Source: a virus (lineage: Duplodnaviria; Caudoviricetes). From it: DNA of 64,000 bases. Shown here in pieces: positions 1-64,000 of this stretch (the stretch's first letter is position 1; each line of letters opens with the position of its first letter). Position numbers and translations under genes: made by a program. The notes beneath the pieces were generated by a model. That model was not told where the DNA came from and searched no databases. It was given only the letters and a program-made list of their open reading frames with translations. The DNA is taken from the IMG/VR virus record IMGVR_UViG_3300035696_000034, positions 8,487-72,486 of that record; one strand, given 5' to 3'.

Positions 1-41
1 TTTATTTAGTAAGCCTTCTGACAAAAAAGTATATTACAGGT

Positions 42-257
42 ATGAACAAGTATTCTTCTTTTTCTGAACTTAGGTCTATCCGTGATGCTATGCTTGTTGA
101 GCAAGCAGAACGGTATGCTAAGCAAAAAGCCGAGCATAAAAGTACTTCCACAGTACCAGAGGATAATTGCCCTGAATGTCATGGAGCAGGAGTACTATCA
201 AATCAGGGAGCAGATGTTTGTTGCCCATTATGCCAGGGATGTGGCTACATTTTATGA
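42..257 (+). CDS. small zinc-finger protein (CxxCxGxG repeats)
   Basis: CPECHGAG and CPLCQGCG motifs; ATG 6 nt after a TATATT box (possibly leaderless). Confidence 0.6.
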   Translation: MNKYSSFSELRSIRDAMLVEQAERYAKQKAEHKSTSTVPEDNCPECHGAGVLSNQGADVCCPLCQGCGYIL

Positions 258-463
258 AAAGAGCAGTCGTTATCAATTTTAAAGATGGAACAAAAAAGGA
301 GCTTTTGTTGTCTAAGGCTACCTCTATACGTAATGAAGGCATAGACGCTGGTATGCTTCACCTGGACAGGCTTTTTGACGGTTCCTGGCGACTTACCTTC
401 ACCGATAGCATAGCGAAAGACTTTAGCTCTGTGGATTCATTAACGGTGTTAAGAGAGGACTAA
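254..463 (+). CDS. hypothetical protein
   Basis: ORF track 176..463; ATG at 254 overlaps the upstream TGA (ATGA coupling). Confidence 0.55.
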   Translation: MKRAVVINFKDGTKKELLLSKATSIRNEGIDAGMLHLDRLFDGSWRLTFTDSIAKDFSSVDSLTVLRED

Positions 464-558
464 AATGCTGTAGACTTTACATTAGGTTTTCAAACCGCCA
501 TAAGTTCACTTCTATTCAGTGTATCTGTATTTTAAACACAAACGAATAGGAGTAAACA

Positions 559-894
559 ATGACTAAGCTTCTGGAATTGAAACAGAACCTTAAGCAGTTG
601 GCGGATTCGATCCGAAAATCGAAGGCAGCGTATAAGCAGTGTCAGAGAGAACATAACGGTTGCGACGGCTATTGGGATAAAACTACGCCTTGGAAATGGA
701 TTGGTGGCTACACCTCAATCCTCAGCAAACTTAAAAAAGAGTTCAGACATAAGCATATAGCTTATTGCCTACTCAGAGGAGTCCCACGTGATGTTATCGA
801 ACATCCTGCAGAAGATAACAAACCTGACGAAAACCTTATTCGGGAGATCATCCATGCCTACACAGATGCGGATGTATGTGTTAGCAAGGCGTGA
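559..894 (+). CDS. hypothetical phage protein
   Basis: AGGAG RBS; 111 aa ORF overlapping the next gene. Confidence 0.7.
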   Translation: MTKLLELKQNLKQLADSIRKSKAAYKQCQREHNGCDGYWDKTTPWKWIGGYTSILSKLKKEFRHKHIAYCLLRGVPRDVIEHPAEDNKPDENLIREIIHAYTDADVCVSKA

Positions 895-1162
895 TCTCAG
901 CGAGACCTACCGTCTGGTGCAGGCGATGCATGCTCTAGCGCAATATGCCATAGAGTATCCTAAGGAATTTCATTTATGGAATAATACGACCATAACAGTA
1001 CTGGGAGTCAGGAATCTCATCGAGCTCAAGATATGGCATATGGAACTCCTGAAGAAAGAGAAGATTTTTTCATCTTTCTATGAGCCAGATCTTGATGGTC
1101 AAGTTACGGCCATAGCTTGCTATGACGATGGGAGGATCTTTAAGGATCTGAGACTGGCATAA
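866..1162 (+). CDS. peptidyl-tRNA hydrolase 2 (PTH2)-like protein
   Basis: MYVLARRDLS..VQAMHA...FYEPDLDGQVTAIA pattern typical of phage PTH2-like proteins; start moved to ATG 866. Confidence 0.65.
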   Translation: MRMYVLARRDLSETYRLVQAMHALAQYAIEYPKEFHLWNNTTITVLGVRNLIELKIWHMELLKKEKIFSSFYEPDLDGQVTAIACYDDGRIFKDLRLA

Positions 1163-1169
1163 GAGAATT

Positions 1170-1313
1170 GGATGCCTTTATACTTTAGATGCACGAAAGC
1201 AGATTGTTATCTGACCGAACGGGGGTAAGGTGCCTGGTTCTGTCTCCGTTTCGCAAGAGGTAGCTCCTCGGAGCTGGTAGTAGGGCAGTGTGCATTTAAA
1301 TATGAAGGCATCC
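1170..1313 (+). ncRNA. unclassified structured RNA candidate A
   Basis: closing helices GGATGCCTTTATA/TATGAAGGCATCC and TTTAGATGCAC/GTGCATTTAAA, internal hairpins, followed by TTTTT. Confidence 0.55.
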
Positions 1314-1359
1314 TTTTTAAAAGCAGAGAAAAAGAATTGAAACAGAACTGAGAAATATC

Positions 1360-1740
1360 ATGACTTCTTTAGAGTTACATCGCAAAGAACGAGAATTTTT
1401 AGAAGAATTATATTTATCCTTAAAAGTAGTGGATCGAGTTTTATCTAAATATCAAAAAACTCCACTAGAACCTGATTGTGTGAAAGAAGCTAGGAAACTA
1501 ATGATAGATAAGATAACTACTTTTACATCTAACATACCCGATAGATTAATCAGAGAAACAAAAGAAGAAGCTAAGGCTGAGTTAGACAAATGTCCTTGGA
1601 AAGATGATAAATATGGAGAATGCTTAAGCTGTAAAATTCGCAGAGAATTAGGTTATGATGACTATCACAGTTGTTGGGGTAATCCAAGTAACACACGACA
1701 TAATTTTTTATCACATCTTACGTGCACAGATGATCGATAA
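1360..1740 (+). CDS. hypothetical protein
   Basis: 126 aa ORF. Confidence 0.6.
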   Translation: MTSLELHRKEREFLEELYLSLKVVDRVLSKYQKTPLEPDCVKEARKLMIDKITTFTSNIPDRLIRETKEEAKAELDKCPWKDDKYGECLSCKIRRELGYDDYHSCWGNPSNTRHNFLSHLTCTDDR

Positions 1741-1742
1741 GT

Positions 1743-1841
1743 GGTGGCAAGATCTATAGGCTTAGCGGCTTGGCTCCGTAAGTGAACCGACACGATCACG
1801 CACTTGCGCCTGTTGCCCTCGTGAGCTGGCAGGTTGCCACC
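1743..1841 (+). ncRNA. unclassified structured RNA candidate B
   Basis: GC-rich island closed by GGTGGCAA/TTGCCACC then TTATTTT. Confidence 0.45.
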
Positions 1842-1874
1842 TTATTTTAAACCATTAATCCAAGGAGATGAATC

Positions 1875-2138
1875 ATGAAAGTAGTTACTGCTCAGCCAAC
1901 TAGAAAGTCAATAGAGCCATTCGAAATAATGCTAACACTTGAAACACCCAAAGAGATGCTTATGATGGCGGCAATATTTAACTCCTCAAAAATCGCAAAC
2001 GCAGGAGGCTTGTCTGACTCAAATAGCAGTGCTGCTTGTATACGGTACGCCATTACTGAGCATCTGAGGAAAAACGGAATCACAGACTATTACGGGGCAT
2101 TTACGGTTAGCGAAGTACCTGACTGGGCTAATAAATAG
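1875..2138 (+). CDS. hypothetical protein
   Basis: AAGGAG RBS, 87 aa ORF. Confidence 0.65.
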   Translation: MKVVTAQPTRKSIEPFEIMLTLETPKEMLMMAAIFNSSKIANAGGLSDSNSSAACIRYAITEHLRKNGITDYYGAFTVSEVPDWANK

Positions 2139-2143
2139 TAAAT

Positions 2144-2275
2144 ATAGGTGCCCTGCTGCGTCTTGCGCCCGGCCAAAGAGAAGGGCATATAGTAATATGC
2201 TTTAGGGAATAGCGCCCCTCGGTAAGCGCTACTGAGTGGAGTGGTGAAAGTCCACGGACGCAGCTGAGCATCTAT
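2144..2275 (+). ncRNA. unclassified structured RNA candidate C (multi-branch)
   Basis: ATAGGTGC/GCATCTAT and GCTGCGTC/GACGCAGC closing helices plus three internal hairpins. Confidence 0.55.
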
Positions 2276-2900
2276 GATTTATGTAGATAAATTAAAACGG
2301 TACTCAAGTAAAAGCTCCATGTGTCACATGTGGGCTGATACTGTCGAGGAACTTCACAAGTTTGCTGAAAGTATTTCTATAAAAAGATGTTGGTTCCACG
2401 GAGTTAGAAAAGGTCACCCACACTATGGTCTAACTCTTAGAAAGCGTAGTTTAGCCATTACTAATGGAGCGACAGTCACAGACTATCATAAATTCATAAA
2501 GGAGAAAAAGATGCATAAATACGAACTTTCTCAAGGCACTCCAGAGGGCACGGATTGGACTATAGATTTAGAACATGAAAAACTTTTTACTCAAGAAGAA
2601 TTTGCTAAAGAGATGGAAGATATAATTTGCGAAGCATTTGAAGAAGAACTGAAAGATCTAAATGCGTATGTTTTTAAATCTACTATGGATCGGAAAATAT
2701 TGACTGAAACTCTGAGAAAGCACGGATTTATATTAGATCTATCTGAACCTGATGCCCGGTATATTTATGAGCCTTTTTGCAGAGATTCTGATCCTGATAA
2801 TAAATTAGATGTTGTGCTGGATAAAGTTGAAGATAGACGCAAAAAGCGGCAAGAAGAAAGACGGAAAACCAGAGAATCAGAGAAAAGGATGACTTTTTGA
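2274..2900 (+). CDS. DUF4031-like domain protein, in frame with a second ORF
   Basis: MIYVD..MCHMWADTVEELHKFAESI..WF..HPHY pattern; internal AAGGAG RBS and ATG at 2511. Confidence 0.6.
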   Translation: MIYVDKLKRYSSKSSMCHMWADTVEELHKFAESISIKRCWFHGVRKGHPHYGLTLRKRSLAITNGATVTDYHKFIKEKKMHKYELSQGTPEGTDWTIDLEHEKLFTQEEFAKEMEDIICEAFEEELKDLNAYVFKSTMDRKILTETLRKHGFILDLSEPDARYIYEPFCRDSDPDNKLDVVLDKVEDRRKKRQEERRKTRESEKRMTF

Positions 2901-3421
2901 AAAAAATAAGCAATGCCGCAAGTACTGTAATATTCTCCACAAAAGGAGGGTGCCCTTGTTGGGACAAAGCCAACAGAACTTGTAGCGCCCCTAACGGTCC
3001 TGTTTACTGCGGAAACGATCCTCATTCCGGACCTTCTGGTCACTGTCCATATCCAGATGTCCCTGAAGACAAAAAACAACATGGAGTTCCTTCTAGCTAT
3101 AGCGTTCAAAACGGATGTTGGAACTGTCAGCACAAATATGTATGGATTCAACAAGATGAAGATGTTGTATATTACTGTCATGTAGACAAGTCAAAACGAC
3201 CTTTAAGTGACACCTATGACGAAAGTCATGTTACATATATGAAAAATAAAGGTCTAGTTTTTGGTAGAGGAAATAAAAAGAAAGATCAGCAGTATTATAA
3301 AGAAATGACAAGACTAGACAGACTTTGGCGGAATTGGGCTAAAAAACATCTTGTACAAGAATCGGGCATATGTTCTAAGCATCTCCCTATAGCTCAGTCT
3401 GGTCAGAGTAGGGCTCTCTAA
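2897..3421 (+). CDS. Cys-rich hypothetical protein; 3' end overlaps the suppressor tRNA
   Basis: 174 aa ORF; its stop lies in the tRNA anticodon loop. Confidence 0.6.
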   Translation: MKKISNAASTVIFSTKGGCPCWDKANRTCSAPNGPVYCGNDPHSGPSGHCPYPDVPEDKKQHGVPSSYSVQNGCWNCQHKYVWIQQDEDVVYYCHVDKSKRPLSDTYDESHVTYMKNKGLVFGRGNKKKDQQYYKEMTRLDRLWRNWAKKHLVQESGICSKHLPIAQSGQSRAL

Positions 3422-3456
3422 AAGCTTTTACCTGGGTTCGAATCCCAGTAGGGAGA
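3383..3456 (+). tRNA. tRNA-Sup (CUA anticodon, amber suppressor)
   Basis: CTCCCTA/TAGGGAG acceptor, GCTC/GAGT D stem, GGGCT/AGCTT stem with loop CTCTAAA, T arm CTGGG-TTCGAAT-CCCAG; no encoded CCA. Confidence 0.8.
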
Positions 3457-3484
3457 TTTGAAAACTATAAATTTTAAAATAGTC

Positions 3485-3513
3485 TTGGATTCTCTATTTC
3501 AAAAAAGTATATT
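3485..3513 (+). promoter_or_regulatory. sigma70-type promoter
   Basis: TTGGAT-17nt-TATATT; same AGTATATTA -10 context recurs across the window. Confidence 0.55.
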
Positions 3514-3534
3514 ACTCTTGGAAGGAAAATATTT

Positions 3535-3843
3535 ATGTTTGTGAAGATCCCAGTTTTTCTTTTACTCTGTATAGCTCTATCTTTTGCCTCTACGCCGGAA
3601 TGGTCAGACAGTCTGCCCAATCACACTTTGACTCCAGGCAGTGTGGACAAAAAGACGACACTTAACGACGGTCCAATTTTCGAAAGGGTTTCGATGTCAG
3701 CATTTCATCCCGTCGATAGTGAAGAGCCATTCAAAACTGCAAAAGAAGCTGAAAATGATTTTCTGTTACTGATGAAAGCTCAATGTATTTGTGTGAGTTC
3801 AATGAAAACGCTTAGCATCGCAGACATAGCACAAAGGAGATAA
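3535..3843 (+). pseudogene. chimeric ORF: N-terminus of a secreted HNH-like protein fused to unrelated sequence
   Basis: signal peptide and LPNHTLTPGS match LPSSSLTPGS of 13595..14047; similarity lost after ~3660. Confidence 0.5.
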
Positions 3844-3845
3844 AC

Positions 3846-4043
3846 ATGACAAAAACTGAGTTTGATAATCTTCAAAAAGGCGATACAGTCATCTCAAATG
3901 TTGTTCCTACAATAACGTACGATGTTGACAAAAAACAAAGAAATGGTTATAAAATTATACATTCTTCAATAATGACAAATCCGCAAGCCTGGGATATAGT
4001 CAAGAAAAAGAAAAGTTCAAAAACACGAACGAACAAACTTTAA
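3846..4043 (+). CDS. hypothetical protein
   Basis: AAGGAG RBS, 65 aa. Confidence 0.6.
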   Translation: MTKTEFDNLQKGDTVISNVVPTITYDVDKKQRNGYKIIHSSIMTNPQAWDIVKKKKSSKTRTNKL

Positions 4044-4051
4044 GGTGACAC

Positions 4052-4183
4052 ATGAAAATCGCAGCAGTCCAGCTTAACACAAACGTCGGTGACTTTGAGA
4101 GAAACAAGTCTAAAATATTTGAAAATATCATGCGTGCACATGATCAACAATGTGACATGACCAATAAAATTGGGTGGCAATGA
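4052..4183 (+). pseudogene. truncated nitrilase/glutamine-dependent NAD+ synthetase N-terminus
   Basis: MKIAAVQLNTNVGDFERNKSKI...AHDQQCD, then breaks off. Confidence 0.55.
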
Positions 4184-4367
4184 CAAAATCCTGAATCTAT
4201 GGCCTCAAAAAAGAAACTCATATTGGAGCCCTGAAAAGAAAAAGAAGCTCGCAGAACAGTTGTTATATGCCGTCTGTAGAGGTCAGCTTACACTAAAAGA
4301 AGCTCAGGAAGCTATAGCTAAAAACTGGATAGAGGCATATATAAAATATGTCAAAAACGCAGAATGA
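4161..4367 (+). pseudogene. C-terminal remnant of the secreted HNH-like protein
   Basis: PIKLGGNDKILNLWPQ...NWIEAYIKY aligns with PESLGGTDSLNNLWPL...NWVEAYKKY of 13595..14047. Confidence 0.6.
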
Positions 4368-4662
4368 GAAATGGAGGATTAAAATGGTTTTTGAACAATC
4401 TTATAGCATTAAGATTAAAGTTGTAGGCAAATCTACCATGCAGATGGAAATGTTCGAGGAGATGCTCCGCTCCATCGTAAAAGCATATAGTTATAAATCA
4501 AATGTAAAGATTATTCTGACCGACAGTAAAGGGAATGATGTTGTTGATGGTACTTATTCATTTGCTCGGTATTCAAATGGCTATCCTTATCCAGAAAACA
4601 AGACGGAATGTGTTCAAACTTTGTCGCTGGTTCAAACTTTGTCGCAGGATACGAATAGATAA
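4348..4662 (+). CDS. hypothetical protein
   Basis: ORF track; contains an in-frame 18-bp tandem duplication at 4612-4647. Confidence 0.5.
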   Translation: MSKTQNEKWRIKMVFEQSYSIKIKVVGKSTMQMEMFEEMLRSIVKAYSYKSNVKIILTDSKGNDVVDGTYSFARYSNGYPYPENKTECVQTLSLVQTLSQDTNR

Positions 4663-4681
4663 TAAAAATAGAAGATATCAA

Positions 4682-5512
4682 GTGACCAAAATACTCTGTC
4701 AAGGATCCAATAACACCATAGGCGATTTCTTCTTCAGCGCTGTTCCACTAGCTCACATCAAGAGTATAGAGCCTGACTGCGTCATAGATGTTATCCTGAC
4801 AAAAGAATCCAAGACTGATTATCTCTACGAGCAATGTAGATTTCTGAACTCTATTATAAAACTTGATGATGCCTCTGATAAAAGCGTATATGAATATGGA
4901 AGTAAGAACGCATATACGTCAGTATCTCTGTTGTTAAAGAGTTCCCATCTTTTAAAAAACATTCAGTTTCATGCTCTAAGGACTTGGTTTAAAACCGAAA
5001 ATCTGCCACCTCCAAACATACCGCAAGGAAGATACACACTGGTACATGTAACCAGTTCAACTAACTACAGCAGGCCAAGAATCCCTTTTTTATCTTCATT
5101 TTTGAGTTACATAACTGAATCAGGCATCCAACCCCTTTTTATCGGGACTAAGCAAGACGAAGAGTTGTTTAAACAAAGCTATCCGGACTGTACCTACTTC
5201 AATAATTTGGATCCTAGTTTGCTCAGATTTGGATTAGATAACGTTTTTCAAACTATGGCCAATATAGCAAGATGTGAGTCGGCTTTAGTCTTCAGTTCGT
5301 GGTCGGCATATGCGGCAGTACTACAAGGAGTACCTACAATAGAACTGTGGAACTATGAACAGCACAACTTTTTCAATCCTTATGTAAAATTAATGCTCGG
5401 AAACCCAGTGCATTTGTTACAAGACAGGTTTGATATAGCTCCTTCGCCTTTTCTTTTCTCACAGTGCTTACCACTGATGAAAAACTATGCGCAGCTTGTG
5501 TATGGTTGGTGA
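4682..5512 (+). CDS. glycosyltransferase family 9-like protein
   Basis: IGDFFFSAVPLAHIK..PDCVIDVIL N-terminal pattern of heptosyltransferase-like GTs; GTG start chosen. Confidence 0.5.
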   Translation: MTKILCQGSNNTIGDFFFSAVPLAHIKSIEPDCVIDVILTKESKTDYLYEQCRFLNSIIKLDDASDKSVYEYGSKNAYTSVSLLLKSSHLLKNIQFHALRTWFKTENLPPPNIPQGRYTLVHVTSSTNYSRPRIPFLSSFLSYITESGIQPLFIGTKQDEELFKQSYPDCTYFNNLDPSLLRFGLDNVFQTMANIARCESALVFSSWSAYAAVLQGVPTIELWNYEQHNFFNPYVKLMLGNPVHLLQDRFDIAPSPFLFSQCLPLMKNYAQLVYGW

Positions 5513-5571
5513 ATCTGATTTCTAATAATGTCCTAATAGCGTCTACTTTTATTGGGGCACAGGAAAAATAA

Positions 5572-6117
5572 ATGATTAAAAAAGTCGTAGTCCTATCACG
5601 GCAGTGGATCGAAAGATTCATTGATCAATTGAAAATAATACCTGACATAGAAGGTGGTTGGGCTATCATATCCATTTTCAGCAGCGACATCCTTTTGAAT
5701 CCGAAGAACATAGAGATACTTAAGAAACTCGGATGTCACGGCCACATAAGTTTACAGTTTGCAGATGTCACAAAAGAAAATTATGAAAGGGCCAAAGATT
5801 TCTACGATGAAAAGAATCTTTATCTGTTTAATGAAATGCACGCGAAAAGTATTTTAAATTTTATTGATGAAGTGCAGAAAAATGATAAGATTCAAACATT
5901 GGTCGTACATTGCTCTGCAGGCATAAGTCGGTCAGGGGCTATTGGCCTTTTCGCTAGTAGATATCTACATATAGACGAAAAAGAATTCTGGAAAATAAAC
6001 CCAAATCTTGCCCCCAATAGTTATGTACTTCATCTTTTACTGGAAACTTCTGGAATAAAAGATGATTATATAAGATTTTGGGAAAAACTTGATTTTGATC
6101 CAAAAAATATTTTTTAA
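5572..6117 (+). CDS. protein-tyrosine/dual-specificity phosphatase-like protein
   Basis: HCSAGISRS (CX5R) motif. Confidence 0.8.
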   Translation: MIKKVVVLSRQWIERFIDQLKIIPDIEGGWAIISIFSSDILLNPKNIEILKKLGCHGHISLQFADVTKENYERAKDFYDEKNLYLFNEMHAKSILNFIDEVQKNDKIQTLVVHCSAGISRSGAIGLFASRYLHIDEKEFWKINPNLAPNSYVLHLLLETSGIKDDYIRFWEKLDFDPKNIF

Positions 6118-6129
6118 TAGGAGGATTTT

Positions 6130-6657
6130 ATGGATAGAAAGGTGTTACTTGTAGTTTTGTTGGCTTGCGCATGTGCTTTTGCTTGGCATGGTGGAGACAG
6201 AGGAAATGTCCGTGAAGGATTTCATGGAGAATTCCGTGGATCTAACGGATATTACAGCGGATATTACCATCCGTTTTGGTTCCCAGGAGCTTTTGTTCCT
6301 TATCTCCCCTATTACACAATAGTCGTTGTAGGAGATGATTCATATTACTATTGTGATGGTACTTATTTCCTGTCGAGCCCAGGTGGATATGTAATTGTAG
6401 ACGATCCTATGGTATCCCCACCTGTGACTGTTCAGCCAGAGCCCACTCCAGCATCTAAACCTGCTCCAGTCGAAAAAGCCCAGGCTCCTGCTCAACAGAA
6501 GACTTCTGATACGATATCAATCAATGTCCCTAACTCAAAAGGCGGATACATTGCTGTGAAGCTTATAAAGCACAAAGACGGATATCTCGGTCCACAGGGA
6601 GAATATTATGCAGGTCATCCTACTGTGGCTGAACTTAAAGCTTTGTATGGTGACTAA
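6130..6657 (+). CDS. secreted Pro/Tyr-rich protein (DUF6515-like)
   Basis: signal peptide; YYYCDGTYF and YVIVDDP patterns. Confidence 0.55.
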   Translation: MDRKVLLVVLLACACAFAWHGGDRGNVREGFHGEFRGSNGYYSGYYHPFWFPGAFVPYLPYYTIVVVGDDSYYYCDGTYFLSSPGGYVIVDDPMVSPPVTVQPEPTPASKPAPVEKAQAPAQQKTSDTISINVPNSKGGYIAVKLIKHKDGYLGPQGEYYAGHPTVAELKALYGD

Positions 6658-7473
6658 ATGCCACTAAGATTCGTTTATGCGACGGACATCCACGGAGACC
6701 TCAGCAAATATGAAAAGGTGTATCAGTTCGCATTAGATCACGATATAAATCTGATACACCTAGGTGCTGATCTTTTGCCAAAAGGATCAGACATAGAAGT
6801 CAAACAAAAAAAGTTCATCAAGAAAGATTTTAAGAATTTCTACGAAACTTGCGAAGATAAAGGCATAAAAGTTCTCAGTTTTTTCGGGAACGACGATCTC
6901 TACCCGATGAAGAAATATTACAGAGAATATGCTGATCTTCTGGACGAAAGACCTTACACTCAAGACGGCTATGAATTCAAGGCTTACGGATATGTGCTCG
7001 ACTACCCGTTCGGATTGAAAACTGCATGTAAGCTTGACTATTCTGGGTGGAGATTCCCGGAGGAATACATAAGCGCTCCCTTTGAATACACTGAAAAAAA
7101 AGGTTGGGAAACTGTCAAGGATTTAGGAAAATATTTTGCTAAAAAAGGGACGATAGAGGATGATTTAAAAAAGATCCGTGCTACAGATAAAACCATTATG
7201 GCTATACACATGCCGCCACAATCCTTGAATCTAGATGTGTGCATAGATGGTCGGAGAGTGGGATCTAAAGCTGTATTGGACTGGGCTGTGAAAAATCAAC
7301 CACTTGTGCTCTTAACTGGGCACATTCATGAGAGCCCTTCTGTTACTGGTACATGGAAAGTAGCAGTAGGAAAAACCCTGGTCATTCAACCTGGTCAATC
7401 AGAACTTGATACTGTTTTAGTCCTAATCGAACTCGAGGAAGATGGCGTAAAAACTTACCTGGTCAAGCTTTGA
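6658..7473 (+). CDS. metallophosphoesterase (calcineurin-like)
   Basis: DIHG, GADL, GNDD, GHIHE motifs. Confidence 0.85.
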   Translation: MPLRFVYATDIHGDLSKYEKVYQFALDHDINLIHLGADLLPKGSDIEVKQKKFIKKDFKNFYETCEDKGIKVLSFFGNDDLYPMKKYYREYADLLDERPYTQDGYEFKAYGYVLDYPFGLKTACKLDYSGWRFPEEYISAPFEYTEKKGWETVKDLGKYFAKKGTIEDDLKKIRATDKTIMAIHMPPQSLNLDVCIDGRRVGSKAVLDWAVKNQPLVLLTGHIHESPSVTGTWKVAVGKTLVIQPGQSELDTVLVLIELEEDGVKTYLVKL

Positions 7474-7500
7474 TACTCAATTAATACCCTTTGCAATTTT

Positions 7501-7929
7501 ATGGCTTCAATACAAATACGCTCTGAGCGCAACTATGGGGGTGCGAAGTTCCTGGATTTCACCATGGACGGTAAAGAGTATGTAGCTGTCCCCAAGATAA
7601 ACGCAGATCAAAGTTGGCTGGATGAGTTTAAAAGCCTACTGGGATTTTCAGGTAAATATAACCTGAATCCCTTCGCTACTCCAATTAAAATGGATCCGGC
7701 TAAATCTCAAAAATATAAAAATATGCGAAGCTATGACAGAGTCCGCTACAGCTGGAATAAGGACGACACTATAAAGGCTAAGCCTCATCCAGGATTAAAA
7801 GATTACATAGACGTAGTCCCGAAAGCTGGGCTGGATCAATATCTCAAGGAAAGAGTAGTCCCAGAAGCAATACAAACTAAAATGGTCCTAGCAAGCATCA
7901 AAAAATATCTTCAAAGCTGTGAGCAATAA
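7501..7929 (+). CDS. hypothetical protein
   Basis: 142 aa ORF. Confidence 0.6.
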   Translation: MASIQIRSERNYGGAKFLDFTMDGKEYVAVPKINADQSWLDEFKSLLGFSGKYNLNPFATPIKMDPAKSQKYKNMRSYDRVRYSWNKDDTIKAKPHPGLKDYIDVVPKAGLDQYLKERVVPEAIQTKMVLASIKKYLQSCEQ

Positions 7930-7988
7930 CCTTTTCATATTTAAATTCGTTATATAGGTTTGTAAACAATCTTTAAAAGGAGCATATT

Positions 7989-8231
7989 ATGGCCGGAACA
8001 GATAGCACTTTTAGTGCTTATGGATCTGAACAGAGTAACACAGCCCAGGGGACAGTCTCTATGAAAGACCAGGGAAACGCAGGTCTGGGTAATCCTCAGG
8101 GTGACAGAGTCGTAAATACCGAAGGCGAGAACAAGCTTATCGAGGACGGATTCTTTGGAACGTTTCAACAGTCTACAAGACTGACGAACTCGATTCAATA
8201 CAACCCGGCGTCTCTTTATCCGAATAGCTAA
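7989..8231 (+). CDS. hypothetical protein
   Basis: AAGGAG RBS, 80 aa. Confidence 0.6.
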   Translation: MAGTDSTFSAYGSEQSNTAQGTVSMKDQGNAGLGNPQGDRVVNTEGENKLIEDGFFGTFQQSTRLTNSIQYNPASLYPNS

Positions 8232-8248
8232 GATAGCTAAAATAGTTC

Positions 8249-8277
8249 TTGCATATTTCTGCTTTCGGGTGTATATT
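8249..8277 (+). promoter_or_regulatory. promoter of tRNA array 1
   Basis: TTGCAT-17nt-TATATT; GTGTATATTTAGTA shared with the promoter at 20201. Confidence 0.75.
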
Positions 8278-8311
8278 TAGTAGGATTCAAAAAACAGGAG
8301 AGCTACTTTCA

Positions 8312-8407
8312 ATGACTTCTCGCACAATCATGACGATCATCAGTATGGCTATCATTAGTGATTTTGATAGCATGGATGATTTCATGTCTCAGCGGGAGTT
8401 TTTTTGA
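8312..8407 (+). CDS. attenuator leader peptide 1 (31 aa, MTSRTIMTIISMAIISDFDSMDDFMSQREFF)
   Basis: AGGAG RBS at 8296-8300; codons match the anticodons of the downstream tRNAs. Confidence 0.85.
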   Translation: MTSRTIMTIISMAIISDFDSMDDFMSQREFF

Positions 8408-8475
8408 TAAAGTAGCATAACACAGAATCAAAAAGAGGCTCCCGCCGAGAGATCGACGGAAGCCTCTTTTATTTT
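8390..8475 (+). terminator. attenuator 1: antiterminator/intrinsic terminator pair
   Basis: terminator AAAAGAGGCT..AGCCTCTTTT (8431-8470) plus U tract; GCGGGAG..TTTTTGAT can instead pair with ATCAAAAA..CTCCCGC. Confidence 0.85.
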
Positions 8476-8477
8476 AT

Positions 8478-8557
8478 GGCAATGTAGCTCAGTTTTGGTA
8501 GAGCGGTGCTCTCATAAGGCGCGTCAGTCGGCGGTTCGATCCCGCCCATTGCCACCA
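8478..8557 (+). tRNA. tRNA-Met or Ile2 (CAU)
   Basis: cloverleaf, loop CTCATAA, encoded CCA. Confidence 0.85.
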
Positions 8558-8575
8558 GGTAAAAAGAAGGTTTTT

Positions 8576-8821
8576 ATGAATAGCAACGAAAATCACACAC
8601 AATGCCTCTTAATAAGCGATGGAGGCATGCAACAGGTCGCCTGGATACCAACAGTACGGGCTAACCTGAAGAGGATTAGAATAGACGGTACAGTGTTTAA
8701 CGTGAAAGAGCGATACAGCACGGTACCGAGTCGGGAAGTCCTAGATGATAGTTCAGATTACAGAAGGCACAGGAAAGCGACTGATCTGGAAAGCGGGTCT
8801 TGGAAAAGATTACCAGAATGA
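8576..8821 (+). CDS. hypothetical protein
   Basis: in-frame ATG after AGAAGG within ORF 8495..8821. Confidence 0.55.
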   Translation: MNSNENHTQCLLISDGGMQQVAWIPTVRANLKRIRIDGTVFNVKERYSTVPSREVLDDSSDYRRHRKATDLESGSWKRLPE

Positions 8822-8828
8822 AAATTAA

Positions 8829-8901
8829 TGCGGGAGGCTAGGCCCTGTGGTCTGGGAACTCTCATAAGGTTCCAACCTACGTTCAACTCGTAGTCCCGCA
8901 A
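8829..8901 (+). tRNA. tRNA-Met (CAU), atypical D arm
   Basis: TGCGGGA/TCCCGCA acceptor, GAACT/GGTTC stem, loop CTCATAA. Confidence 0.7.
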
Positions 8902-8958
8902 ATTTTGTTATCAATAGCAGCTTTAATTTCAACAGCTATTAATAAAATATCAACTAAT

Positions 8959-9036
8959 AGCAGGGTCGTCTAGTCCGGTTAAGATACTGGGCTCATAACC
9001 CGGAGATCGTTCGTTCAAATCGAACCCCTGCAACCA
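8959..9036 (+). tRNA. tRNA-fMet (CAU), initiator type
   Basis: 1-72 mismatch, GGG/CCC anticodon stem, CCA. Confidence 0.9.
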
Positions 9037-9044
9037 CTCACAGC

Positions 9045-9111
9045 GGGAGACCGACGTCAGTAGCTTTAGTAAAGTATCCGGTAAAGGATCTCTATTGACC
9101 TTTCGTCTCCC
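9045..9111 (+). ncRNA. tRNA-sized structured RNA candidate inside array 1
   Basis: GGGAGAC(C)GA/TCGTCTCCC, GTCAGTAG/CTATTGAC and two small hairpins. Confidence 0.45.
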
Positions 9112-9122
9112 CATGAATTAAA

Positions 9123-9198
9123 GGGCGTATCGTCCAACGGTTTAAGATGCGAATCTGATAAGTTCGAGATCGTAGTTCAATTCTACGTACGCCCACCA
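9123..9198 (+). tRNA. tRNA-Ile (GAU)
   Basis: cloverleaf, loop CTGATAA, CCA. Confidence 0.9.
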
Positions 9199-9204
9199 TT
9201 TTAA

Positions 9205-9277
9205 GGCTGTTTAGCCTACGCGGTCACGGCGCTCGCCTGAAGAGCGAGATATTCCAGTTCGACTCTGGAAGCAGCCA
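9205..9277 (+). tRNA. tRNA-Phe (GAA)
   Basis: cloverleaf, loop CTGAAGA; no encoded CCA. Confidence 0.9.
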
Positions 9278-9294
9278 TTTTTTAAGTTTACAAG

Positions 9295-9381
9295 GGAGAG
9301 TTGGGTGAATGGTAAAACCACGAGTTTGCTAAACTCGCGTCCGTCAAGGACATGCAGGTTCGAGCCCTGCACTCTCCGCCA
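9295..9381 (+). tRNA. tRNA-Ser (GCU)
   Basis: long variable arm, loop TTGCTAA, G73, CCA. Confidence 0.9.
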
Positions 9382-9388
9382 GTTTTAC

Positions 9389-9465
9389 GGGTCTGTAGTT
9401 TAGTTGGTTAAAGCACCTGATTGTCGATCAGGATATCGGGAGTTCGAATCTCCTCAGACCCGCCA
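9389..9465 (+). tRNA. tRNA-Asp (GUC)
   Basis: cloverleaf, loop TTGTCGA, CCA. Confidence 0.9.
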
Positions 9466-9474
9466 TTTTATACA

Positions 9475-9549
9475 GGGTTGCTCGTTCAGCGGCTAGGACC
9501 TACGGTTGTCGACCGTATGACAGGAGTTCAACTCTCCTGCAGCCCGCCA
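9475..9549 (+). tRNA. tRNA-Asp (GUC), second copy
   Basis: cloverleaf, loop TTGTCGA, CCA. Confidence 0.85.
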
Positions 9550-9562
9550 TCTTAAAAATCCT

Positions 9563-9591
9563 TTGTATCCGCCTCTCCAAGATAGTATATT
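9563..9591 (+). promoter_or_regulatory. sigma70-type promoter (probably leaderless mRNA)
   Basis: TTGTAT-17nt-TATATT, ATG 5 nt downstream with no SD. Confidence 0.55.
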
Positions 9592-9596
9592 AGGGT

Positions 9597-10157
9597 ATGG
9601 CTCTCTTCCTTAAATCCTTCACGCTCAAGACCGAATACAACGGGATGAAACCATTTAAAATGGACTTCCACGATGGCCTCAACATAATAGTGGGCGAGAA
9701 CGGTTCTGGGAAATCCTCCCTGCTCCGTTTAATCACTACCGACCAAAAAGATCTACGCCTACTTTGTTATGTAAAAGCTGACCCTGTTAATTTTAGATTT
9801 CTGGATACTGAAAAGGATAATCCCCGACTAAAAGGGGACTTAAGTGATTCCAAAAACATAGCGTTTGATGTTGGCTCTCATTTTTGGTCTCATGGTGAGA
9901 CGATGCTGCCTCTGGTCTTGGCCACGAAAGAATTTGAAGGGATTGTTGTTCTTGTTGATGAGCCCGAATCTGGTATTTCCCTGACCAACCAAAAGAAGAT
10001 ATTTGATTCTTTTCAGGCATCTATAAAGAAAAACTGCCAGATAGTGGTGACTACCCATTCGTACGTCATCATAAAGAATTCTGACACTGTCTATTCTCTG
10101 GATAAGAAGGAGTGGGTGCCCTCTAAAGACTATTTGGACGGGATAGGGGTTGAATAA
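9597..10157 (+). CDS. short ABC/AAA-family ATPase
   Basis: GENGSGKS Walker A, VLVDEPE Walker B, TTHS H-loop. Confidence 0.85.
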   Translation: MALFLKSFTLKTEYNGMKPFKMDFHDGLNIIVGENGSGKSSLLRLITTDQKDLRLLCYVKADPVNFRFLDTEKDNPRLKGDLSDSKNIAFDVGSHFWSHGETMLPLVLATKEFEGIVVLVDEPESGISLTNQKKIFDSFQASIKKNCQIVVTTHSYVIIKNSDTVYSLDKKEWVPSKDYLDGIGVE

Positions 10158-10419
10158 CTTGTCAAAAACAAAAAGATTCATAATAAAATGTAAACTATTC
10201 ATTAGTGACGTAAAGTTTTATATAGGTTGGAGTCTCATAGAATTATTAGAAGAAAAAGATATATTCGAAAGAGTGTGCCTGTTATTTTTTAAATATCTAA
10301 ATCCGTTTTACATGGTCTGGTTTATTAAAAGGCATCATGCAATACTTAATAGTGTCCTTAAAGAAATGTTGGGCGTTGATATCTTAGATAAAGAAAGAGC
10401 AGAAGATGACAGACGTTAA
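10150..10419 (+). CDS. hypothetical protein
   Basis: 89 aa ORF coupled to the upstream gene. Confidence 0.5.
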   Translation: MNNLSKTKRFIIKCKLFISDVKFYIGWSLIELLEEKDIFERVCLLFFKYLNPFYMVWFIKRHHAILNSVLKEMLGVDILDKERAEDDRR

Positions 10420-10552
10420 ATATTGCACTCGCCTCACAATGCATAAGCATGTCTCCAAGCATAAACTCGATCCAGCTGTGAAGCGTATGCTATACAAAGT
10501 AACAACAAGAAAAGTCAAGCATCGTTGATTATTTAAAAAGGGATAGAATAAC

Positions 10553-11398
10553 ATGTCCGAAGTAAAATGGGTCATTGAGGATTTTGAGCCAGATAATAGC
10601 TTTGGCAAACTTGCCGAGGAAGTTAAGCGTCAGGGTATGGACTGTGAGACAATAAGATACCTGCCCATGCAAAGTGGGTCTTATGATGTTTTTCAGGACA
10701 ATTCCTGCGTCATATTTCAAGGTTCCATAGAGCTTGCCCTCCAGCTGCAAAAGCAAAAGAAGTGGATACCGGGATCATGGCTTACCCCTAAAAACTACGA
10801 GTGCACTACCTATTACACCCATTTCGGTAAGTATCTCTTCAACGATCCTTATATTTTTGTCACCAGTGGTGAACTATTAAGGAGATTTGAATGGTTGCAG
10901 AAGCAAGCTTTCGGAGGACTTAAGCAGTTTCTGTTCTTTCGTCCCAGCTCAGGCCTAAAACCCTTTGTAGCGTGTATACAGAACGTAGAATCAAAGGACG
11001 CCTTCAAGTCCTCCTGGTGGCCGTGGGTAGAGCAGTTCATGGAACCTTCTGATATTATCGTAGTCTCAACAGCCAAGGACATTCTCAAAGAGTGTCGGTT
11101 TGTGTGTGCCGAACATGAGATAATAACTGGATGCCAGTACCGAAAAGGCGAGAAATCCCAATACGATCCAGGTTATCCGGATGGAGCCAAAAAACTGGCA
11201 GATATGATAGCTCATGAAACATTTTCTCCAGATCCAATGTATATTATAGACATCTGCCAAGGAGCTGATTTAAATTACTATCTGCTCGAGATCAATAGTT
11301 TCTCTTGTGGAGGATTATATGCCTGCGAGATGGATCCCATCGTTAAAAGAGCTTCAGAGATAGCACTCAAAGAATGGACTAAAATAGGCGAAATCTGA
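10553..11398 (+). CDS. ATP-grasp domain protein (DUF4343-like)
   Basis: FFRPSSGLKPF, ECRFV, YIIDI..YYLLEINSFSCGGLY. Confidence 0.75.
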   Translation: MSEVKWVIEDFEPDNSFGKLAEEVKRQGMDCETIRYLPMQSGSYDVFQDNSCVIFQGSIELALQLQKQKKWIPGSWLTPKNYECTTYYTHFGKYLFNDPYIFVTSGELLRRFEWLQKQAFGGLKQFLFFRPSSGLKPFVACIQNVESKDAFKSSWWPWVEQFMEPSDIIVVSTAKDILKECRFVCAEHEIITGCQYRKGEKSQYDPGYPDGAKKLADMIAHETFSPDPMYIIDICQGADLNYYLLEINSFSCGGLYACEMDPIVKRASEIALKEWTKIGEI

Positions 11399-11406
11399 GG
11401 TAAATC

Positions 11407-11655
11407 ATGGCCAAGATTAGACAATGTAGCGCACACAAAACCTGCACACTGGAAGAAAATTGTGGACATGCAAAAAAACATTATGAAACGAAGTCTTGTT
11501 TAACCTCAGAAGGTAAATTGACAGAATGCCCTCGTCCTGCTCACGGTTGTTGTAAAGAGGTGCAATCTGAACCTAAGGAATCTGTGCACGTAGTCTGTTC
11601 TGAAATGTTTTCAGGTCTTGATCAATCTTTTGGAGACCGTTTTGTAGGGAGATAG
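11407..11655 (+). CDS. Cys-rich hypothetical protein
   Basis: 82 aa ORF. Confidence 0.55.
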   Translation: MAKIRQCSAHKTCTLEENCGHAKKHYETKSCLTSEGKLTECPRPAHGCCKEVQSEPKESVHVVCSEMFSGLDQSFGDRFVGR

Positions 11656-11657
11656 TT

Positions 11658-11945
11658 ATGGACTTTATGACATTCTTTAGATGGTTATTTCCGGGCATGT
11701 GTAGCAACAACATATTCCATAGATGGCATGATGATGGCTACGTACCTGTGGACTATTGTTACGATGGCATGAAAGAAATTGATCATTGTGATGAGAAAAG
11801 ACACAAGCGTCATTGTAAAAACTGTGGTATAAAAGAATATTACCGTACTGAAGGTAATATATACGGATGGTGGCCGGTACCTTTTATCAGCGAAGAGCAA
11901 AAGCAAAAAGATCTGGTTAGGGAAGTTTTAAAAGAATCGACATAA
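11658..11945 (+). CDS. hypothetical protein
   Basis: 95 aa ORF. Confidence 0.6.
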   Translation: MDFMTFFRWLFPGMCSNNIFHRWHDDGYVPVDYCYDGMKEIDHCDEKRHKRHCKNCGIKEYYRTEGNIYGWWPVPFISEEQKQKDLVREVLKEST

Positions 11946-11952
11946 GTAATAT

Positions 11953-12183
11953 ATGTTTCCTTTTTCCCACGTAAAACCATACATATTAACTAGCCCGTTA
12001 ATTGCAAAGCCCTATGTCATGTACCTCTGCAACAAGGATTGTGATTGCATAACCTACTGCAGCCTAGCAGAGATCAAAATATGCCCTCGGCACCATCCAA
12101 TAAAACACTGGATAAGCCGTATTTTCCCCAAAAAACCAAAGCCCCTTCTTAATCACGCAGTCCTGAGTGGAAAAAATGGATAA
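11953..12183 (+). CDS. hypothetical protein
   Basis: 76 aa ORF. Confidence 0.5.
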   Translation: MFPFSHVKPYILTSPLIAKPYVMYLCNKDCDCITYCSLAEIKICPRHHPIKHWISRIFPKKPKPLLNHAVLSGKNG

Positions 12184-12472
12184 AAGTTATTTAGAAGCCC
12201 TACGACTAATTTCTAACTGTATCCTTGCTCATGAAATGGGCGATAAGTGTGACAAGGAATTTTGGCCTGGGGTACAGAAATGGTTAGATGAGCATCTAGA
12301 GGTTTTTGCAACGAATGACAAAGAAGACAAGATAGTCCAAAAAATGTATGAAAAATTCGTTGAAGAATTTGACATAAAAGAAGCCTTACAGAAATTAGTT
12401 GATCCTAGCGATCCATACGGGTTTGTTCCCGTTGTCTATCCAAACAAACAATCTAAAAAGGATAAGAAGTAA
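12167..12472 (+). CDS. hypothetical protein
   Basis: 101 aa ORF. Confidence 0.55.
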   Translation: MEKMDKSYLEALRLISNCILAHEMGDKCDKEFWPGVQKWLDEHLEVFATNDKEDKIVQKMYEKFVEEFDIKEALQKLVDPSDPYGFVPVVYPNKQSKKDKK

Positions 12473-12473
12473 A

Positions 12474-12698
12474 ATGAGCTATACAGTACCAGAATTTTTC
12501 GAAGCTTATGATCGTGGCGATTTTGATAAGCTTGCACCAAAATGTGCCGACTGCAAACAACCTTTTAAAGAAGGCGAACCCTTAGGTCCCTACAAGACCA
12601 AAAGAGGTATGGTTTGTTCTGACTGCTACTTCAAGGTCTTCGGTGAAGAAGTAGAGAAGCATCCAATATGTGCACCTCGGAAAAGAGGGAAACATTAA
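12474..12698 (+). CDS. small Zn-finger protein, paralog of the next gene
   Basis: CADC...VCSDCYF. Confidence 0.6.
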   Translation: MSYTVPEFFEAYDRGDFDKLAPKCADCKQPFKEGEPLGPYKTKRGMVCSDCYFKVFGEEVEKHPICAPRKRGKH

Positions 12699-12699
12699 T

Positions 12700-12948
12700 A
12701 TGCCTCTATCATATGATGAGTTCTGTGAAAAAATGAAAGATCCCGCATTCCGGAATGCAGGAGCTGCCCGATGTGATAAATGTGGTGAGATCTTAGACGC
12801 TCTCGATCTCCAGGAGCCTCATGCAATAAAAGGAAAAGAAGTGTGCTCAGATTGTTATTTTGAAGAGTTCGGAAAGATGATTGACGAAGATGGTGGTATC
12901 GGAGGTCTCGGGACACATGGTCCTTTGACTGGTGGAGATATAGATTAA
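12700..12948 (+). CDS. small Zn-finger protein, paralog of the previous gene
   Basis: CDKC...VCSDCYF. Confidence 0.6.
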   Translation: MPLSYDEFCEKMKDPAFRNAGAARCDKCGEILDALDLQEPHAIKGKEVCSDCYFEEFGKMIDEDGGIGGLGTHGPLTGGDID

Positions 12949-12961
12949 AAAGGAGACCCAC

Positions 12962-13189
12962 ATGTTTTTACATTTTTTTGGTTTAGGTGTCTGTCTCTTT
13001 ATTTTGCTATGCATTATAACGATACTCACATTAGGAGCGCTAAACAAGCATCTACCGCGATGGTTCTGTGATAAAATGGGATGGCATTTAGCCCCGGAGT
13101 CAATAGGCTTTGATGGTTGTTCAATGAACGGTACCTGTCCTCGCTGTGGAGAGCATGTACTGCAAGATAGCCAAGGAAACTGGTTTTAA
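12962..13189 (+). CDS. membrane-anchored hypothetical protein
   Basis: AGGAG RBS, N-terminal hydrophobic helix. Confidence 0.6.
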   Translation: MFLHFFGLGVCLFILLCIITILTLGALNKHLPRWFCDKMGWHLAPESIGFDGCSMNGTCPRCGEHVLQDSQGNWF

Positions 13190-13203
13190 AGGAGAGAAAT
13201 AAA

Positions 13204-13485
13204 ATGAAATGGCTCGATCTACCATATAGACTTGAACAAATAGGTGTTTATTCTCCAGATACTGCATTTGATATAGTCAATAAGTTTGTTACCACGCCAG
13301 AATCATCGGCGACAATTAAATCCACAGATATAGACTCACAAAAGTTAAAAGCTGCAATTGCACATCTAAGAAAAATATTAGAGGAATATAATCGCCCGTC
13401 ATTTTCTCACGATGGTATACCCAAGATTTTTGATAAAATAATCAACGATGCAGACATTTGGTATGCACAACAGACAGATATTTAG
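13204..13485 (+). CDS. hypothetical protein
   Basis: AGGAG RBS, 93 aa. Confidence 0.55.
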   Translation: MKWLDLPYRLEQIGVYSPDTAFDIVNKFVTTPESSATIKSTDIDSQKLKAAIAHLRKILEEYNRPSFSHDGIPKIFDKIINDADIWYAQQTDI

Positions 13486-13594
13486 CAAACGATAAAAATC
13501 CGTCATTCCTTTTTAAAATCCCCATAATCTCCTCATATTTTATAATCTATAACAGGTTTATCCGCTATGATTTGTAATTACAAAAAGGAAAACT

Positions 13595-14047
13595 ATGTAC
13601 AGAATCTATATCGTTTTATTAGTGCTGCTTTCTATTTTCTCAATCGATGCATACGAGAATGAACTGCCCAGCAGTAGTCTAACTCCAGGTTCTTCTTATA
13701 ATAGGATTGATTTGATATGTGTATGCCATAAAGGATACATTAGCCATAAAACTATTTCTTTTGAGACGAGAAAAAAGGTATTGGAGAGATACAGTATACC
13801 TCTTTCCTGGGCTTCAGAATACAGAATTGATATGCTGATCCCAGAATCCCTTGGTGGAACGGACTCGTTGAACAATTTGTGGCCATTAAAGCTTAAAGGA
13901 AAGTGGAATTATGAAGCCAAACGTAGACTGGAAGAAAAGCTAGTTAAGCTTTCGTGTGACGGTATCATAGATCTTACTATGGCTAGATTCGAGATATCAA
14001 CGAACTGGGTAGAAGCCTACAAGAAGTATTTCGGAGATATTAGATAA
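13595..14047 (+). CDS. secreted HNH-like protein
   Basis: signal peptide, LTPG, YRIDMLIPESLGG..NNLWP (HNH-derived; the His of the typical DH appears replaced by Met). Confidence 0.6.
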   Translation: MYRIYIVLLVLLSIFSIDAYENELPSSSLTPGSSYNRIDLICVCHKGYISHKTISFETRKKVLERYSIPLSWASEYRIDMLIPESLGGTDSLNNLWPLKLKGKWNYEAKRRLEEKLVKLSCDGIIDLTMARFEISTNWVEAYKKYFGDIR

Positions 14048-14051
14048 GGAT

Positions 14052-14506
14052 TTATCTTTCGCCTCTAGTGAGAAGATGTACTTCCATCTTTTTGGCCTCA
14101 AAGTATTCTTCAGTAAACTTAGCCGCTTTGTCTGGATCGAAATAATCACAGAAAAAGATGTCAAAGTAGATACTATTGTGTCAAAGTAGATACTATTGTT
14201 ATCCTCAATAAAATGGCCAGTAATACTCGAGGTAGTGACTAACTGAGTAAAGGACCAACCGTAGAGTCTTTTTTCTTTTCCGATCTTGGCGATAGTTGGT
14301 GGACCGTATAGATGGCAGTCTATTATTTTGCTTAACTCTTTGATATACTTCTCGATGGCTTCTTTGCTTCTGACTTTCTCCGGACTGCAATCAAAAAGAT
14401 TGATGGATTCTAGATATCCCCATGCATCCTTCCTATCAAAATCAAGTTTTTTGTCTTGGATCTTTTTAGCGGATTCGTGGAGATGCTCCGCGATACACTT
14501 AAACAT
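14052..14506 (-). pseudogene. speD: S-adenosylmethionine decarboxylase-like gene frameshifted by a 20-bp tandem duplication
   Basis: WGYLESINLFDC...GWSFTQLVTTSSITGHF..NSIYFD; removing one copy restores IFFCDYFDPDKAAKFTEEYF and a 144 aa ORF. Confidence 0.75.
14159..14198. repeat. perfect 20-bp tandem duplication TGTCAAAGTAGATACTATTG x2
   Basis: read directly from the sequence. Confidence 0.95.
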
Positions 14507-14558
14507 TTTAATACCTCTTTGTAATATAAAAGGTATTAAAAAGTTATTAGATGAAGGA

Positions 14559-15176
14559 CTATCTTAAGTTGTAGAAATAAAGTAGTGCTGCCCAGCCGGA
14601 TGGCAAACATGTTGGAGCCTCTTTCAGCTTTCGGCCATACTTGACTGCCACCTCTAAAAAATACTTAGCATGAAAGAAAGCCTCAAGCATAGGTCTGGTG
14701 TGCTTTTCCCAGTTATTGTTGTGACGTATATTAAAAATTTTTCCTGTACCTTCTTTGTAGATATCTTCAAACGTGCTATTAAAAGTAACTCCTTCTGGCG
14801 CTAATTTTTTCAAAGCATCTACTATGTCCATAGTTAATGTTTGAATAAAATAAGTCTTAAAAGATGCGTGATAAAATCTATAGACACAATCCTCCATAAA
14901 CCAGTGTCCGTTTACCGTCTCAAGAAGCTTTTCAAGTTCTGGTAGATTCTTTTTGATGTTGTCCAAAAGGACCCCATGTAATTCCTGGATTTTTCCAAAG
15001 TGATTCTCCAGCCTTTGAAAATTAGAAGGATACATATTTTTATTCGCGTTAACTGTATCCAACGTCATAACAGGTACTTTAATCAATTTTTTTGATTTGG
15101 GTTGATCAAGAAAATCCGAAACACTACCTATTTTCCATCCCTTTTTCTCAAGTTTTTCTTGTTTTTTCTTATTCAT
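14559..15176 (-). CDS. conserved hypothetical protein
   Basis: 205 aa; YRFYHASFK, TRPMLEAFFHA, LPSGWAALLY segments. Confidence 0.7.
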   Translation of the reverse strand: MNKKKQEKLEKKGWKIGSVSDFLDQPKSKKLIKVPVMTLDTVNANKNMYPSNFQRLENHFGKIQELHGVLLDNIKKNLPELEKLLETVNGHWFMEDCVYRFYHASFKTYFIQTLTMDIVDALKKLAPEGVTFNSTFEDIYKEGTGKIFNIRHNNNWEKHTRPMLEAFFHAKYFLEVAVKYGRKLKEAPTCLPSGWAALLYFYNLR

Positions 15177-15194
15177 TTCTTCTCCTTTAAAAAT

Positions 15195-15230
15195 AAAAAG
15201 AGCTATATCTACTATAATATAGCTCTTTTT
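15195..15230. terminator. bidirectional intrinsic terminator
   Basis: AAAAAGAGCTATAT/ATATAGCTCTTTTT hairpin downstream of hsp20. Confidence 0.75.
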
Positions 15231-15254
15231 CCTACTGAATTTAAAGTAAAATAT

Positions 15255-15689
15255 TTATTCTATTTTCACCTCGATCTGTTTGGGCTTTGCTTTCTCACTC
15301 TTCTTCAACGTGAGCTCGAGTACGCCATTGGTATACTTGGCGTCGACTTGCTCTGGATCTACCTCTTCCGGAAGGCGGAACTGTCTTTCAAAAGAGCCAT
15401 ACGAGCGTTCAAAGTGATAATAACGATCCTTGTCTTTGTCGTACTTCTCTTCTTTCTTCTCTCCGGATATCAAAAGGACTCCATTGGAGACTTCAACCTT
15501 CAGATCCTTTTTGTCGATGCCCGGGATGTCCGCTGTGATCTTATAGGAGTCTTTATCCTCGATCACGTCTACTTTTGGAGACAATGTAGTCGGAAGAGAC
15601 TTTTCCCACGGATCCCAGCCACTAAACAGTTCATCAAACCAACTAGAAACAGCAAGAGCAGGACTCTGATAACGAATAAGACCACTCAT
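15255..15689 (-). CDS. Hsp20/alpha-crystallin small heat-shock protein
   Basis: PKVDVIE..ADIPG..ERSYGSFERQFRLP..AKYTNGVLELTL; GGAGGT RBS. Confidence 0.92.
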   Translation of the reverse strand: MSGLIRYQSPALAVSSWFDELFSGWDPWEKSLPTTLSPKVDVIEDKDSYKITADIPGIDKKDLKVEVSNGVLLISGEKKEEKYDKDKDRYYHFERSYGSFERQFRLPEEVDPEQVDAKYTNGVLELTLKKSEKAKPKQIEVKIE

Positions 15690-15751
15690 AAGAAACCTCC
15701 TGTTATGGGTTAATGTTAAATAATACTTTAAATATCTGCAAAGGATATGCC

Positions 15752-15788
15752 AAACAAAACCCCCTAAATCTGTTTGATCTAGGGGGTT
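15752..15788 (-). terminator. intrinsic terminator
   Basis: AACCCCCT/AGGGGGTT hairpin with U-rich tail on the minus strand. Confidence 0.6.
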
Positions 15789-15818
15789 GTGATGCAAAAT
15801 CGTTTTAATTTAAATCAG

Positions 15819-16457
15819 TTAAGGTTTCATTATGATACCTTCTATTTTGGGCTTGATGGAAGGAACCGTATAAGCGGTTTTTTCAGCGTGGTTGACCATT
15901 ATCCCCCATTTCATTCGGAGTTTATTTTTGTACTCGATAGACATCTTGTTGTACATGTAAATGAATCTCGTTACAGTGCATGGGACCGGACTGAGAAACC
16001 AGGATTTTAAAAACCTATAATGAGGCTCAGAGATCAACTTCAGAAGATATGGATTTCTGATGTAAAGCGACATGATTTCGGCTATCTCTTCATCATAGTC
16101 TTCGTTGGCCGCATCATATTTTGTGATGATGAATCTGTTCTCGGGGAATGCCTCAAGATAGTTTTTCTGAAAATCAACGAAATACGTCATTGACAGGAAG
16201 TGACTGAATTCGTGCATGATAATACCAAAAATAGTGCTATCTTCGATATAAACATAAGAGGATGGATTTTCATCACAAATCCAAGGATTTATTTTCAAGA
16301 CATCAGGCTCGTTTGGGTTATATAATCCGGCATCTTTTAAATGATAGTCCAATTGAAGGCGTAGATCGTAGGTAAATTTATTCTTCTTCTTGATAGTCTC
16401 TATCAGGGACATAGCGATCTTTATCTGGCTAGGCGGGTTGACGATCTCGAGCTGCAT
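15819..16457 (-). CDS. hypothetical protein with HEXXH motif (possible zincin)
   Basis: IMHEFSHF and a downstream EEIAE. Confidence 0.55.
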   Translation of the reverse strand: MQLEIVNPPSQIKIAMSLIETIKKKNKFTYDLRLQLDYHLKDAGLYNPNEPDVLKINPWICDENPSSYVYIEDSTIFGIIMHEFSHFLSMTYFVDFQKNYLEAFPENRFIITKYDAANEDYDEEIAEIMSLYIRNPYLLKLISEPHYRFLKSWFLSPVPCTVTRFIYMYNKMSIEYKNKLRMKWGIMVNHAEKTAYTVPSIKPKIEGIIMKP

Positions 16458-16481
16458 ATGTCCCTCATGAAGTTGTATTGA

Positions 16482-16673
16482 TCACTGAATAAATCCCTCT
16501 ATCTGTTCCTCACACGAATCGTAAAACTCCTTTAAAACTGAAATTGCATTTTTAATCCGCTCAGCATCTTTTTTATCGACGCATATTTCATCTGGATTTA
16601 GATATCCACCATCAGTTAAATCGTACCAAAAATCATTCTTTATCCAAGCCTCACAATCCTTTTTTACTTTCAC
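16482..16673 (-). CDS. hypothetical protein
   Basis: 63 aa ORF. Confidence 0.55.
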   Translation of the reverse strand: MKVKKDCEAWIKNDFWYDLTDGGYLNPDEICVDKKDAERIKNAISVLKEFYDSCEEQIEGFIQ

Positions 16674-16685
16674 ATCATTTCCTTT

Positions 16686-17759
16686 CTATAACCAAAAATC
16701 CGTTCTATCAAATTCAGAGTGCTTAGGGTGACAAAACCAGGCAGCTTGTGACGGTCTGGCATGCCTCCCATTTTTGTGATCATAGGCATCGGTACCACTT
16801 ACGCTTCCACCTATCCAATAAAAAGGATGTGCCAGCGGAGCATGCCAATGTCCCATGATAACTTTATGGAACTTATTGCAATCTGGACCATTCATCCTTT
16901 TTAAAGCCTCTCTTGAAACTTTTCGCTCAATCCCATAGTACGGAAAACCGGACCAGCCCATGATCCCGTGACCATGGCATAAAAGGTATCTCTGTCCGCT
17001 TACTTGTACTGAGGCTTCATATTGAGGGTAGATATTGAAAGTAACATTAGACAATCTTGAAGCTCTTTCTTTCGCTATAAATCCAATCACATAGTTGTAG
17101 CTGTTTATACCAGCCTCTTTAGCCTGGGGCTTTTTTGTTAATCGGGAATGATTGTCTTCAACAAGGAACTCTACTCGTATTTTTGGAAAATGCTGGGACA
17201 ACATTAAAATCTGTTCTGATAAAACAGTGCTTGCCTCTACTATCTGTACCGGAACAGGGAAAGCGTTAGTAACCCTGAGTTCATCGTGGATATCTCCGCT
17301 AATAAGATCTCCAAGCACTAACACGACGCACTCATCGACTGTATAGGCCGTTCTGTGCACGTCCACCCATTCGATGACTTTCTTAATGAAACTTAGTTGT
17401 CTATTTCGGCAGATCTCCGGATCAAATTCCCCGAAGCCTTCTATCTCACTGGCTCTTTGAACAGCCCCCATATGAGCATCGCATACCTGAACCACAACAG
17501 AGCAAGGGCTGTCCACCATGACTCTGCCAGCTCTCGGTTTATAGAGAACAGGCACAGGATTTATAGCTTCTACGTGCTCTTTTAAATCCCTGAAGAAGGA
17601 TTCCAGAACACCGTGCTCCGCTTTGTAATTCTCAAGGATAGTCTCTTTTTGTTTGATAGTCTTCTTGAGATTGTTAACCTCTTCATTGACCAAGAGCTTC
17701 AGTTCAGATTCGGTTTTTCCCACTTTTGTTATGTCTTTTGTGAATTCGTTCTCGCTCAT
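16686..17759 (-). CDS. phage metallophosphoesterase/nuclease
   Basis: CDAHMG, LGDLISG, EDNHSR, CHGH, MGHWH motifs. Confidence 0.8.
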   Translation of the reverse strand: MSENEFTKDITKVGKTESELKLLVNEEVNNLKKTIKQKETILENYKAEHGVLESFFRDLKEHVEAINPVPVLYKPRAGRVMVDSPCSVVVQVCDAHMGAVQRASEIEGFGEFDPEICRNRQLSFIKKVIEWVDVHRTAYTVDECVVLVLGDLISGDIHDELRVTNAFPVPVQIVEASTVLSEQILMLSQHFPKIRVEFLVEDNHSRLTKKPQAKEAGINSYNYVIGFIAKERASRLSNVTFNIYPQYEASVQVSGQRYLLCHGHGIMGWSGFPYYGIERKVSREALKRMNGPDCNKFHKVIMGHWHAPLAHPFYWIGGSVSGTDAYDHKNGRHARPSQAAWFCHPKHSEFDRTDFWL

Positions 17760-18217
17760 TGGAAAACCCCGCTTTCTTTAAGTCTTTTAATATTTTCAGG
17801 CCTGGCCCAGTAGATGACACCGTCTGCAATAAGTTTGTACTTTTCAAATTGGGGAAGATCCGCTTTACTCCGGTATTTGTTGGCATTAATCTGACAGAAG
17901 AATTCCCTGAACTCAGAATCAGGAATATATTTATCCGAAGGTATTTTTTTCACTGCAGTTTCTATCTTGTAGATAATATCACATCTAGATCTCAATTCGT
18001 CTTCGCTCAAACCCACTGTCTCCGGTACAGAGTCAGAATCTCTCATCGTTTTAAGTTTTATCTCTTTAACCTTCCGTACGACCTGATCTCTTGTGACACC
18101 CAAAACTCTCACACATTCAGCGATGAGCTCCTCTTTTTCAGGATACTTGTCGTAATTTTGCTGGTACCACTCTCTGACTGTCTGCTTCACTAAACCACCC
18201 ATAGGACCTCCCAACAT
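17756..18217 (-). CDS. hypothetical protein (possible HTH)
   Basis: 153 aa ORF coupled to the downstream gene. Confidence 0.6.
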   Translation of the reverse strand: MLGGPMGGLVKQTVREWYQQNYDKYPEKEELIAECVRVLGVTRDQVVRKVKEIKLKTMRDSDSVPETVGLSEDELRSRCDIIYKIETAVKKIPSDKYIPDSEFREFFCQINANKYRSKADLPQFEKYKLIADGVIYWARPENIKRLKESGVFQ

Positions 18218-18368
18218 ATTATATTATATAGACTTAAGTATTCGCGCCATCGGCGCTATATCTGCATTCCTTATGAATACCTTATTACGCGGATTTACGA
18301 AAGATAGATTTTCCCCTTTAGTAAATTATACTATCGCGCCATTTTTAAATTAAAGTAAAAAATCCCTT

Positions 18369-18397
18369 TTGATTCAGTCATTCCATGATAGTATATT
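18369..18397 (+). promoter_or_regulatory. sigma70-type promoter
   Basis: TTGATT-17nt-TATATT at a strand switch. Confidence 0.6.
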
Positions 18398-18486
18398 ATT
18401 CTACAGGGCAGATTTTGATACTCTACTAATTTTGATTGGTTTTGTAGGGAAAGAGAAAAATTTACAAACAACAAGAAAGGCCGATC

Positions 18487-18705
18487 ATGAGCAAGACTAT
18501 CAAGTATTACTGCCTCAAGGACGATCTCTCAATTAAGCTGATGCACTCGGAAGCCAGAGTAAAGAATGCAAAGATAATAATCCAGAAGAACATGAGATAT
18601 CCAGGTATAGAAAAAACAGACACTGAAGTAACACTCTATATTCACGAGCATACTGTCATAATTGAAGTAGATGTGCCAATCTCTGAAGTAATAGAAATAA
18701 ATTAA
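18487..18705 (+). CDS. hypothetical protein
   Basis: 72 aa, RBS. Confidence 0.55.
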   Translation: MSKTIKYYCLKDDLSIKLMHSEARVKNAKIIIQKNMRYPGIEKTDTEVTLYIHEHTVIIEVDVPISEVIEIN

Positions 18706-18763
18706 ATAGAACATTAACAAGAAAGGAGGCCAGATATGTAACTACCTTAACAAGGAGAATTAC

Positions 18764-18991
18764 ATGTCTAGGTCATACAAGAAGAATCTTATTCTCACGA
18801 ACTCTGGAACCGGTTGGAGAAGATTCGCCAAGTTTTATTCCAATAGGGTCGTACGTCGCACAGAAGATATCCCTAGTGGCGGAGCCTACAAAAAAATCAT
18901 GGGTAGCTGGTACATTAGTGACACAGGGGGAAGCATGTGGTACCCCAGCTACGAGTCCTGGTGGCCCAAGTGGAAAGCTAGGATGAAATAA
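18764..18991 (+). CDS. hypothetical basic phage protein
   Basis: AAGGAG RBS, MSRSYKK start. Confidence 0.65.
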   Translation: MSRSYKKNLILTNSGTGWRRFAKFYSNRVVRRTEDIPSGGAYKKIMGSWYISDTGGSMWYPSYESWWPKWKARMK

Positions 18992-19003
18992 AATACATAT
19001 AAC

Positions 19004-19474
19004 ATGGAGGTAATTATGCCAGAAAAAGAAAAAGACAATGTTCGTCCAACTGAAAAAGAAGGCGAATTTCAAGAAATCCTGCAAAAAGCTAAAGAAGAAA
19101 GAAACGCCAAAACAGGGAAGCTGACAGAAGAAGCCCTTCTGGATAGTTTTATAAAACATGTTGTTCTTACTCTGTTTGTGGAATACTGCAACAAACAAGA
19201 AAAACCGAAAGAAACTGCCAGCGCTCTTTTAAAACAATGGTCTGATACAGCTAGCTCTGGCTCGACAAAAGCTTTTGAAGAGTTGGATGAAGAAAGAAAA
19301 AAAGAATCTGAAACATTTCCGAATATAAATTCACTTTTCAGCGGTATCTTCGGGCTTAATGATAAAACTGAATTGGATGAGTACAGTGACATTTTTAAAA
19401 AAGCTTTGGGTACTGTTGTTACTGAAATAAACACAATAATAAGCACTCTTCCGGAAACAAAGGGAACAAAATAA
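19004..19474 (+). CDS. hypothetical protein
   Basis: 156 aa ORF; GGAGG RBS suggests start at 19016. Confidence 0.65.
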   Translation: MEVIMPEKEKDNVRPTEKEGEFQEILQKAKEERNAKTGKLTEEALLDSFIKHVVLTLFVEYCNKQEKPKETASALLKQWSDTASSGSTKAFEELDEERKKESETFPNINSLFSGIFGLNDKTELDEYSDIFKKALGTVVTEINTIISTLPETKGTK

Positions 19475-19496
19475 TCTCTTTAAAAGGAGACTATCC

Positions 19497-19721
19497 GTGG
19501 ACGAAGGCCTTAACTTCACTCCCGAAGAGGATGAGATAGTAATTAAAAAAGCTAAACTCTTAATTGAGCAGTCCAAGACAAAAGAACAACTTAAGACGAC
19601 CAAAAATTTCATAGAACTTTTTACAAGAGATTCCGAAAGCAAGAAAGAGATAAAAGAAGAACTCATACGCCTGTGGCTTGATAAGGATAAGTTACTTTTT
19701 CCATATGAAGCATTACCGTGA
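19497..19721 (+). CDS. hypothetical protein
   Basis: AAGGAG RBS, GTG start. Confidence 0.6.
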   Translation: MDEGLNFTPEEDEIVIKKAKLLIEQSKTKEQLKTTKNFIELFTRDSESKKEIKEELIRLWLDKDKLLFPYEALP

Positions 19722-19924
19722 CGACTTCTATACTGTCATTTTCTTTGGAACCTAATCAGAGTGAAGCAATAGAGATCACTCTGAAGACCGGTGAAGTTGT
19801 CCGTGGAGCATTGCTCAGATTTAATGAAGGTACAATGACTCTTAAGATCTGTGATGCACAGGATAATTTTTCTGGAGAAGAAAGAGTAATTAAAGATAAG
19901 GAATGGATCAAGGGGATAGATTAA
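19718..19924 (+). CDS. hypothetical protein (possible Sm-like fold)
   Basis: ITLKTGEVVRGALLRFNEG. Confidence 0.5.
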   Translation: MTTSILSFSLEPNQSEAIEITLKTGEVVRGALLRFNEGTMTLKICDAQDNFSGEERVIKDKEWIKGID

Positions 19925-19937
19925 TGAGGGGGTTACG

Positions 19938-20204
19938 ATGTCCTCCCAGTTATCTGACTTTGAGAAAAAGACATACGTAGAACGAAGAAAAATAGAGACA
20001 GACCGTTTTGATGAGGGTATGAGACGACAGCACGATCCCAGGAATGATGGGGATTATGATCTAGATTGGGTCATAAGAAATGCTGCCGATTTCAACAGAC
20101 AGTGGAAAAATTGTATCTGTAAAAATTGCAAGAACGTTAAAGAGTGCGGTTTCAAATTAGCTACGGATTGTGCACATTTTGTTGAAGAAAAAAATAATAG
20201 TTGA
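19938..20204 (+). CDS. hypothetical protein
   Basis: 88 aa, RBS. Confidence 0.6.
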   Translation: MSSQLSDFEKKTYVERRKIETDRFDEGMRRQHDPRNDGDYDLDWVIRNAADFNRQWKNCICKNCKNVKECGFKLATDCAHFVEEKNNS

Positions 20205-20229
20205 CATTTCTTTGTTTTGCGTGTATATT
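20201..20229 (+). promoter_or_regulatory. promoter of tRNA array 2
   Basis: TTGACA-17nt-TATATT. Confidence 0.85.
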
Positions 20230-20257
20230 TAGTACAAAGGAAAAATGGTAAAGTCAT

Positions 20258-20383
20258 ATGGATCGTAAAATCTCTATAACCCTAACATCGTCCGCGCTCT
20301 GTTTGTGCGCAACTGCACAGACATGGGCCGGATTACGCTCACATCTGTATCTTACAGGGCGTAAAAGGCGGGGTTTAGAGTAA
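20258..20383 (+). CDS. attenuator leader peptide 2 (41 aa, MDRKISITLTSSALCLCATAQTWAGLRSHLYLTGRKRRGLE)
   Basis: codons match all 17 downstream tRNA species; weak SD, and an overlapping 7-aa uORF starts at 20245. Confidence 0.8.
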   Translation: MDRKISITLTSSALCLCATAQTWAGLRSHLYLTGRKRRGLE

Positions 20384-20444
20384 AGATACACTCTAATTGG
20401 CAAACAAAAACCCCGCCGAAGAAGTTCAGCGGGGTTTTTGTTTG
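20367..20444 (+). terminator. attenuator 2: antiterminator/intrinsic terminator pair
   Basis: terminator CAAACAAAAACCCCGC/GCGGGGTTTTTGTTTG (20401-20444); GGCGGGGTTT (20367-20376) pairs perfectly with AAACCCCGCC (20408-20417). Confidence 0.88.
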
Positions 20445-20499
20445 TAATAAAGTATTAATAATAAAACCACCTGTATACTATATTCCCGGGGGTTTTATT

Positions 20500-20955
20500 A
20501 TGAAGACTAAAGAAAGACTAATAGCAAGAGAACTACGTCAAAAAAAAGGAATGTCTTTACGAAATATTTGCAAAAAATTAAATATAGCTAAAAGTACGGC
20601 TCGTGCTTGGACTAAAGATATAAAGATAACTGAAAAACAAAAAGAGAACCTTAGAAAGAACGTAACAAATAGCCAGTTTACTACTAAAATTCAAGACAAA
20701 GATTTGTTTGTTTGTCCCTGTTATGTAAACAGAAAATGTATAAAAAAAAGAATTTTAAAAAAGGCCCTCATTCCATATATATGCGCGCTTTGTAGTAGAC
20801 CTCCTATATGGGAAGGACAAAAACTAGTTCTTATACTAGATCATATAAACGGAAACAATCTTGATTACAGGTTAAGCAATATAAGATTTTTGTGTCCTAA
20901 TTGTAATAGCCAACAAGAAACGTTTTGTAGAAATAAAAAGGTTAAAAATGTTTGA
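20500..20955 (+). CDS. HNH homing endonuclease with N-terminal HTH
   Basis: CALC..LILDHINGNNLDYRLSNIRFLCPNCNSQ. Confidence 0.85.
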   Translation: MKTKERLIARELRQKKGMSLRNICKKLNIAKSTARAWTKDIKITEKQKENLRKNVTNSQFTTKIQDKDLFVCPCYVNRKCIKKRILKKALIPYICALCSRPPIWEGQKLVLILDHINGNNLDYRLSNIRFLCPNCNSQQETFCRNKKVKNV

Positions 20956-21127
20956 ATACATCATAATGATCAGAATACCTTTCGAAGCAGGGGATGATCC
21001 AGATGCCCGAAAGAGGGCTCAAGATCTTCTGAAATACGATGTCAGTATCAATGTCCCTGAAGCCACTATGAAACTTCAGAGACTTGAGAAGGGTAAGGCA
21101 CCTGAAGGAATAGCTTTGTTTACGTAG
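20948..21127 (+). CDS. small hypothetical protein (59 aa)
   Basis: read by hand: MFEYIIMIRIPFEAGDDPDARKRAQ...; overlaps the upstream stop. Confidence 0.55.
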   Translation: MFEYIIMIRIPFEAGDDPDARKRAQDLLKYDVSINVPEATMKLQRLEKGKAPEGIALFT

Positions 21128-21129
21128 GT

Positions 21130-21198
21130 GCAGTTGTGCTTCCCCACCATGGTCGTCGTGGGGCGGAGCAGAGACCATAAAAATATGGGCGCAATTGC
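21130..21198 (+). ncRNA. structured RNA candidate D with possible pseudoknot
   Basis: GCAGTTGTGC/GCGCAATTGC closing stem; CCCCAC/GTGGGG hairpin whose loop ATGGTC is complementary to GACCAT. Confidence 0.5.
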
Positions 21199-21304
21199 TT
21201 TTTAAATGTTCTTTGACATTTCGGTAATACTCAAAAAGCACATGTGTGAAATTAACATGTATGCTTAGGACATACAACAGTATGGTCTAACCGTACATTC
21301 AAAA

Positions 21305-21380
21305 GACGGTGTAGCCAAGTGGTAAGGCGGCTCGTCCGCAAAACGATGCCATTGGGGTTCGACTCCCCACACCGTCTCCA
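21305..21380 (+). tRNA. tRNA-Cys (GCA), C33
   Basis: loop CCGCAAA, U73, CCA. Confidence 0.8.
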
Positions 21381-21388
21381 TATACCCC

Positions 21389-21445
21389 GGTATGTCGGAG
21401 AAGATCGGTTGACAGAGTATCGTTAGCTATCAACTCCGATGTGCC
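21389..21445 (+). ncRNA. small structured RNA candidate between tRNAs
   Basis: 12-bp GGTATGTCGGAG/CTCCGATGTGCC stem plus GTTGA/TCAAC. Confidence 0.35.
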
Positions 21446-21450
21446 TTTAA

Positions 21451-21528
21451 GCCCTGGTGTTGGAATGTAGACAAGCACGCCTTAGAAGCGTGTGCGAAAG
21501 CGTGAGAGTGCGAGTCTCTCCCGGGGCA
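21451..21528 (+). tRNA. tRNA-Leu (UAG)
   Basis: loop CTTAGAA, variable arm, A73. Confidence 0.88.
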
Positions 21529-21625
21529 TTTTTTTATCCATGTAAAAACAATTTATAATAACCTCTTAATAAAATTAGCATACTTGAAAGTACTTGTGTT
21601 TAAGTGTATGCTATTTTAACAGGAG

Positions 21626-22522
21626 GTGGGTATGAGGAGCAAAAAGTTTGATGAAAAAAAAGAAGAGATATTACAATGGGTTAAAGAAAATAGAAGCAAA
21701 GCTTTTATATGCAAAGAAATGGATTGTAGACCCAGCACTTTGGATCACTATTTCAAAGAAATAAGTATAATTTATGCGGGAAACATGGGGTGTAAAGGCT
21801 ACAGAAGACCAGCTCATAAAATACCTGTTAAAGAATATCTAGGTACAGGAAAACTTATAAGGTCTCATGCATTAAAATTAAAACTAATAGAAGAAGGAGT
21901 CAAAGAGAAGAAGTGTGAGAGGTGTGGTTTAGAAAAGTGGCTTAGCAAAGACATTCCCCTTGAATTACATCATATTAATCAAAATAGATTTGACAACAGA
22001 CTAGAAAATTTAGAAATTCTCTGTTCAAATTGTCATGCTTTAGAAAACAGCAAAATAAAAAGAAGGATAGATATCTTAGAAAGATTTTGTTTGAATTGTA
22101 ATAAAAAAATTGAAGTAAAAGATAGTCATTACAGAAAGTATTGTTCTAATGAGTGCATAAAAGAAGCAAAAAGAAAAATTAAAAAAATAAGGTTTTGTTT
22201 GAGTTGCAGTAATGAATTTAGTGGTAGAAATAAAAAATTTTGTTCAGAACTATGTAAAAAAGAACACGATAAAACATTAAGAAAATTTGAAATAGAAAAA
22301 GATGTATTAGAAAAGCTAGTTAACTCCGTATCAACTTCTAAAATTGCTAGAATACTAGGAGTTACAGACAATGCTGTTTCTCATAGATGTAAACGATTAG
22401 GAATAAAAAAACCTCCTAGAGGTTTTTGGGCAAAAAAGTGCTCAGGAAAATCTCCAGACATCACAAAAATAGACAAAAATTTAATAGATTACTTACAGAA
22501 GAAAGGCTATAGAATAGATTAA
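21626..22522 (+). CDS. HNH homing endonuclease with Zn-ribbon repeats
   Basis: CERCG..LELHHINQNRFDNRLENLEILCSNCH; repeated CxxC..KxCSxxC. Confidence 0.85.
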   Translation: MGMRSKKFDEKKEEILQWVKENRSKAFICKEMDCRPSTLDHYFKEISIIYAGNMGCKGYRRPAHKIPVKEYLGTGKLIRSHALKLKLIEEGVKEKKCERCGLEKWLSKDIPLELHHINQNRFDNRLENLEILCSNCHALENSKIKRRIDILERFCLNCNKKIEVKDSHYRKYCSNECIKEAKRKIKKIRFCLSCSNEFSGRNKKFCSELCKKEHDKTLRKFEIEKDVLEKLVNSVSTSKIARILGVTDNAVSHRCKRLGIKKPPRGFWAKKCSGKSPDITKIDKNLIDYLQKKGYRID

Positions 22523-22534
22523 GATTTATTTTGT

Positions 22535-22621
22535 GCGGATGTGGCGTAACTGGAAGCCGCGCAAGCCCGAGGCGCTTGTGGGAGAAGTCCCGTGCTGATT
22601 CGAATTCAGTCATCCGCACCA
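22535..22621 (+). tRNA. tRNA-Leu (GAG), C33
   Basis: CAAGC/GCTTG stem, loop CCGAGGC, CCA. Confidence 0.85.
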
Positions 22622-22658
22622 CTTCAATAATAGCTTCCCACAATGTTATATTATACAC

Positions 22659-23252
22659 ATGGATCTCTACATTGAAACTCGTGATCGCATGCTGGCTAAA
22701 GACAGGGATATATGGCTATGGTGCATGAACAACAAATGTGTTTACCTAAATATCGGATGTGGAGATAGCGTTTACGCAGGAGCGATAAACATAGACAAAT
22801 ATGTCAGAAGAAAAGATGTCTTACCTGCAGATGCCCTCTATCTTCCATTTAAAGATAACAGCGTGGATTTCATATATTCAGCCCATTCTCTGGAGCATTT
22901 GACTATAAGGGATGGAAAAAAGGCTCTAAAGGCCTGGTATAAGGCTTTAAAGCCAAACGGAAGACTTATAATAGAGTTGCCCGACTTAGAATGTATCTGT
23001 CGCAATGTCCTTAATTCTATATATCCTAAACAGCTACAATGGAACATTTATACTCTTTTTGGATATCAAATCGATCCTCGAAATTCAGACAGTTTAGATG
23101 CCAAAGCAGATCCTGGTCAATTTCATATGAGTGGATATACCCAAACAAGTCTATGCTTGGAACTTGCTATGTTAGGATTCGAGATAAAAGAGTTCCTGCA
23201 TACTGATGGTTATGGGACTCCCAACATGCATGTAGACGCCTTCAAAAGATAA
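22659..23252 (+). CDS. class I SAM-dependent methyltransferase
   Basis: LNIGCG, DALYLPFKDNSVDFIYSAHSLEHL, LKPNGRL. Confidence 0.85.
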   Translation: MDLYIETRDRMLAKDRDIWLWCMNNKCVYLNIGCGDSVYAGAINIDKYVRRKDVLPADALYLPFKDNSVDFIYSAHSLEHLTIRDGKKALKAWYKALKPNGRLIIELPDLECICRNVLNSIYPKQLQWNIYTLFGYQIDPRNSDSLDAKADPGQFHMSGYTQTSLCLELAMLGFEIKEFLHTDGYGTPNMHVDAFKR

Positions 23253-23256
23253 TCCT

Positions 23257-23340
23257 GCGGGTATGGGGAAATTGGCAGACCCAGTAGGCCCAGATCCTAC
23301 CGAGAGTAATCTCATTTCAGTTCAAGTCTGAATACCCGCA
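23257..23340 (+). tRNA. tRNA-Leu (CAG), C33
   Basis: GTAGG/CCTAC stem, loop CCCAGAT. Confidence 0.85.
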
Positions 23341-23360
23341 TTTCCTACATATCAATTTAT

Positions 23361-23446
23361 TGTGTGGTGGCAGAGCGGCCAATTGCACCTGACTGTAGAT
23401 CAGACGCCTGTAATGGGCTACGGAGGTTCAAATCCTCCCCACACAA
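23361..23446 (+). tRNA. tRNA-Tyr (GUA)
   Basis: loop CTGTAGA, long variable arm, A73. Confidence 0.88.
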
Positions 23447-23469
23447 CTCTTTTATAATCAACTAATTAT

Positions 23470-23544
23470 GGTGGCATTAGTGTAGTGGTAGCACAAGTGG
23501 CTGTGGCCCACTTAGAGCGAGTTCGATTCTCGTATGTCACCCCA
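23470..23544 (+). tRNA. tRNA-His (GUG)
   Basis: G-1:C73, loop CTGTGGC, CCA. Confidence 0.9.
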
Positions 23545-23572
23545 ATTTTAACTTTACAGAAAGGATAATCCC

Positions 23573-23904
23573 ATGCGAAAGGCAAGCCTACCTTAACGGT
23601 TACAGGTGAAACCGAAGATGGAAAATTAGTTGTATCAGGTGTCTTTGAACTCATGTCCTCTGTACTCGGAGTCCCCTTAGAGTTTCTCCTCGAGATGTTA
23701 AAAGAGAGAAACATTCTAGTAAGTTGGACTCACTTCTATAACTCCTCTGTAGAACATCTCTGGAGTTATAAGACAACAAGGGAGAGAGTGAGTACAGCTG
23801 TGTTTGAGGTTTACGGCCCGGAGTACAGAGATGAGGTGATGAAGAGGTTGGATTATTATCATAGGAGCGTATCAGACAGGTCTCCAAAACCTGATTTACT
23901 GTAA
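23573..23904 (+). pseudogene. hypothetical protein with apparent 1-nt deletion just after the start codon
   Basis: AAAGGA RBS and ATG 23573 are out of frame with the AKGKPTLTV... ORF; adding one G gives MAKGKP. Confidence 0.5.
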
Positions 23905-23944
23905 TTGGGTGAAAATGGGGGTTCGACTCCCTCCGCTCCTGCCA
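23863..23944 (+). tRNA. atypical tRNA-Trp (CCA): no D arm, long variable arm
   Basis: AGGAGCG/CGCTCCT, CAGGT-CTCCAAA-ACCTG, GGGGG-TTCGACT-CCCTC, G73-CCA; only 7 nt between acceptor and anticodon stems. Confidence 0.7.
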
Positions 23945-23981
23945 CCCATAAATTATCTGTTAATAGGTTTCGAATCTTAAT

Positions 23982-24057
23982 GCCGGTGTATCTCAATTAG
24001 TAGAGGGCCTCACTTGTAATGAGGAAGTTGGGGATGCAAGTTCCTCCACCGGCCCCA
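23982..24057 (+). tRNA. tRNA-Thr (UGU)
   Basis: loop CTTGTAA, CCA. Confidence 0.88.
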
Positions 24058-24064
24058 TTTTTTC

Positions 24065-24138
24065 GCTTCTGTAGTTTAAAGGTAGAATGCGCCCTCGGTA
24101 AGGGTGAGGAGCTTTCGGTTCGATTCCGGCCAGCGGCT
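24065..24138 (+). tRNA. tRNA-Thr (GGU), C33, degenerate acceptor stem
   Basis: CGCCC/GGGTG stem, loop TCGGTAA; one acceptor mismatch. Confidence 0.6.
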
Positions 24139-24145
24139 TTTTTCT

Positions 24146-24174
24146 TTAGGAATCAATTGTCTAGATAGTATATT
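24146..24174 (+). promoter_or_regulatory. possible promoter
   Basis: AGATAGTATATTA -10 motif; weak -35. Confidence 0.4.
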
Positions 24175-24258
24175 ATTATAGACCCAAACCTCATTGAAAG
24201 GAGCACATAATGGCATCCACCACCATGCGGTAGCGAGTACCGCTAGAAGGGATCCATT

Positions 24259-24531
24259 ATGTCTCATCCGAAGGATCGTCATGAACGCTTCCTCATCGGC
24301 AAAAAGCTTGGGGAAAAACGAGGGTACAGGTATTGGAATGGGTTTAAATTCATCCGGGACGAAGAGCAGAGGAAAGAAGATCTCAGAATAGCCTCTTTTA
24401 AAAGACGAGATACCACCAAACTTTGTTCTTGCATGATGTGTGGAAATCCTCGCAGGATGTCCTCAAAAAAAGATGTTAAGCTTACTATGCAAGAAAGAAA
24501 ACTTCCAGATTGGAAGAAGGAGGCAGAATGA
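24259..24531 (+). CDS. hypothetical basic protein
   Basis: 90 aa; CSCMMCGNPRR. Confidence 0.65.
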   Translation: MSHPKDRHERFLIGKKLGEKRGYRYWNGFKFIRDEEQRKEDLRIASFKRRDTTKLCSCMMCGNPRRMSSKKDVKLTMQERKLPDWKKEAE

Positions 24532-24716
24532 CTCGAGCTGCAGCAGGTCTTAAAAAACATTATTGGAATTGCGTAACAAAAGTATGGATGGCTGGTAATA
24601 CTAAACTATCCGCAGAGATGGTTTGTGCAGTTACCGGAACTCCTGATAAAAAATTGAATTTTAATAAAGTACGGATGCTACTGAAAGAAGCAGAAGACTA
24701 TATAAAAAATCTTTAA
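24528..24716 (+). CDS. hypothetical protein
   Basis: GGAGG RBS, ATGA coupling. Confidence 0.55.
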   Translation: MTRAAAGLKKHYWNCVTKVWMAGNTKLSAEMVCAVTGTPDKKLNFNKVRMLLKEAEDYIKNL

Positions 24717-24730
24717 CTAAAGGAGAACAT

Positions 24731-24988
24731 ATGCCTCAATTATCCGGAGACCTAAAGTCATATAGTGGAATAACTTTGATGGAACGAACAAAAAGTATGC
24801 TTGAAAAAGCCACAAAGCTAGGATTTACAATTCTCCCTTCCGTTTACAGAGATAAAACAACCAGTGAAAAGATCTATAATGTCTTCAAATGCTACAACGG
24901 TAAAGAAGAAGCCTATGCTCTTATAGTCAAAGACTGGATAAAAGGATTCCCGCGAATCGATTCTAAAGGGAATATCAAAGCAAAGTGA
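24731..24988 (+). CDS. hypothetical protein
   Basis: AGGAG RBS. Confidence 0.6.
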   Translation: MPQLSGDLKSYSGITLMERTKSMLEKATKLGFTILPSVYRDKTTSEKIYNVFKCYNGKEEAYALIVKDWIKGFPRIDSKGNIKAK

Positions 24989-25010
24989 TTTTATACGGGA
25001 AAGGTTTCTC

Positions 25011-25550
25011 ATGTACGTAATGGTTGATATCGAAGCGGATGGTCCGATCCCAGGGGATTATTCGATGATCTCGTTCGGGGCGGTTTTGATCGACAGATCA
25101 CCTTTAGCTATATCGACTAACAAGGAAAAATTCGATACTACCTTTTTTGGGAAGCTCCATCCCATATCTGATCAATTCGTTCCGGAAGCTCTGGCAGTTT
25201 CTGGTTATACCAGAGAAGAGACTATGACATTCCCCGATCCCCTCAAGGTTGTGCAGAATTTTGATCTATGGCTGCACGAGCATAATCGGGAGCAGCCAAA
25301 GTTTATTTCCGATAATAACGGATTCGACTGGATGTTTATGTGTTGGTATTTTTGGCATTTTCTCCATAAGAATCCATTCGGTCACAGTTCTACAAATTTA
25401 GGGTCATTTTATAAGGGCATCGAGAGGAGTTTTAAAAGAAATTTTAAACATCTTCGGAAGACCAGGCACTCGCATAATCCTATGGAAGATTCAATCGGTA
25501 ATGCAGAGGCATTTTGCACGATTATTCAGAACAATCATGTCGAGTATTAA
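25011..25550 (+). CDS. DEDDh 3'-5' exoribonuclease (Rv2179c-like)
   Basis: VDIEADGP, DNNGFDW, HNPMED. Confidence 0.8.
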   Translation: MYVMVDIEADGPIPGDYSMISFGAVLIDRSPLAISTNKEKFDTTFFGKLHPISDQFVPEALAVSGYTREETMTFPDPLKVVQNFDLWLHEHNREQPKFISDNNGFDWMFMCWYFWHFLHKNPFGHSSTNLGSFYKGIERSFKRNFKHLRKTRHSHNPMEDSIGNAEAFCTIIQNNHVEY

Positions 25551-25622
25551 GGGGCTGTAGATTAGTGGGAAATCGGGACACCGGCAGTGTTCAGAGCGTC
25601 AGTTCGACCCTGACCAGCTCCA
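25551..25622 (+). tRNA. tRNA-Ala (GGC), C33
   Basis: G3.U70, loop CCGGCAG, A73. Confidence 0.85.
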
Positions 25623-25637
25623 CTTTTAAGGATCATT

Positions 25638-25853
25638 GTGAATAAAGAAGAGTTCTACGAATACATGGACGATCAGAATAACTATGAGAGGGTCGTCCTG
25701 GGAATCGACATAGCAGTTATGCATGTTGGATTTGAAGCTGTCTACGATGCGAGCATACAGTGCGGCAGAGCTAAAGATGTTGAGGCTATGCAGTATATCA
25801 TAAATAACCATATAAACACAAACATGCTTGCAAAAATATCGGGGCTGCATTGA
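25638..25853 (+). CDS. hypothetical protein
   Basis: 71 aa, GTG start. Confidence 0.5.
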   Translation: MNKEEFYEYMDDQNNYERVVLGIDIAVMHVGFEAVYDASIQCGRAKDVEAMQYIINNHINTNMLAKISGLH

Positions 25854-26035
25854 AATACCCAAAGAACTTTATCAACTATTGGGACGAAGGTCAGAAAATC
25901 AGGCATCTGAACTGGAATCTAAAAAGAAACAGCACGCAGATTGTTAAAAGGCTGGGCATTGTTAGATGGTATAAAAAAGGATTCTGGAAGAGATATTTCA
26001 GGAAAAAGATGACGAGAGAGGCACTATGGGAATGA
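25850..26035 (+). CDS. hypothetical basic protein
   Basis: 61 aa, coupled. Confidence 0.45.
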   Translation: MKYPKNFINYWDEGQKIRHLNWNLKRNSTQIVKRLGIVRWYKKGFWKRYFRKKMTREALWE

Positions 26036-26292
26036 TAAAAGTCGGTGATTACTTTAAGACCAAAACTGGAGCTTTAGGTGTCGTTGTAATCCTCATAGGA
26101 GGAGGCACTCCTCGGGAACTCTACGGGGACATGGCTCCAGGAGCCGAGAGCGGCTATGAGTATTTCACACTGTACGTTGACAAAAATCTAAGATACGGAA
26201 GATCGAAGGTACAGCTGATGCCCCTCAATAGATATGCTATCGGGGATGTCACAAAGATCAGCAAACGAGAATACAATCAATTGTTGAGGTGA
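26026..26292 (+). CDS. hypothetical protein
   Basis: 88 aa. Confidence 0.55.
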   Translation: MGMIKVGDYFKTKTGALGVVVILIGGGTPRELYGDMAPGAESGYEYFTLYVDKNLRYGRSKVQLMPLNRYAIGDVTKISKREYNQLLR

Positions 26293-26558
26293 ATATGCTC
26301 CTTCCATCATCAACAACTGTAATGCGGATACCGTCTTACTTTCTTAGGGTAAAAAAGACTGGTATGATTAGTATAGCTTATGAATGTCATCCAGATGGCA
26401 TCCACCTTCACTTAGAGAGAGATTTACACGCATACACCTTGGAAGATCTGGAACCTGCAACTGAAGAAGAATATCAAGATCAAATAAGACGCATTAAAAA
26501 TACTCACACTGAAAAAGAATACAACGAACTTTTAGAAAATTTTAAAAAAAGACTGTAA
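26289..26558 (+). CDS. hypothetical protein, paralog of 28003..28257
   Basis: shared MLLP..VM.IPSY.L.VKKTG..DGIHL.LERDL..LEP.TEE.Y.DQI. Confidence 0.7.
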   Translation: MNMLLPSSTTVMRIPSYFLRVKKTGMISIAYECHPDGIHLHLERDLHAYTLEDLEPATEEEYQDQIRRIKNTHTEKEYNELLENFKKRL

Positions 26559-26574
26559 CTCAGCCGGAATAGAA

Positions 26575-26757
26575 ATGAACCTCTACAAATTTGGTGTTTT
26601 ATTGTTTTGGATTGGTGTAGTATTAGGCATCGCGGTGATTATCGGGAGCATATGGTGGCCACAATATACAATAACAACTTTAGGTGGAATTGTCGTATGC
26701 ATAGCAACATCCTCAATGGTTTCTGGAGTTTTTGTACTAATAATGTTAGAGGGATGA
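26575..26757 (+). CDS. small two-TM membrane protein
   Basis: two hydrophobic stretches. Confidence 0.55.
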   Translation: MNLYKFGVLLFWIGVVLGIAVIIGSIWWPQYTITTLGGIVVCIATSSMVSGVFVLIMLEG

Positions 26758-26761
26758 TTAA

Positions 26762-26953
26762 ATGGCACTAACAGCAGGACTCGCAAAAGTGATGGGTTGG
26801 AAGCTAGATCACCCCAACGGTCTTGATGACACGCCTTGGGTGATGCCTGTAGAATACAGAAAAGTCCCGACATTAGCAGATGTTATTAAACATGGCTTTG
26901 AGTTCTCAAGAAAAATTGAGCGGGATCTTAAAAAATTGAAGAGAAAGAAATAG
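26762..26953 (+). CDS. hypothetical protein
   Basis: 63 aa. Confidence 0.5.
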   Translation: MALTAGLAKVMGWKLDHPNGLDDTPWVMPVEYRKVPTLADVIKHGFEFSRKIERDLKKLKRKK

Positions 26954-26956
26954 TTT

Positions 26957-26978
26957 GGGGCTGTAGCACAGTTGGGAA
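26957..26978 (+). pseudogene. 5' fragment of a tRNA-Ala
   Basis: GGGGCTGTAGCACAGTTGGGA then breaks off. Confidence 0.6.
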
Positions 26979-27011
26979 TGTGTTTATAGGTATATATAAA
27001 GGAGTTTTTGT

Positions 27012-27605
27012 ATGAGCATGATTTCAATTGATTCAGAGTGGATTTGTGGAAACTCAATTCCAAGTGAATCATTCGTTTGTGGTTTTTGTAATGTAAGAAT
27101 TTCTTCGGCAAAAGGATTCAAATTGTTTTCAAAACAAATACGCGGTCATTCAAGATCTAAAACAAGAGGCGGTATATACATCTGCGATAATTGCAACGGC
27201 CCAACTTTTATTTCAGAAGCCGGGCATCAATATCCATTACCTGCTTTTGGGAGTTCTGTTAAAAATGTACCCCAAAACATAAACACACTTTATGAAGAAG
27301 CAAGAAACGGCACCAAAGCAAAAAATTATACGAGCTCAGTTTTATTGTGTCGAAAAATATTAATGCACATTGCAGTAGAGAAGGGTGCTGAACCAGGTTT
27401 ACCCTTTATTGGGTATGTGAATTTTCTAGAAGAAAATCATTACGTTCCGCCTGATAGTAGAAGTTGGGTTGATCGTATCAGAGTAAGAAGTAATGAGGCT
27501 AACCATGAAATTGAAATTATGACTCAAACAGACGCAGAGAATCTAATTACTTTTATTGAAATCATACTAAGGTTTCTGTATGAAACACCTAGTTTGATTA
27601 GATGA
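27012..27605 (+). CDS. DUF4145 domain protein
   Basis: CGFC..CDNC Zn ribbon; LYEEAR..SSVLLCRKILMHIAVEKGA..DRIRVRSNEANH. Confidence 0.8.
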   Translation: MSMISIDSEWICGNSIPSESFVCGFCNVRISSAKGFKLFSKQIRGHSRSKTRGGIYICDNCNGPTFISEAGHQYPLPAFGSSVKNVPQNINTLYEEARNGTKAKNYTSSVLLCRKILMHIAVEKGAEPGLPFIGYVNFLEENHYVPPDSRSWVDRIRVRSNEANHEIEIMTQTDAENLITFIEIILRFLYETPSLIR

Positions 27606-27611
27606 AAATTT

Positions 27612-27682
27612 GGGGCTATCGTCCAGTGGGAAGACTCTTGCCTTGCACGCAAGAAACGGCAGTTCGAATCTGCCTAGCTCCA
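27612..27682 (+). tRNA. tRNA-Ala (UGC)
   Basis: G3.U70, loop CTTGCAC, A73. Confidence 0.9.
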
Positions 27683-27709
27683 TTTAAATATTTATCAGAA
27701 AGGAACCTT

Positions 27710-27985
27710 ATGGGATCTAAATTTACCGTACCTCTTGAAAGAATTCCCTGGCCGGAAGAAATCAGCCGATGGGTTATTGCAATGATGCTTAAGAACAAAA
27801 CGGAAAAAGTAGAAATGACCTATAGGGAAGTTGATGAAGCTTCTAAAAATTATGAGTTAGTTGTAGCGGACAAACTTCTTCCAGATTCAGGTCTAAATGA
27901 AAAAACGGATCTTGGCAAAGCCGAAGTAATATTTTCATTAAGAAAAGTGGAAAAAGAATTAAGAAAACCTTTTTGGGAAGTTTAG
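27710..27985 (+). CDS. hypothetical protein
   Basis: AAGGA RBS, ATG 27710. Confidence 0.6.
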   Translation: MGSKFTVPLERIPWPEEISRWVIAMMLKNKTEKVEMTYREVDEASKNYELVVADKLLPDSGLNEKTDLGKAEVIFSLRKVEKELRKPFWEV

Positions 27986-28002
27986 CTTAAAAGGAGAGAA
28001 CC

Positions 28003-28257
28003 ATGCTTCTTCCAGGATCATTAATGACTGTAATGCAAATACCATCTTATTATCTTAAGGTAAAAAAGACTGGTAGGATTGGTATAGCTGATGAACCCCA
28101 CCACGACGGTATCCATCTTCGTTTAGAAAGAGATTTATATTGGTATTCGCTGAATGAACTAGAACCTTCAACTGAAGAAACTTATCTAGACCAAATAAAA
28201 CTCATCAAAAGTGCGCGTACAGATGAAGAGTATAAAGAAGTTCTTAAGGGGATATAG
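28003..28257 (+). CDS. hypothetical protein, paralog of 26289..26558
   Basis: AGGAG RBS; shared motif. Confidence 0.7.
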   Translation: MLLPGSLMTVMQIPSYYLKVKKTGRIGIADEPHHDGIHLRLERDLYWYSLNELEPSTEETYLDQIKLIKSARTDEEYKEVLKGI

Positions 28258-28306
28258 CTCAGCTGGGAGAGCACTACGTTCGCATCGTTCCCGATCATCT
28301 CCACCA
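28248..28306 (+). pseudogene. tRNA-Ala (CGC) with internal deletion
   Basis: intact acceptor, D arm, TTCGCAT loop and ACCA end; 3' anticodon stem, variable loop and most of the T arm missing. Confidence 0.7.
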
Positions 28307-28325
28307 AAATCGCAAAGGAATATTT

Positions 28326-28937
28326 ATGAAATCAAATTTTCCCACAGTTCCTGATTTAATTGCAAACGCAAAAGCTATTAAGAAGTTTAAAAGAGTGATA
28401 CACGAAAAATTAAATGTAGGTGAGATGCCGATATATGATATAAAAGCAGGTGACAAAGCTTTAAGTTACGATCCTTATAATCAAGGTTGGTATTTTGCCC
28501 CAACACTTAATGCTGAAATTGGTGACGATAATAACAGAGACGAGCGTTATACTAATACAGACCGAAGATGCTACACGTGTGGGTCTTTTGCAATTGATGA
28601 TCTTCAGGCATTTGAAGATTGTTGTAAAAATCTTGAGGATTGCAGTGGTAGAGAATTATTAATGATTACGTGGGGCGACAGATATGACGAATTTGCAATG
28701 ATAATTAAAGACATATATGAGAACAACCCGAAATATATCCTTACATCTTTAGAGCAGCGCTACAAAATAGCAGTCAATGCTTTAATCAATATTGTTAAAG
28801 GTGGATGTTTTTATCCCAACAAGAAAGAAGCTAAAACAGCCCTACAAAGACTTATTTATAAAACAGCGGATGAAGATAAGTCTATAACTCTTGGTCCTGA
28901 TTTTAAAAAAGAACTCATGAAAATATTAGCAGAATAA
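28326..28937 (+). CDS. hypothetical protein
   Basis: 203 aa. Confidence 0.65.
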   Translation: MKSNFPTVPDLIANAKAIKKFKRVIHEKLNVGEMPIYDIKAGDKALSYDPYNQGWYFAPTLNAEIGDDNNRDERYTNTDRRCYTCGSFAIDDLQAFEDCCKNLEDCSGRELLMITWGDRYDEFAMIIKDIYENNPKYILTSLEQRYKIAVNALINIVKGGCFYPNKKEAKTALQRLIYKTADEDKSITLGPDFKKELMKILAE

Positions 28938-29058
28938 AATAGGAATTATATATTTTGCTACCCAGGAGATAAATCTATGAAAAATTTATTATTTTTCATC
29001 AAGCATCCTTTATTCAGTATAAAACAACGAATACTTTTCATATGGTATTGGAAAATAA

Positions 29059-29289
29059 ATGGTAGAAAAACCTATGAAGAACTTAAAAAACATAAATAAA
29101 ATATTCTTACGCATAATCGGCTGGTGTCCATACTGCCGTACGATTTTTCATTATCCCAAAAAAAGGCGTATGAATACCCAATATGCCAAAGAAGAATCCA
29201 ATTGGGTTACTTGTTGCAAACCTCAATTTGATGAAATCCAAGAATACTGGAAAGAACGTTGGGCTGATTACTGGTCAGGTTGTCTATAG
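29059..29289 (+). CDS. hypothetical Zn-finger protein
   Basis: WCPYC..TCC. Confidence 0.55.
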   Translation: MVEKPMKNLKNINKIFLRIIGWCPYCRTIFHYPKKRRMNTQYAKEESNWVTCCKPQFDEIQEYWKERWADYWSGCL

Positions 29290-29301
29290 AAGGACAGTCT
29301 T

Positions 29302-29616
29302 ATGAAATCTTTAATCATGCGAGAACATGATGCTATGAAAAATAAAATGGGTCTTCGCTATTATAAAGATCCAGAAGGGGGCTATTCGAATTCCCCTATA
29401 ACGCCGCACTCAGAGGTAAGCCTGGGCTATGATTGGACTATCACGGTTGAATCTTTGGGCGTGAAACACAAATATAAACTTACCAGTAAATCTGGTATGA
29501 TATCTACCGCTGAAATAATTGCAGTCCTTTGTAAAAATACTGATTTAAAAATATTATTTACAGCGGAAGATAAGGCAAAATTCGAGCGTGCTTGGAAAAG
29601 AAAGTTTGGAAAATAA
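29302..29616 (+). CDS. hypothetical protein
   Basis: 104 aa, RBS. Confidence 0.6.
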   Translation: MKSLIMREHDAMKNKMGLRYYKDPEGGYSNSPITPHSEVSLGYDWTITVESLGVKHKYKLTSKSGMISTAEIIAVLCKNTDLKILFTAEDKAKFERAWKRKFGK

Positions 29617-29622
29617 TTTTTA

Positions 29623-29732
29623 GCTCGGGTGGCGAAATTGGTATACGCTGGGGTCTTAACGGGTAGAAGATTTTATTTCTATCCTTTAAACCCTTGGGGA
29701 AACCCATGAGGATTCGAGTTCCTCCCTGAGCA
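29623..29732 (+). tRNA. tRNA-Leu (UAA) with 28-nt hairpin insertion in the anticodon loop
   Basis: Leu-type D and variable arms; GGGGT/ACCCT stem; CTTAA-[29660-29687]-AA. Confidence 0.75.
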
Positions 29733-29761
29733 CTTTAAAATTTTTTATTTAAAGGTATAAA

Positions 29762-30079
29762 ATGTTAAGCCAAAAATTTAAAGACCAGCTTGCTGCTGTT
29801 GCTAAAAAATATAGAAAAAAGCGTATAGATTGTTGTGCAGCATGCTCCCTTGTTAAAGATAAGCAACATTGTAAATACTGTATCATGGAAAAAATCGATA
29901 TGTTTTGCGGTCGTCCAGTTGTCAAAGTATACGAACCCGCTCATTCTGTCTGGATGGTTCGTGAAACTCCTATTACTTATGAAGATGTGCTTAGGCTCTA
30001 TTCTGCACTAGAACTTTCAAAAGACATTTCTGATATAATTTATGATGATGATTGGGACAACGGCTATAAAAGCTGTTAA
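29762..30079 (+). CDS. hypothetical protein
   Basis: 105 aa. Confidence 0.55.
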   Translation: MLSQKFKDQLAAVAKKYRKKRIDCCAACSLVKDKQHCKYCIMEKIDMFCGRPVVKVYEPAHSVWMVRETPITYEDVLRLYSALELSKDISDIIYDDDWDNGYKSC

Positions 30080-30105
30080 ACATTCTACAGGTAAAAACAT
30101 TAAAT

Positions 30106-30339
30106 ATGTCATATGAACTTGGTCATTGCAATAAATGTGGTTGGAAGGGTGACATAGACAAAGCCGACCAAAGGACTGAGGATGAGCTTTTATATCTCTA
30201 CTGTCCAAAAGGTTGCGACGAAGAAGTAGCCCCTCGGAGACCTGTGAATGCTTCCAAGGATTATTTCGTGAACATGTTTCAGAATCTATTTAAAGAGAAA
30301 AAAGACGGATATGAATTTGATCCTGATGGGAAAAAATAA
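30106..30339 (+). CDS. hypothetical Zn-ribbon protein
   Basis: CNKCG..CPKGC. Confidence 0.55.
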   Translation: MSYELGHCNKCGWKGDIDKADQRTEDELLYLYCPKGCDEEVAPRRPVNASKDYFVNMFQNLFKEKKDGYEFDPDGKK

Positions 30340-30342
30340 TAC

Positions 30343-30436
30343 GGCGAGATGCCAGAGCCTGGTTTATCGGGCTAGTCTTGAAAACTAGTGTGGAGTTAAA
30401 AGGCCACCGCAGGTTCAAATCCTGCTCTCGCCGCCA
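30343..30436 (+). tRNA. tRNA-Ser (UGA)
   Basis: loop CTTGAAA, long variable arm, G73-CCA. Confidence 0.9.
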
Positions 30437-30444
30437 ATATGAAG

Positions 30445-30532
30445 GGAAGAGTGTCCGAGTGGTTTAAGGAGCACGCCTCGAAAGCGTGTGTGCAGAAATG
30501 TACCCTGGGTTCAAATCCCAGCTCTTCCGCCA
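30445..30532 (+). tRNA. tRNA-Ser (CGA)
   Basis: loop CTCGAAA, long variable arm, G73-CCA. Confidence 0.9.
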
Positions 30533-30549
30533 TCAAAGAAAAGTCCTTT

Positions 30550-30699
30550 ATGCCGAACGAATTAAAACGGTGTCCTTGTTGTGGTGGTGAAGCCCAGCGT
30601 TCATCCGATGGAGGATGTAGAAATTTTACTATTTTTTGTACCTCATGTGGATTAGACATCGTCGATTATGGCTCCCGTGAATATGGAAAAGAGTATTGA
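30550..30699 (+). CDS. Lar-family restriction alleviation-like protein, possibly truncated
   Basis: LKRCPCCGGEA..IFCTSCG. Confidence 0.55.
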   Translation: MPNELKRCPCCGGEAQRSSDGGCRNFTIFCTSCGLDIVDYGSREYGKEY

Positions 30700-30744
30700 T
30701 TATATTTGAGCTGAAGAGTTTATTATCATAGATTTGTAAAAATT

Positions 30745-31860
30745 ATGAAACTCATCCGTTCTTCCAAATGTAGCTTAAAATTCGCTACAACCTCCAAACT
30801 CTCTAAGCTTCGTAAGGTGCTTTCTGAATGTGGCCGAGTCTGTAACATCTTTATTGATTACTTTTGGAAAAGTGGCACTCCCTCTAAATCTGAACTCTTA
30901 AAAGAAATAGTAGACATCCCACAAGGCACTTGGCTGACCGCTCGGCTTCGTAAAATAGCCGCCCGGGAAGCTATAGACATGATTAATGCTGTGAGAGAGA
31001 GGTGGAAGGATAAACCTTGGAAGATCTCTATGCCCATACATAAGGGCAAGAGAGCTTACGTCTCCTGTACCATAGCGGATCTTCAGGAAAAAGGTGGTTC
31101 TAAGGAATTTGATGCCTGGCTTCATTTGTCCTCTGTCGGGAAAGAGACAATCCTGGACCTTCCTATTAAATTTCATAAACATTATAATAAATTAGCTCTT
31201 CAAGGAAAACGCTTGAATTCCTACATCCTTACAAATAAATATGTCCAGTTTTCATTTGAAATAGATGTAGGTGAGAAGAAAAATGGCGCTAACGCTATAG
31301 GCATAGATACTGGGATCAAAGCCCTTGCCTCTTTAAATAACGGCGCTCAATTCGGTTTAGATATTGAAACCCTTATCGAGCGTATCAAACGCTGTCAGCA
31401 TGGCTCTAATGGTCAGAAACAAGCCCGGAAAGCCTTTAAACAGAGGATAGATGAAGCCGTCAAAGAGGTAGTTAAACATTTTGAGCATATAGATTTGGTC
31501 GTGGTAGAAGCATTAAAAAACATGAATTACAAGAGTAAACTCAAACGTCGCTTGAGTAAAAATATGCGGCGTTCTATCGGCACTTGGGCGTATAGGTACT
31601 GGTTAAAAAGGCTGGAGCAAGCCTGTGAGACTAACCGTGTTAGTTTTCGCACCGTGGCTCCTTTTTATACCAGCCAAACATGTCCGAGCTGTGGTCATGT
31701 CGATAGGGGGAATAGAGTAGGACAAATGTTCCGGTGCCTAGTATGTGGTCACACAGGTAACGCAGATATTATTGCAGCCAGGAACATATTGACTCGATTT
31801 CTTACGGGACTCTACGGTGCCCGTTACAAACCATACGAAACTATATTTAATATTTCATAG
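30745..31860 (+). mobile_element. tnpB: TnpB/Cas12f-like RNA-guided endonuclease (IS200/IS605 family), no tnpA nearby
   Basis: RuvC motifs IGIDTG, VVEAL, TSQTCPSCG..CLVCG..NADIIAARNI; 3' hairpins at ~31804-31864. Confidence 0.88.
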
Positions 31861-31948
31861 TTTCAGAGGAACGGTGCTCCTTCTAATGATTGACTAACCA
31901 AAACCGAATAATTAACTAATAAGTTTCTCCTAAAAAAGAGGAGAAACC

Positions 31949-32230
31949 ATGTATAAACAGCAGGTCACAATACTGAACAAAAATGGGTTGCACGCTCGTC
32001 CAGCGGCTGAGATAGTACAGGAAGCCTCAAAATACGAGTCTGAGATAAAAATCATTAACATAAAAGAAAGTATTACAGTCAGTGCAAAAGTAGTTATGGA
32101 GCTGTTGTTACTCGGGGCTTTTTGTGGGACGGAGCTTCTTATAGAGGCGACAGGCAAAGATGAAGAGGAAGCCGTCAAAAACATAGCCAACAGAATAGCG
32201 GGATTCTCATCAATGGATGAAGGAGATTAA
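31949..32230 (+). CDS. ptsH: phosphocarrier protein HPr
   Basis: NGLHARPAA, SAK..M.LL.LG, A.GKDEEEAV. Confidence 0.9.
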   Translation: MYKQQVTILNKNGLHARPAAEIVQEASKYESEIKIINIKESITVSAKVVMELLLLGAFCGTELLIEATGKDEEEAVKNIANRIAGFSSMDEGD

Positions 32231-32231
32231 T

Positions 32232-32444
32232 ATGAACAAACAATCTTTAGAAGAAAAGGTAAACAATATCCTTCGTAATCATACAATCAGCGTCCTTAAT
32301 AACAATGTTGTTAATGTCCCTAAAAAAGGACCGGTGTCGGAAAGTTTTATCAATGAGATTAAAAAAAGCAGAGAGAACATCTTAGAAGAAGAAAAACGTA
32401 CTTCCAAGAAAATACTAGCACTTCTAAAGACAAGGCAATCATGA
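32232..32444 (+). CDS. hypothetical protein
   Basis: AGGAG RBS. Confidence 0.55.
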   Translation: MNKQSLEEKVNNILRNHTISVLNNNVVNVPKKGPVSESFINEIKKSRENILEEEKRTSKKILALLKTRQS

Positions 32445-33298
32445 ACTCTGTTAAAACTAAAAAGAGCTCTTACACGGACAATTCGACCGAAGAGAAGATC
32501 CTGACTCAATATATGGAAGATGTTGGGAGATACAAACCCTTAAGTTCGGTAGAAGAGCACGAATTGGCAAAGCGTATACGCAAAGGGGACAAGAAAGCAG
32601 CGGAGAAATTAATCAGGGCGAATCTTACTTTTGTGATAACGGTAGTCAACAATTACAAAAATCAAGGATTGCCGCTTTTGGATCTTATTAATATCGGTAA
32701 CATGGGACTTATACGAGCAGCCAAAAAATTTGATGAAAGAAAAAACTATAAATTCATATCCTATGCAGTGTGGTGGATACGTCAGGCTGTCTTAGGAGCC
32801 CTAGCGGATCAGTCTAGAGCTCTGAGGATCCCTATGCATTGTGTTTCTCAGATCGTGAGTATGAGAAAAATAAAAGAAAAGATTGAGAGAGAAAAACAAA
32901 GAGAAGCTTATCCAGAAGAGATTGAGGCAGCACTAGCTCTTAAGCGCCCTACAGCCTTGAATAAATTGATATCGATAGATACTCCTCATTTATCTCTCGA
33001 TACCTCCTCTTTTGATAACGGAGCGCCTTTGGTGGAGCTTATGGAAGGTGAGAGCGACTCTCCGGAAGATTTAGTTTTAAAATTGTCAGAAAAGGAAGAT
33101 ATTAAGAGAAAGCTAGGTTGTCTGACAACGATGGAAAAAAAAGTTATCTGTGAATACTACGGTATAGATAAAGAGGACGCCAAGACTCTTGCAGATATTG
33201 GTAAAAAGTTTAGACTCACGAGAGAGCGCGTGCGTCAGATTAGAGAGCAAGCTCTAAAAAAGCTACGAGCCTGTTACAAAAACAGTTGCAGGGAGTAA
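32441..33298 (+). CDS. RpoD/SigA-family sigma-70 factor lacking region 1.1
   Basis: LIRANL.FV, DLI..GN.GLIRAAKKFD, FISYAVWWIRQ, LTRERVRQI. Confidence 0.93.
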   Translation: MNSVKTKKSSYTDNSTEEKILTQYMEDVGRYKPLSSVEEHELAKRIRKGDKKAAEKLIRANLTFVITVVNNYKNQGLPLLDLINIGNMGLIRAAKKFDERKNYKFISYAVWWIRQAVLGALADQSRALRIPMHCVSQIVSMRKIKEKIEREKQREAYPEEIEAALALKRPTALNKLISIDTPHLSLDTSSFDNGAPLVELMEGESDSPEDLVLKLSEKEDIKRKLGCLTTMEKKVICEYYGIDKEDAKTLADIGKKFRLTRERVRQIREQALKKLRACYKNSCRE

Positions 33299-33305
33299 AC
33301 ATAAT

Positions 33306-33524
33306 ATGGAAGACTCTAATGATTTTAGTGTCCCCGGTATGATGAGGGGTGATTTCTCTGAAGAATTCCTAAAAAAGCTCGGTTTTAAAAAAGCAGTCAT
33401 AGACGAAAGCTGTTTATTCGATGGCAAAGACATCCACAGAGTAATGGCGCTTCCTGATGGTCCAGTCGGTTTGAAGTTTTTCGAAAGATACATAAAGAAT
33501 CAAGAAGAGCATCCAGAAATATAA
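33306..33524 (+). CDS. hypothetical protein
   Basis: 72 aa. Confidence 0.55.
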   Translation: MEDSNDFSVPGMMRGDFSEEFLKKLGFKKAVIDESCLFDGKDIHRVMALPDGPVGLKFFERYIKNQEEHPEI

Positions 33525-33607
33525 GCCCAGGTGGTGAAATTGGTATACACGCAGGTTTCAAAAACCTGTGGGAAACCATGAGCGTTCAACTCGCTCCCTG
33601 GGCACCA
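33525..33607 (+). tRNA. tRNA-Leu (CAA)
   Basis: loop TTCAAAA, variable arm, A73-CCA. Confidence 0.9.
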
Positions 33608-33629
33608 CTTTAAACTGAAGAGTAAAAAC

Positions 33630-33839
33630 ATGCTCAAAATTATTAACCGTCCACTCCCACAGGCTTGCTGTAGCTCGTGTGGCGGTAAAATTGGTGACCC
33701 CTTTCACGATGATAACTGCCTAGCGTATCAGAGTAGCCAGCACCCTATTAGAGAAATTTTATTTTCATTTTTACGTGTAAGTATATTAAGTTCAGTACTA
33801 ACATTTATTACAGTGTTGTTAAACGGAGGCGTACGCTAA
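33630..33839 (+). CDS. hypothetical protein
   Basis: 69 aa; end overlaps tRNA-Ser. Confidence 0.4.
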   Translation: MLKIINRPLPQACCSSCGGKIGDPFHDDNCLAYQSSQHPIREILFSFLRVSILSSVLTFITVLLNGGVR

Positions 33840-33914
33840 CTGGTAAGCGACAACATTGGAAATGTTGCGTCCTTTAAAATGGACTTGGGCGTTCGAGCCG
33901 CTCCGCCTCCGCCA
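33825..33914 (+). tRNA. tRNA-Ser (GGA)
   Basis: loop TTGGAAA, long variable arm, G73-CCA. Confidence 0.88.
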
Positions 33915-34068
33915 TTAAATTGAGTATTACCGAAATGTCTTTATAAGGAAATCTTTATGAAGAAAAATTTGATGCGCTGGTACCTCTTCTGTCGGTGTGA
34001 CAAGTGTCATAGCAAGGATGCTACTGACTTCAGTGCCCCTGCTATTTCCATTTTTCTTCATTTTTATT

Positions 34069-34098
34069 TTGATACAGTCTATTCCAAAAAAGTATATT
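34069..34098 (+). promoter_or_regulatory. sigma70-type promoter
   Basis: TTGATA-18nt-TATATT. Confidence 0.55.
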
Positions 34099-34117
34099 AT
34101 AAGTAGATGAAAGGAGT

Positions 34118-34753
34118 GTGGTCCACGTGAGTGTCATAGTCTTAACCGCCACTGGATATTTCTGGGATGAAGTGTCTGACTTGAGAAGGGTCCTTAGGTG
34201 GATGCTGAACGACAAAATTGAAGTACTGAGGTACGACGAGAATCATGTCTATCAGAGTGCGGGAGATTTTGGCCGTGAAGGTACCGTTTTGAGGATTAAG
34301 ATACCTCTTGTCGTGCGTCTTCTGAAATTCGCTGGATGTAAAATAAAGGATGAAATAATAGCCTATTCCAGTGATGCTGTATACGATAGGGACAGGGACA
34401 TTTGTCAATATCTTCACGAATATGTCCTTGACGAAGATGGAAATGCTACTCCTTGTGCTCCTTACAAGTATAGGTGCACTGAAGACGAAAAGTCAATTGA
34501 CCATATTATCCCTATATCTAAGGGAGGTAAGACTGATTTCTTGAACTGTGTTACAGCATGTAAATACTGTAATGAAATTTTGAAGAGGAATCATCTCCCT
34601 AAAGAAGCTGGTCTGAAATTAATTCGTCAGCCTTTCATACCAACCAGGAAGGTTGGAGAGTTATGGATGCCGAAGTTCACCTATAATCCTCATAAGATAG
34701 CTCACAAGGCTTTCTTTGAGCTTATGGGCTGGGAGTTCAGTCACAAGGCATAG
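34118..34753 (+). CDS. HNH endonuclease (McrA-like)
   Basis: VYDRD..CQY..SIDHIIPISKGGKTDFLNCVTACKYCN. Confidence 0.85.
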   Translation: MVHVSVIVLTATGYFWDEVSDLRRVLRWMLNDKIEVLRYDENHVYQSAGDFGREGTVLRIKIPLVVRLLKFAGCKIKDEIIAYSSDAVYDRDRDICQYLHEYVLDEDGNATPCAPYKYRCTEDEKSIDHIIPISKGGKTDFLNCVTACKYCNEILKRNHLPKEAGLKLIRQPFIPTRKVGELWMPKFTYNPHKIAHKAFFELMGWEFSHKA

Positions 34754-34766
34754 ATATTTGTTCTTT

Positions 34767-34932
34767 GAAAGGCAATTGCGTTTGGCGGAATCGAGACGCT
34801 GCTCTTATGAGGTGTGACCCTTAACTGGGAATGCCGAGTCGGAAGGCGACCAACATAAGCTAAGATTATAGTGGAGCTGAATCCACGCGGCCCACCTGTT
34901 GTTCTGTTGAAGCGGGAACGCAATTGCTTTTC
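34767..34932 (+). ncRNA. unclassified structured RNA candidate E
   Basis: 16-bp closing helix GAAAGGCAATTGCGTT/AACGCAATTGCTTTTC; several internal hairpins. Confidence 0.55.
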
Positions 34933-34963
34933 TTATAATCATATAACATGAAGGATACTTATT

Positions 34964-36133
34964 ATGAAAGAAGCCATCTACGCAGCCTCCCTTGATCCCA
35001 TAACCTATGGACATGTAAATATCGTAGAACGGGCTCTGAATGTCTTTGACCATATCCTTGTGGCGATAGGAGTCAATGAGACCAAGGAGTCCTTATTCTC
35101 GCTCGAGGAACGGGAAATACTGGCCAAAAAAGAACTAGCCCGTTTCGGTAATCGAGTGAGAGTAAAATCCTTCAAAGGTATGCTCTCGGATTTCGCCTAC
35201 GGAAATGACATCAAGACAGTAATAAGAGGCGCTAGAAGTACTCCCGATTTCGATTATGAAAAGCTGCTCAGCGATATTAATCGCTACAGTGGTGTAGATA
35301 CGATCATATACACCACCATCCCCAGGCTCGCTCATGTAAGCTCAAGCGCAGCCAAAGCGATTACGCTCAATGCTGGCAAGAACATCCTTGATTATGTTTC
35401 CATGACTGTTAAACATCGTCTGGAAGAGAAGCTACTATATCAATATCGAATCGGCGTTACCGGTGTGATTGGATCTGGAAAGTCTTATATCACAGAACTC
35501 TTTCGAAATTACGTAATAAACAAAAGACCACTATGGTGTCAGCCACATGTGATAGATATGGATAAGATCGGTCATTATATCCTTAAAACGAGTGCCGAAC
35601 CTATCCACAAAAAAGTTCGAAAAGAAGTGTGCAAGCTTCTCAAAATAAAAGAGTCCAATAAAGGCGTGGATCTTGGAGAGCTTAGAAAGAAAATATTTGA
35701 CGACTCATATAGTCCAAACAGGGATAGTTTTAATAATTTGATGCGTGAGCCTATGATGTATGAATTAAGAAAATTCTTGTTGGAGAATAAAGGGAATATA
35801 GGCTGGAACAGCGTTGTTCTTATCGTGGGAGCTCTTTTAGTCGAAATGAAGGGTCTTAGCGAATTCAATAATAATTTACTTATGGTCGATTGCCCAAAAG
35901 ATTTAATCGTCAGCCGTTTGAAAAAATCGCGGGGATACAGTGACAAGGATATCGAAATACGCTTAGCAGCTCAAAACTCCTTGAGCATTAAAGGAAAACG
36001 TCTTGATGAAAAAATGCACGATGATGGATACGGTCACGGATGGCTAGTAGAAAATGACAAGACATTAATGCAAGATGAGCTACTTTCAACGTTTGATAAG
36101 ATATTAAAAGAAATGGGGATTTGGAATGGATAG
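34964..36133 (+). CDS. coaD: fused phosphopantetheine adenylyltransferase / dephospho-CoA kinase (CoaD-CoaE)
   Basis: SLDPITYGH, IRGAR..DFDYE, VSSS (CoaD); IGVTGVIGSGKS, IDMDKIGH, RL.AQ (CoaE). Confidence 0.85.
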   Translation: MKEAIYAASLDPITYGHVNIVERALNVFDHILVAIGVNETKESLFSLEEREILAKKELARFGNRVRVKSFKGMLSDFAYGNDIKTVIRGARSTPDFDYEKLLSDINRYSGVDTIIYTTIPRLAHVSSSAAKAITLNAGKNILDYVSMTVKHRLEEKLLYQYRIGVTGVIGSGKSYITELFRNYVINKRPLWCQPHVIDMDKIGHYILKTSAEPIHKKVRKEVCKLLKIKESNKGVDLGELRKKIFDDSYSPNRDSFNNLMREPMMYELRKFLLENKGNIGWNSVVLIVGALLVEMKGLSEFNNNLLMVDCPKDLIVSRLKKSRGYSDKDIEIRLAAQNSLSIKGKRLDEKMHDDGYGHGWLVENDKTLMQDELLSTFDKILKEMGIWNG

Positions 36134-36782
36134 AGGTGTTGAATTCATTCAAGTTATAAAAGATCTCCTTAACTGTGTGAACCATGGGGGCATAATACAT
36201 GTAGCCCAGATGGTTTATGACATCACGAATTCATACGGGGAAAGTTTCAGACACTATCATACCCTTGAACATATAGCAGACTGCTTCGAAGAATACGAAG
36301 AGGTGAAAAAGCATTTCAGGAAGCCTATTTTTGTCAAGTTTGCTTTATTGTACCACGACATAGTCTATATACCTGGATATGACGGTAACGAAAGGGCGAG
36401 TGCTGCAAGGGCAGCGTTAGATGCCTACAAGTTAGGTTTAGGAGAGGAGCAACGTAAATACATAATGGACTGTATTGAGGCAACTGCGCGGCCTGCTGGT
36501 AGTATACTCATGTGCTCAAAAGACCATGAGTACGTTCATGACATTGATTATAGTATTTTAGGTCAGGATAAAGAGACATTTATACAGTACGAGAACGCCA
36601 TACATAACGAATTTTCCATATCATATGACGACGATAAATATCGCCACGGAAGACTCATGTTTTTAAATAAACTGTTAAACTTAAATAGCATATATTTTAC
36701 TGATCATTTCTGTAAGAAATATGAGAAAAAGGCAAAAGAAAATATAAGGTACGCCATAAATGTACTTAATAGAGGAAAGTAA
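36126..36782 (+). CDS. HD-domain metal-dependent phosphohydrolase
   Basis: RHYHTLEHI, LYHDIVY..NERASA, DIDYSILG. Confidence 0.85.
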   Translation: MDRGVEFIQVIKDLLNCVNHGGIIHVAQMVYDITNSYGESFRHYHTLEHIADCFEEYEEVKKHFRKPIFVKFALLYHDIVYIPGYDGNERASAARAALDAYKLGLGEEQRKYIMDCIEATARPAGSILMCSKDHEYVHDIDYSILGQDKETFIQYENAIHNEFSISYDDDKYRHGRLMFLNKLLNLNSIYFTDHFCKKYEKKAKENIRYAINVLNRGK

Positions 36783-36783
36783 A

Positions 36784-37386
36784 ATGGATGCTTGGCTGAC
36801 TGCAGATACTCACTTCGGATATACTGTTAAGGATACAGACGGAGGTATTGAAAGGCCTAAGGATTTCTCTGAAAAGCTTTTCAAAGGGCTTCAGAGATCT
36901 CTTACACCTTACAGCACGCTCATACATCTTGGAGATTTATGCTACAGGGATGACGAAATCTGGAATAAAAGATTAGCAGAACTTCCAGGTAAAAAGTGGC
37001 TTATTATCGGGAACCACGATAAAAAGTCGATCACATGGTATCTTGATAATGGGTGGGATTTTGCAGGTCATACTATATCCCTGATAGCTTTTGGTAAAAA
37101 TATATTGTTTTCGCATATACCAATGATGACGGATAATCTTTGTGCCGGTCCAAAAGGCTATTCAGAGCATAGATTTGATATAAATATTCACGGGCATTTT
37201 CACGATTTTCCAGCAGAGAAAGTGAAAGAGAAAGAGCCCGAGATATATAAAATACTGAATAAAAAACATTTTCTTATCTCTATGGAAAAGCTCAATTATC
37301 AGCCTATAAAACTGAAAAGGATAGTCGAACTTTTCAACACTGGAAAGTACCATGGACTCGAAAATGCCCTTACTCCTAACCCGTGA
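36784..37386 (+). CDS. calcineurin-like phosphoesterase
   Basis: ADTHFG, HLGDL, GNHD, SHIP, HGHFH. Confidence 0.85.
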   Translation: MDAWLTADTHFGYTVKDTDGGIERPKDFSEKLFKGLQRSLTPYSTLIHLGDLCYRDDEIWNKRLAELPGKKWLIIGNHDKKSITWYLDNGWDFAGHTISLIAFGKNILFSHIPMMTDNLCAGPKGYSEHRFDINIHGHFHDFPAEKVKEKEPEIYKILNKKHFLISMEKLNYQPIKLKRIVELFNTGKYHGLENALTPNP

Positions 37387-38407
37387 TGACTTCCGAGAGA
37401 AAGTCTTCGAGAGAGACTCTCATAAGTGCGTATTGTGCGGGGTGGAGGCTGCAGATGCCCACCATATCTTAGATCGCTCTCTCTTCGATGATAGTGGTTA
37501 CTATGTCGAAAATGGAGTTTCACTCTGTACTTTTCATCACCTTGAAGCAGAGAAAACCCACATAACTTGTGATGAGCTCAGGGAAGCTGCTAAAATTAAA
37601 ACCAGGTGCATGCCTGAACACTTCTATCTTGATGAGAATTATGATCACTGGGGAAACATTGTGTTGCCCAACAAGATGAGACTTAAAGGTGAGCTGTTTG
37701 GTAATGAGAATGTTCAGAAGATACTTAAAGAAGCTGATGTTTTGGATTTATTCCAAAAATACATTAAGCAGTCCCGAACATTCCACCTTCCTTGGAGTGA
37801 GAACCTTCAGAATGATGATCGTAAACATGAGAATGTAGAATTCCTTTTGAATAAGCCTGTTGTAACTACCTTGAAGATGGACGGTGAGGGATCCAGTTTG
37901 TGTTCTGACCACATGCATGCTCGGTCTATTAACTCTGGACACCACCCATCTAGAAGCTGGTTAAAAGCCCTTCATGGTCAAATAGCACAGGACATACCAA
38001 AAGGATTTCGTGTGGTAGGAGAGAATGTTTATGCTAAGCACTCAATTTATTATCAACATCTCAAGACCTATTTTTATGTATTTTCTATATGGAATGAAAA
38101 CAATATAGCTTTGAGTTGGGATGAAACTCATGAGTATGCCGAACTGCTAGGATTAACTATGGTACCTGAAATTTGTTTCGGGACCTATAAGACCATAGAG
38201 GAAATGAGAAGTGATATAGAGACAAACCTTGAAAAATATTCGAAAATCTGCAAAGACGAAATAGAGGGTTATGTCGTTAGGTTAGCCGATAGGATACCCT
38301 ATAAGGATTGGAGGATATCTTCGGGAAAGTTCGTAAGAAAAAATCATGTACAAACTTCAGAAAATTGGATTACACAACCAGTAATTCCTAATAAGCTTGA
38401 GGAATAG
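37352..38407 (+). CDS. RNA ligase with N-terminal HNH domain
   Basis: FERDSHKCVLCG..DAHHI..NGVSLC..HH (HNH); KMDG motif I, GEN, EGYVVR, KFVRKNHV. Confidence 0.85.
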   Translation: MDSKMPLLLTRDDFREKVFERDSHKCVLCGVEAADAHHILDRSLFDDSGYYVENGVSLCTFHHLEAEKTHITCDELREAAKIKTRCMPEHFYLDENYDHWGNIVLPNKMRLKGELFGNENVQKILKEADVLDLFQKYIKQSRTFHLPWSENLQNDDRKHENVEFLLNKPVVTTLKMDGEGSSLCSDHMHARSINSGHHPSRSWLKALHGQIAQDIPKGFRVVGENVYAKHSIYYQHLKTYFYVFSIWNENNIALSWDETHEYAELLGLTMVPEICFGTYKTIEEMRSDIETNLEKYSKICKDEIEGYVVRLADRIPYKDWRISSGKFVRKNHVQTSENWITQPVIPNKLEE

Positions 38408-38410
38408 TCT

Positions 38411-39304
38411 ATGCGTACGATACATTTTTTCCGGGGATTGCCTGGCTGCGGGAAGAGCACTGAAGCTCTCAAGATGCTTGAGGAGCATCCAGACAGGTAT
38501 CGCAGGGTAAATAAAGACTCCATAAGAACTATGCTTATTGGACCTAGAGTAGCTTTCTATGCTGAAGCTATGGTCGAAAGTATCCAAAATCACTGCATGG
38601 AGATAGCTTTGGCCAAGGGTTTTGATGTCATCTGTGACAACACCAATCTCAAAGAGAAGTATTATCTGGATGCGTGTGCTGTAGCTAAACGAGTAGGAGA
38701 TGTCCAGATCATTGAGCGTTATTTTGATGTTCCTTTGGAAGAGTGTTTAAAGAGAAATGCAGGAAGACCTAACCCTGTCCCTGAAGATGTGATAAGAGGT
38801 ATGTGGGAGAAAAATATTAAGGGGAAGATTGTTTCCCAAAGGACGGAGTATTTTCCTCCTGTAATAAGAACATTTGAAAAAGATCCAAATCTACCGGATG
38901 CCATAATTTCGGATGTTGACGGGACTGTGGCTCTCAATCAGGCTGGGAGAAGCTATTATGATTTTACTCGAGTCCTGGAAGACTTGGTAAATGTCCCTGT
39001 CGCCAATCTCATAAGAGACTACAAGAAAAAGGGAGTCACAATAATCATTGTATCGGGAAGAGATGATGTCTGTCAGGCAGACACTGAAACCTGGTTCAAG
39101 TGCAATGATATCCCTTTTGATGCGCTTTATATGAGAGTTACTGGTGATAAAAAGAAGGATAGTGCCCTCAAAGAAGAAATCTATAACAAGTATATTAAGG
39201 GGAAGTACAACGTCCTTTTTGTTTTGGACGATAGACAAAAAGTCGTAGATAAATGGCGTGAACTTGGCCTTACTTGTCTGCAGGTAAATAGCGGAAATTT
39301 CTAA
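38411..39304 (+). CDS. pseT: polynucleotide 5'-kinase / 3'-phosphatase (T4 PseT-like)
   Basis: GLPGCGKST P-loop; DVDGT HAD motif; VLDDRQKVVDKWR.LGL. Confidence 0.9.
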   Translation: MRTIHFFRGLPGCGKSTEALKMLEEHPDRYRRVNKDSIRTMLIGPRVAFYAEAMVESIQNHCMEIALAKGFDVICDNTNLKEKYYLDACAVAKRVGDVQIIERYFDVPLEECLKRNAGRPNPVPEDVIRGMWEKNIKGKIVSQRTEYFPPVIRTFEKDPNLPDAIISDVDGTVALNQAGRSYYDFTRVLEDLVNVPVANLIRDYKKKGVTIIIVSGRDDVCQADTETWFKCNDIPFDALYMRVTGDKKKDSALKEEIYNKYIKGKYNVLFVLDDRQKVVDKWRELGLTCLQVNSGNF

Positions 39305-39811
39305 ATGAAAGAAATAGTCTCCGAAAAACATCTGAAGTCAATAGTTAAGAATTTGGCCAGCCAAATAAATCTTGATTATTTGCATGCCGACGGGTTTATT
39401 ATAATAGGACTCTTAAAAGGCTCATTCATTTTTTTGGCAGATTTGATACGACAGATCGAACTCCCTGTTAAGGTGGATTTCATATCAGTCTCAAGCTATA
39501 AAGATAATACTCAAGGATCTGAAATAAAAGTAAATATGAATTTAAGTGTTTCAATCGCTGACAAAGATGTTTTGGTTGTTGAAGATATTGTTGACTCTGG
39601 AAAGACTCTTTCAACAGTACTGAATTTGCTAGCACAAAAAAATCCAAAGTCTTTAAGGACGTGTGTCCTGTTAAACAAGAAACGACCTAGAGTTATCGAT
39701 ACGCACATAGACTATTGTGGCATGGAAATTCCAGATGTTTATCCTTTTGGTTATGGTTTGGATGATGATGAGTTTTTAAGAGGACTCCCTTTCATTGCTT
39801 ATAATAAATGA
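39305..39811 (+). CDS. hpt: hypoxanthine phosphoribosyltransferase
   Basis: LKGSFIFLADL, VLVVEDIVDSGKTL, GYGLD. Confidence 0.92.
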   Translation: MKEIVSEKHLKSIVKNLASQINLDYLHADGFIIIGLLKGSFIFLADLIRQIELPVKVDFISVSSYKDNTQGSEIKVNMNLSVSIADKDVLVVEDIVDSGKTLSTVLNLLAQKNPKSLRTCVLLNKKRPRVIDTHIDYCGMEIPDVYPFGYGLDDDEFLRGLPFIAYNK

Positions 39812-39820
39812 GAACCAAAC

Positions 39821-41077
39821 ATGTATGATGTAGTTATTATAGGATCTGGACCTGCTGGACTCGGGGCTGCATTTCATCTCTCTGAGCATTCAACCAAATC
39901 AATTCTGCTTATAGATAAATCAAAACTAAGCTCTGGTGGCCTTCGTAATGACTGCAAACAAAATTATAAATATCCGATAGGGTTTCCAACTGAACTTTGG
40001 AGTGAACAGCTTAGTACAAAACTATTAGAGGTCGTGGAAGAGCACCTAAAACCCGATATCATACCCTCCTCGGAGAAAATTAACATCTATAAACAAAGGG
40101 CACAGAAGCTTAATACGAATCTCATAGAGATAAGGCAAGCTCACGTTGGAACTGATAAATCAGCTACATTGATTAGTGACTTGATAAATCAATTACAGAA
40201 AAACGGTGTGGAGATATGTCTAGATAAAGCTGTAGGTTCGTTCAGTGACGGAAAAGTTGTTTTAGATACCTCTTTTGAAGAAATAAAATGTAAAAACATA
40301 ATCGTGGCTCCAGGAAGGGCAGGATCAGGCTGGCTTAGAGAGTGCATGAAGAGATTAGATATTAGCTTTGTCGACAATGTCGTTGATATAGGAGTTAGAG
40401 TTGAAGCGAAAGAGCAGTACTACCCAATAGTAAAAGATTACTATGATCCCAAGTTCATGTTTCCGGACGATGTCAGAACTTTCTGCACCAACTCAGGAAA
40501 TGCTCACGTGGTAAAAGAAAAATATCCATCATATTTCTCCGTAAACGGTCACTCATTTTCGAACTCAATGAAATCAAACGGTCTAGTCAATTTTGCCCTA
40601 TTAAAAACAATTAAATTGACCGATCCGGTAGTCAGCGGTTATGATTTTGCAGAAATATTGGGAAAAGCTGCAATGAGTCTCAGCAACGGAAAACCTTTAA
40701 TGCAAAGAGTTGGTGATTTTAGATTGGGAAAAAGATCAAAAAAAGAAACATTCAATAACGATCTTTACGATTTCCTACCTACTTTAAGAGATGCTACCCC
40801 GGGGGATATTGGTTTAGCAATACCAGCAAAGATTTTGAGGCATATTTGGAAATCGATGAAAACCCTGGATACCATTATTCCAGGGATATTATACCCCTCA
40901 ACTATCATGTATTATCCAGAAATAAAGACATATGCAAATAAACCCAAATTTATTGATGATTATTTCAGGGTTAAGAATAATATTTTTATGATTGGGGATG
41001 GTGCTGGGGTAAGTAGGGGCATAACCGCAGCCTGGGCCTCTGGAATAAGAGCTGCAAAAGGAATTTTGTTAGATTAG
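39821..41077 (+). CDS. NAD(P)/FAD-dependent oxidoreductase
   Basis: IGSGPAGL, GDGAG.SRGI..A.ASG. Confidence 0.85.
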   Translation: MYDVVIIGSGPAGLGAAFHLSEHSTKSILLIDKSKLSSGGLRNDCKQNYKYPIGFPTELWSEQLSTKLLEVVEEHLKPDIIPSSEKINIYKQRAQKLNTNLIEIRQAHVGTDKSATLISDLINQLQKNGVEICLDKAVGSFSDGKVVLDTSFEEIKCKNIIVAPGRAGSGWLRECMKRLDISFVDNVVDIGVRVEAKEQYYPIVKDYYDPKFMFPDDVRTFCTNSGNAHVVKEKYPSYFSVNGHSFSNSMKSNGLVNFALLKTIKLTDPVVSGYDFAEILGKAAMSLSNGKPLMQRVGDFRLGKRSKKETFNNDLYDFLPTLRDATPGDIGLAIPAKILRHIWKSMKTLDTIIPGILYPSTIMYYPEIKTYANKPKFIDDYFRVKNNIFMIGDGAGVSRGITAAWASGIRAAKGILLD

Positions 41078-41195
41078 TTTTAAAACAAGGAATATGTCCT
41101 TGAAAAGAAATCATGGGTGGTTGTGAAAATTTGAAACAGCTATAAAAAGTTTCTAATAATCTAGTAATACATTTTAGATGTATAAAAGGAGCCTT

Positions 41196-41336
41196 ATGAA
41201 CAGAACACAGATATATCTAACGGACAAAGAACAAAAAAATCTTAAAAAAGAAGCCGATGAAATAGGCATATCAAAAGCCGAGCTTGTAAGAAGAATCCTT
41301 GATAAGCACATAGAAGAAAAGAAAAAATGTATATAA
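41196..41336 (+). CDS. CopG/ribbon-helix-helix regulator (46 aa)
   Basis: MNRTQIYLTD....L...A...GISKAELVRRILD; ATACAT/ATGTAT palindrome upstream. Confidence 0.8.
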   Translation: MNRTQIYLTDKEQKNLKKEADEIGISKAELVRRILDKHIEEKKKCI

Positions 41337-42556
41337 GTATACCAGCAACCATCCATGACGGAGACTTTGAAGTTCTCAAGCAACTTATGAGAGACTGGTC
41401 TTCTTGTAAAAGATATGCTTATCAACGGATACACAAAGATAAGCTGGCTGGCAATAATGTTAAAAAAGCCTGTAAACCTATTTATATGTCTAAACTTAAC
41501 GCCAGATATATAGCAGATGCCGTTTTAGAGGCTCAAAAAATAAATCAAGATCATGCCATATTCGGTAGCAAAAAACTATGGAATAAACTTATTTCAAAAC
41601 TAATAACCAAAAAAGAGTGGCAGGAAGTAAGAGACTCAGAATTATATTCGAGGGGAGAACGTTCTAAAAAAGGTAACGCAAATATACGTGTCTTCAATAC
41701 TCCCGAAGGATATAAGCTTAGAATAGGACTTTCAAAAGCCTATGCATTTACAACATTTACTCTCTATATACCTGAAGGACACAAGAAAAATCAAAAAAAT
41801 TATAAGAGTATGTTCGACTTGTATTCGGACTGCTATGATATAAGAATCAAATATAAATCAGGTAAGTTTTATGCTCAGATAGGTTTAGATGTTCCAGAAG
41901 TAAAACCCATTTATCTGTGTAAAAATGGAGTCGTTGGAGTAGACACTAACCCCGATGGTTTTGCTATCATTGAAACAAACTTTGATGGAAATCTTTTACA
42001 CCACGAGTATTTAAAAAATGACAGGCTTCAATATGCTAGTCATAATAAGAGAAAAAGTGATATAGAGGCTTTAGCTATTCTGGTAGTGAATAAAGCCATC
42101 CTATCGAATAAAGGTATAGCCTTGGAAGATTTAAAATTCAGTGAAGGAAAAAACAGGTACAAAAAATTTAATAGGATGAAACATAATTTTATATATCGTC
42201 AACTCTTATTAGCCGTTGAACGCAGGGCTATTAAAGACGGGGTTGAAGTCAGGAAAGTAAATCCTGCTTTTACTTCTATTGCAGGGATCCTCAAATACCA
42301 AGAGCAGTACTCGTTGAATCGTCATACTGCAGCAGCATTTATAATAGGCCGTCGCGGTTTAGGGATCGTGGAAAAGATAAGGGTTAGGCTGGAGCCGTTA
42401 AAGAACAAGAAGCTGAACCTTGCAGGAAGAGGTTTCAAGATTGCTTTGACGGTGAAGGCTTACTCCTATTTCAAGAAGCTCTATAATATCCTTGAAGTTA
42501 AAACGCCAGGGCTCACAGCCCCGTGCCTTACTCCCTTGTCGGGGAATACGGCATAA
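41327..42556 (+). CDS. tnpB: IS200/IS605 TnpB-related RuvC nuclease (no Zn finger)
   Basis: VGVDTN, IALEDL, VNPAFTS, HTAAAFIIGRRG. Confidence 0.85.
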   Translation: MYISIPATIHDGDFEVLKQLMRDWSSCKRYAYQRIHKDKLAGNNVKKACKPIYMSKLNARYIADAVLEAQKINQDHAIFGSKKLWNKLISKLITKKEWQEVRDSELYSRGERSKKGNANIRVFNTPEGYKLRIGLSKAYAFTTFTLYIPEGHKKNQKNYKSMFDLYSDCYDIRIKYKSGKFYAQIGLDVPEVKPIYLCKNGVVGVDTNPDGFAIIETNFDGNLLHHEYLKNDRLQYASHNKRKSDIEALAILVVNKAILSNKGIALEDLKFSEGKNRYKKFNRMKHNFIYRQLLLAVERRAIKDGVEVRKVNPAFTSIAGILKYQEQYSLNRHTAAAFIIGRRGLGIVEKIRVRLEPLKNKKLNLAGRGFKIALTVKAYSYFKKLYNILEVKTPGLTAPCLTPLSGNTA

Positions 42557-42763
42557 GCTAATCCGTAGGGCAGTAATGCCTTAGAGTTAGTGGTAATCGG
42601 ACTCTATTTCTAGTCGAGTCCGTATGAGGTCTAAGGATCTCAGATAGGAGTTGAAAGGACTCCTTTAAAAAATCTGCTTAAAATAAATTTTGACAGATTT
42701 TCTAAACTAGGGAAACCTATGATGCAAAGGGTCGATGGTTTTAAAAAATAAAAAAGAAACATC
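42540..42763 (+). ncRNA. putative omegaRNA/reRNA scaffold
   Basis: series of hairpins (GGCA/TGCC, GGACTC/GAGTCC, AGGAGT/ACTCCT, AAAATCTG/CAGATTTT) 3' of tnpB. Confidence 0.5.
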
Positions 42764-42844
42764 GGGACCAGTAGAGGAGTCACAGCGGCATGGGCTTCAG
42801 GGATCAGAGCTGCGATAGGGATTTTATTAGAAAAGGGGATTTAA
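42764..42844 (+). repeat. orphan original 3' end of the oxidoreductase gene
   Basis: encodes GTSRGVTAAWASGIRAAIGILLEKGI*; its TAA overlaps the next ATG (TAATG). Confidence 0.85.
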
Positions 42845-43107
42845 TGAAACGAAAAGGTTATTTGATCTTCACCACACACGACGGGGACGAGCTCGATGCT
42901 AGATTCGTTACAGATGAGAAGCTCTTCAAAGCTTTCAACAACTGTAAAGATAATGACGAAGCCATCGACGTTTGGGACAAATGGATCGACAAAAACGAAG
43001 TTAATGAAAAAGATGAATGGTATGTCATGACTCTTGGCAGGACTATAACCGAATGGAATTTCAACGATATTGAGGTTCTTGGAACATACTATTTTGAGGT
43101 CTATTAA
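42844..43107 (+). CDS. hypothetical protein
   Basis: ATG 42844 in ORF 42790..43107. Confidence 0.65.
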   Translation: MKRKGYLIFTTHDGDELDARFVTDEKLFKAFNNCKDNDEAIDVWDKWIDKNEVNEKDEWYVMTLGRTITEWNFNDIEVLGTYYFEVY

Positions 43108-43119
43108 AAAGGAGTTTTT

Positions 43120-43722
43120 ATGCCCGAAGCAGTCTGTGCAGCAGCTGTTGCGACTCCAGTCTGTGACAAACCTATACATATACTGGCTAAGAAAAAGTTA
43201 TTATTTTTAGGACCTAAATTCAAGTGCGTTTATTTTGACGAACTGCCCACCGGTTGTCTTCCTATCTATGATTATAATAATGAAAAATATCATTTTTGCA
43301 ATAAATATCAAAGTGGAATAGACATTCCATACACACTCAAATATCTAAATAGCGAAAGCTTTGATTTTAATAAAAATGAAGAACTTTTATTACTTGTTGC
43401 AAAAAATGTTTTTGGATGCACCCCTCCAGAAGGTCAAAATAGAGTTTATTTACATTTAATGTACATTAACACTATTGAACAAGTACAAGAAATGTCTAAA
43501 GTAATTACAAATTTAGATAAAGATTTTTGTGCAGAAAGAGAGATGATTGTAGGTTATCGAGATGATGATTTTCCCCAGTTGGGTATTCTTATCAGGAAAC
43601 CTTTGGTAATCACCCATCCTAACATATATAAAGAATCTTTTGCACAAGCACCATGGAATAAACAGCCCTGGTACAAAAAACTTATAAATCGTAAAAATAA
43701 ACAAACAAAATCAGCCACATGA
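43120..43722 (+). CDS. hypothetical protein
   Basis: AAGGAG RBS, 200 aa. Confidence 0.6.
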   Translation: MPEAVCAAAVATPVCDKPIHILAKKKLLFLGPKFKCVYFDELPTGCLPIYDYNNEKYHFCNKYQSGIDIPYTLKYLNSESFDFNKNEELLLLVAKNVFGCTPPEGQNRVYLHLMYINTIEQVQEMSKVITNLDKDFCAEREMIVGYRDDDFPQLGILIRKPLVITHPNIYKESFAQAPWNKQPWYKKLINRKNKQTKSAT

Positions 43723-44060
43723 ACTTATCTTCTTTAGTTGGTGCAGCCCACAATCATTATGGAAAAGATTGTGATCGTGAGTTATATGGATCCGGAGGAG
43801 GAGAAATAGATGCTGGTGATATAGTTAAATTACCCAAAAATATTTACACCTATCCTTCTTCTATTCGAGGTAGGGTAGGTAGGATAACAAGTGTAAACAC
43901 CTATTTCTCACAATGTGGGGATTGTAGGATAAGACTGAATGATGGCCGCTTAATAAGGGCAGATACCGCAGATCTCGACCTTATAAAAAAAGCTAAAAAG
44001 ATTCCTAAAAGCAGACGGGTGTGGGATTATAAAAAGAAGAATCTCTCAAATCCTATATAA
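43719..44060 (+). CDS. hypothetical protein (SH3/KOW-like)
   Basis: GDIVKL..GRVGRI. Confidence 0.5.
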   Translation: MNLSSLVGAAHNHYGKDCDRELYGSGGGEIDAGDIVKLPKNIYTYPSSIRGRVGRITSVNTYFSQCGDCRIRLNDGRLIRADTADLDLIKKAKKIPKSRRVWDYKKKNLSNPI

Positions 44061-44681
44061 TTTTAGACCCCTCTTTGTCCTATCATATCTCAAGGTAATT
44101 ATACCTCTTTTTTTAAGCTCTCCAAGCACGAAATTCTGATAGTGGGAGCACATCGTTATCGGCTGTACCTCCTGGTAGTGCCCCAGATGCAGATTTAGCT
44201 TGAAAAATAGCTCATATTTCATGATTTGACCCAAAATATCATGCTTTCCTTCTCCTGTTTTGACCTCTAAAGGATACACAGTTATGTCATCCCTATAGAC
44301 TACGTCTATAACTCCGTAGGGAGGGCAAGGATGCTCGATGTTATAGAGGTATAGGGTACCAGTAGGGTGTAGGATACCCTCGATTTGACTGAGTCCTAGA
44401 TGGATCTCCTTAACGAGCTGTTTTTGGTCGTTTTTCTGCTTCAAATCTGGAGGGGTATTCGCCTCATTATTTAGGGGGTCTCCCCAGGCCATTTCGGGTA
44501 TTTTCCTGGTTTTTATGGCTTCCCTGACCATTTTGAGGGTTTTGAGCTGGATAGGGGTTAGGGCATGCCTGTCTTGGCGCTCTCTGAACTCCTCTTTAAG
44601 GAACTCATAATACATTTCGGAGTCTGGAAGGTTACCCTTGAGGAAGGCGTAATAGCAGTGGTAAAATAGGCTTGTAATCAA
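44046..44681 (-). CDS. PD-(D/E)XK nuclease-like protein
   Basis: GVIDVVY..PLEVK..LGQIMKY. Confidence 0.6.
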   Translation of the reverse strand: MITSLFYHCYYAFLKGNLPDSEMYYEFLKEEFRERQDRHALTPIQLKTLKMVREAIKTRKIPEMAWGDPLNNEANTPPDLKQKNDQKQLVKEIHLGLSQIEGILHPTGTLYLYNIEHPCPPYGVIDVVYRDDITVYPLEVKTGEGKHDILGQIMKYELFFKLNLHLGHYQEVQPITMCSHYQNFVLGELKKRGIITLRYDRTKRGLKLYRI

Positions 44682-44735
44682 AGAAATACCCCATATAGGA
44701 TGTTATCTGTATAGGGTAAAAATATGAGGAGATAA

Positions 44736-45440
44736 TTAATACGCTATTGGGGGTTGTCCTACCTTAACTTTTGTAGCTTGTCCCCCTAGCTCGATACTTA
44801 GCATTTTATTTACTTTCTTTTTTGCTTCTTCTTGGTTATCCGCATATATACCCATCTCACCAGTCTGTCCTGTTGCGGTTATATAGGATACATTAAAGTA
44901 ATCGTTTAGATTTTTGGTCATCGGGAACAACGAACCTTTTAGATCTGCTTCCAAAACTCTCTCCTTTGATAGTTCGGCCACTTCTCTTTGTGAACCTATG
45001 GCTATTTTCTGCAAAAACGGTATTAACTCTTCCCTACTTTTACTGACGCCACTAGGTATCAACTTCTCTTGGCCTGTTGTTTCGTCTTGTCTTACAAGAT
45101 AGATCCCGAAAGGTCTTTTCAGTGTTTCCTTTGATATACTTCTGACAGGTCCACCAAGAGTCTGACTCACATGAACTTTTGCACCGGTTCTAAACTCGAT
45201 CTCGTAGTATGTGGCGTCGTGTGCTATGTTTACTTGTCCTTTGATTTTAGTCCCAGGGATCTTGCTTTGTATTTCTGCGATCAGTCTTTCCTTCTCGCTC
45301 TCCTCCGTCTGATAGAGAGGCATGAATTTACCTATATCAGCACAGAGGGATCTTATTTTTGAAGCTTTGATAAAATAAGATTTATCCTCTAGGACTTGAG
45401 CCACTTTCATAAGTCTCTTGGTAATACTTTGAAAATCCAT
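44736..45440 (-). CDS. hypothetical, probably virion-associated protein
   Basis: N-terminal RLMKVAQVLEDKS motif shared with neighbours. Confidence 0.6.
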   Translation of the reverse strand: MDFQSITKRLMKVAQVLEDKSYFIKASKIRSLCADIGKFMPLYQTEESEKERLIAEIQSKIPGTKIKGQVNIAHDATYYEIEFRTGAKVHVSQTLGGPVRSISKETLKRPFGIYLVRQDETTGQEKLIPSGVSKSREELIPFLQKIAIGSQREVAELSKERVLEADLKGSLFPMTKNLNDYFNVSYITATGQTGEMGIYADNQEEAKKKVNKMLSIELGGQATKVKVGQPPIAY

Positions 45441-45509
45441 GCTATGCCTCCAAATTATTGAAACCTTTTAACTTGCAAACTGTAATAGTAGCTTATTAGA
45501 AAATCTTTT

Positions 45510-47276
45510 TTACCCAAAATAGGAAGACAAAACATTCCTGACAGAGGAATTTCTTATCTTAAAAAAATCTCCGCTTTTTCGGTCTTCTGCACTGGACTTT
45601 ATCAAAGCCTCAAAAGCATTTTTATCTTTTAAGATAGACTCTATTAATTTTTTGGCTTCTTCTTTTCTTTTGCTTATATCCGGATCCCCCATACGGCCTT
45701 CCATCATCAGCTTTTTCAATCTGGCTATAACCGCTCCCAAAGCTTCTTTATCTATGCCGTACTGGTCCCTTATCTCGTCTCCAGACAGCGGAGGGACATA
45801 TTCATATTTATCTCTTTTGATTAAAAGTCCGTTCTTCTTGTCTTCTTCCACTAGCTTCTTTATTTTAGCTTCCAGATTTTCTACTTTTTTTATTCCTGCT
45901 TGATCTTTAGCGTCGGCTTTCAAAATAGCTATCGCATCATCCAAGTCATCGTGGAGTTTCTCTATGTATATCCTCATCGTCCTTTGTTGAGTGCTGGGTT
46001 TTTGACCCTCGAAATCCTTAAATCCCATATGGGAATGTACGATATTTTTTACGGAGTTGATAGTCTTGCTGTCAAAAGTAAGCTCTCTCATTATTTTTTC
46101 CGTTAATGCGGCACTAGCTTTTTCATGACCTATAAATTGTACACGCTGTCTACCCTCTTTGTCCACCTTTTCCGTCTTGGTAGCGATTTTACCTACATCA
46201 TGGAATAAAGCCGCAAGACGAGCCTTAAGCGTTGGCGGAGTCTTACTCATGACTTCCATGGTATGATCCCAGACAGATTCGCCTTTATGGAAGACTTTGT
46301 CGTGGTAGACGGTAAGAAGCTTATCAAACTCAGGCGAAAGGTATTTCAGGAACCCAAGCTCCTTCATAAGATTGAGGCCTTGAATAACCTTATTAGAATC
46401 GGGGAAGACCAGTATCTGCTCGAGCTCATCTCTGATACGCTCTTTAGAGAGCCTGCTGGAGATGTTCTTGTGACCCTCAGGGCTGTTTACGAACTGTTTA
46501 ATAGTTTCTTTGGTCTGAGGATCTATCTTGAAATCTGGTAGCTTCCCCTCGAACCGAATTAATCGCATTATTCTTAATGGATCTTCCTCATATATCTTCT
46601 GGATGCCTTCAGGATGCTCGGGTGGCTTGAGCTTTTTATTTTGAATATCCTGTATGCCTCCAACAAAATCTTTGACCTCACCAGTAACGATATTCTGATA
46701 GAGTGCGTTTATCGTAAGATCTCTTCTCCTACTATCGTCCTCCAGAGAAGTATAATCGACACGAGAAGGGGCTCGTTTCATTTCATCATAAGGTCCTTCT
46801 TTTCGTGGAGGAGTGATCTCTATGACATAGCCAGTCACATCGACTCCGTCTGTTATATAAGCTTGTCTGTTGCTCTCGGCATGATCTTGATGGGGATTAA
46901 GAAGAACAACTCCCCATATACCAAAAGCTTCTTTAAGAGGATGAGGATTATTTGGGGTAGTAATACCTAGAGCTTGTGTGAGTTTTTTGGCGAAGACTTC
47001 TGCAGCTTTCATCCCTTGCTCGGGATCATCGATAACCAGATCGAGATCTTTCGGGTTTCTTCCCAAAAGACGGTCCCTAACAAACCCACCCGTACTATAT
47101 ACTTTGTCTTTGTAGCTTGGAAATTCGGAGACTATGGTATCCTTAACGAGCTTTTCAACGGCATTGGTTTGTCTGGTTAATTCCTCTTTGGACTTTATTT
47201 CGTCCGGGACTTTAAACGCAGCTCCAGCTTCTCTCTCGTTCAGGAATGAGGAGACTACTCTTAGTTTTGAAACCAT
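45510..47276 (-). CDS. cca: CCA tRNA nucleotidyltransferase (class II) with HD domain
   Basis: GGFVRD.LLG..PKDLDL, DDSRRRDLTINAL, EDPLRIMRL.RF, SKERIRDEL, HT..V..LAALFHDVGK. Confidence 0.9.
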   Translation of the reverse strand: MVSKLRVVSSFLNEREAGAAFKVPDEIKSKEELTRQTNAVEKLVKDTIVSEFPSYKDKVYSTGGFVRDRLLGRNPKDLDLVIDDPEQGMKAAEVFAKKLTQALGITTPNNPHPLKEAFGIWGVVLLNPHQDHAESNRQAYITDGVDVTGYVIEITPPRKEGPYDEMKRAPSRVDYTSLEDDSRRRDLTINALYQNIVTGEVKDFVGGIQDIQNKKLKPPEHPEGIQKIYEEDPLRIMRLIRFEGKLPDFKIDPQTKETIKQFVNSPEGHKNISSRLSKERIRDELEQILVFPDSNKVIQGLNLMKELGFLKYLSPEFDKLLTVYHDKVFHKGESVWDHTMEVMSKTPPTLKARLAALFHDVGKIATKTEKVDKEGRQRVQFIGHEKASAALTEKIMRELTFDSKTINSVKNIVHSHMGFKDFEGQKPSTQQRTMRIYIEKLHDDLDDAIAILKADAKDQAGIKKVENLEAKIKKLVEEDKKNGLLIKRDKYEYVPPLSGDEIRDQYGIDKEALGAVIARLKKLMMEGRMGDPDISKRKEEAKKLIESILKDKNAFEALIKSSAEDRKSGDFFKIRNSSVRNVLSSYFG

Positions 47277-47300
47277 AGCTATAATATACTTTTTGAATAA

Positions 47301-47603
47301 TTAAGATCCCCAAACTTTCTTTGGAGCAAGAGGTCCCAGACTTCTTTGTGTTATCGTATTTCTCATGAATTCTTCAAGCTTACCTGGTTCTGTTACACTT
47401 ATGCCTCTTCTTCTTGCATCATCAACAAGAGCCGTCAAATAAGCTTTCGTATCTGGGTCAGGGGTCTTTTTCATGAGTTCCAGAAGAGACCCCTGTTCAA
47501 GAGTATTACTTATTATATCTATGACATAAGCGTATTTCATAAGTCCTTTTTGCTCCAAAGCAGAAGCTAGTTTGTCCAAAATAAATACACATTCTTTAAT
47601 CAC
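47301..47603 (-). CDS. hypothetical, probably virion-associated protein
   Basis: LDKLASALEQKGL motif. Confidence 0.6.
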   Translation of the reverse strand: MIKECVFILDKLASALEQKGLMKYAYVIDIISNTLEQGSLLELMKKTPDPDTKAYLTALVDDARRRGISVTEPGKLEEFMRNTITQRSLGPLAPKKVWGS

Positions 47604-47608
47604 TGATA

Positions 47609-48376
47609 TTATTCCTCTGGTTCGAACTTTTCTTTTTCTACTTCCATCTTAGGAAACTTTGATTCCACTGCCTTTACCACAGCAGATTTAAGCTCTTCCA
47701 AAGACCCATCATACCAGGAAGGGACAGAGGAGTACTGATTTACTCTTGCTAGCGCATTTTGACCATGCCCCGAATCCGGTATAGGAAAATGATCTTTTTT
47801 GTCAAGTACTTTTGGGCTCTCTTTTGGAAATACAGGAGCCGGGCGATCTTTTGTGTGTGGGAGCTCAGCAGACTCCACCGGTCTGCCATATCTGTCACAA
47901 GCTTGAGCCTGAGCAGCTGCTTCCATCTCTTTTTTCTTCCCATGTAGGGCAAAAAACATTGACCCCATCCCTCTGACGCTCGGATCTTCCGACCTCAAAG
48001 CCCTACGCGCAGCTTGGGACATAGATTCGCCTTCATGTCTGTACTTACCAAGTCTTCCTTTTTGAAGCTTAATTCCTTTAATCCATTTTTTCTTTTTTTG
48101 TTTAGCAGCTTCCAATTCCATTTCTGCAGCTTCCAATTCTTGCATAGCTTCATCGACATAATACCGAGAAGCGGCTATCATCTCTTCTGCTCCATTGACC
48201 TCCGTAAAATCCTCAGTCCCCTCAACAGTAACATCTGACATAACCGCGTCTACGGTCTCTGATGCCTCTACATCTAAAGCGTTGGACACTTCATCAATTT
48301 CAGCAGCCTCTTTTACAAGTCCTTTACCTTCGAGGCTATTTGAGACTTTGTCTAATTTCTGTGCCAAGGGATGCAT
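47609..48376 (-). CDS. hypothetical, probably virion-associated protein
   Basis: LDKVSNSLEGKGL motif; AAGGAG RBS. Confidence 0.7.
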   Translation of the reverse strand: MHPLAQKLDKVSNSLEGKGLVKEAAEIDEVSNALDVEASETVDAVMSDVTVEGTEDFTEVNGAEEMIAASRYYVDEAMQELEAAEMELEAAKQKKKKWIKGIKLQKGRLGKYRHEGESMSQAARRALRSEDPSVRGMGSMFFALHGKKKEMEAAAQAQACDRYGRPVESAELPHTKDRPAPVFPKESPKVLDKKDHFPIPDSGHGQNALARVNQYSSVPSWYDGSLEELKSAVVKAVESKFPKMEVEKEKFEPEE

Positions 48377-48378
48377 AG

Positions 48379-49044
48379 TTACTCCTTTTTTGAAATTATT
48401 GTATTAGCTATTTTTCTTAGTTTATCTGAAACCATGAATGAAGCCTGTATCTCTTTCTGCCAATCCTTGTCCCTTTTATAAGGTCCGCCTTTTTTGAGCG
48501 GTATCGCTTTCTGAGGCCTTCCACCTCTTACGCCTTTAGCTATCCATGGTTTAATCTGTCTTGGTTGCTGAGGAGCCATAGCCGCGTCCTTGTCTCTTTC
48601 CATTATCTTTTTAACTTTATCTAAAGTAGTCTCTGCGTCTTTATGCAGGATGCCTATACCACCGGCATCTTCCCATTTCTTTATGTTCTTCTCACGATCA
48701 TCTATTAATATGCTATCCTTATCCGCATATTTTTGTTTCTTATGTTCGATTATATAGGGGACATCAGGAAGATTCTCCTTGAGCCATTCCTTTTTGCCTT
48801 CAATCGAACTCGGATGATTGGTGGGAGAAGAAAGTATGGTAGGTTCGTATTTCTTTAAACCTTCCCACAGCTCTTTTCCATCAGGCATCCATTCCATAGA
48901 ATTCCAAAAACTCTTACCTCTTCTGTTTATGATAGCCCATATCTTAGGATCTTTAAACTCTTTTTCAACAGGTCTTCCCAAGACCTCAGAAAGCTTTTTA
49001 GTAAAATCGGTAAGAGTATTGTCAAGATCTACATATAATGTCAC
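48379..49044 (-). CDS. 5'(3')-deoxyribonucleotidase-like HAD hydrolase with C-terminal extension
   Basis: YVDLDNTL.DF, ILSSP, ILIDDREKNI..W..AGG.GILH. Confidence 0.8.
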   Translation of the reverse strand: MTLYVDLDNTLTDFTKKLSEVLGRPVEKEFKDPKIWAIINRRGKSFWNSMEWMPDGKELWEGLKKYEPTILSSPTNHPSSIEGKKEWLKENLPDVPYIIEHKKQKYADKDSILIDDREKNIKKWEDAGGIGILHKDAETTLDKVKKIMERDKDAAMAPQQPRQIKPWIAKGVRGGRPQKAIPLKKGGPYKRDKDWQKEIQASFMVSDKLRKIANTIISKKE

Positions 49045-50008
49045 TTGTCAATCTCCATATAAAATTATTTAAAATGTTTGTTTTACTTTTACCGTTTATA
49101 ATATCATATATAAATCTTCTTTTAATATCAAAGTTTCTTTCTATTTCTAGTGCAGAATTCCATTTTTTTATAAAGTTACCAGACAAATCAAACTGATAAA
49201 TTTCTTTTGCGTGGTGTGGTTTGAGTCTCTGATAGTTTAGCTGTTCTATGTCTTTTAATTTGTTGTTTTCTATTATAGTCGTTTCAACACGCCTCCAATA
49301 ACAATTACCAACAAGATGTGGTTTTTTAAGAGAAGCCCATATATTATATTTTGAAAGTTTTAACTCTCTGGCCGCTGCTGTCATAGAAGACCATTTTCTA
49401 ACTATATTTCCTTCTGTACTAATTTGATATACAGGTTTAGATCTAGCAATATTATATTTTTTAAGGTAGCTATCTTCACTACTAAGATATTTCTTCCATT
49501 TTTTAGTGTGATAATATGGAGGGCGCTTTTTACGAGCATCTGATATTAGCTTTATAGATTTTTTTGAATGCTTTCTTCCGAACATATAATTACCAGTACC
49601 CCTTACTCTCATGCTAATGGCTTCTCTTTGTTTTTTAGTAAATATTCTTCCTGATACTCCTTCTCCTCCCTCGGTAAGATTAGTTAAACTCCCTGTTTTT
49701 AAATCTCTCCTGCCATATAGTTTTATCAACTCTTTTTCTTTATTTAACGCTTCAACTTCATTTAATGTTTTAAATACAATTTTTATAATAGGCGTGCTAC
49801 CTTGAGATATTATCTTAACTATTCTATTAAGTTTATGTCTATTGTTATCCTTTGTGTTTTTTGTCCCTATGGCTTTCTTTATATGATCAAATGGTCTGTT
49901 ATTTTCTTTGCACTTATTTGGATAGTTTTTACCTTTACCAACATAAAAAGGTTCTTTTTTAGTAGGATCCCACAACTCATAAACGTAAAATTTGAAACTC
50001 ATATACAC
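49022..50008 (-). CDS. GIY-YIG-type homing endonuclease with NUMOD repeats
   Basis: FYVYEL.DP..EPFYVGKG, LTNLTEGGEG, NYMFGRKHS, KPVYQ..G..V..W.S. Confidence 0.85.
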   Translation of the reverse strand: MYMSFKFYVYELWDPTKKEPFYVGKGKNYPNKCKENNRPFDHIKKAIGTKNTKDNNRHKLNRIVKIISQGSTPIIKIVFKTLNEVEALNKEKELIKLYGRRDLKTGSLTNLTEGGEGVSGRIFTKKQREAISMRVRGTGNYMFGRKHSKKSIKLISDARKKRPPYYHTKKWKKYLSSEDSYLKKYNIARSKPVYQISTEGNIVRKWSSMTAAARELKLSKYNIWASLKKPHLVGNCYWRRVETTIIENNKLKDIEQLNYQRLKPHHAKEIYQFDLSGNFIKKWNSALEIERNFDIKRRFIYDIINGKSKTNILNNFIWRLTSDIICRS

Positions 50009-50093
50009 AGCCTCACGACCAAGGCCCTATCAATGAAACTATCTCATTAAATAAATCTAATATACTTTAGAGTTACATATAATACTATAGTAC

Positions 50094-53000
50094 TTATATC
50101 TGCAGCTCCCATTTAAGTAAATCTTTTATAGTAGCCTGCATTGTTGATCCATAAAGTATTCTAGGGTTAAAAAGTTTATGATTCCTGTAAGAAGAACTTT
50201 CTATTGACCACTCCCCTTTACTGAGCTCTTTTTCTAGAGACGCAATAAGACTTTCAGCTCTTGCCACGGTTTTATCAACGTCCTCCTTAAAAGACGGAGT
50301 AAACTTGGATTTTTCTACCGTGGTCAGCATATTATCGACTTCAGACGATACTGCCTTTGCAGCTTTCTCTTCTTTCGTCTTCGTCGGCAGTTCTTCTATC
50401 AATTCCTGGTCTTCTTTGTCCTTTGCATATGCTTTCATTTTATCTCTAAGGCTTGCACGTATCTTAGAGATATAGCTCAGTTCAGCCCCTTCAAGCATTT
50501 TATCAAAAACTTTATCTACGACTCTCTCTTTTTTCTTCATGGACGCTATAAGCCCGTTAAGTTCCTGGATATCTTTATTCTTCTCAGGATCCAATCCCAA
50601 CTCTCTAACACCTCTCTCAAGTTCTTCTTTTCGCTTTTCTAGCTGTTGAGATTTAAGGAACATACCTTTTATCTCAAACTCTCCGCCAGGTGTATCTTTT
50701 GCTCTAATATCGGCTTTTACAAGATTCATAAAATTCATGAGTCTTCTGTTGCTTTTCACACCACTAAAATCTTTATAGGCTCTCCACACATTGTTGTAAT
50801 ACTCGCTGTCTCTTGGTCCCATGGAAGGCATTATCTGGGCAGGTATTTGAGCCCAGAGGTCATCCAGAGATCTATACAGTTGCCTTAAGAATAGTCTCTT
50901 GAGCATGTCCTTTTCTTGGTCTGTAAAGTCTATGAATTCCCCGGTTTTTGGATTAATGAACTCTTCTAGTCCCCTAATCTTATTCAAAGTTCCTTCGTAT
51001 TTTTTTGCCTCATCTTCCAGGCGGTTTTTGATCTTTACGTTTTCAGAAGAATACTCCTGCATCAAATTTTCCAGAGTAGGGACAGCGTCTTCAAGGGTTG
51101 TTATTATATTTCCTGTGCCTCCTGGTATCTCAACTTGTTGCTTGAGTAGAGCTTTGAGTCCAGGAATAATTTCTTCTCTGAGAGCCTTAATATAAGAAGG
51201 GACATCTTTAGATATCTCATCAAAATATTTAAATGAATCAGAAGGCCCTTCTTTCAAGACCTTCTTGAAATAGCTTATTGTTTTTTCTATCTTCTTATAC
51301 AGCTCAGGCTTGTCTTTTACTATAAGGTCTTCTTTTCCTGGGCGTTCCTCTAAAGCTCTTTCATAAGGACTCATTTGAGCATATTCACCATAGGGATCCG
51401 TTACTGGGGCTGCTTTCTTTTCGATATCCCTTTTCTTAGTGGGGATAGTCTGCTCCTGAACAGTAAGCATGACTTCTTTGTCATGTTCTATTACTTTCTT
51501 ATAATCTTCCTGGAACTTTTTCACCTCTTCTATAATCGATCTTAAATCTGTAAATTTAGGATCTAAAACCTTAGCAAGTTCCTTGGATTCCTGATAGGTT
51601 CTGCCACGTTTAATAAGATCCGATATGCTCTTCAAAAAATCTGCAGAGTTTTCATAAGCCCTAGCAGCCATGTCATCTACAACTTTTTTGGATTTTTCAA
51701 TTTCCGAATAATAGTAGGATATATTGGCATTTATTTTGTTGAGAACATTTTCCTGTTCTTTCTCCATTTTGAATTTTTCAGATATGTCTCCTCCTGCAGG
51801 AGTAGCCCTAGCCCTCTCCTCATAGAAATTTTTCAAGTTGTTATACTGAGTAATGAGTCCTTCTTTTGCTTCTTGCATTATTCCAATAGAATCTTTTGCA
51901 GCTAAAATAGCATTTAACGGTTGTATTACTGAAACTTTAAAATTCCTAATATTCAAAGCTTCTGGTTTTGGAACATTGATTTTTTTTTCTGCTGGGCTTC
52001 TGTAGTCGATAACAGGACCGGCTTTGGGTACATTTTCTAACATAGCTTTTGTAGCTGCCAGCTGCTCATCAAACTGTGCCTTTATACGAGAAACAGGTAC
52101 TTTTTTGACCCTGTTTATATGCTCATTTTTTTCATTCAAGATGGAAACGATATTAGATTTTAGGCTATCTACTCCAGTTTTGTATTTCTCATCATCATCG
52201 ATTGGTTCCGTTACTCCTTTAAGGAGGTTCTCAATCCATCTCGTCTTATGACGACTTCTGTCTTTTTGTAGTTCTTTGTACCAACGGCTACTGGTAACAT
52301 CAGAGGGCATCTTTCTAACTTCTTTTTCTACTTCCTTCGGCATCTCTTTAAGAGATTTCAAAGCCTGTTCTTTGGATTTTATGAACTTTGAAAGATCCAA
52401 AGGAGTTCCCTCTATAACCTTCCAATGGTCTTCGATATCTTTTTTGGAAGGTAATTCTTTAAAACTTGTCCCAGCTATCTCATTAAACTTATCTATGAAT
52501 GTTTTGTCATCTTCTTTATCTTTTGCTACAGATCCTTTTAGCTCATTGTTAACAAAACGATTCAGATCTTTCCTCATCTCAGCCCAAGGAGGAAGATCGG
52601 TATACTTTGTCCCGAATTTGTCATTGTAGGATTTTAAGAAAGCAGATATGTCACCCTGGCGCTTTCCCTCTTTTAGACCAACAATAACCTCATTGTTATT
52701 TGGTTCTTTTGCCCAAGCTGCCACTTCTTCTTGAATTGATTCTTTTGTTCTCTTAAGATCAGGATTAACAATCCTCTCCATTACACTTATGCCTTTGGAG
52801 TTTTTCTTATTCTCTGACCATGTAATTAGATCTTTCAGTGTAGAAATTTTGGCTTCTTCCGCTTTTTGAGCTCCTGGTAACTTTGCTTTTTCCCCAGCTA
52901 CCGATTTTTCAAGTTTTTCCAGAGGATCCAAAACAAATTCCAAAGCACCTTCGATCTGTTTGATATGCTTATCTCTTAAAGTTTGCAGTTTGTCACGCAA

Positions 53001-55538
53001 TCCTTCTTCAACCGGTTTTTCAGTTTCATCAGTTTTGCCTGCCATCGACTTCTCTATCTTAACAAGTTCTTCTCTAGCCTTTTTGAGTTCAGTATCATTC
53101 AGGAATCTTCGTCTGGTTTCGTTAGCCAGATAATCTCCTAGTTTACCAGGGATCCTTAGAGATTTCTTTATTCCCTCATCTACTTGTCTTGAAACATCTG
53201 CATCGGGATTGCTAATCATATCCGGAAGACCTTCTTTTTCCAAATATTCCAGATATCTTTCGACAAGTCTATTCGTATCCTGCTTCAAAAATCCAGGGAA
53301 TGCTCTAGGTCCTAAAGGTGTCTCTCTCTTCTTAGGGAAAGCTATATCATACATCAATGTTTTGTTTGAAGGAGCTTCCATTCTTTCTGCAGCTGATTTC
53401 AATATAGATTCCGAGAAGTCTCTTAATTTGGAAGCTGCATCAAACATGAACGTGGCATTTTTCTCTATTTCACCTTTTGGAAGTTCTACAAATAGTCCGG
53501 GCATATACAAGTTGTCAAAAAATTCCTTAACTTTTTCAATTTCTTTATCAAGGTCGTATTTATCCAATTTCTTTACAAGCTCATTTAATATCGCCTTCAT
53601 CTCATCAAGAGAAGGACCCCATCCACCATAAGGATTATCTTTGTTTGACGGCCCCTCTTCTATTATACTTTTCAATTTTAATTCTAGTGTTGCAGCCACA
53701 TCGGAAACTTCGTCTTTCAAACTAGCGATAGCGTCTGCATCGCCCATAAACTTTTCATAAGCTTTTTGATATTTCTCTGTCTTCATGGAGAGTTTAGTTT
53801 GAAATTCAGGTTCTTTTTTAGCCTGTCCAATCTCCCTTGCTTTAGCCTGGGCTGCTGATTCTGACTCAGGAAAATCTTTCCCAAGCTCTTTAATTCTTTT
53901 TTTATCTTCTGGACTTTCTGGAGTAGGAACAGACGGTCTGTTCCAACGAATCCTAAATTCTTCCTCACGCATCAAATCCGTAAAATGATTGTTGAGCTCC
54001 TTGATGTTATCCCCAATCATCTTTACATTTCTACGTGCTTCCACAGTATCTCGCTGATAGGTTGCTAGAGCATCTTTTTTTGACTTTATGTAATCTATGT
54101 ATCTTGTAACTGTGGCTTTTACGCCCTTCAGATTTAACTTACGAAGTTTTAGGAGACGAACAGCAATAGATCGATTATCTGAAATAGCTTTCTTCAATGC
54201 GTCTTGTTTTGTTTTATCCCCTTCTTTTTTAAGGGAATCAATAAGTCTCTTGTCTCTGTCCATAAGATTTTTTATTTCAAGATTTTCAAGACGAGGCTTG
54301 TATATTCCATCTTCAACATTCAAAATGAGAGGCAGATCCGCTGAGGAGATGTCCATACCTTCAAGAGTTTTCTCTATATTTTCTACATATTCCTGCATTT
54401 CTCCCACAGGAGGAATAACAGACTTCAAGGATTTTGCAAGTCTGTCCATCTCTACTTGCCAATTCGTTTTTCTCAGATTATCCTTCAACCTTGTAACTTG
54501 GAGTAATCCTGCACGGACTACTTCAGATACTCTTTGAAATTCTTCAGGTTTTGCATGTTGTTTGAGATAATCTTGTCTTCTGAACTCTTTACGCTCTTCT
54601 TCAGTAAGGGGCTCTTGTCCTTCTTGAAACTCTATACGTGTTTTTGGACGGACTTCAGCCTCAAAATATTTATCAAGTTTAGTTTTATCCAACCACTGTT
54701 CTTCGTATTTATTAAGGCCACCGTGTGCTTTTATTTTTTTATCTCTTATAGTATTGAATAATTTCGTAAGTAAGTCTTTTTTGATAGATGGATCCAATCT
54801 TTTTTTATGTAGCGATTGGGCTATTTCAAAAGCCGTATCCTGGTTTATTTCAGGATGGATCTCGTTGAGACTTTGAAGAGGTCTATCTCTAAACTTAAAG
54901 AATTTCAAATCTGCCTGATCGAGCATATCCTCTTTGACTTTTACAGCATTTTTAAAAGTTTCCCTGAACCTATCTATGAAGTTGCTCTTTTCAGCTATAG
55001 ACATGTTTCCAGCAGCTTCAGAATTGTTAAAGGCTTTTATGGCCTCATAATAACTATCTCTCGTAGCAGAGGGGGATATTTTACCTTGTTCAAAACCGAA
55101 AAGTTTCAACTCTTCCGGAGAAAGAAATCCAGTTTTTTTGGTTGTTTCTGTAACAGGGGCAGCTGGTTGCGTGGCTTTGAGAGATTTTTCGAAAGCTCCC
55201 ATTATATTTTCAGCAGCGCTCGAAGGAGTTGAGAGTAAAGCTGTTTTTGTTTCCTCATTAGTTACATCTTTAGCCATAACTTCTAAAGAATGGTACAGCT
55301 GACGGAGAGTATTATCCGTACCCTTTGCTCTATCTGTATCGACCATAGCTTTAAATTCTGGGTTGGTCTGATACATATCCTTAAGGATTTTTACGGTTTC
55401 TGCAAAAAAACCTGCCAGCGGCAAATTACCTATGGTTCTAATGACCGGTTTAGTAAAACCCAATTGCTCCGGCTTTACTGGCATCATTGTATGAGGCTTA
55501 ACTCTCTCCAACAGTTCTTTATAGGTAGGTTTTGCCAT
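50094..55538 (-). CDS. very large K/E-rich helical protein (1814 aa), probably virion internal
   Basis: uninterrupted ORF, no recognisable catalytic motif. Confidence 0.8.
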   Translation of the reverse strand: MAKPTYKELLERVKPHTMMPVKPEQLGFTKPVIRTIGNLPLAGFFAETVKILKDMYQTNPEFKAMVDTDRAKGTDNTLRQLYHSLEVMAKDVTNEETKTALLSTPSSAAENIMGAFEKSLKATQPAAPVTETTKKTGFLSPEELKLFGFEQGKISPSATRDSYYEAIKAFNNSEAAGNMSIAEKSNFIDRFRETFKNAVKVKEDMLDQADLKFFKFRDRPLQSLNEIHPEINQDTAFEIAQSLHKKRLDPSIKKDLLTKLFNTIRDKKIKAHGGLNKYEEQWLDKTKLDKYFEAEVRPKTRIEFQEGQEPLTEEERKEFRRQDYLKQHAKPEEFQRVSEVVRAGLLQVTRLKDNLRKTNWQVEMDRLAKSLKSVIPPVGEMQEYVENIEKTLEGMDISSADLPLILNVEDGIYKPRLENLEIKNLMDRDKRLIDSLKKEGDKTKQDALKKAISDNRSIAVRLLKLRKLNLKGVKATVTRYIDYIKSKKDALATYQRDTVEARRNVKMIGDNIKELNNHFTDLMREEEFRIRWNRPSVPTPESPEDKKRIKELGKDFPESESAAQAKAREIGQAKKEPEFQTKLSMKTEKYQKAYEKFMGDADAIASLKDEVSDVAATLELKLKSIIEEGPSNKDNPYGGWGPSLDEMKAILNELVKKLDKYDLDKEIEKVKEFFDNLYMPGLFVELPKGEIEKNATFMFDAASKLRDFSESILKSAAERMEAPSNKTLMYDIAFPKKRETPLGPRAFPGFLKQDTNRLVERYLEYLEKEGLPDMISNPDADVSRQVDEGIKKSLRIPGKLGDYLANETRRRFLNDTELKKAREELVKIEKSMAGKTDETEKPVEEGLRDKLQTLRDKHIKQIEGALEFVLDPLEKLEKSVAGEKAKLPGAQKAEEAKISTLKDLITWSENKKNSKGISVMERIVNPDLKRTKESIQEEVAAWAKEPNNNEVIVGLKEGKRQGDISAFLKSYNDKFGTKYTDLPPWAEMRKDLNRFVNNELKGSVAKDKEDDKTFIDKFNEIAGTSFKELPSKKDIEDHWKVIEGTPLDLSKFIKSKEQALKSLKEMPKEVEKEVRKMPSDVTSSRWYKELQKDRSRHKTRWIENLLKGVTEPIDDDEKYKTGVDSLKSNIVSILNEKNEHINRVKKVPVSRIKAQFDEQLAATKAMLENVPKAGPVIDYRSPAEKKINVPKPEALNIRNFKVSVIQPLNAILAAKDSIGIMQEAKEGLITQYNNLKNFYEERARATPAGGDISEKFKMEKEQENVLNKINANISYYYSEIEKSKKVVDDMAARAYENSADFLKSISDLIKRGRTYQESKELAKVLDPKFTDLRSIIEEVKKFQEDYKKVIEHDKEVMLTVQEQTIPTKKRDIEKKAAPVTDPYGEYAQMSPYERALEERPGKEDLIVKDKPELYKKIEKTISYFKKVLKEGPSDSFKYFDEISKDVPSYIKALREEIIPGLKALLKQQVEIPGGTGNIITTLEDAVPTLENLMQEYSSENVKIKNRLEDEAKKYEGTLNKIRGLEEFINPKTGEFIDFTDQEKDMLKRLFLRQLYRSLDDLWAQIPAQIMPSMGPRDSEYYNNVWRAYKDFSGVKSNRRLMNFMNLVKADIRAKDTPGGEFEIKGMFLKSQQLEKRKEELERGVRELGLDPEKNKDIQELNGLIASMKKKERVVDKVFDKMLEGAELSYISKIRASLRDKMKAYAKDKEDQELIEELPTKTKEEKAAKAVSSEVDNMLTTVEKSKFTPSFKEDVDKTVARAESLIASLEKELSKGEWSIESSSYRNHKLFNPRILYGSTMQATIKDLLKWELQI

Positions 55539-57936
55539 TATAAGCTTCCTTGTTCTTCAAGAAATAATAAGTTGATTTTATAAACTCCAGACACGAGGCT
55601 TTCTTGGTAAAATCTCTAACATATGCTTTTTGTAAACGCTCCTCTATGAGTTTTTTAATGACTTCTTCCAAATATCCTTTAGCTTCCGGAACAGATAAAT
55701 CTATCCGCTCTTTTTTAATAGATTTTTCCTTTAGAGCATTTATTTTTTTATTTGTCTCTTCCAATTCCAGATTTAGATCAGGATCTTCTTCTACCTGTTC
55801 TTCTTTTTCTTTTTCCAGGTGCCTCTTATCCTCCTCCAATTCAGTCAACTCATCTTCTATGCGAGGATCTGTTTCTTTATATTCTCTTACTATTTTTGCT
55901 TTAAGGGCTTCATCCATCGTGACTGGGCTTGGATCATCCCCTTCTAATATTCTTTCCAACTTCGTCTGCAAAGTTTTTCCATGAGCGATATCAGCCCATG
56001 TACGGAGTCTGCTGAAGAATGTCTTGAATGCCGGAGAGTTCTCATTTTTAGATATGGCTTTTTTAATAGCCTTATTAAGATCTTCTGTGACAAAGGCGAA
56101 ATTTTGCTCTTTCAAAAATGAACCAACATCTTCAATGCTGTATTTCGAAGTTATTTCATCCCAGCTAGAATCTCTCATAGCTGTAGTAAGAGCGGCTCTA
56201 TTCTTCCCCTCTGATTTTTTAAGGTCTCTAAATAGCAAGGCTTTAATAGCCATCACAAACTCATCAGATTGCAGCCCTTGAGTAAGGATATAATTTTTAA
56301 TTAAAACTCTCCAAGCATTCTCTCCTTGAGGAGTTCTTTCGTCAAAAATGAATTCCAATGTTTTTTCTGCTACTTCTTTTGTATTTATTAGATTAGCAAA
56401 GCCAACTCTGAGTTCACCGGCCTTTATCCTCAACGTCACATCTTTAATGGTTGGAAGTGTTTCAGTCCTAACTATTGCTTCTCTCATAGCCTTACCATCT
56501 TCTGGGGAAATGTTGAATAGATAAGCTTGTATCTTATCCCCCCACATATCTTTTACTTTTTGCAATTTTTCCGCTATCTCTTTATCTTGTTGTTTGTATT
56601 TTTCTATTGTTTTTTCAGGTTTATATGTAGATTTCAGTTCTTCTTTAGTAACCTGTTCTCCACCATACTCCTGAAGTTCTCCAAGATCCTCAGCTGTTGA
56701 TATGGTTTTTGTATCTCTTTTAGGATCCATTTTATCTCTAACTGATATTTTTCCACCCAGTTCAGAAATAAGAGTATCCAAATCTTTAGCATTCCTTATT
56801 GTGGCTTGACCATAATATCTAACCGCTACTTGTACGAGTCTTTGATAAGAGGCTTTGTCCGTAAATCCTAGAATTTTAAATACCTGAGATGTGTTCTCCT
56901 CCCAAGCCTTGTACACTTCAGTAAAACGAATAGCCAAACCCTTATCACTAGAATACTGCACAGTTACCGGATGCTTTTTATTTTCTCTTCCTAAAGGTCC
57001 CATATTAGCTGGCAATTTTTTACGGAAAAGGATATCATCATATATAACTGGTCTGGCTTTCGCCAGTTCAGGTATGAAAAAAAGTATTGAGGTAGTCGGC
57101 AGACTCTCTCTAGTATCCATTGCTATGTCTTTATCTTTTACTTCAATATTGAATTTCTTGAGACCGTCCAAAATTCTGATAGCATATGGATCAGCTTTGC
57201 CTTTATAGATTCCCATAGCCTCAGGAGTCGTAATTTCGTCTTTTCCTTCTCTTTGTGCTCTCTGACGAAGACCCTCTCTATTATCTGCTATATACTTTTT
57301 ATATTTTGCATAGAGCTCATCAGAGACTATAGGAGTAAACCAAGTTTCTCCCGGTTTTGTCTCATATCTTTTTCCGCCTGTATCTTTTCTTGCAGGAGAA
57401 AATGCAAAATTTATCACTTTTTCAAAATTTTCTGGATTCTTCTTGTAATAGTCAAGCATTTTGATTATTTCAGAATCAACAGACTCATCTTCTAGGACTA
57501 TATCCCCAGTGTTTAGTTTATAGCCCTCTCTTTTAGCTTTATCCCCCAGTATCTCTATTATTTTGTGTTGCATAGCATTGAATAGATTGTCCGGCAACTC
57601 CTGAAACATCTCATTTCTAACTTTAAAAGTGTCCCTTTTTCCAGCTTCAAAATATCCTATAGGCATATAAGGTTTAAGGAAATTGATAAAAGCTTCCCGT
57701 ATGGCATTTTTTACTTGTGGTTTTGACCTTGCATCTATCTCCATTGCGGCTTCTTTAGTCTGTTCCTCTGGAGCGGGAGCCGATTCTTGTTTGGGCTTTA
57801 GAGAGATACCGAGGAAATTAGCAAAATTCTGGAAGCGGCGTTGATCACCCTCTGCAGCAGCTTTGAAAATGGAGACAACTGCAAGACGCATACGGCTTGG
57901 GATGTTCATGATAAAAATCTTTCTTAAATGAGACAC
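55519..57936 (-). CDS. large hypothetical protein (~800 aa), probably virion internal
   Basis: uninterrupted ORF; start may be ATG 57909. Confidence 0.8.
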   Translation of the reverse strand: MSHLRKIFIMNIPSRMRLAVVSIFKAAAEGDQRRFQNFANFLGISLKPKQESAPAPEEQTKEAAMEIDARSKPQVKNAIREAFINFLKPYMPIGYFEAGKRDTFKVRNEMFQELPDNLFNAMQHKIIEILGDKAKREGYKLNTGDIVLEDESVDSEIIKMLDYYKKNPENFEKVINFAFSPARKDTGGKRYETKPGETWFTPIVSDELYAKYKKYIADNREGLRQRAQREGKDEITTPEAMGIYKGKADPYAIRILDGLKKFNIEVKDKDIAMDTRESLPTTSILFFIPELAKARPVIYDDILFRKKLPANMGPLGRENKKHPVTVQYSSDKGLAIRFTEVYKAWEENTSQVFKILGFTDKASYQRLVQVAVRYYGQATIRNAKDLDTLISELGGKISVRDKMDPKRDTKTISTAEDLGELQEYGGEQVTKEELKSTYKPEKTIEKYKQQDKEIAEKLQKVKDMWGDKIQAYLFNISPEDGKAMREAIVRTETLPTIKDVTLRIKAGELRVGFANLINTKEVAEKTLEFIFDERTPQGENAWRVLIKNYILTQGLQSDEFVMAIKALLFRDLKKSEGKNRAALTTAMRDSSWDEITSKYSIEDVGSFLKEQNFAFVTEDLNKAIKKAISKNENSPAFKTFFSRLRTWADIAHGKTLQTKLERILEGDDPSPVTMDEALKAKIVREYKETDPRIEDELTELEEDKRHLEKEKEEQVEEDPDLNLELEETNKKINALKEKSIKKERIDLSVPEAKGYLEEVIKKLIEERLQKAYVRDFTKKASCLEFIKSTYYFLKNKEAYNGKTYL

Positions 57937-58072
57937 TTATTCCATTGTAAGAGGCATAGCTACACCAATAGCCTCACTCCAGGTAAGACCCTTCTAGATA
58001 GTTGGGCTGATTAATAGATTATTCCAAAAAGTCTTTAAAGTTGTATTGGCTAGATAGTATATTATTACAACG

Positions 58073-58194
58073 ATCCTCATGAACAGGAACCCTATGTACC
58101 GACCGGGATTAAAAATTGCTGACCAGCTTCAGCAAAACGCATGACCAGTGGTACGCGCACTGGAGATATCCTGGTCGGTTTTTTAACAGAGGAT
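58073..58194 (+). ncRNA. structured leader or small RNA candidate (three-way junction with U tract)
   Basis: ACCGACCGGGAT/ATCCTGGTCGGT, TGCTGA/TCAGCA, CCAGTG/CACTGG, TTTTTT; just downstream of AGATAGTATATTA -10 at 58058. Confidence 0.5.
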
Positions 58195-58223
58195 TAGATT
58201 ACCTATATCATTAGGAGGTCTTC

Positions 58224-58481
58224 GTGGACACTTACATAGAATCAGCCATAAGAGTGCTGAATGAATTCACAAACGAGCGTGACTTATCCGATGAAGATTT
58301 AATTGCAAAGTACAATGAAAATCAATTGAAAGAAGCCATACAAGCTCTTCTGGGATCATCCATCACAGATCTGTTGAAAACAGAAAACGCAATCTCAAAG
58401 CATCGAGTGTCCATTACAGATTTGCAGACGGATCTGCGGTATCTGGTGATTACCATAAAGAGGTGTCAGTTTCGTGTCTGA
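58224..58481 (+). CDS. hypothetical protein
   Basis: AGGAGGT RBS, GTG start. Confidence 0.6.
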   Translation: MDTYIESAIRVLNEFTNERDLSDEDLIAKYNENQLKEAIQALLGSSITDLLKTENAISKHRVSITDLQTDLRYLVITIKRCQFRV

Positions 58482-58641
58482 GGGAGCAGGAAAAGGCGAC
58501 GACCCTAGGCCTATTGTTAAAAAAGTCTGGGATGCAAATTTCGAGAAGATATTCAAAGATAGCCGAAAACCAGAAGACTTTCAGAAAGATCGTCTTCATA
58601 TAAAAGAAATCATTAAATATCCTAAAAAAGAGATTAACTAA
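58474..58641 (+). CDS. small hypothetical protein (55 aa)
   Basis: read by hand: MSEGAGKGDDPRP...WDANFEKIF; TAATG coupling. Confidence 0.5.
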   Translation: MSEGAGKGDDPRPIVKKVWDANFEKIFKDSRKPEDFQKDRLHIKEIIKYPKKEIN

Positions 58642-59111
58642 TGGATGCCCTACAGCTATCGCTTCCTATACCCACAAGCATGGACGAAATGTACATAGAT
58701 CAGGCTATGTTTCAAACGGCAACCGATGAAGGCTTTCGTTGTTTCTCTGCATATACACCATATGGGATAAAGCAGATCGATCATTCTTTTTGTAGAAGGA
58801 TACAGGCCTTCCAAAGAGATCCAAAAGATATAAGAAGAGAAATCCTTTTCGAGTATCTCATTGAAAGAAAGCGTATTCAAAAAGAATTCCCAAAATTCTG
58901 GAGAAAAGACATCAAATTGAGCAGACTTCATACGCTTAGGTGGGACACCTGGAAAAAACTATCCTATATAGGCGAAGATCCCAAAAAATTAAAAGATGAA
59001 ATACTCGACAATACTCACCTTCATGCGTGCATAAAGCAAAATCTTATAGAGAATCTGGACAGGATATTAATAGAGCTCGGTTTGAGCGTAGAATTGAGCC
59101 CCTGCAGATGA
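58641..59111 (+). CDS. hypothetical protein
   Basis: 156 aa. Confidence 0.55.
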   Translation: MDALQLSLPIPTSMDEMYIDQAMFQTATDEGFRCFSAYTPYGIKQIDHSFCRRIQAFQRDPKDIRREILFEYLIERKRIQKEFPKFWRKDIKLSRLHTLRWDTWKKLSYIGEDPKKLKDEILDNTHLHACIKQNLIENLDRILIELGLSVELSPCR

Positions 59112-59809
59112 AGCCCCTTTTTATTTATCTGATACGCCATGGAGAGTCTGAGGGGAATATAGATTCCGTACTCTATGAACACATCCCGGACTGGAAAATA
59201 AATCTTACAGAAAAAGGTAAACAACAAGCTATAGAAGTGGGTAAAAGACTTCTTGCAGATTACCAATCTTCTATATCAAAATTATCTTTAGAGACCTCAA
59301 TGAACTTGTTATTTAGACCTGATTTTATTATCTACAGTTCACCCTGGTACAGAGCACGAGAAACTACAGCCTTAATAGGAAATTCGATTAAGGCAAAAAT
59401 TCGAGAAGATCCTCGCCTTCGGGAACAAGAATGGGGCAATTACGCTGAGGATCATTTAAAAAGAAAAATAAAACTAGAACGAAAAGAGTTTGGAACATTC
59501 TTCTACCGTATGCCCTATGGGGAATCTGGGGCAGATGTTTATGACAGAATAACTACTTTTATAGATACAATGCACAGGGATTTTGAGAAAAAATTATATC
59601 CGGTAGCCACAATCATTGTAAGCCACGGATTAACTATAAAAGCTTTTTTTACAAGATTTTTTCATTGGAGTTTTGAACAGTTTGATGGATATAAAAATCC
59701 TGAAAACTGTGAGATATTTAAAATGGAGTTAGATGATAGCCTAAATAAATATGTTTTGAAAACCCCAATGAAACTAAGAGTTGAATTTAAAAAAGACATT
59801 AGTAAATGA
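59108..59809 (+). CDS. histidine phosphatase (phosphoglycerate mutase family)
   Basis: LIRHGESEGN, SSP..RA.ET, LREQEWG, GESGADV, VSHG. Confidence 0.9.
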   Translation: MKPLFIYLIRHGESEGNIDSVLYEHIPDWKINLTEKGKQQAIEVGKRLLADYQSSISKLSLETSMNLLFRPDFIIYSSPWYRARETTALIGNSIKAKIREDPRLREQEWGNYAEDHLKRKIKLERKEFGTFFYRMPYGESGADVYDRITTFIDTMHRDFEKKLYPVATIIVSHGLTIKAFFTRFFHWSFEQFDGYKNPENCEIFKMELDDSLNKYVLKTPMKLRVEFKKDISK

Positions 59810-60501
59810 TAATTTACTGCGCCGAAAACAGAATTAACGGTAAAAAATATGTCGGCCAAACAGCTAAGTCTTTGTATCAAAGAATAAAAAAGCATGAAAA
59901 ATGTATAAAGCGGAATTCAAAAAGTCCGTTTTATAGAGCTCTATATAAATATGGAAAAGAATCTTTTGATTGGTACGTTTTAAAAAGATGTAGCGATAAA
60001 AAAGATTTAAATGAGAGTGAAATTTATTTCATAAATAATCTAAAAACAACTGTGCCAAACGGATACAACATATCTTTAGGAGGCACAGGCGGGGCTATCA
60101 GGTATGGCCCCCACACATTAAAAACAAAGAAAAAAATAAGCAAATCAGTGTATAAAGCAATGCACGATGTAATCGTAATACAGAGGAAAAAACAGGGGTG
60201 GGATAATTATTTGCTTCTACATCGAGATGAAGTAAAACAGAGGGTGAAGAAACAGTGGAAAAACCGAAAATTTAGATTAAAAGCAAAAGACAGACTTAGG
60301 AAAAGATGGTCTATAAAAAAGAACAAAAAAATTCAAAGCTTGAGGAGTAAGAGATTTTGGAAGAATAAACAAAATAGAATCATACACAGTCTTAAAATGA
60401 AAAGCCTGTGGAAGGATAGAGCTTATATAAAAAAGGCAAAATTAGGAATGCATAAATATTGGAAGTCTTATGAAAAGCAGAAAAACCAAACTGGAGCATA
60501 G
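59806..60501 (+). CDS. GIY-YIG homing endonuclease (Seg-like)
   Basis: IIYCAENRINGKKYVGQT, NGYNISLGG. Confidence 0.88.
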   Translation: MIIYCAENRINGKKYVGQTAKSLYQRIKKHEKCIKRNSKSPFYRALYKYGKESFDWYVLKRCSDKKDLNESEIYFINNLKTTVPNGYNISLGGTGGAIRYGPHTLKTKKKISKSVYKAMHDVIVIQRKKQGWDNYLLLHRDEVKQRVKKQWKNRKFRLKAKDRLRKRWSIKKNKKIQSLRSKRFWKNKQNRIIHSLKMKSLWKDRAYIKKAKLGMHKYWKSYEKQKNQTGA

Positions 60502-60506
60502 GAAAT

Positions 60507-61229
60507 ATGATAGATAACGACGAACTTGAAAAACTGACTAGAAATATCTCCGTCAAGGTAGACTACAATCGAACAGAAGTTTGGAAAAGTCTTCTTGATA
60601 TTAATCCTATGTCCGACGATGATTTTATCCTCAAGAGAGCTATCCTCGGAGCAGCTGGACAGTTTAATTACTGGGAAGAAGATGGAAAAATAGTTTGGCC
60701 AGCCATAAGCTCGGATGACTGGTTTAAAGTCGTCACCGGAAAAAAACCAATAACCGAAATGAATCTATGTTTAAAGCGTACGGAAATTTATGTAACCGTT
60801 TCTGATTTTCTCAAGAATAATCAAATATGTGTCATGGATCCAGTATGGTGGGATTCCCTATCATTTGTGTTCGGGGGAGATCCTTTAAGAAAACGCGAGA
60901 CCTTGCTTTGGATTATGCTGACAGACTTGGGATATGAAAATCTACCGGCCCAAAAAAAGGGCTGCATCGATTATAATATCATGCTGTTTCTAAGGTTCAG
61001 CGGCGTTATTAAAGAGTACGGTGGCAATATCTTTAATTTATACGAAGAAACCAAACTACGGACTGAATGCCTTGAAGTCATAGAGAGGATACTGGATAAA
61101 AGAAAAGATTTAACTATCCAGAAGTTAGACTCTTTCCTATATTTTTCCGGCAAAGAAGTAAGACACATTATGGACATGCATTTTTGGGAGCCATATTTCT
61201 GTTATAGACTTGGCTGCTTCTTCTATTAA
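60507..61229 (+). CDS. queuosine salvage (DUF2419/QNG1-like) N-glycosylase candidate
   Basis: FNYW, FGGDPLRKR, IDY, E..LR, LDS.LY and C-terminal ..FFY pattern recalled from the family. Confidence 0.5.
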   Translation: MIDNDELEKLTRNISVKVDYNRTEVWKSLLDINPMSDDDFILKRAILGAAGQFNYWEEDGKIVWPAISSDDWFKVVTGKKPITEMNLCLKRTEIYVTVSDFLKNNQICVMDPVWWDSLSFVFGGDPLRKRETLLWIMLTDLGYENLPAQKKGCIDYNIMLFLRFSGVIKEYGGNIFNLYEETKLRTECLEVIERILDKRKDLTIQKLDSFLYFSGKEVRHIMDMHFWEPYFCYRLGCFFY

Positions 61230-61243
61230 GGAGAAAATAAATC

Positions 61244-61897
61244 GTGGACGACACAGTTTTAATCCCAGCCTCGATAGATATAGAAACAACAGGCTTGGAT
61301 CCGGACTATCATGAGATAGTCCAAGTGTCCGTGGTCACTTTTGACAAGCATTATAAGCCTTTGGAAGCCTTTACGGAGTACATCAAACCTGATCACCCAG
61401 AGCGCATGACCAGAGAAGCCCTGGAAATCAACAAAATAGACCCCAAAACCATAACAGAGGATAAGTCAAAAGATGCCATAAAAAACAAGCTGATAAGCTG
61501 GATAGAGGACCAAAACTGCGATATTAAGGTCAAACTAGCCCCTTTAGGGCATAATTATAGCGTTTTTGATCTAATTTTCCTGAAAAAATGGCTCCAAGGA
61601 GACTATAACAAAAATTTCGATTATCACATAATAGATACCTATCAAATTGCCAATATATTGCGGGATGCAGGGATCATAGATGTGGAGAGCTGCAGTTTAG
61701 CTAGCCTTTGTTCTTATCTAAAGATAGAAAATCCAGGCAAACATAACGCTTATTACGACGCTCTGTATGCTTTGGAAGTTTACCAAAGATTGATAAAGAA
61801 ATTCAACATGGCCAATCTTATAAAACGCGCTTTAGTCAGGGATATGTCTAAACTATTAACGGAAGGACATAAACTATTATGGAATTGGAAGCTCTAA
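61244..61897 (+). CDS. DEDDh 3'-5' exonuclease (DnaQ-like)
   Basis: DIETTGLD, GHN..FD, HNAYYDA. Confidence 0.88.
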   Translation: MDDTVLIPASIDIETTGLDPDYHEIVQVSVVTFDKHYKPLEAFTEYIKPDHPERMTREALEINKIDPKTITEDKSKDAIKNKLISWIEDQNCDIKVKLAPLGHNYSVFDLIFLKKWLQGDYNKNFDYHIIDTYQIANILRDAGIIDVESCSLASLCSYLKIENPGKHNAYYDALYALEVYQRLIKKFNMANLIKRALVRDMSKLLTEGHKLLWNWKL

Positions 61898-62364
61898 ACG
61901 AAAGAAACAACAAGATAGCGTTTTTGTACACATCCAAGCCGAAGATAAGTACCCTTATTGATTCACTAGCCCTTTATTCGGAAAAGGAAATACTTAATAA
62001 AATAGACATTTCAAAGCTTCCAGACAAGCTTCTAAAGAAAGCAGCACTATCTTTCTGGCTCACTGGAGAAGCTTTTTTTACGATAACAGTATCTTCGGAA
62101 GGAAATAATCCTCCCACACCAATCGCACAGGTCTATGATCCCGATAAAATACGCGTTACACCGGTGGCGGGATCGTCTGATAGGATTTATGAACAAAAAG
62201 ATAAAGACGGTAATTTTGCCGCAATTGAAAACTGTATATGTTTAGCTCGTCTGACGGATCCAAAAGAAATCAGGGGTGTTCCTATCATAAACTCGGACGG
62301 AACAGTAAAACTTTTCAATAAAAACCATTTCATAGAACTATTCCTTGAAAAAGTCAAACTGTGA
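61879..62364 (+). CDS. hypothetical protein (weak portal-fragment resemblance)
   Basis: GEAFF..DPDKIRV..RGVPII. Confidence 0.4.
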   Translation: MELEALNERNNKIAFLYTSKPKISTLIDSLALYSEKEILNKIDISKLPDKLLKKAALSFWLTGEAFFTITVSSEGNNPPTPIAQVYDPDKIRVTPVAGSSDRIYEQKDKDGNFAAIENCICLARLTDPKEIRGVPIINSDGTVKLFNKNHFIELFLEKVKL

Positions 62365-62376
62365 GAGGACAACACC

Positions 62377-62841
62377 ATGACAACTAAAGAAGATCTTGTG
62401 AAAAGGGTTCTATTCAAAATAGTTTCCGAATCTACAGGTATTCCAACCAATAAAATAGCTTTTGAGTCCAAATTCGTACAGGATTTAGGGTATGACTCTA
62501 TCGATACACTGGAAACTGTAATGGCTCTAGAAGTCGGACTTAAAATAGAGATAGATGATAATCAAATCGAAAAATTGAAAACGGTAAAAGATGCTTATGA
62601 TTACCTGTTGACATGTCCGACAAATCCACAAGAGGAAATCCCGTCCGTTAAACAATTTTTTACCGGCACTCTCATAGATGATTATTTTGACGGATCTGGG
62701 TGCGCTGAGATAGACTGTGGAAACGACATAACTGTATCAATAAACAGATATGACAATCATATGAGTGATACTGTTTTTCCAGAAATACTGGAAAACTTTA
62801 AAGACAAAAAAGTCTTGATAACCATTGAGTTGGCCAAGTAG
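62377..62841 (+). CDS. acpP: acyl carrier protein with C-terminal extension
   Basis: F..DLGYDSIDTLE.VMALE..I.IDD..EKLKTVKDA.DY. Confidence 0.8.
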   Translation: MTTKEDLVKRVLFKIVSESTGIPTNKIAFESKFVQDLGYDSIDTLETVMALEVGLKIEIDDNQIEKLKTVKDAYDYLLTCPTNPQEEIPSVKQFFTGTLIDDYFDGSGCAEIDCGNDITVSINRYDNHMSDTVFPEILENFKDKKVLITIELAK

Positions 62842-62852
62842 GAGTAAAACAG

Positions 62853-63089
62853 ATGTTGTGCTGGTCTTGTATGATAAACAAAAACTATGCTTTTGAAATA
62901 TCCGGACTGCACAAAATCCGTAATTTCAGAGATGGGGTTACTGTTATAGATCCGTACATATCTCTGGATTTATATAAAGGTGACCATAATCCTAAGTTCA
63001 CGATATTACTTATATTTATGAATTTCAAGCTCATAGAGATAGGCGTATATAATATCCATCATCAAACAACGGATAAGGAAATCCTGTGA
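62853..63089 (+). CDS. hypothetical protein
   Basis: 78 aa, RBS. Confidence 0.5.
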   Translation: MLCWSCMINKNYAFEISGLHKIRNFRDGVTVIDPYISLDLYKGDHNPKFTILLIFMNFKLIEIGVYNIHHQTTDKEIL

Positions 63090-63370
63090 AACGATATCGT
63101 TTGAAAAAAGAACAGACTGTTTTTTTTCCTCTGCACTGGGGTGGAAATGGCTTTCCGACATCTGCTAAAGATCTTCTACCGGGCTATTCGGCCATAAGCA
63201 TAAAAAATATGACTCGATTTGACTGGTTTTACGGAGAAGAGGGGGGATGCGTTGATATTTTTTTAGAGAGAGGAGAACCTTGTATTGTTTTGCATATCCC
63301 ATATGTATTACCGTACGTAGAGTTTCTAGTTGCGGTTTCTAAAGATGCAGTAGAAGAGATCCCCGAATGA
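63086..63370 (+). CDS. hypothetical protein
   Basis: 94 aa, coupled. Confidence 0.5.
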   Translation: MKRYRLKKEQTVFFPLHWGGNGFPTSAKDLLPGYSAISIKNMTRFDWFYGEEGGCVDIFLERGEPCIVLHIPYVLPYVEFLVAVSKDAVEEIPE

Positions 63371-63533
63371 AAACAAAGCAAGAAATAAAAGAAGCAAAAG
63401 GATTTTGTGACGATGCACGTGGAAAGCACGATCCAAAATTGTGCCCTCTTTGGGGTAAGCCAGACTCAACGGTTCTGTACTGCGCTTATTGTAATTTCAC
63501 TACAACTCTAGCCTGGATATTAGAGGAAAACAA

Positions 63534-63881
63534 ATGAAAGTCTACAAACTGACGACACAAAACAACACTACATTCAACGGTTTTAAATGGATCCCTGGCA
63601 GATGGAAAAAGACGTCTGGTATAGGTCCATTATGCACTGAGGGTTGGTTACATGCTTATAGCGATCCCTTAGTTGCAGTTTTCATGAATTATATACATGC
63701 TTCTATAGATAATCCTAAACTATGGGAAGCTGAAGGAAATGGGGAATTCAAAGATGACAGGGGAACAAAATGTGGATTTTCAAGAATGAGAATAATAAAA
63801 AAGCTCCCTTTGCCAAAAATATCTCTGGAGGACAGAATAAAAATAGCCATAACTTTCGTTATCCTGTCCGGTTATTGCTGA
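63534..63881 (+). CDS. hypothetical phage protein, possibly truncated
   Basis: VYKLT..LCTEGWLHAY.DPL.AVF; C-terminus may be a junction. Confidence 0.55.
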   Translation: MKVYKLTTQNNTTFNGFKWIPGRWKKTSGIGPLCTEGWLHAYSDPLVAVFMNYIHASIDNPKLWEAEGNGEFKDDRGTKCGFSRMRIIKKLPLPKISLEDRIKIAITFVILSGYC

Positions 63882-64000
63882 CATAGCATCCGGACTTGCT
63901 TCGTCTCAACCTGATCCAGGTCCTTCTGATTTTGGATCTTCATCCTCAGGTTCGGATTTGGGATCATCGTCTTTTGATTAATAGAGCAGAGGATGAAAAA

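Follow-up and report, generated by a model that had tools for sequence, protein, structure and literature searches.

A transposase-less TnpB element in a phage genome, flanked by an intact oxidoreductase gene and the displaced remnant of a probable second allele

In a phage genome stretch of 64,000 nucleotides (the window), a transposase-less IS607-type element (~41122-42711) that carries an RHH gene, a TnpB gene and an omegaRNA scaffold of ~200 nt lies between an intact, working oxidoreductase gene and the decayed 3' part of a second allele of that gene (Table 1). The explanation that we favor, at a probability of roughly 0.55, is that the element inserted in one allele and that recombination with a guide-immune allele restored the gene, an order of events that we infer from the arrangement of the locus.

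The persistence of TnpB elements is generally ascribed to cleavage of the empty site, after which the element is copied back, and to our knowledge the only way in which they are known to cope with landing inside a gene is the splicing of IStrons. The locus would represent a second possible outcome, in which a diverged allele that is not matched by the guide takes the place of the interrupted gene, as for prophage e14 in icd. This arrangement is known for prophages, not for TnpB-type elements.

Table 1. Features of the locus, in window coordinates
Feature	Position	Strand	Basis or remark
Intact FAD-dependent oxidoreductase gene, 418 aa, working allele	39821..41077	+	ORF; Pfam Pyr_redox_2, DAO, FAD-depend_C
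Intact-allele counterpart of insertion motif and guide	40685..40709	+	codons 289-296, S-N-G-K-P-L-M-Q-R
Spacer from the intact gene's stop to the left junction, 44 nt	41078..41121	+	GGGTGG at 41115-41120 near its end; origin unexplained
Left end of element	41122..41177	+	conserved TTTGAAACAGCT core (41130-41141); common to L002, L096, L099, L103, L105, L109, L113 and same-genome copies
Ribbon-helix-helix (Arc/CopG-like) gene, 52 aa	41178..41336	+	Pfam RHH_1, E 1.3e-4, above cut-off; overlaps tnpB start
TnpB-like RNA-guided nuclease gene (predicted), 409 aa	41327..42556	+	NCBIfam guided_TnpB, E 1.3e-12, below cut-off
omegaRNA-like scaffold	42508..42711	+	H1 42598-42622, H2 42646-42664, H3 42669-42701; conservation, covariation; overlaps tnpB 3' end
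Scaffold pseudoknot	42610-42614 with 42706-42710	+	compensatory changes
Scaffold tail, TAAACTAGG	42703-42711	+	part of omegaRNA-like scaffold
Remnant block 1: codons 290-300, 11-nt deletion, codons 305-311	42710..42762	+	alignment to intact gene
Putative guide-encoding flank, the displaced allele's target (codons 290-296)	42712..42731	+	position directly 3' of scaffold
Remnant block 2: codon 396 to stop	42764..42844	+	reads GTSRGVTAAWASGIRAAIGILLEKGI and stop; contains Shine-Dalgarno of next gene
Next gene, 87 aa, no family match	42844..43107	+	ORF; ATG overlaps remnant stop (TAATG)

Results

Two diverged copies of one oxidoreductase gene

The intact oxidoreductase is most similar to the homologues P0122-P0124 (84% identity) and shares 64-66% identity with Spirochaetota proteins; its C-terminus is conserved across the whole family. 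The 3' end of the gene (41006-41077) reads GVSRGITAAWASGIRAAKGILLD and stop, and a sequence-only reading of the window had noticed that this end recurs beyond the element, with 19 identical residues and 19 of 69 differing nucleotides over 23 codons. These figures are exact; 15 of the 19 nucleotide differences fall in third positions, and 12 of them are single synonymous changes. That the downstream copy is coupled to the next gene, the TAA at 42842-42844 overlapping the ATG of that gene, and that it represents the displaced original gene end likewise agrees with our analysis. The duplication had been taken to cover codons 396-418, but it actually spans codons 290-418, from 42710 on: codons 290-300 of the remnant read GKPMMQRVDGF (42710-42742), the next 13 aligned nucleotides, 42750-42762, are identical to 40739-40751 (codons 307-311), and an 85-codon deletion separates the first block from the second. 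The similarity between the remnant and the intact gene is beyond chance (tblastn E 6e-7 to 1e-9), and when the remnant's read-through was searched among 5.8 billion proteins, its matches were confined to this oxidoreductase family.

Comparison of the remnant with the working allele gave pS 0.72, pN 0.11 and dN/dS ~0.05, with 19 of 26 differences at third positions and a nucleotide divergence of ~25%. Based on the high pS and low dN/dS, the two copies are best read as old, anciently diverged alleles rather than as the product of fresh recoding. Searches for a full-length allele carrying the remnant's RVDGF or LLEKGI retrieved none.

Ends of the element and the insertion site

The conserved right end stops at 42711 (...AAACTAGG), and AAACCAGG closes the element in ~30 loci and, in same-genome copies, marks precisely where identity ceases; the contig analyzed here contains one copy each of the element and of its right end. 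The remnant runs from this last conserved base, and not from the copy at 42764 that had been described as directly following the structured right end. The proposed insertion inside the oxidoreductase gene holds, in that DNA of the interrupted gene adjoins the scaffold, but the insertion point is codon 289/290 (42711/42712) and not codon 396; it lies at the GG of Gly289-Gly290, with ATG-ATG 7 nt on. GG is found both at the left junction (ending ...GGTGG) and at the right terminus (ending ...CTAGG), and there is no direct repeat. In ~22 of 30 loci of the element family, a long ORF has its start codon no more than 11 nt beyond the right end, with an ATG at 3-11 nt in 18, and this family-wide placement a few bases before start codons suggests a target rule. 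TTTGA/TTTAA was dropped as a candidate TAM, as same-genome copies place GGAGGTTTGA inside or at the left end.

At the other side, the GGTGG of the spacer agrees with the family's left-junction motif GGAGG. No significant similarity was detected between 41078-41121 and either the oxidoreductase gene or the start of the next gene; we rejected the spacer as a decayed gene piece from upstream of codon 290 for want of similarity, and 41078-41140 as a duplicate of the remnant end and the next gene's start because the alignment score equalled that of shuffled sequences. The best promoter-like site at the left end in a promoter scan is TTGAAA-18-AATAAT (41131-41160).

GG at the target and at the termini and the lack of a target duplication are features of IS607 elements (PMC6188088), which the present element resembles in its GG-flanked ends, in the missing target duplication and in the MerR-plus-resolvase TnpA encoded directly upstream of tnpB in its relatives L098 and L109. 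It differs in that a serine-recombinase TnpA with an N-terminal MerR-type HTH is absent from the window's element, the RHH gene standing in its place, which agrees with the earlier description of a TnpB-type element that has an RHH gene but lacks TnpA. TnpA is also lacking in all 12 distinct phage-contig loci examined.

A predicted nuclease with histidine at RuvC-III

The AlphaFold model of TnpB (pLDDT 85) retrieved Cas12f, Cas12k, TnpB and Fanzor in Foldseek with probability 1 and E values down to 8.6e-12, so that the protein is predicted to contain the WED/REC/RuvC fold of TnpB and Cas12f; a PDB sequence search with the TnpB family profile returned nothing. TnpB relatives P0002-P0010 share 67-71% identity with the protein, and D206, E267 and H333 are invariant in 23 TnpB homologues. 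The RuvC triad Asp-Glu-Asp is not kept, its third position being occupied by His333, where the helix that carries the Asp in TnpB begins. No CxxC pairs occur in the protein or its homologues (n=23), and only 13 residues separate the TS motif from His333. Clade RIIIr-4 was described as lacking the C4 zinc finger, having the RuvC-III Asp replaced by His and being enriched in viruses, with some members linked to an RHH/MazE-like gene and with a long 3' untranslated region for the guide RNA (Altae-Tran et al. 2023, PNAS, PMC10691335). With no zinc finger, His at RuvC-III and an RHH partner, the element's TnpB fits this virus-enriched clade as judged from the clade's published features, and it may be an active nuclease with His at this position. 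The description of the clade does not extend to the scaffold, the ends or insertion beside start codons (PMC10691335). The RHH protein may autoregulate the element; repression by an RHH (Arc) protein has been demonstrated for IS605 elements only (bioRxiv 10.64898/2026.09.24.754181).

A conserved scaffold and a putative guide that should spare the working allele

The scaffold, with its compensatory changes and pseudoknot, is conserved across 16-30 related loci. Its region has a structure z of -4.4, double compensation is seen in 12 of 54 pairs (5 close loci), and the H1 stem, which encloses a conserved loop, shows full compensation in at least 10 loci. The pseudoknot pair CTGGT/ACCAG is CTAGT/ACTAG here and CTGAT/ATCAG in L097. 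No Rfam family was found for the scaffold.

TnpB systems encode the guide directly 3' of the scaffold, in the flank. Here TnpB would use ~42712-42731, which lies within the displaced allele and stops short of 42764, the position that the sequence-only reading had required the guide to include. The putative guide is unique in the 64-kb window at up to 3 mismatches. The intact allele differs from it at 4 of 20 positions (1, 8, 10 and 19, three of them within the first ten), a count that equals the average divergence of the two alleles. On the strength of these mismatches, the working copy should be immune, since it differs from the DNA of the interrupted allele. Of the recoded, guide-escaping C-terminus that had been proposed, the escape thus remains plausible, whereas the supposed recoding is ordinary ancient divergence.

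No motif of the oxidoreductase gene is more conserved than the insertion target. Column 289 is Gly in 101 of 103 close and in 45 of 45 more distant homologues, and the Asn289 of the working allele, unique among the 148 homologues, breaks the GG-GG insertion motif (Gly289Asn); Leu293 stands where homologues have Met. Asn289 is one of three private changes of the working allele at conserved columns, for which p is only ~0.05. The GKPMMQRV of the remnant corresponds to the family consensus, and the first 24 nt past the right end still follow that consensus, while the rest of the remnant has decayed.

Discussion

Origin of the arrangement

In the reading that we prefer, the element would have entered the displaced allele by the family's normal route, because the GG of Gly289-Gly290 and the ATG-ATG mimic the Shine-Dalgarno-to-ATG sites that the family usually occupies, and 42710-42844 would be the decaying 3' part left of the interrupted allele. 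Recombination between two related phages most probably brought the working allele next to the element, through a crossover that would have been either illegitimate, within 41078-41121, or located inside two copies of the element that lay at different places. Being read from the flank, the guide would match the displaced allele only; phages with a remnant-type allele would be cleaved, and repair with this genome as template could convert them. The working copy should escape because of its mismatches, three of them in the first ten positions, and the loss of the GG-GG motif.

The same features could fit a different unit of mobility. A composite that begins in the intact gene, at codon 290, and ends at 42711 could act as an RNA-guided gene drive, cutting the GGKPMMQR site in co-infecting relatives and installing the element together with the guide-immune last 129 codons, with neither a fitness cost nor a transposase, and so spread by homing into remnant-type alleles while sparing the gene. 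Its architecture equals that of e14 in icd (PMC13626634), and a guide matching the displaced allele only, a target in the gene's most conserved motif and a consensus kept in just the first 24 nt past the right end all speak for it. We nonetheless consider it unlikely. A duplicate of the upstream gene occurs in 0 of 30 other loci of the element family, so the gene-restoring arrangement is not a family strategy. The sequence-only reading had the element carry the restoring segment, but this segment is not within the left end that the family conserves, the 44 unexplained bases lying in between, and no break in protein identity occurs at codon 290: codons 1-289 and 290-418 gave no chimera signal in segment identity or GC3. 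With ~25% of the nucleotides differing, the left homology arm would also be a poor one. A scan for the junction pattern retrieved no second genome with the composite; viral contigs scanned with the protein and with alignments yielded no element-free relative, blastn against the phage database gave no match, and a metagenome scan for oxidoreductase relatives recovered only alleles of at most 66% identity.

A somewhat less probable account still is that two tandem, long-diverged paralogues existed, that the element hit the second at codon 290 at no cost and that deletions removed its 5' 289 codons and 3' parts. Saturated synonymous divergence suits old paralogues as well as alleles, and insertion plus deletions would suffice, two deletions being visible in the remnant. 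However, a second oxidoreductase copy is absent from all 80 homologous loci (up to 8 kb on either side), and a deletion would have had to stop no more than a few bases from the left junction without leaving a trace of 867 nt. Phage genomes are mosaics and GG alone suffices for IS607 transposases (PMC6188088), but that the element landed by chance in an older recombination scar, or is now inert, is very improbable, given that the remnant begins at the last base of the right end, and that a full-length tnpB with all invariant residues kept and the double compensatory change in the pseudoknot point to recent function.

Comparison with known systems

Recombination with a guide-immune allele, the origin that we favor, would leave a locus built like that of e14 in E. 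coli icd, where the working gene continues into the side of the element and a displaced C-terminal pseudogene is found beyond its other end (PMC13626634). As with e14 and phage 21, the working 3' end is on the element side, its differences are mostly silent, and the displaced end (icdC in that case) is a pseudogene beyond. Those prophages differ in that an integrase joins attP and attB and every element copy carries the replacement end, whereas the TnpB element has no integrase, its replacement lies outside the conserved left end and one instance is known.

For a TnpB clade that is uncharacterised, enriched in viruses and has a His active site, the locus offers a natural pair of target and escape sequences, which differ by 4 mismatches and the lost GG-GG motif. 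Other selfish nuclease genes that lie inside conserved phage genes or between them are the free-standing homing endonucleases of T-even phages (intronless homing, SegF/MobE) and IStrons. The TnpB element resembles them in that self and non-self would be told apart by differences in the target sequence and in that gene function is kept, by splicing in the case of IStrons. Unlike them, any cleavage and homing by this element would use a guide RNA for recognition, and a second allele, not splicing or an intergenic site, would preserve function.

A displaced oxidoreductase end lies beside a TnpB-like element

The source contig, a 72,486-bp IMG/VR viral sequence of 29% completeness (CheckV), carries a TnpB-like element between an intact oxidoreductase gene and a displaced 3' part of a second copy. 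By reading alone, we take the neighbouring ORFs to encode HNH-plus-ligase-like, polynucleotide kinase/phosphatase-like and hypoxanthine phosphoribosyltransferase-like proteins, with a CCA-adding-enzyme-like protein encoded on the minus strand.

Features of the oxidoreductase locus (window coordinates)
Feature	Position	Description
Neighbouring ORFs	37352-39811 and 45510-47276	presumably a nucleic-acid repair and tRNA set (by reading alone)
FAD-dependent oxidoreductase gene	39821-41077	418 aa, intact
Left-end family core	41130-41139	TTTGAAACAG
Ribbon-helix-helix (RHH) gene	41178-41336	52 aa
TnpB-like gene	41327-42556	409 aa, overlaps RHH gene
Non-coding stretch	between 409-aa gene and 87-aa ORF	about 290 bases
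Right end and following bases	42704-42720	window counterpart of the right ends compared across the family
Oxidoreductase remnant	42710-42844	codons 290-300; 11-nt deletion; codons 305-311; 85-codon deletion; codons 396-stop
Right end of element	42711	
Putative guide	42712-42731	codons 290-296 of remnant allele
13-base match	42750-42762	exact, to codons 307-311 of intact gene
87-aa ORF	42844-43107	

A sequence-only reading had reported two similar gene ends flanking the element, and its peptides and counts proved exact: 19/23 residues are identical and 19/69 bases differ, 15 of these at third positions, including 12 single silent changes, and the stop of the downstream copy overlaps the ATG of the next gene. 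The duplicated copy extends beyond that stretch, the upstream DNA in the same frame reading GKPMMQRVDGFKK*, in which GKPMMQRV is the family consensus at residues 290-297. Once its single stop is read through, the remnant matches no protein outside this oxidoreductase family in a search of 5.8 billion.

The element encodes a predicted TnpB-like nuclease of IS607-type lineage

The 409-aa product has no match in local Pfam and hits NCBIfam guided_TnpB at E 1.3e-12, under the cut-off; its predicted structure (pLDDT 85) matches Cas12f, Cas12k, TnpB and Fanzor with probability 1. Residues D206, E267 and H333 are invariant across 23 homologues, His333 lying at the start of the helix that bears the third Asp in TnpB, and the zinc finger is absent from the protein and from these homologues (n=23). 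The major clade RIIIr-4 is described as lacking the C4 zinc finger, having the RuvC-III Asp changed to His, associating with RHH/MazE partners and being enriched in viruses (PMC10691335), and by this description (no zinc finger, RuvC-III His, RHH partner) we set the protein beside it. Because distant archaeal and clostridial members of the family carry a MerR-HTH-plus-resolvase TnpA directly upstream of, and overlapping, tnpB (L098, 2328-2942; L109, 1926-2609), we assign the lineage to the IS607 type; TnpA is absent from the window's element and from all 12 distinct phage-contig loci examined. Copies within one genome are 93-97% identical (locus pairs L105/L110, L109/L111 and L113/L116), and these elements have therefore been mobile recently. 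In L008, another locus of the family, a 293-aa LAGLIDADG-type ORF (5567-6448; Pfam LAGLIDADG_3) splits a TnpB-like gene (4482-6708), whose C-terminal part picks up again at about 6391 and runs to 6708, a case of a homing endonuclease lying inside a TnpB gene.

In IS605 elements, RHH proteins act as repressors of the element's own promoter (bioRxiv 10.64898/2026.09.24.754181), and we infer that the RHH gene here may have the same role. An RHH-like gene upstream of tnpB is missing in most phage-contig relatives. Just upstream of tnpB in a 41% relative (L006, 4798-4986) lies a 62-aa ORF of RHH-like sequence, with no Pfam match at E 0.01.

A conserved right end places the junction at codon 290

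All loci share a 3' module of three hairpins followed by the tail TAAACCAGG; the first hairpin has the conserved loop TAYWWCTGGTC and the second a GAAAGG loop. Its stems vary with full compensation, both-sided changes affecting 12/54 pairs among five close loci. In a pseudoknot, loop CTGGT pairs with tail ACCAG; the variants CTAGT/ACTAG in the window and CTGAT/ATCAG in locus L097 are two independent double compensations. The element closes with AAACCAGG in about 30 loci, identity between same-genome copies ends exactly there, and a TnpB guide would be taken from the adjoining DNA, which starts at 42712 in the window. Two viral contigs hold miniature or decayed derivatives, one with the omegaRNA-like scaffold and exact right end but no tnpB gene (L131, 14445-14554), the other with the scaffold and just the last 56 tnpB codons (L132, 7327-7543, minus strand).

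The remnant begins at the base where this right end stops, so that the element directly adjoins codon 290 within a Gly-Gly-Lys-Pro-Met-Met site; the junction earlier proposed at 42764 lies 52 bases too far right of the conserved end. IS607 inserts at GG, bears GG at its own terminus and makes no duplication (PMC6188088); the window's element has GGTGG at its left junction and CTAGG at its right end. Elsewhere in the family the left junction is GGAGG with a stop codon immediately after, and a long ORF starts at most 11 nt downstream of the right end in about 22/30 loci (L002-L013, L096-L119); in 18 loci this start is an ATG at a distance of 3-11 nt. The family thus looks to insert downstream of a Shine-Dalgarno site and ahead of the start codon, with a new AGG and a stop brought in by the element, a habit that we did not find in the literature searched. 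The oxidoreductase motif GGTGG-7 nt-ATGATG probably mimics such a site, which would account for insertion at this point.

The intact gene is probably an old, diverged allele

Simple insertion would put codon 289 at the left junction. The whole oxidoreductase gene lies there instead, and a second event must therefore have brought the intact allele and the element together; the family's left end, whose core overlaps the best promoter-like site, starts 44 bases past the gene's stop, and these 44 show no match to the oxidoreductase or to the gene that follows. Over 34 alignable codons the two copies give pS 0.72, pN 0.11 and dN/dS about 0.05, so both long evolved as working genes. What the sequence-only reading took for recoding is old allelic divergence rather than any recent design, on the order seen against the nearest (84%) homologues. 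Segment-wise identity gives no chimera sign at codon 290 of the intact gene. Collection scans for DNA of relatives yielded no allele nearer than 66%.

The intact gene mismatches the putative guide at positions 1, 8, 10 and 19 of 20. Its corresponding site encodes Asn-Gly, where 101/103 close and 45/45 more distant homologues have Gly-Gly. Across columns with 95% conservation or more, the protein has just three private departures, of which Asn289 is one; the probability that one of three would fall at the junction is about 0.05, and its position is suggestive only. The other two are His358Tyr (40892-40894) and Thr397Val (41009-41011), at columns 98-100% conserved among 119 homologues.

We favour, at a probability of roughly 0.55, a history in which the element would have entered one oxidoreductase allele at codon 290, recombination between two diverged phages would have placed a complete allele, predicted to be guide-immune, on its left side, and decay would since have worn down the displaced 3' part, leaving the bases beside the right end and the stretch holding the next gene's ribosome site. 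The stronger proposal of the sequence-only reading, that the composite is itself an evolved mobile unit, appears improbable, such a duplicate occurring in 0/30 other family loci and a junction-pattern scan finding no second instance. Somewhat less probable still are tandem paralogues followed by deletion, an arrangement unsupported in 80 homologous loci, and the base-exact junction makes a chance landing on an older scar very unlikely.

Insertion of prophage e14 in icd leaves the icdC pseudogene (PMC13626634), the same layout of working gene and displaced pseudogene, but here it was reached without an integrase. The self/non-self marking predicted at the oxidoreductase locus resembles in its logic the intronless homing of phage endonucleases, in which self is marked by sequence differences (PMC13565253).
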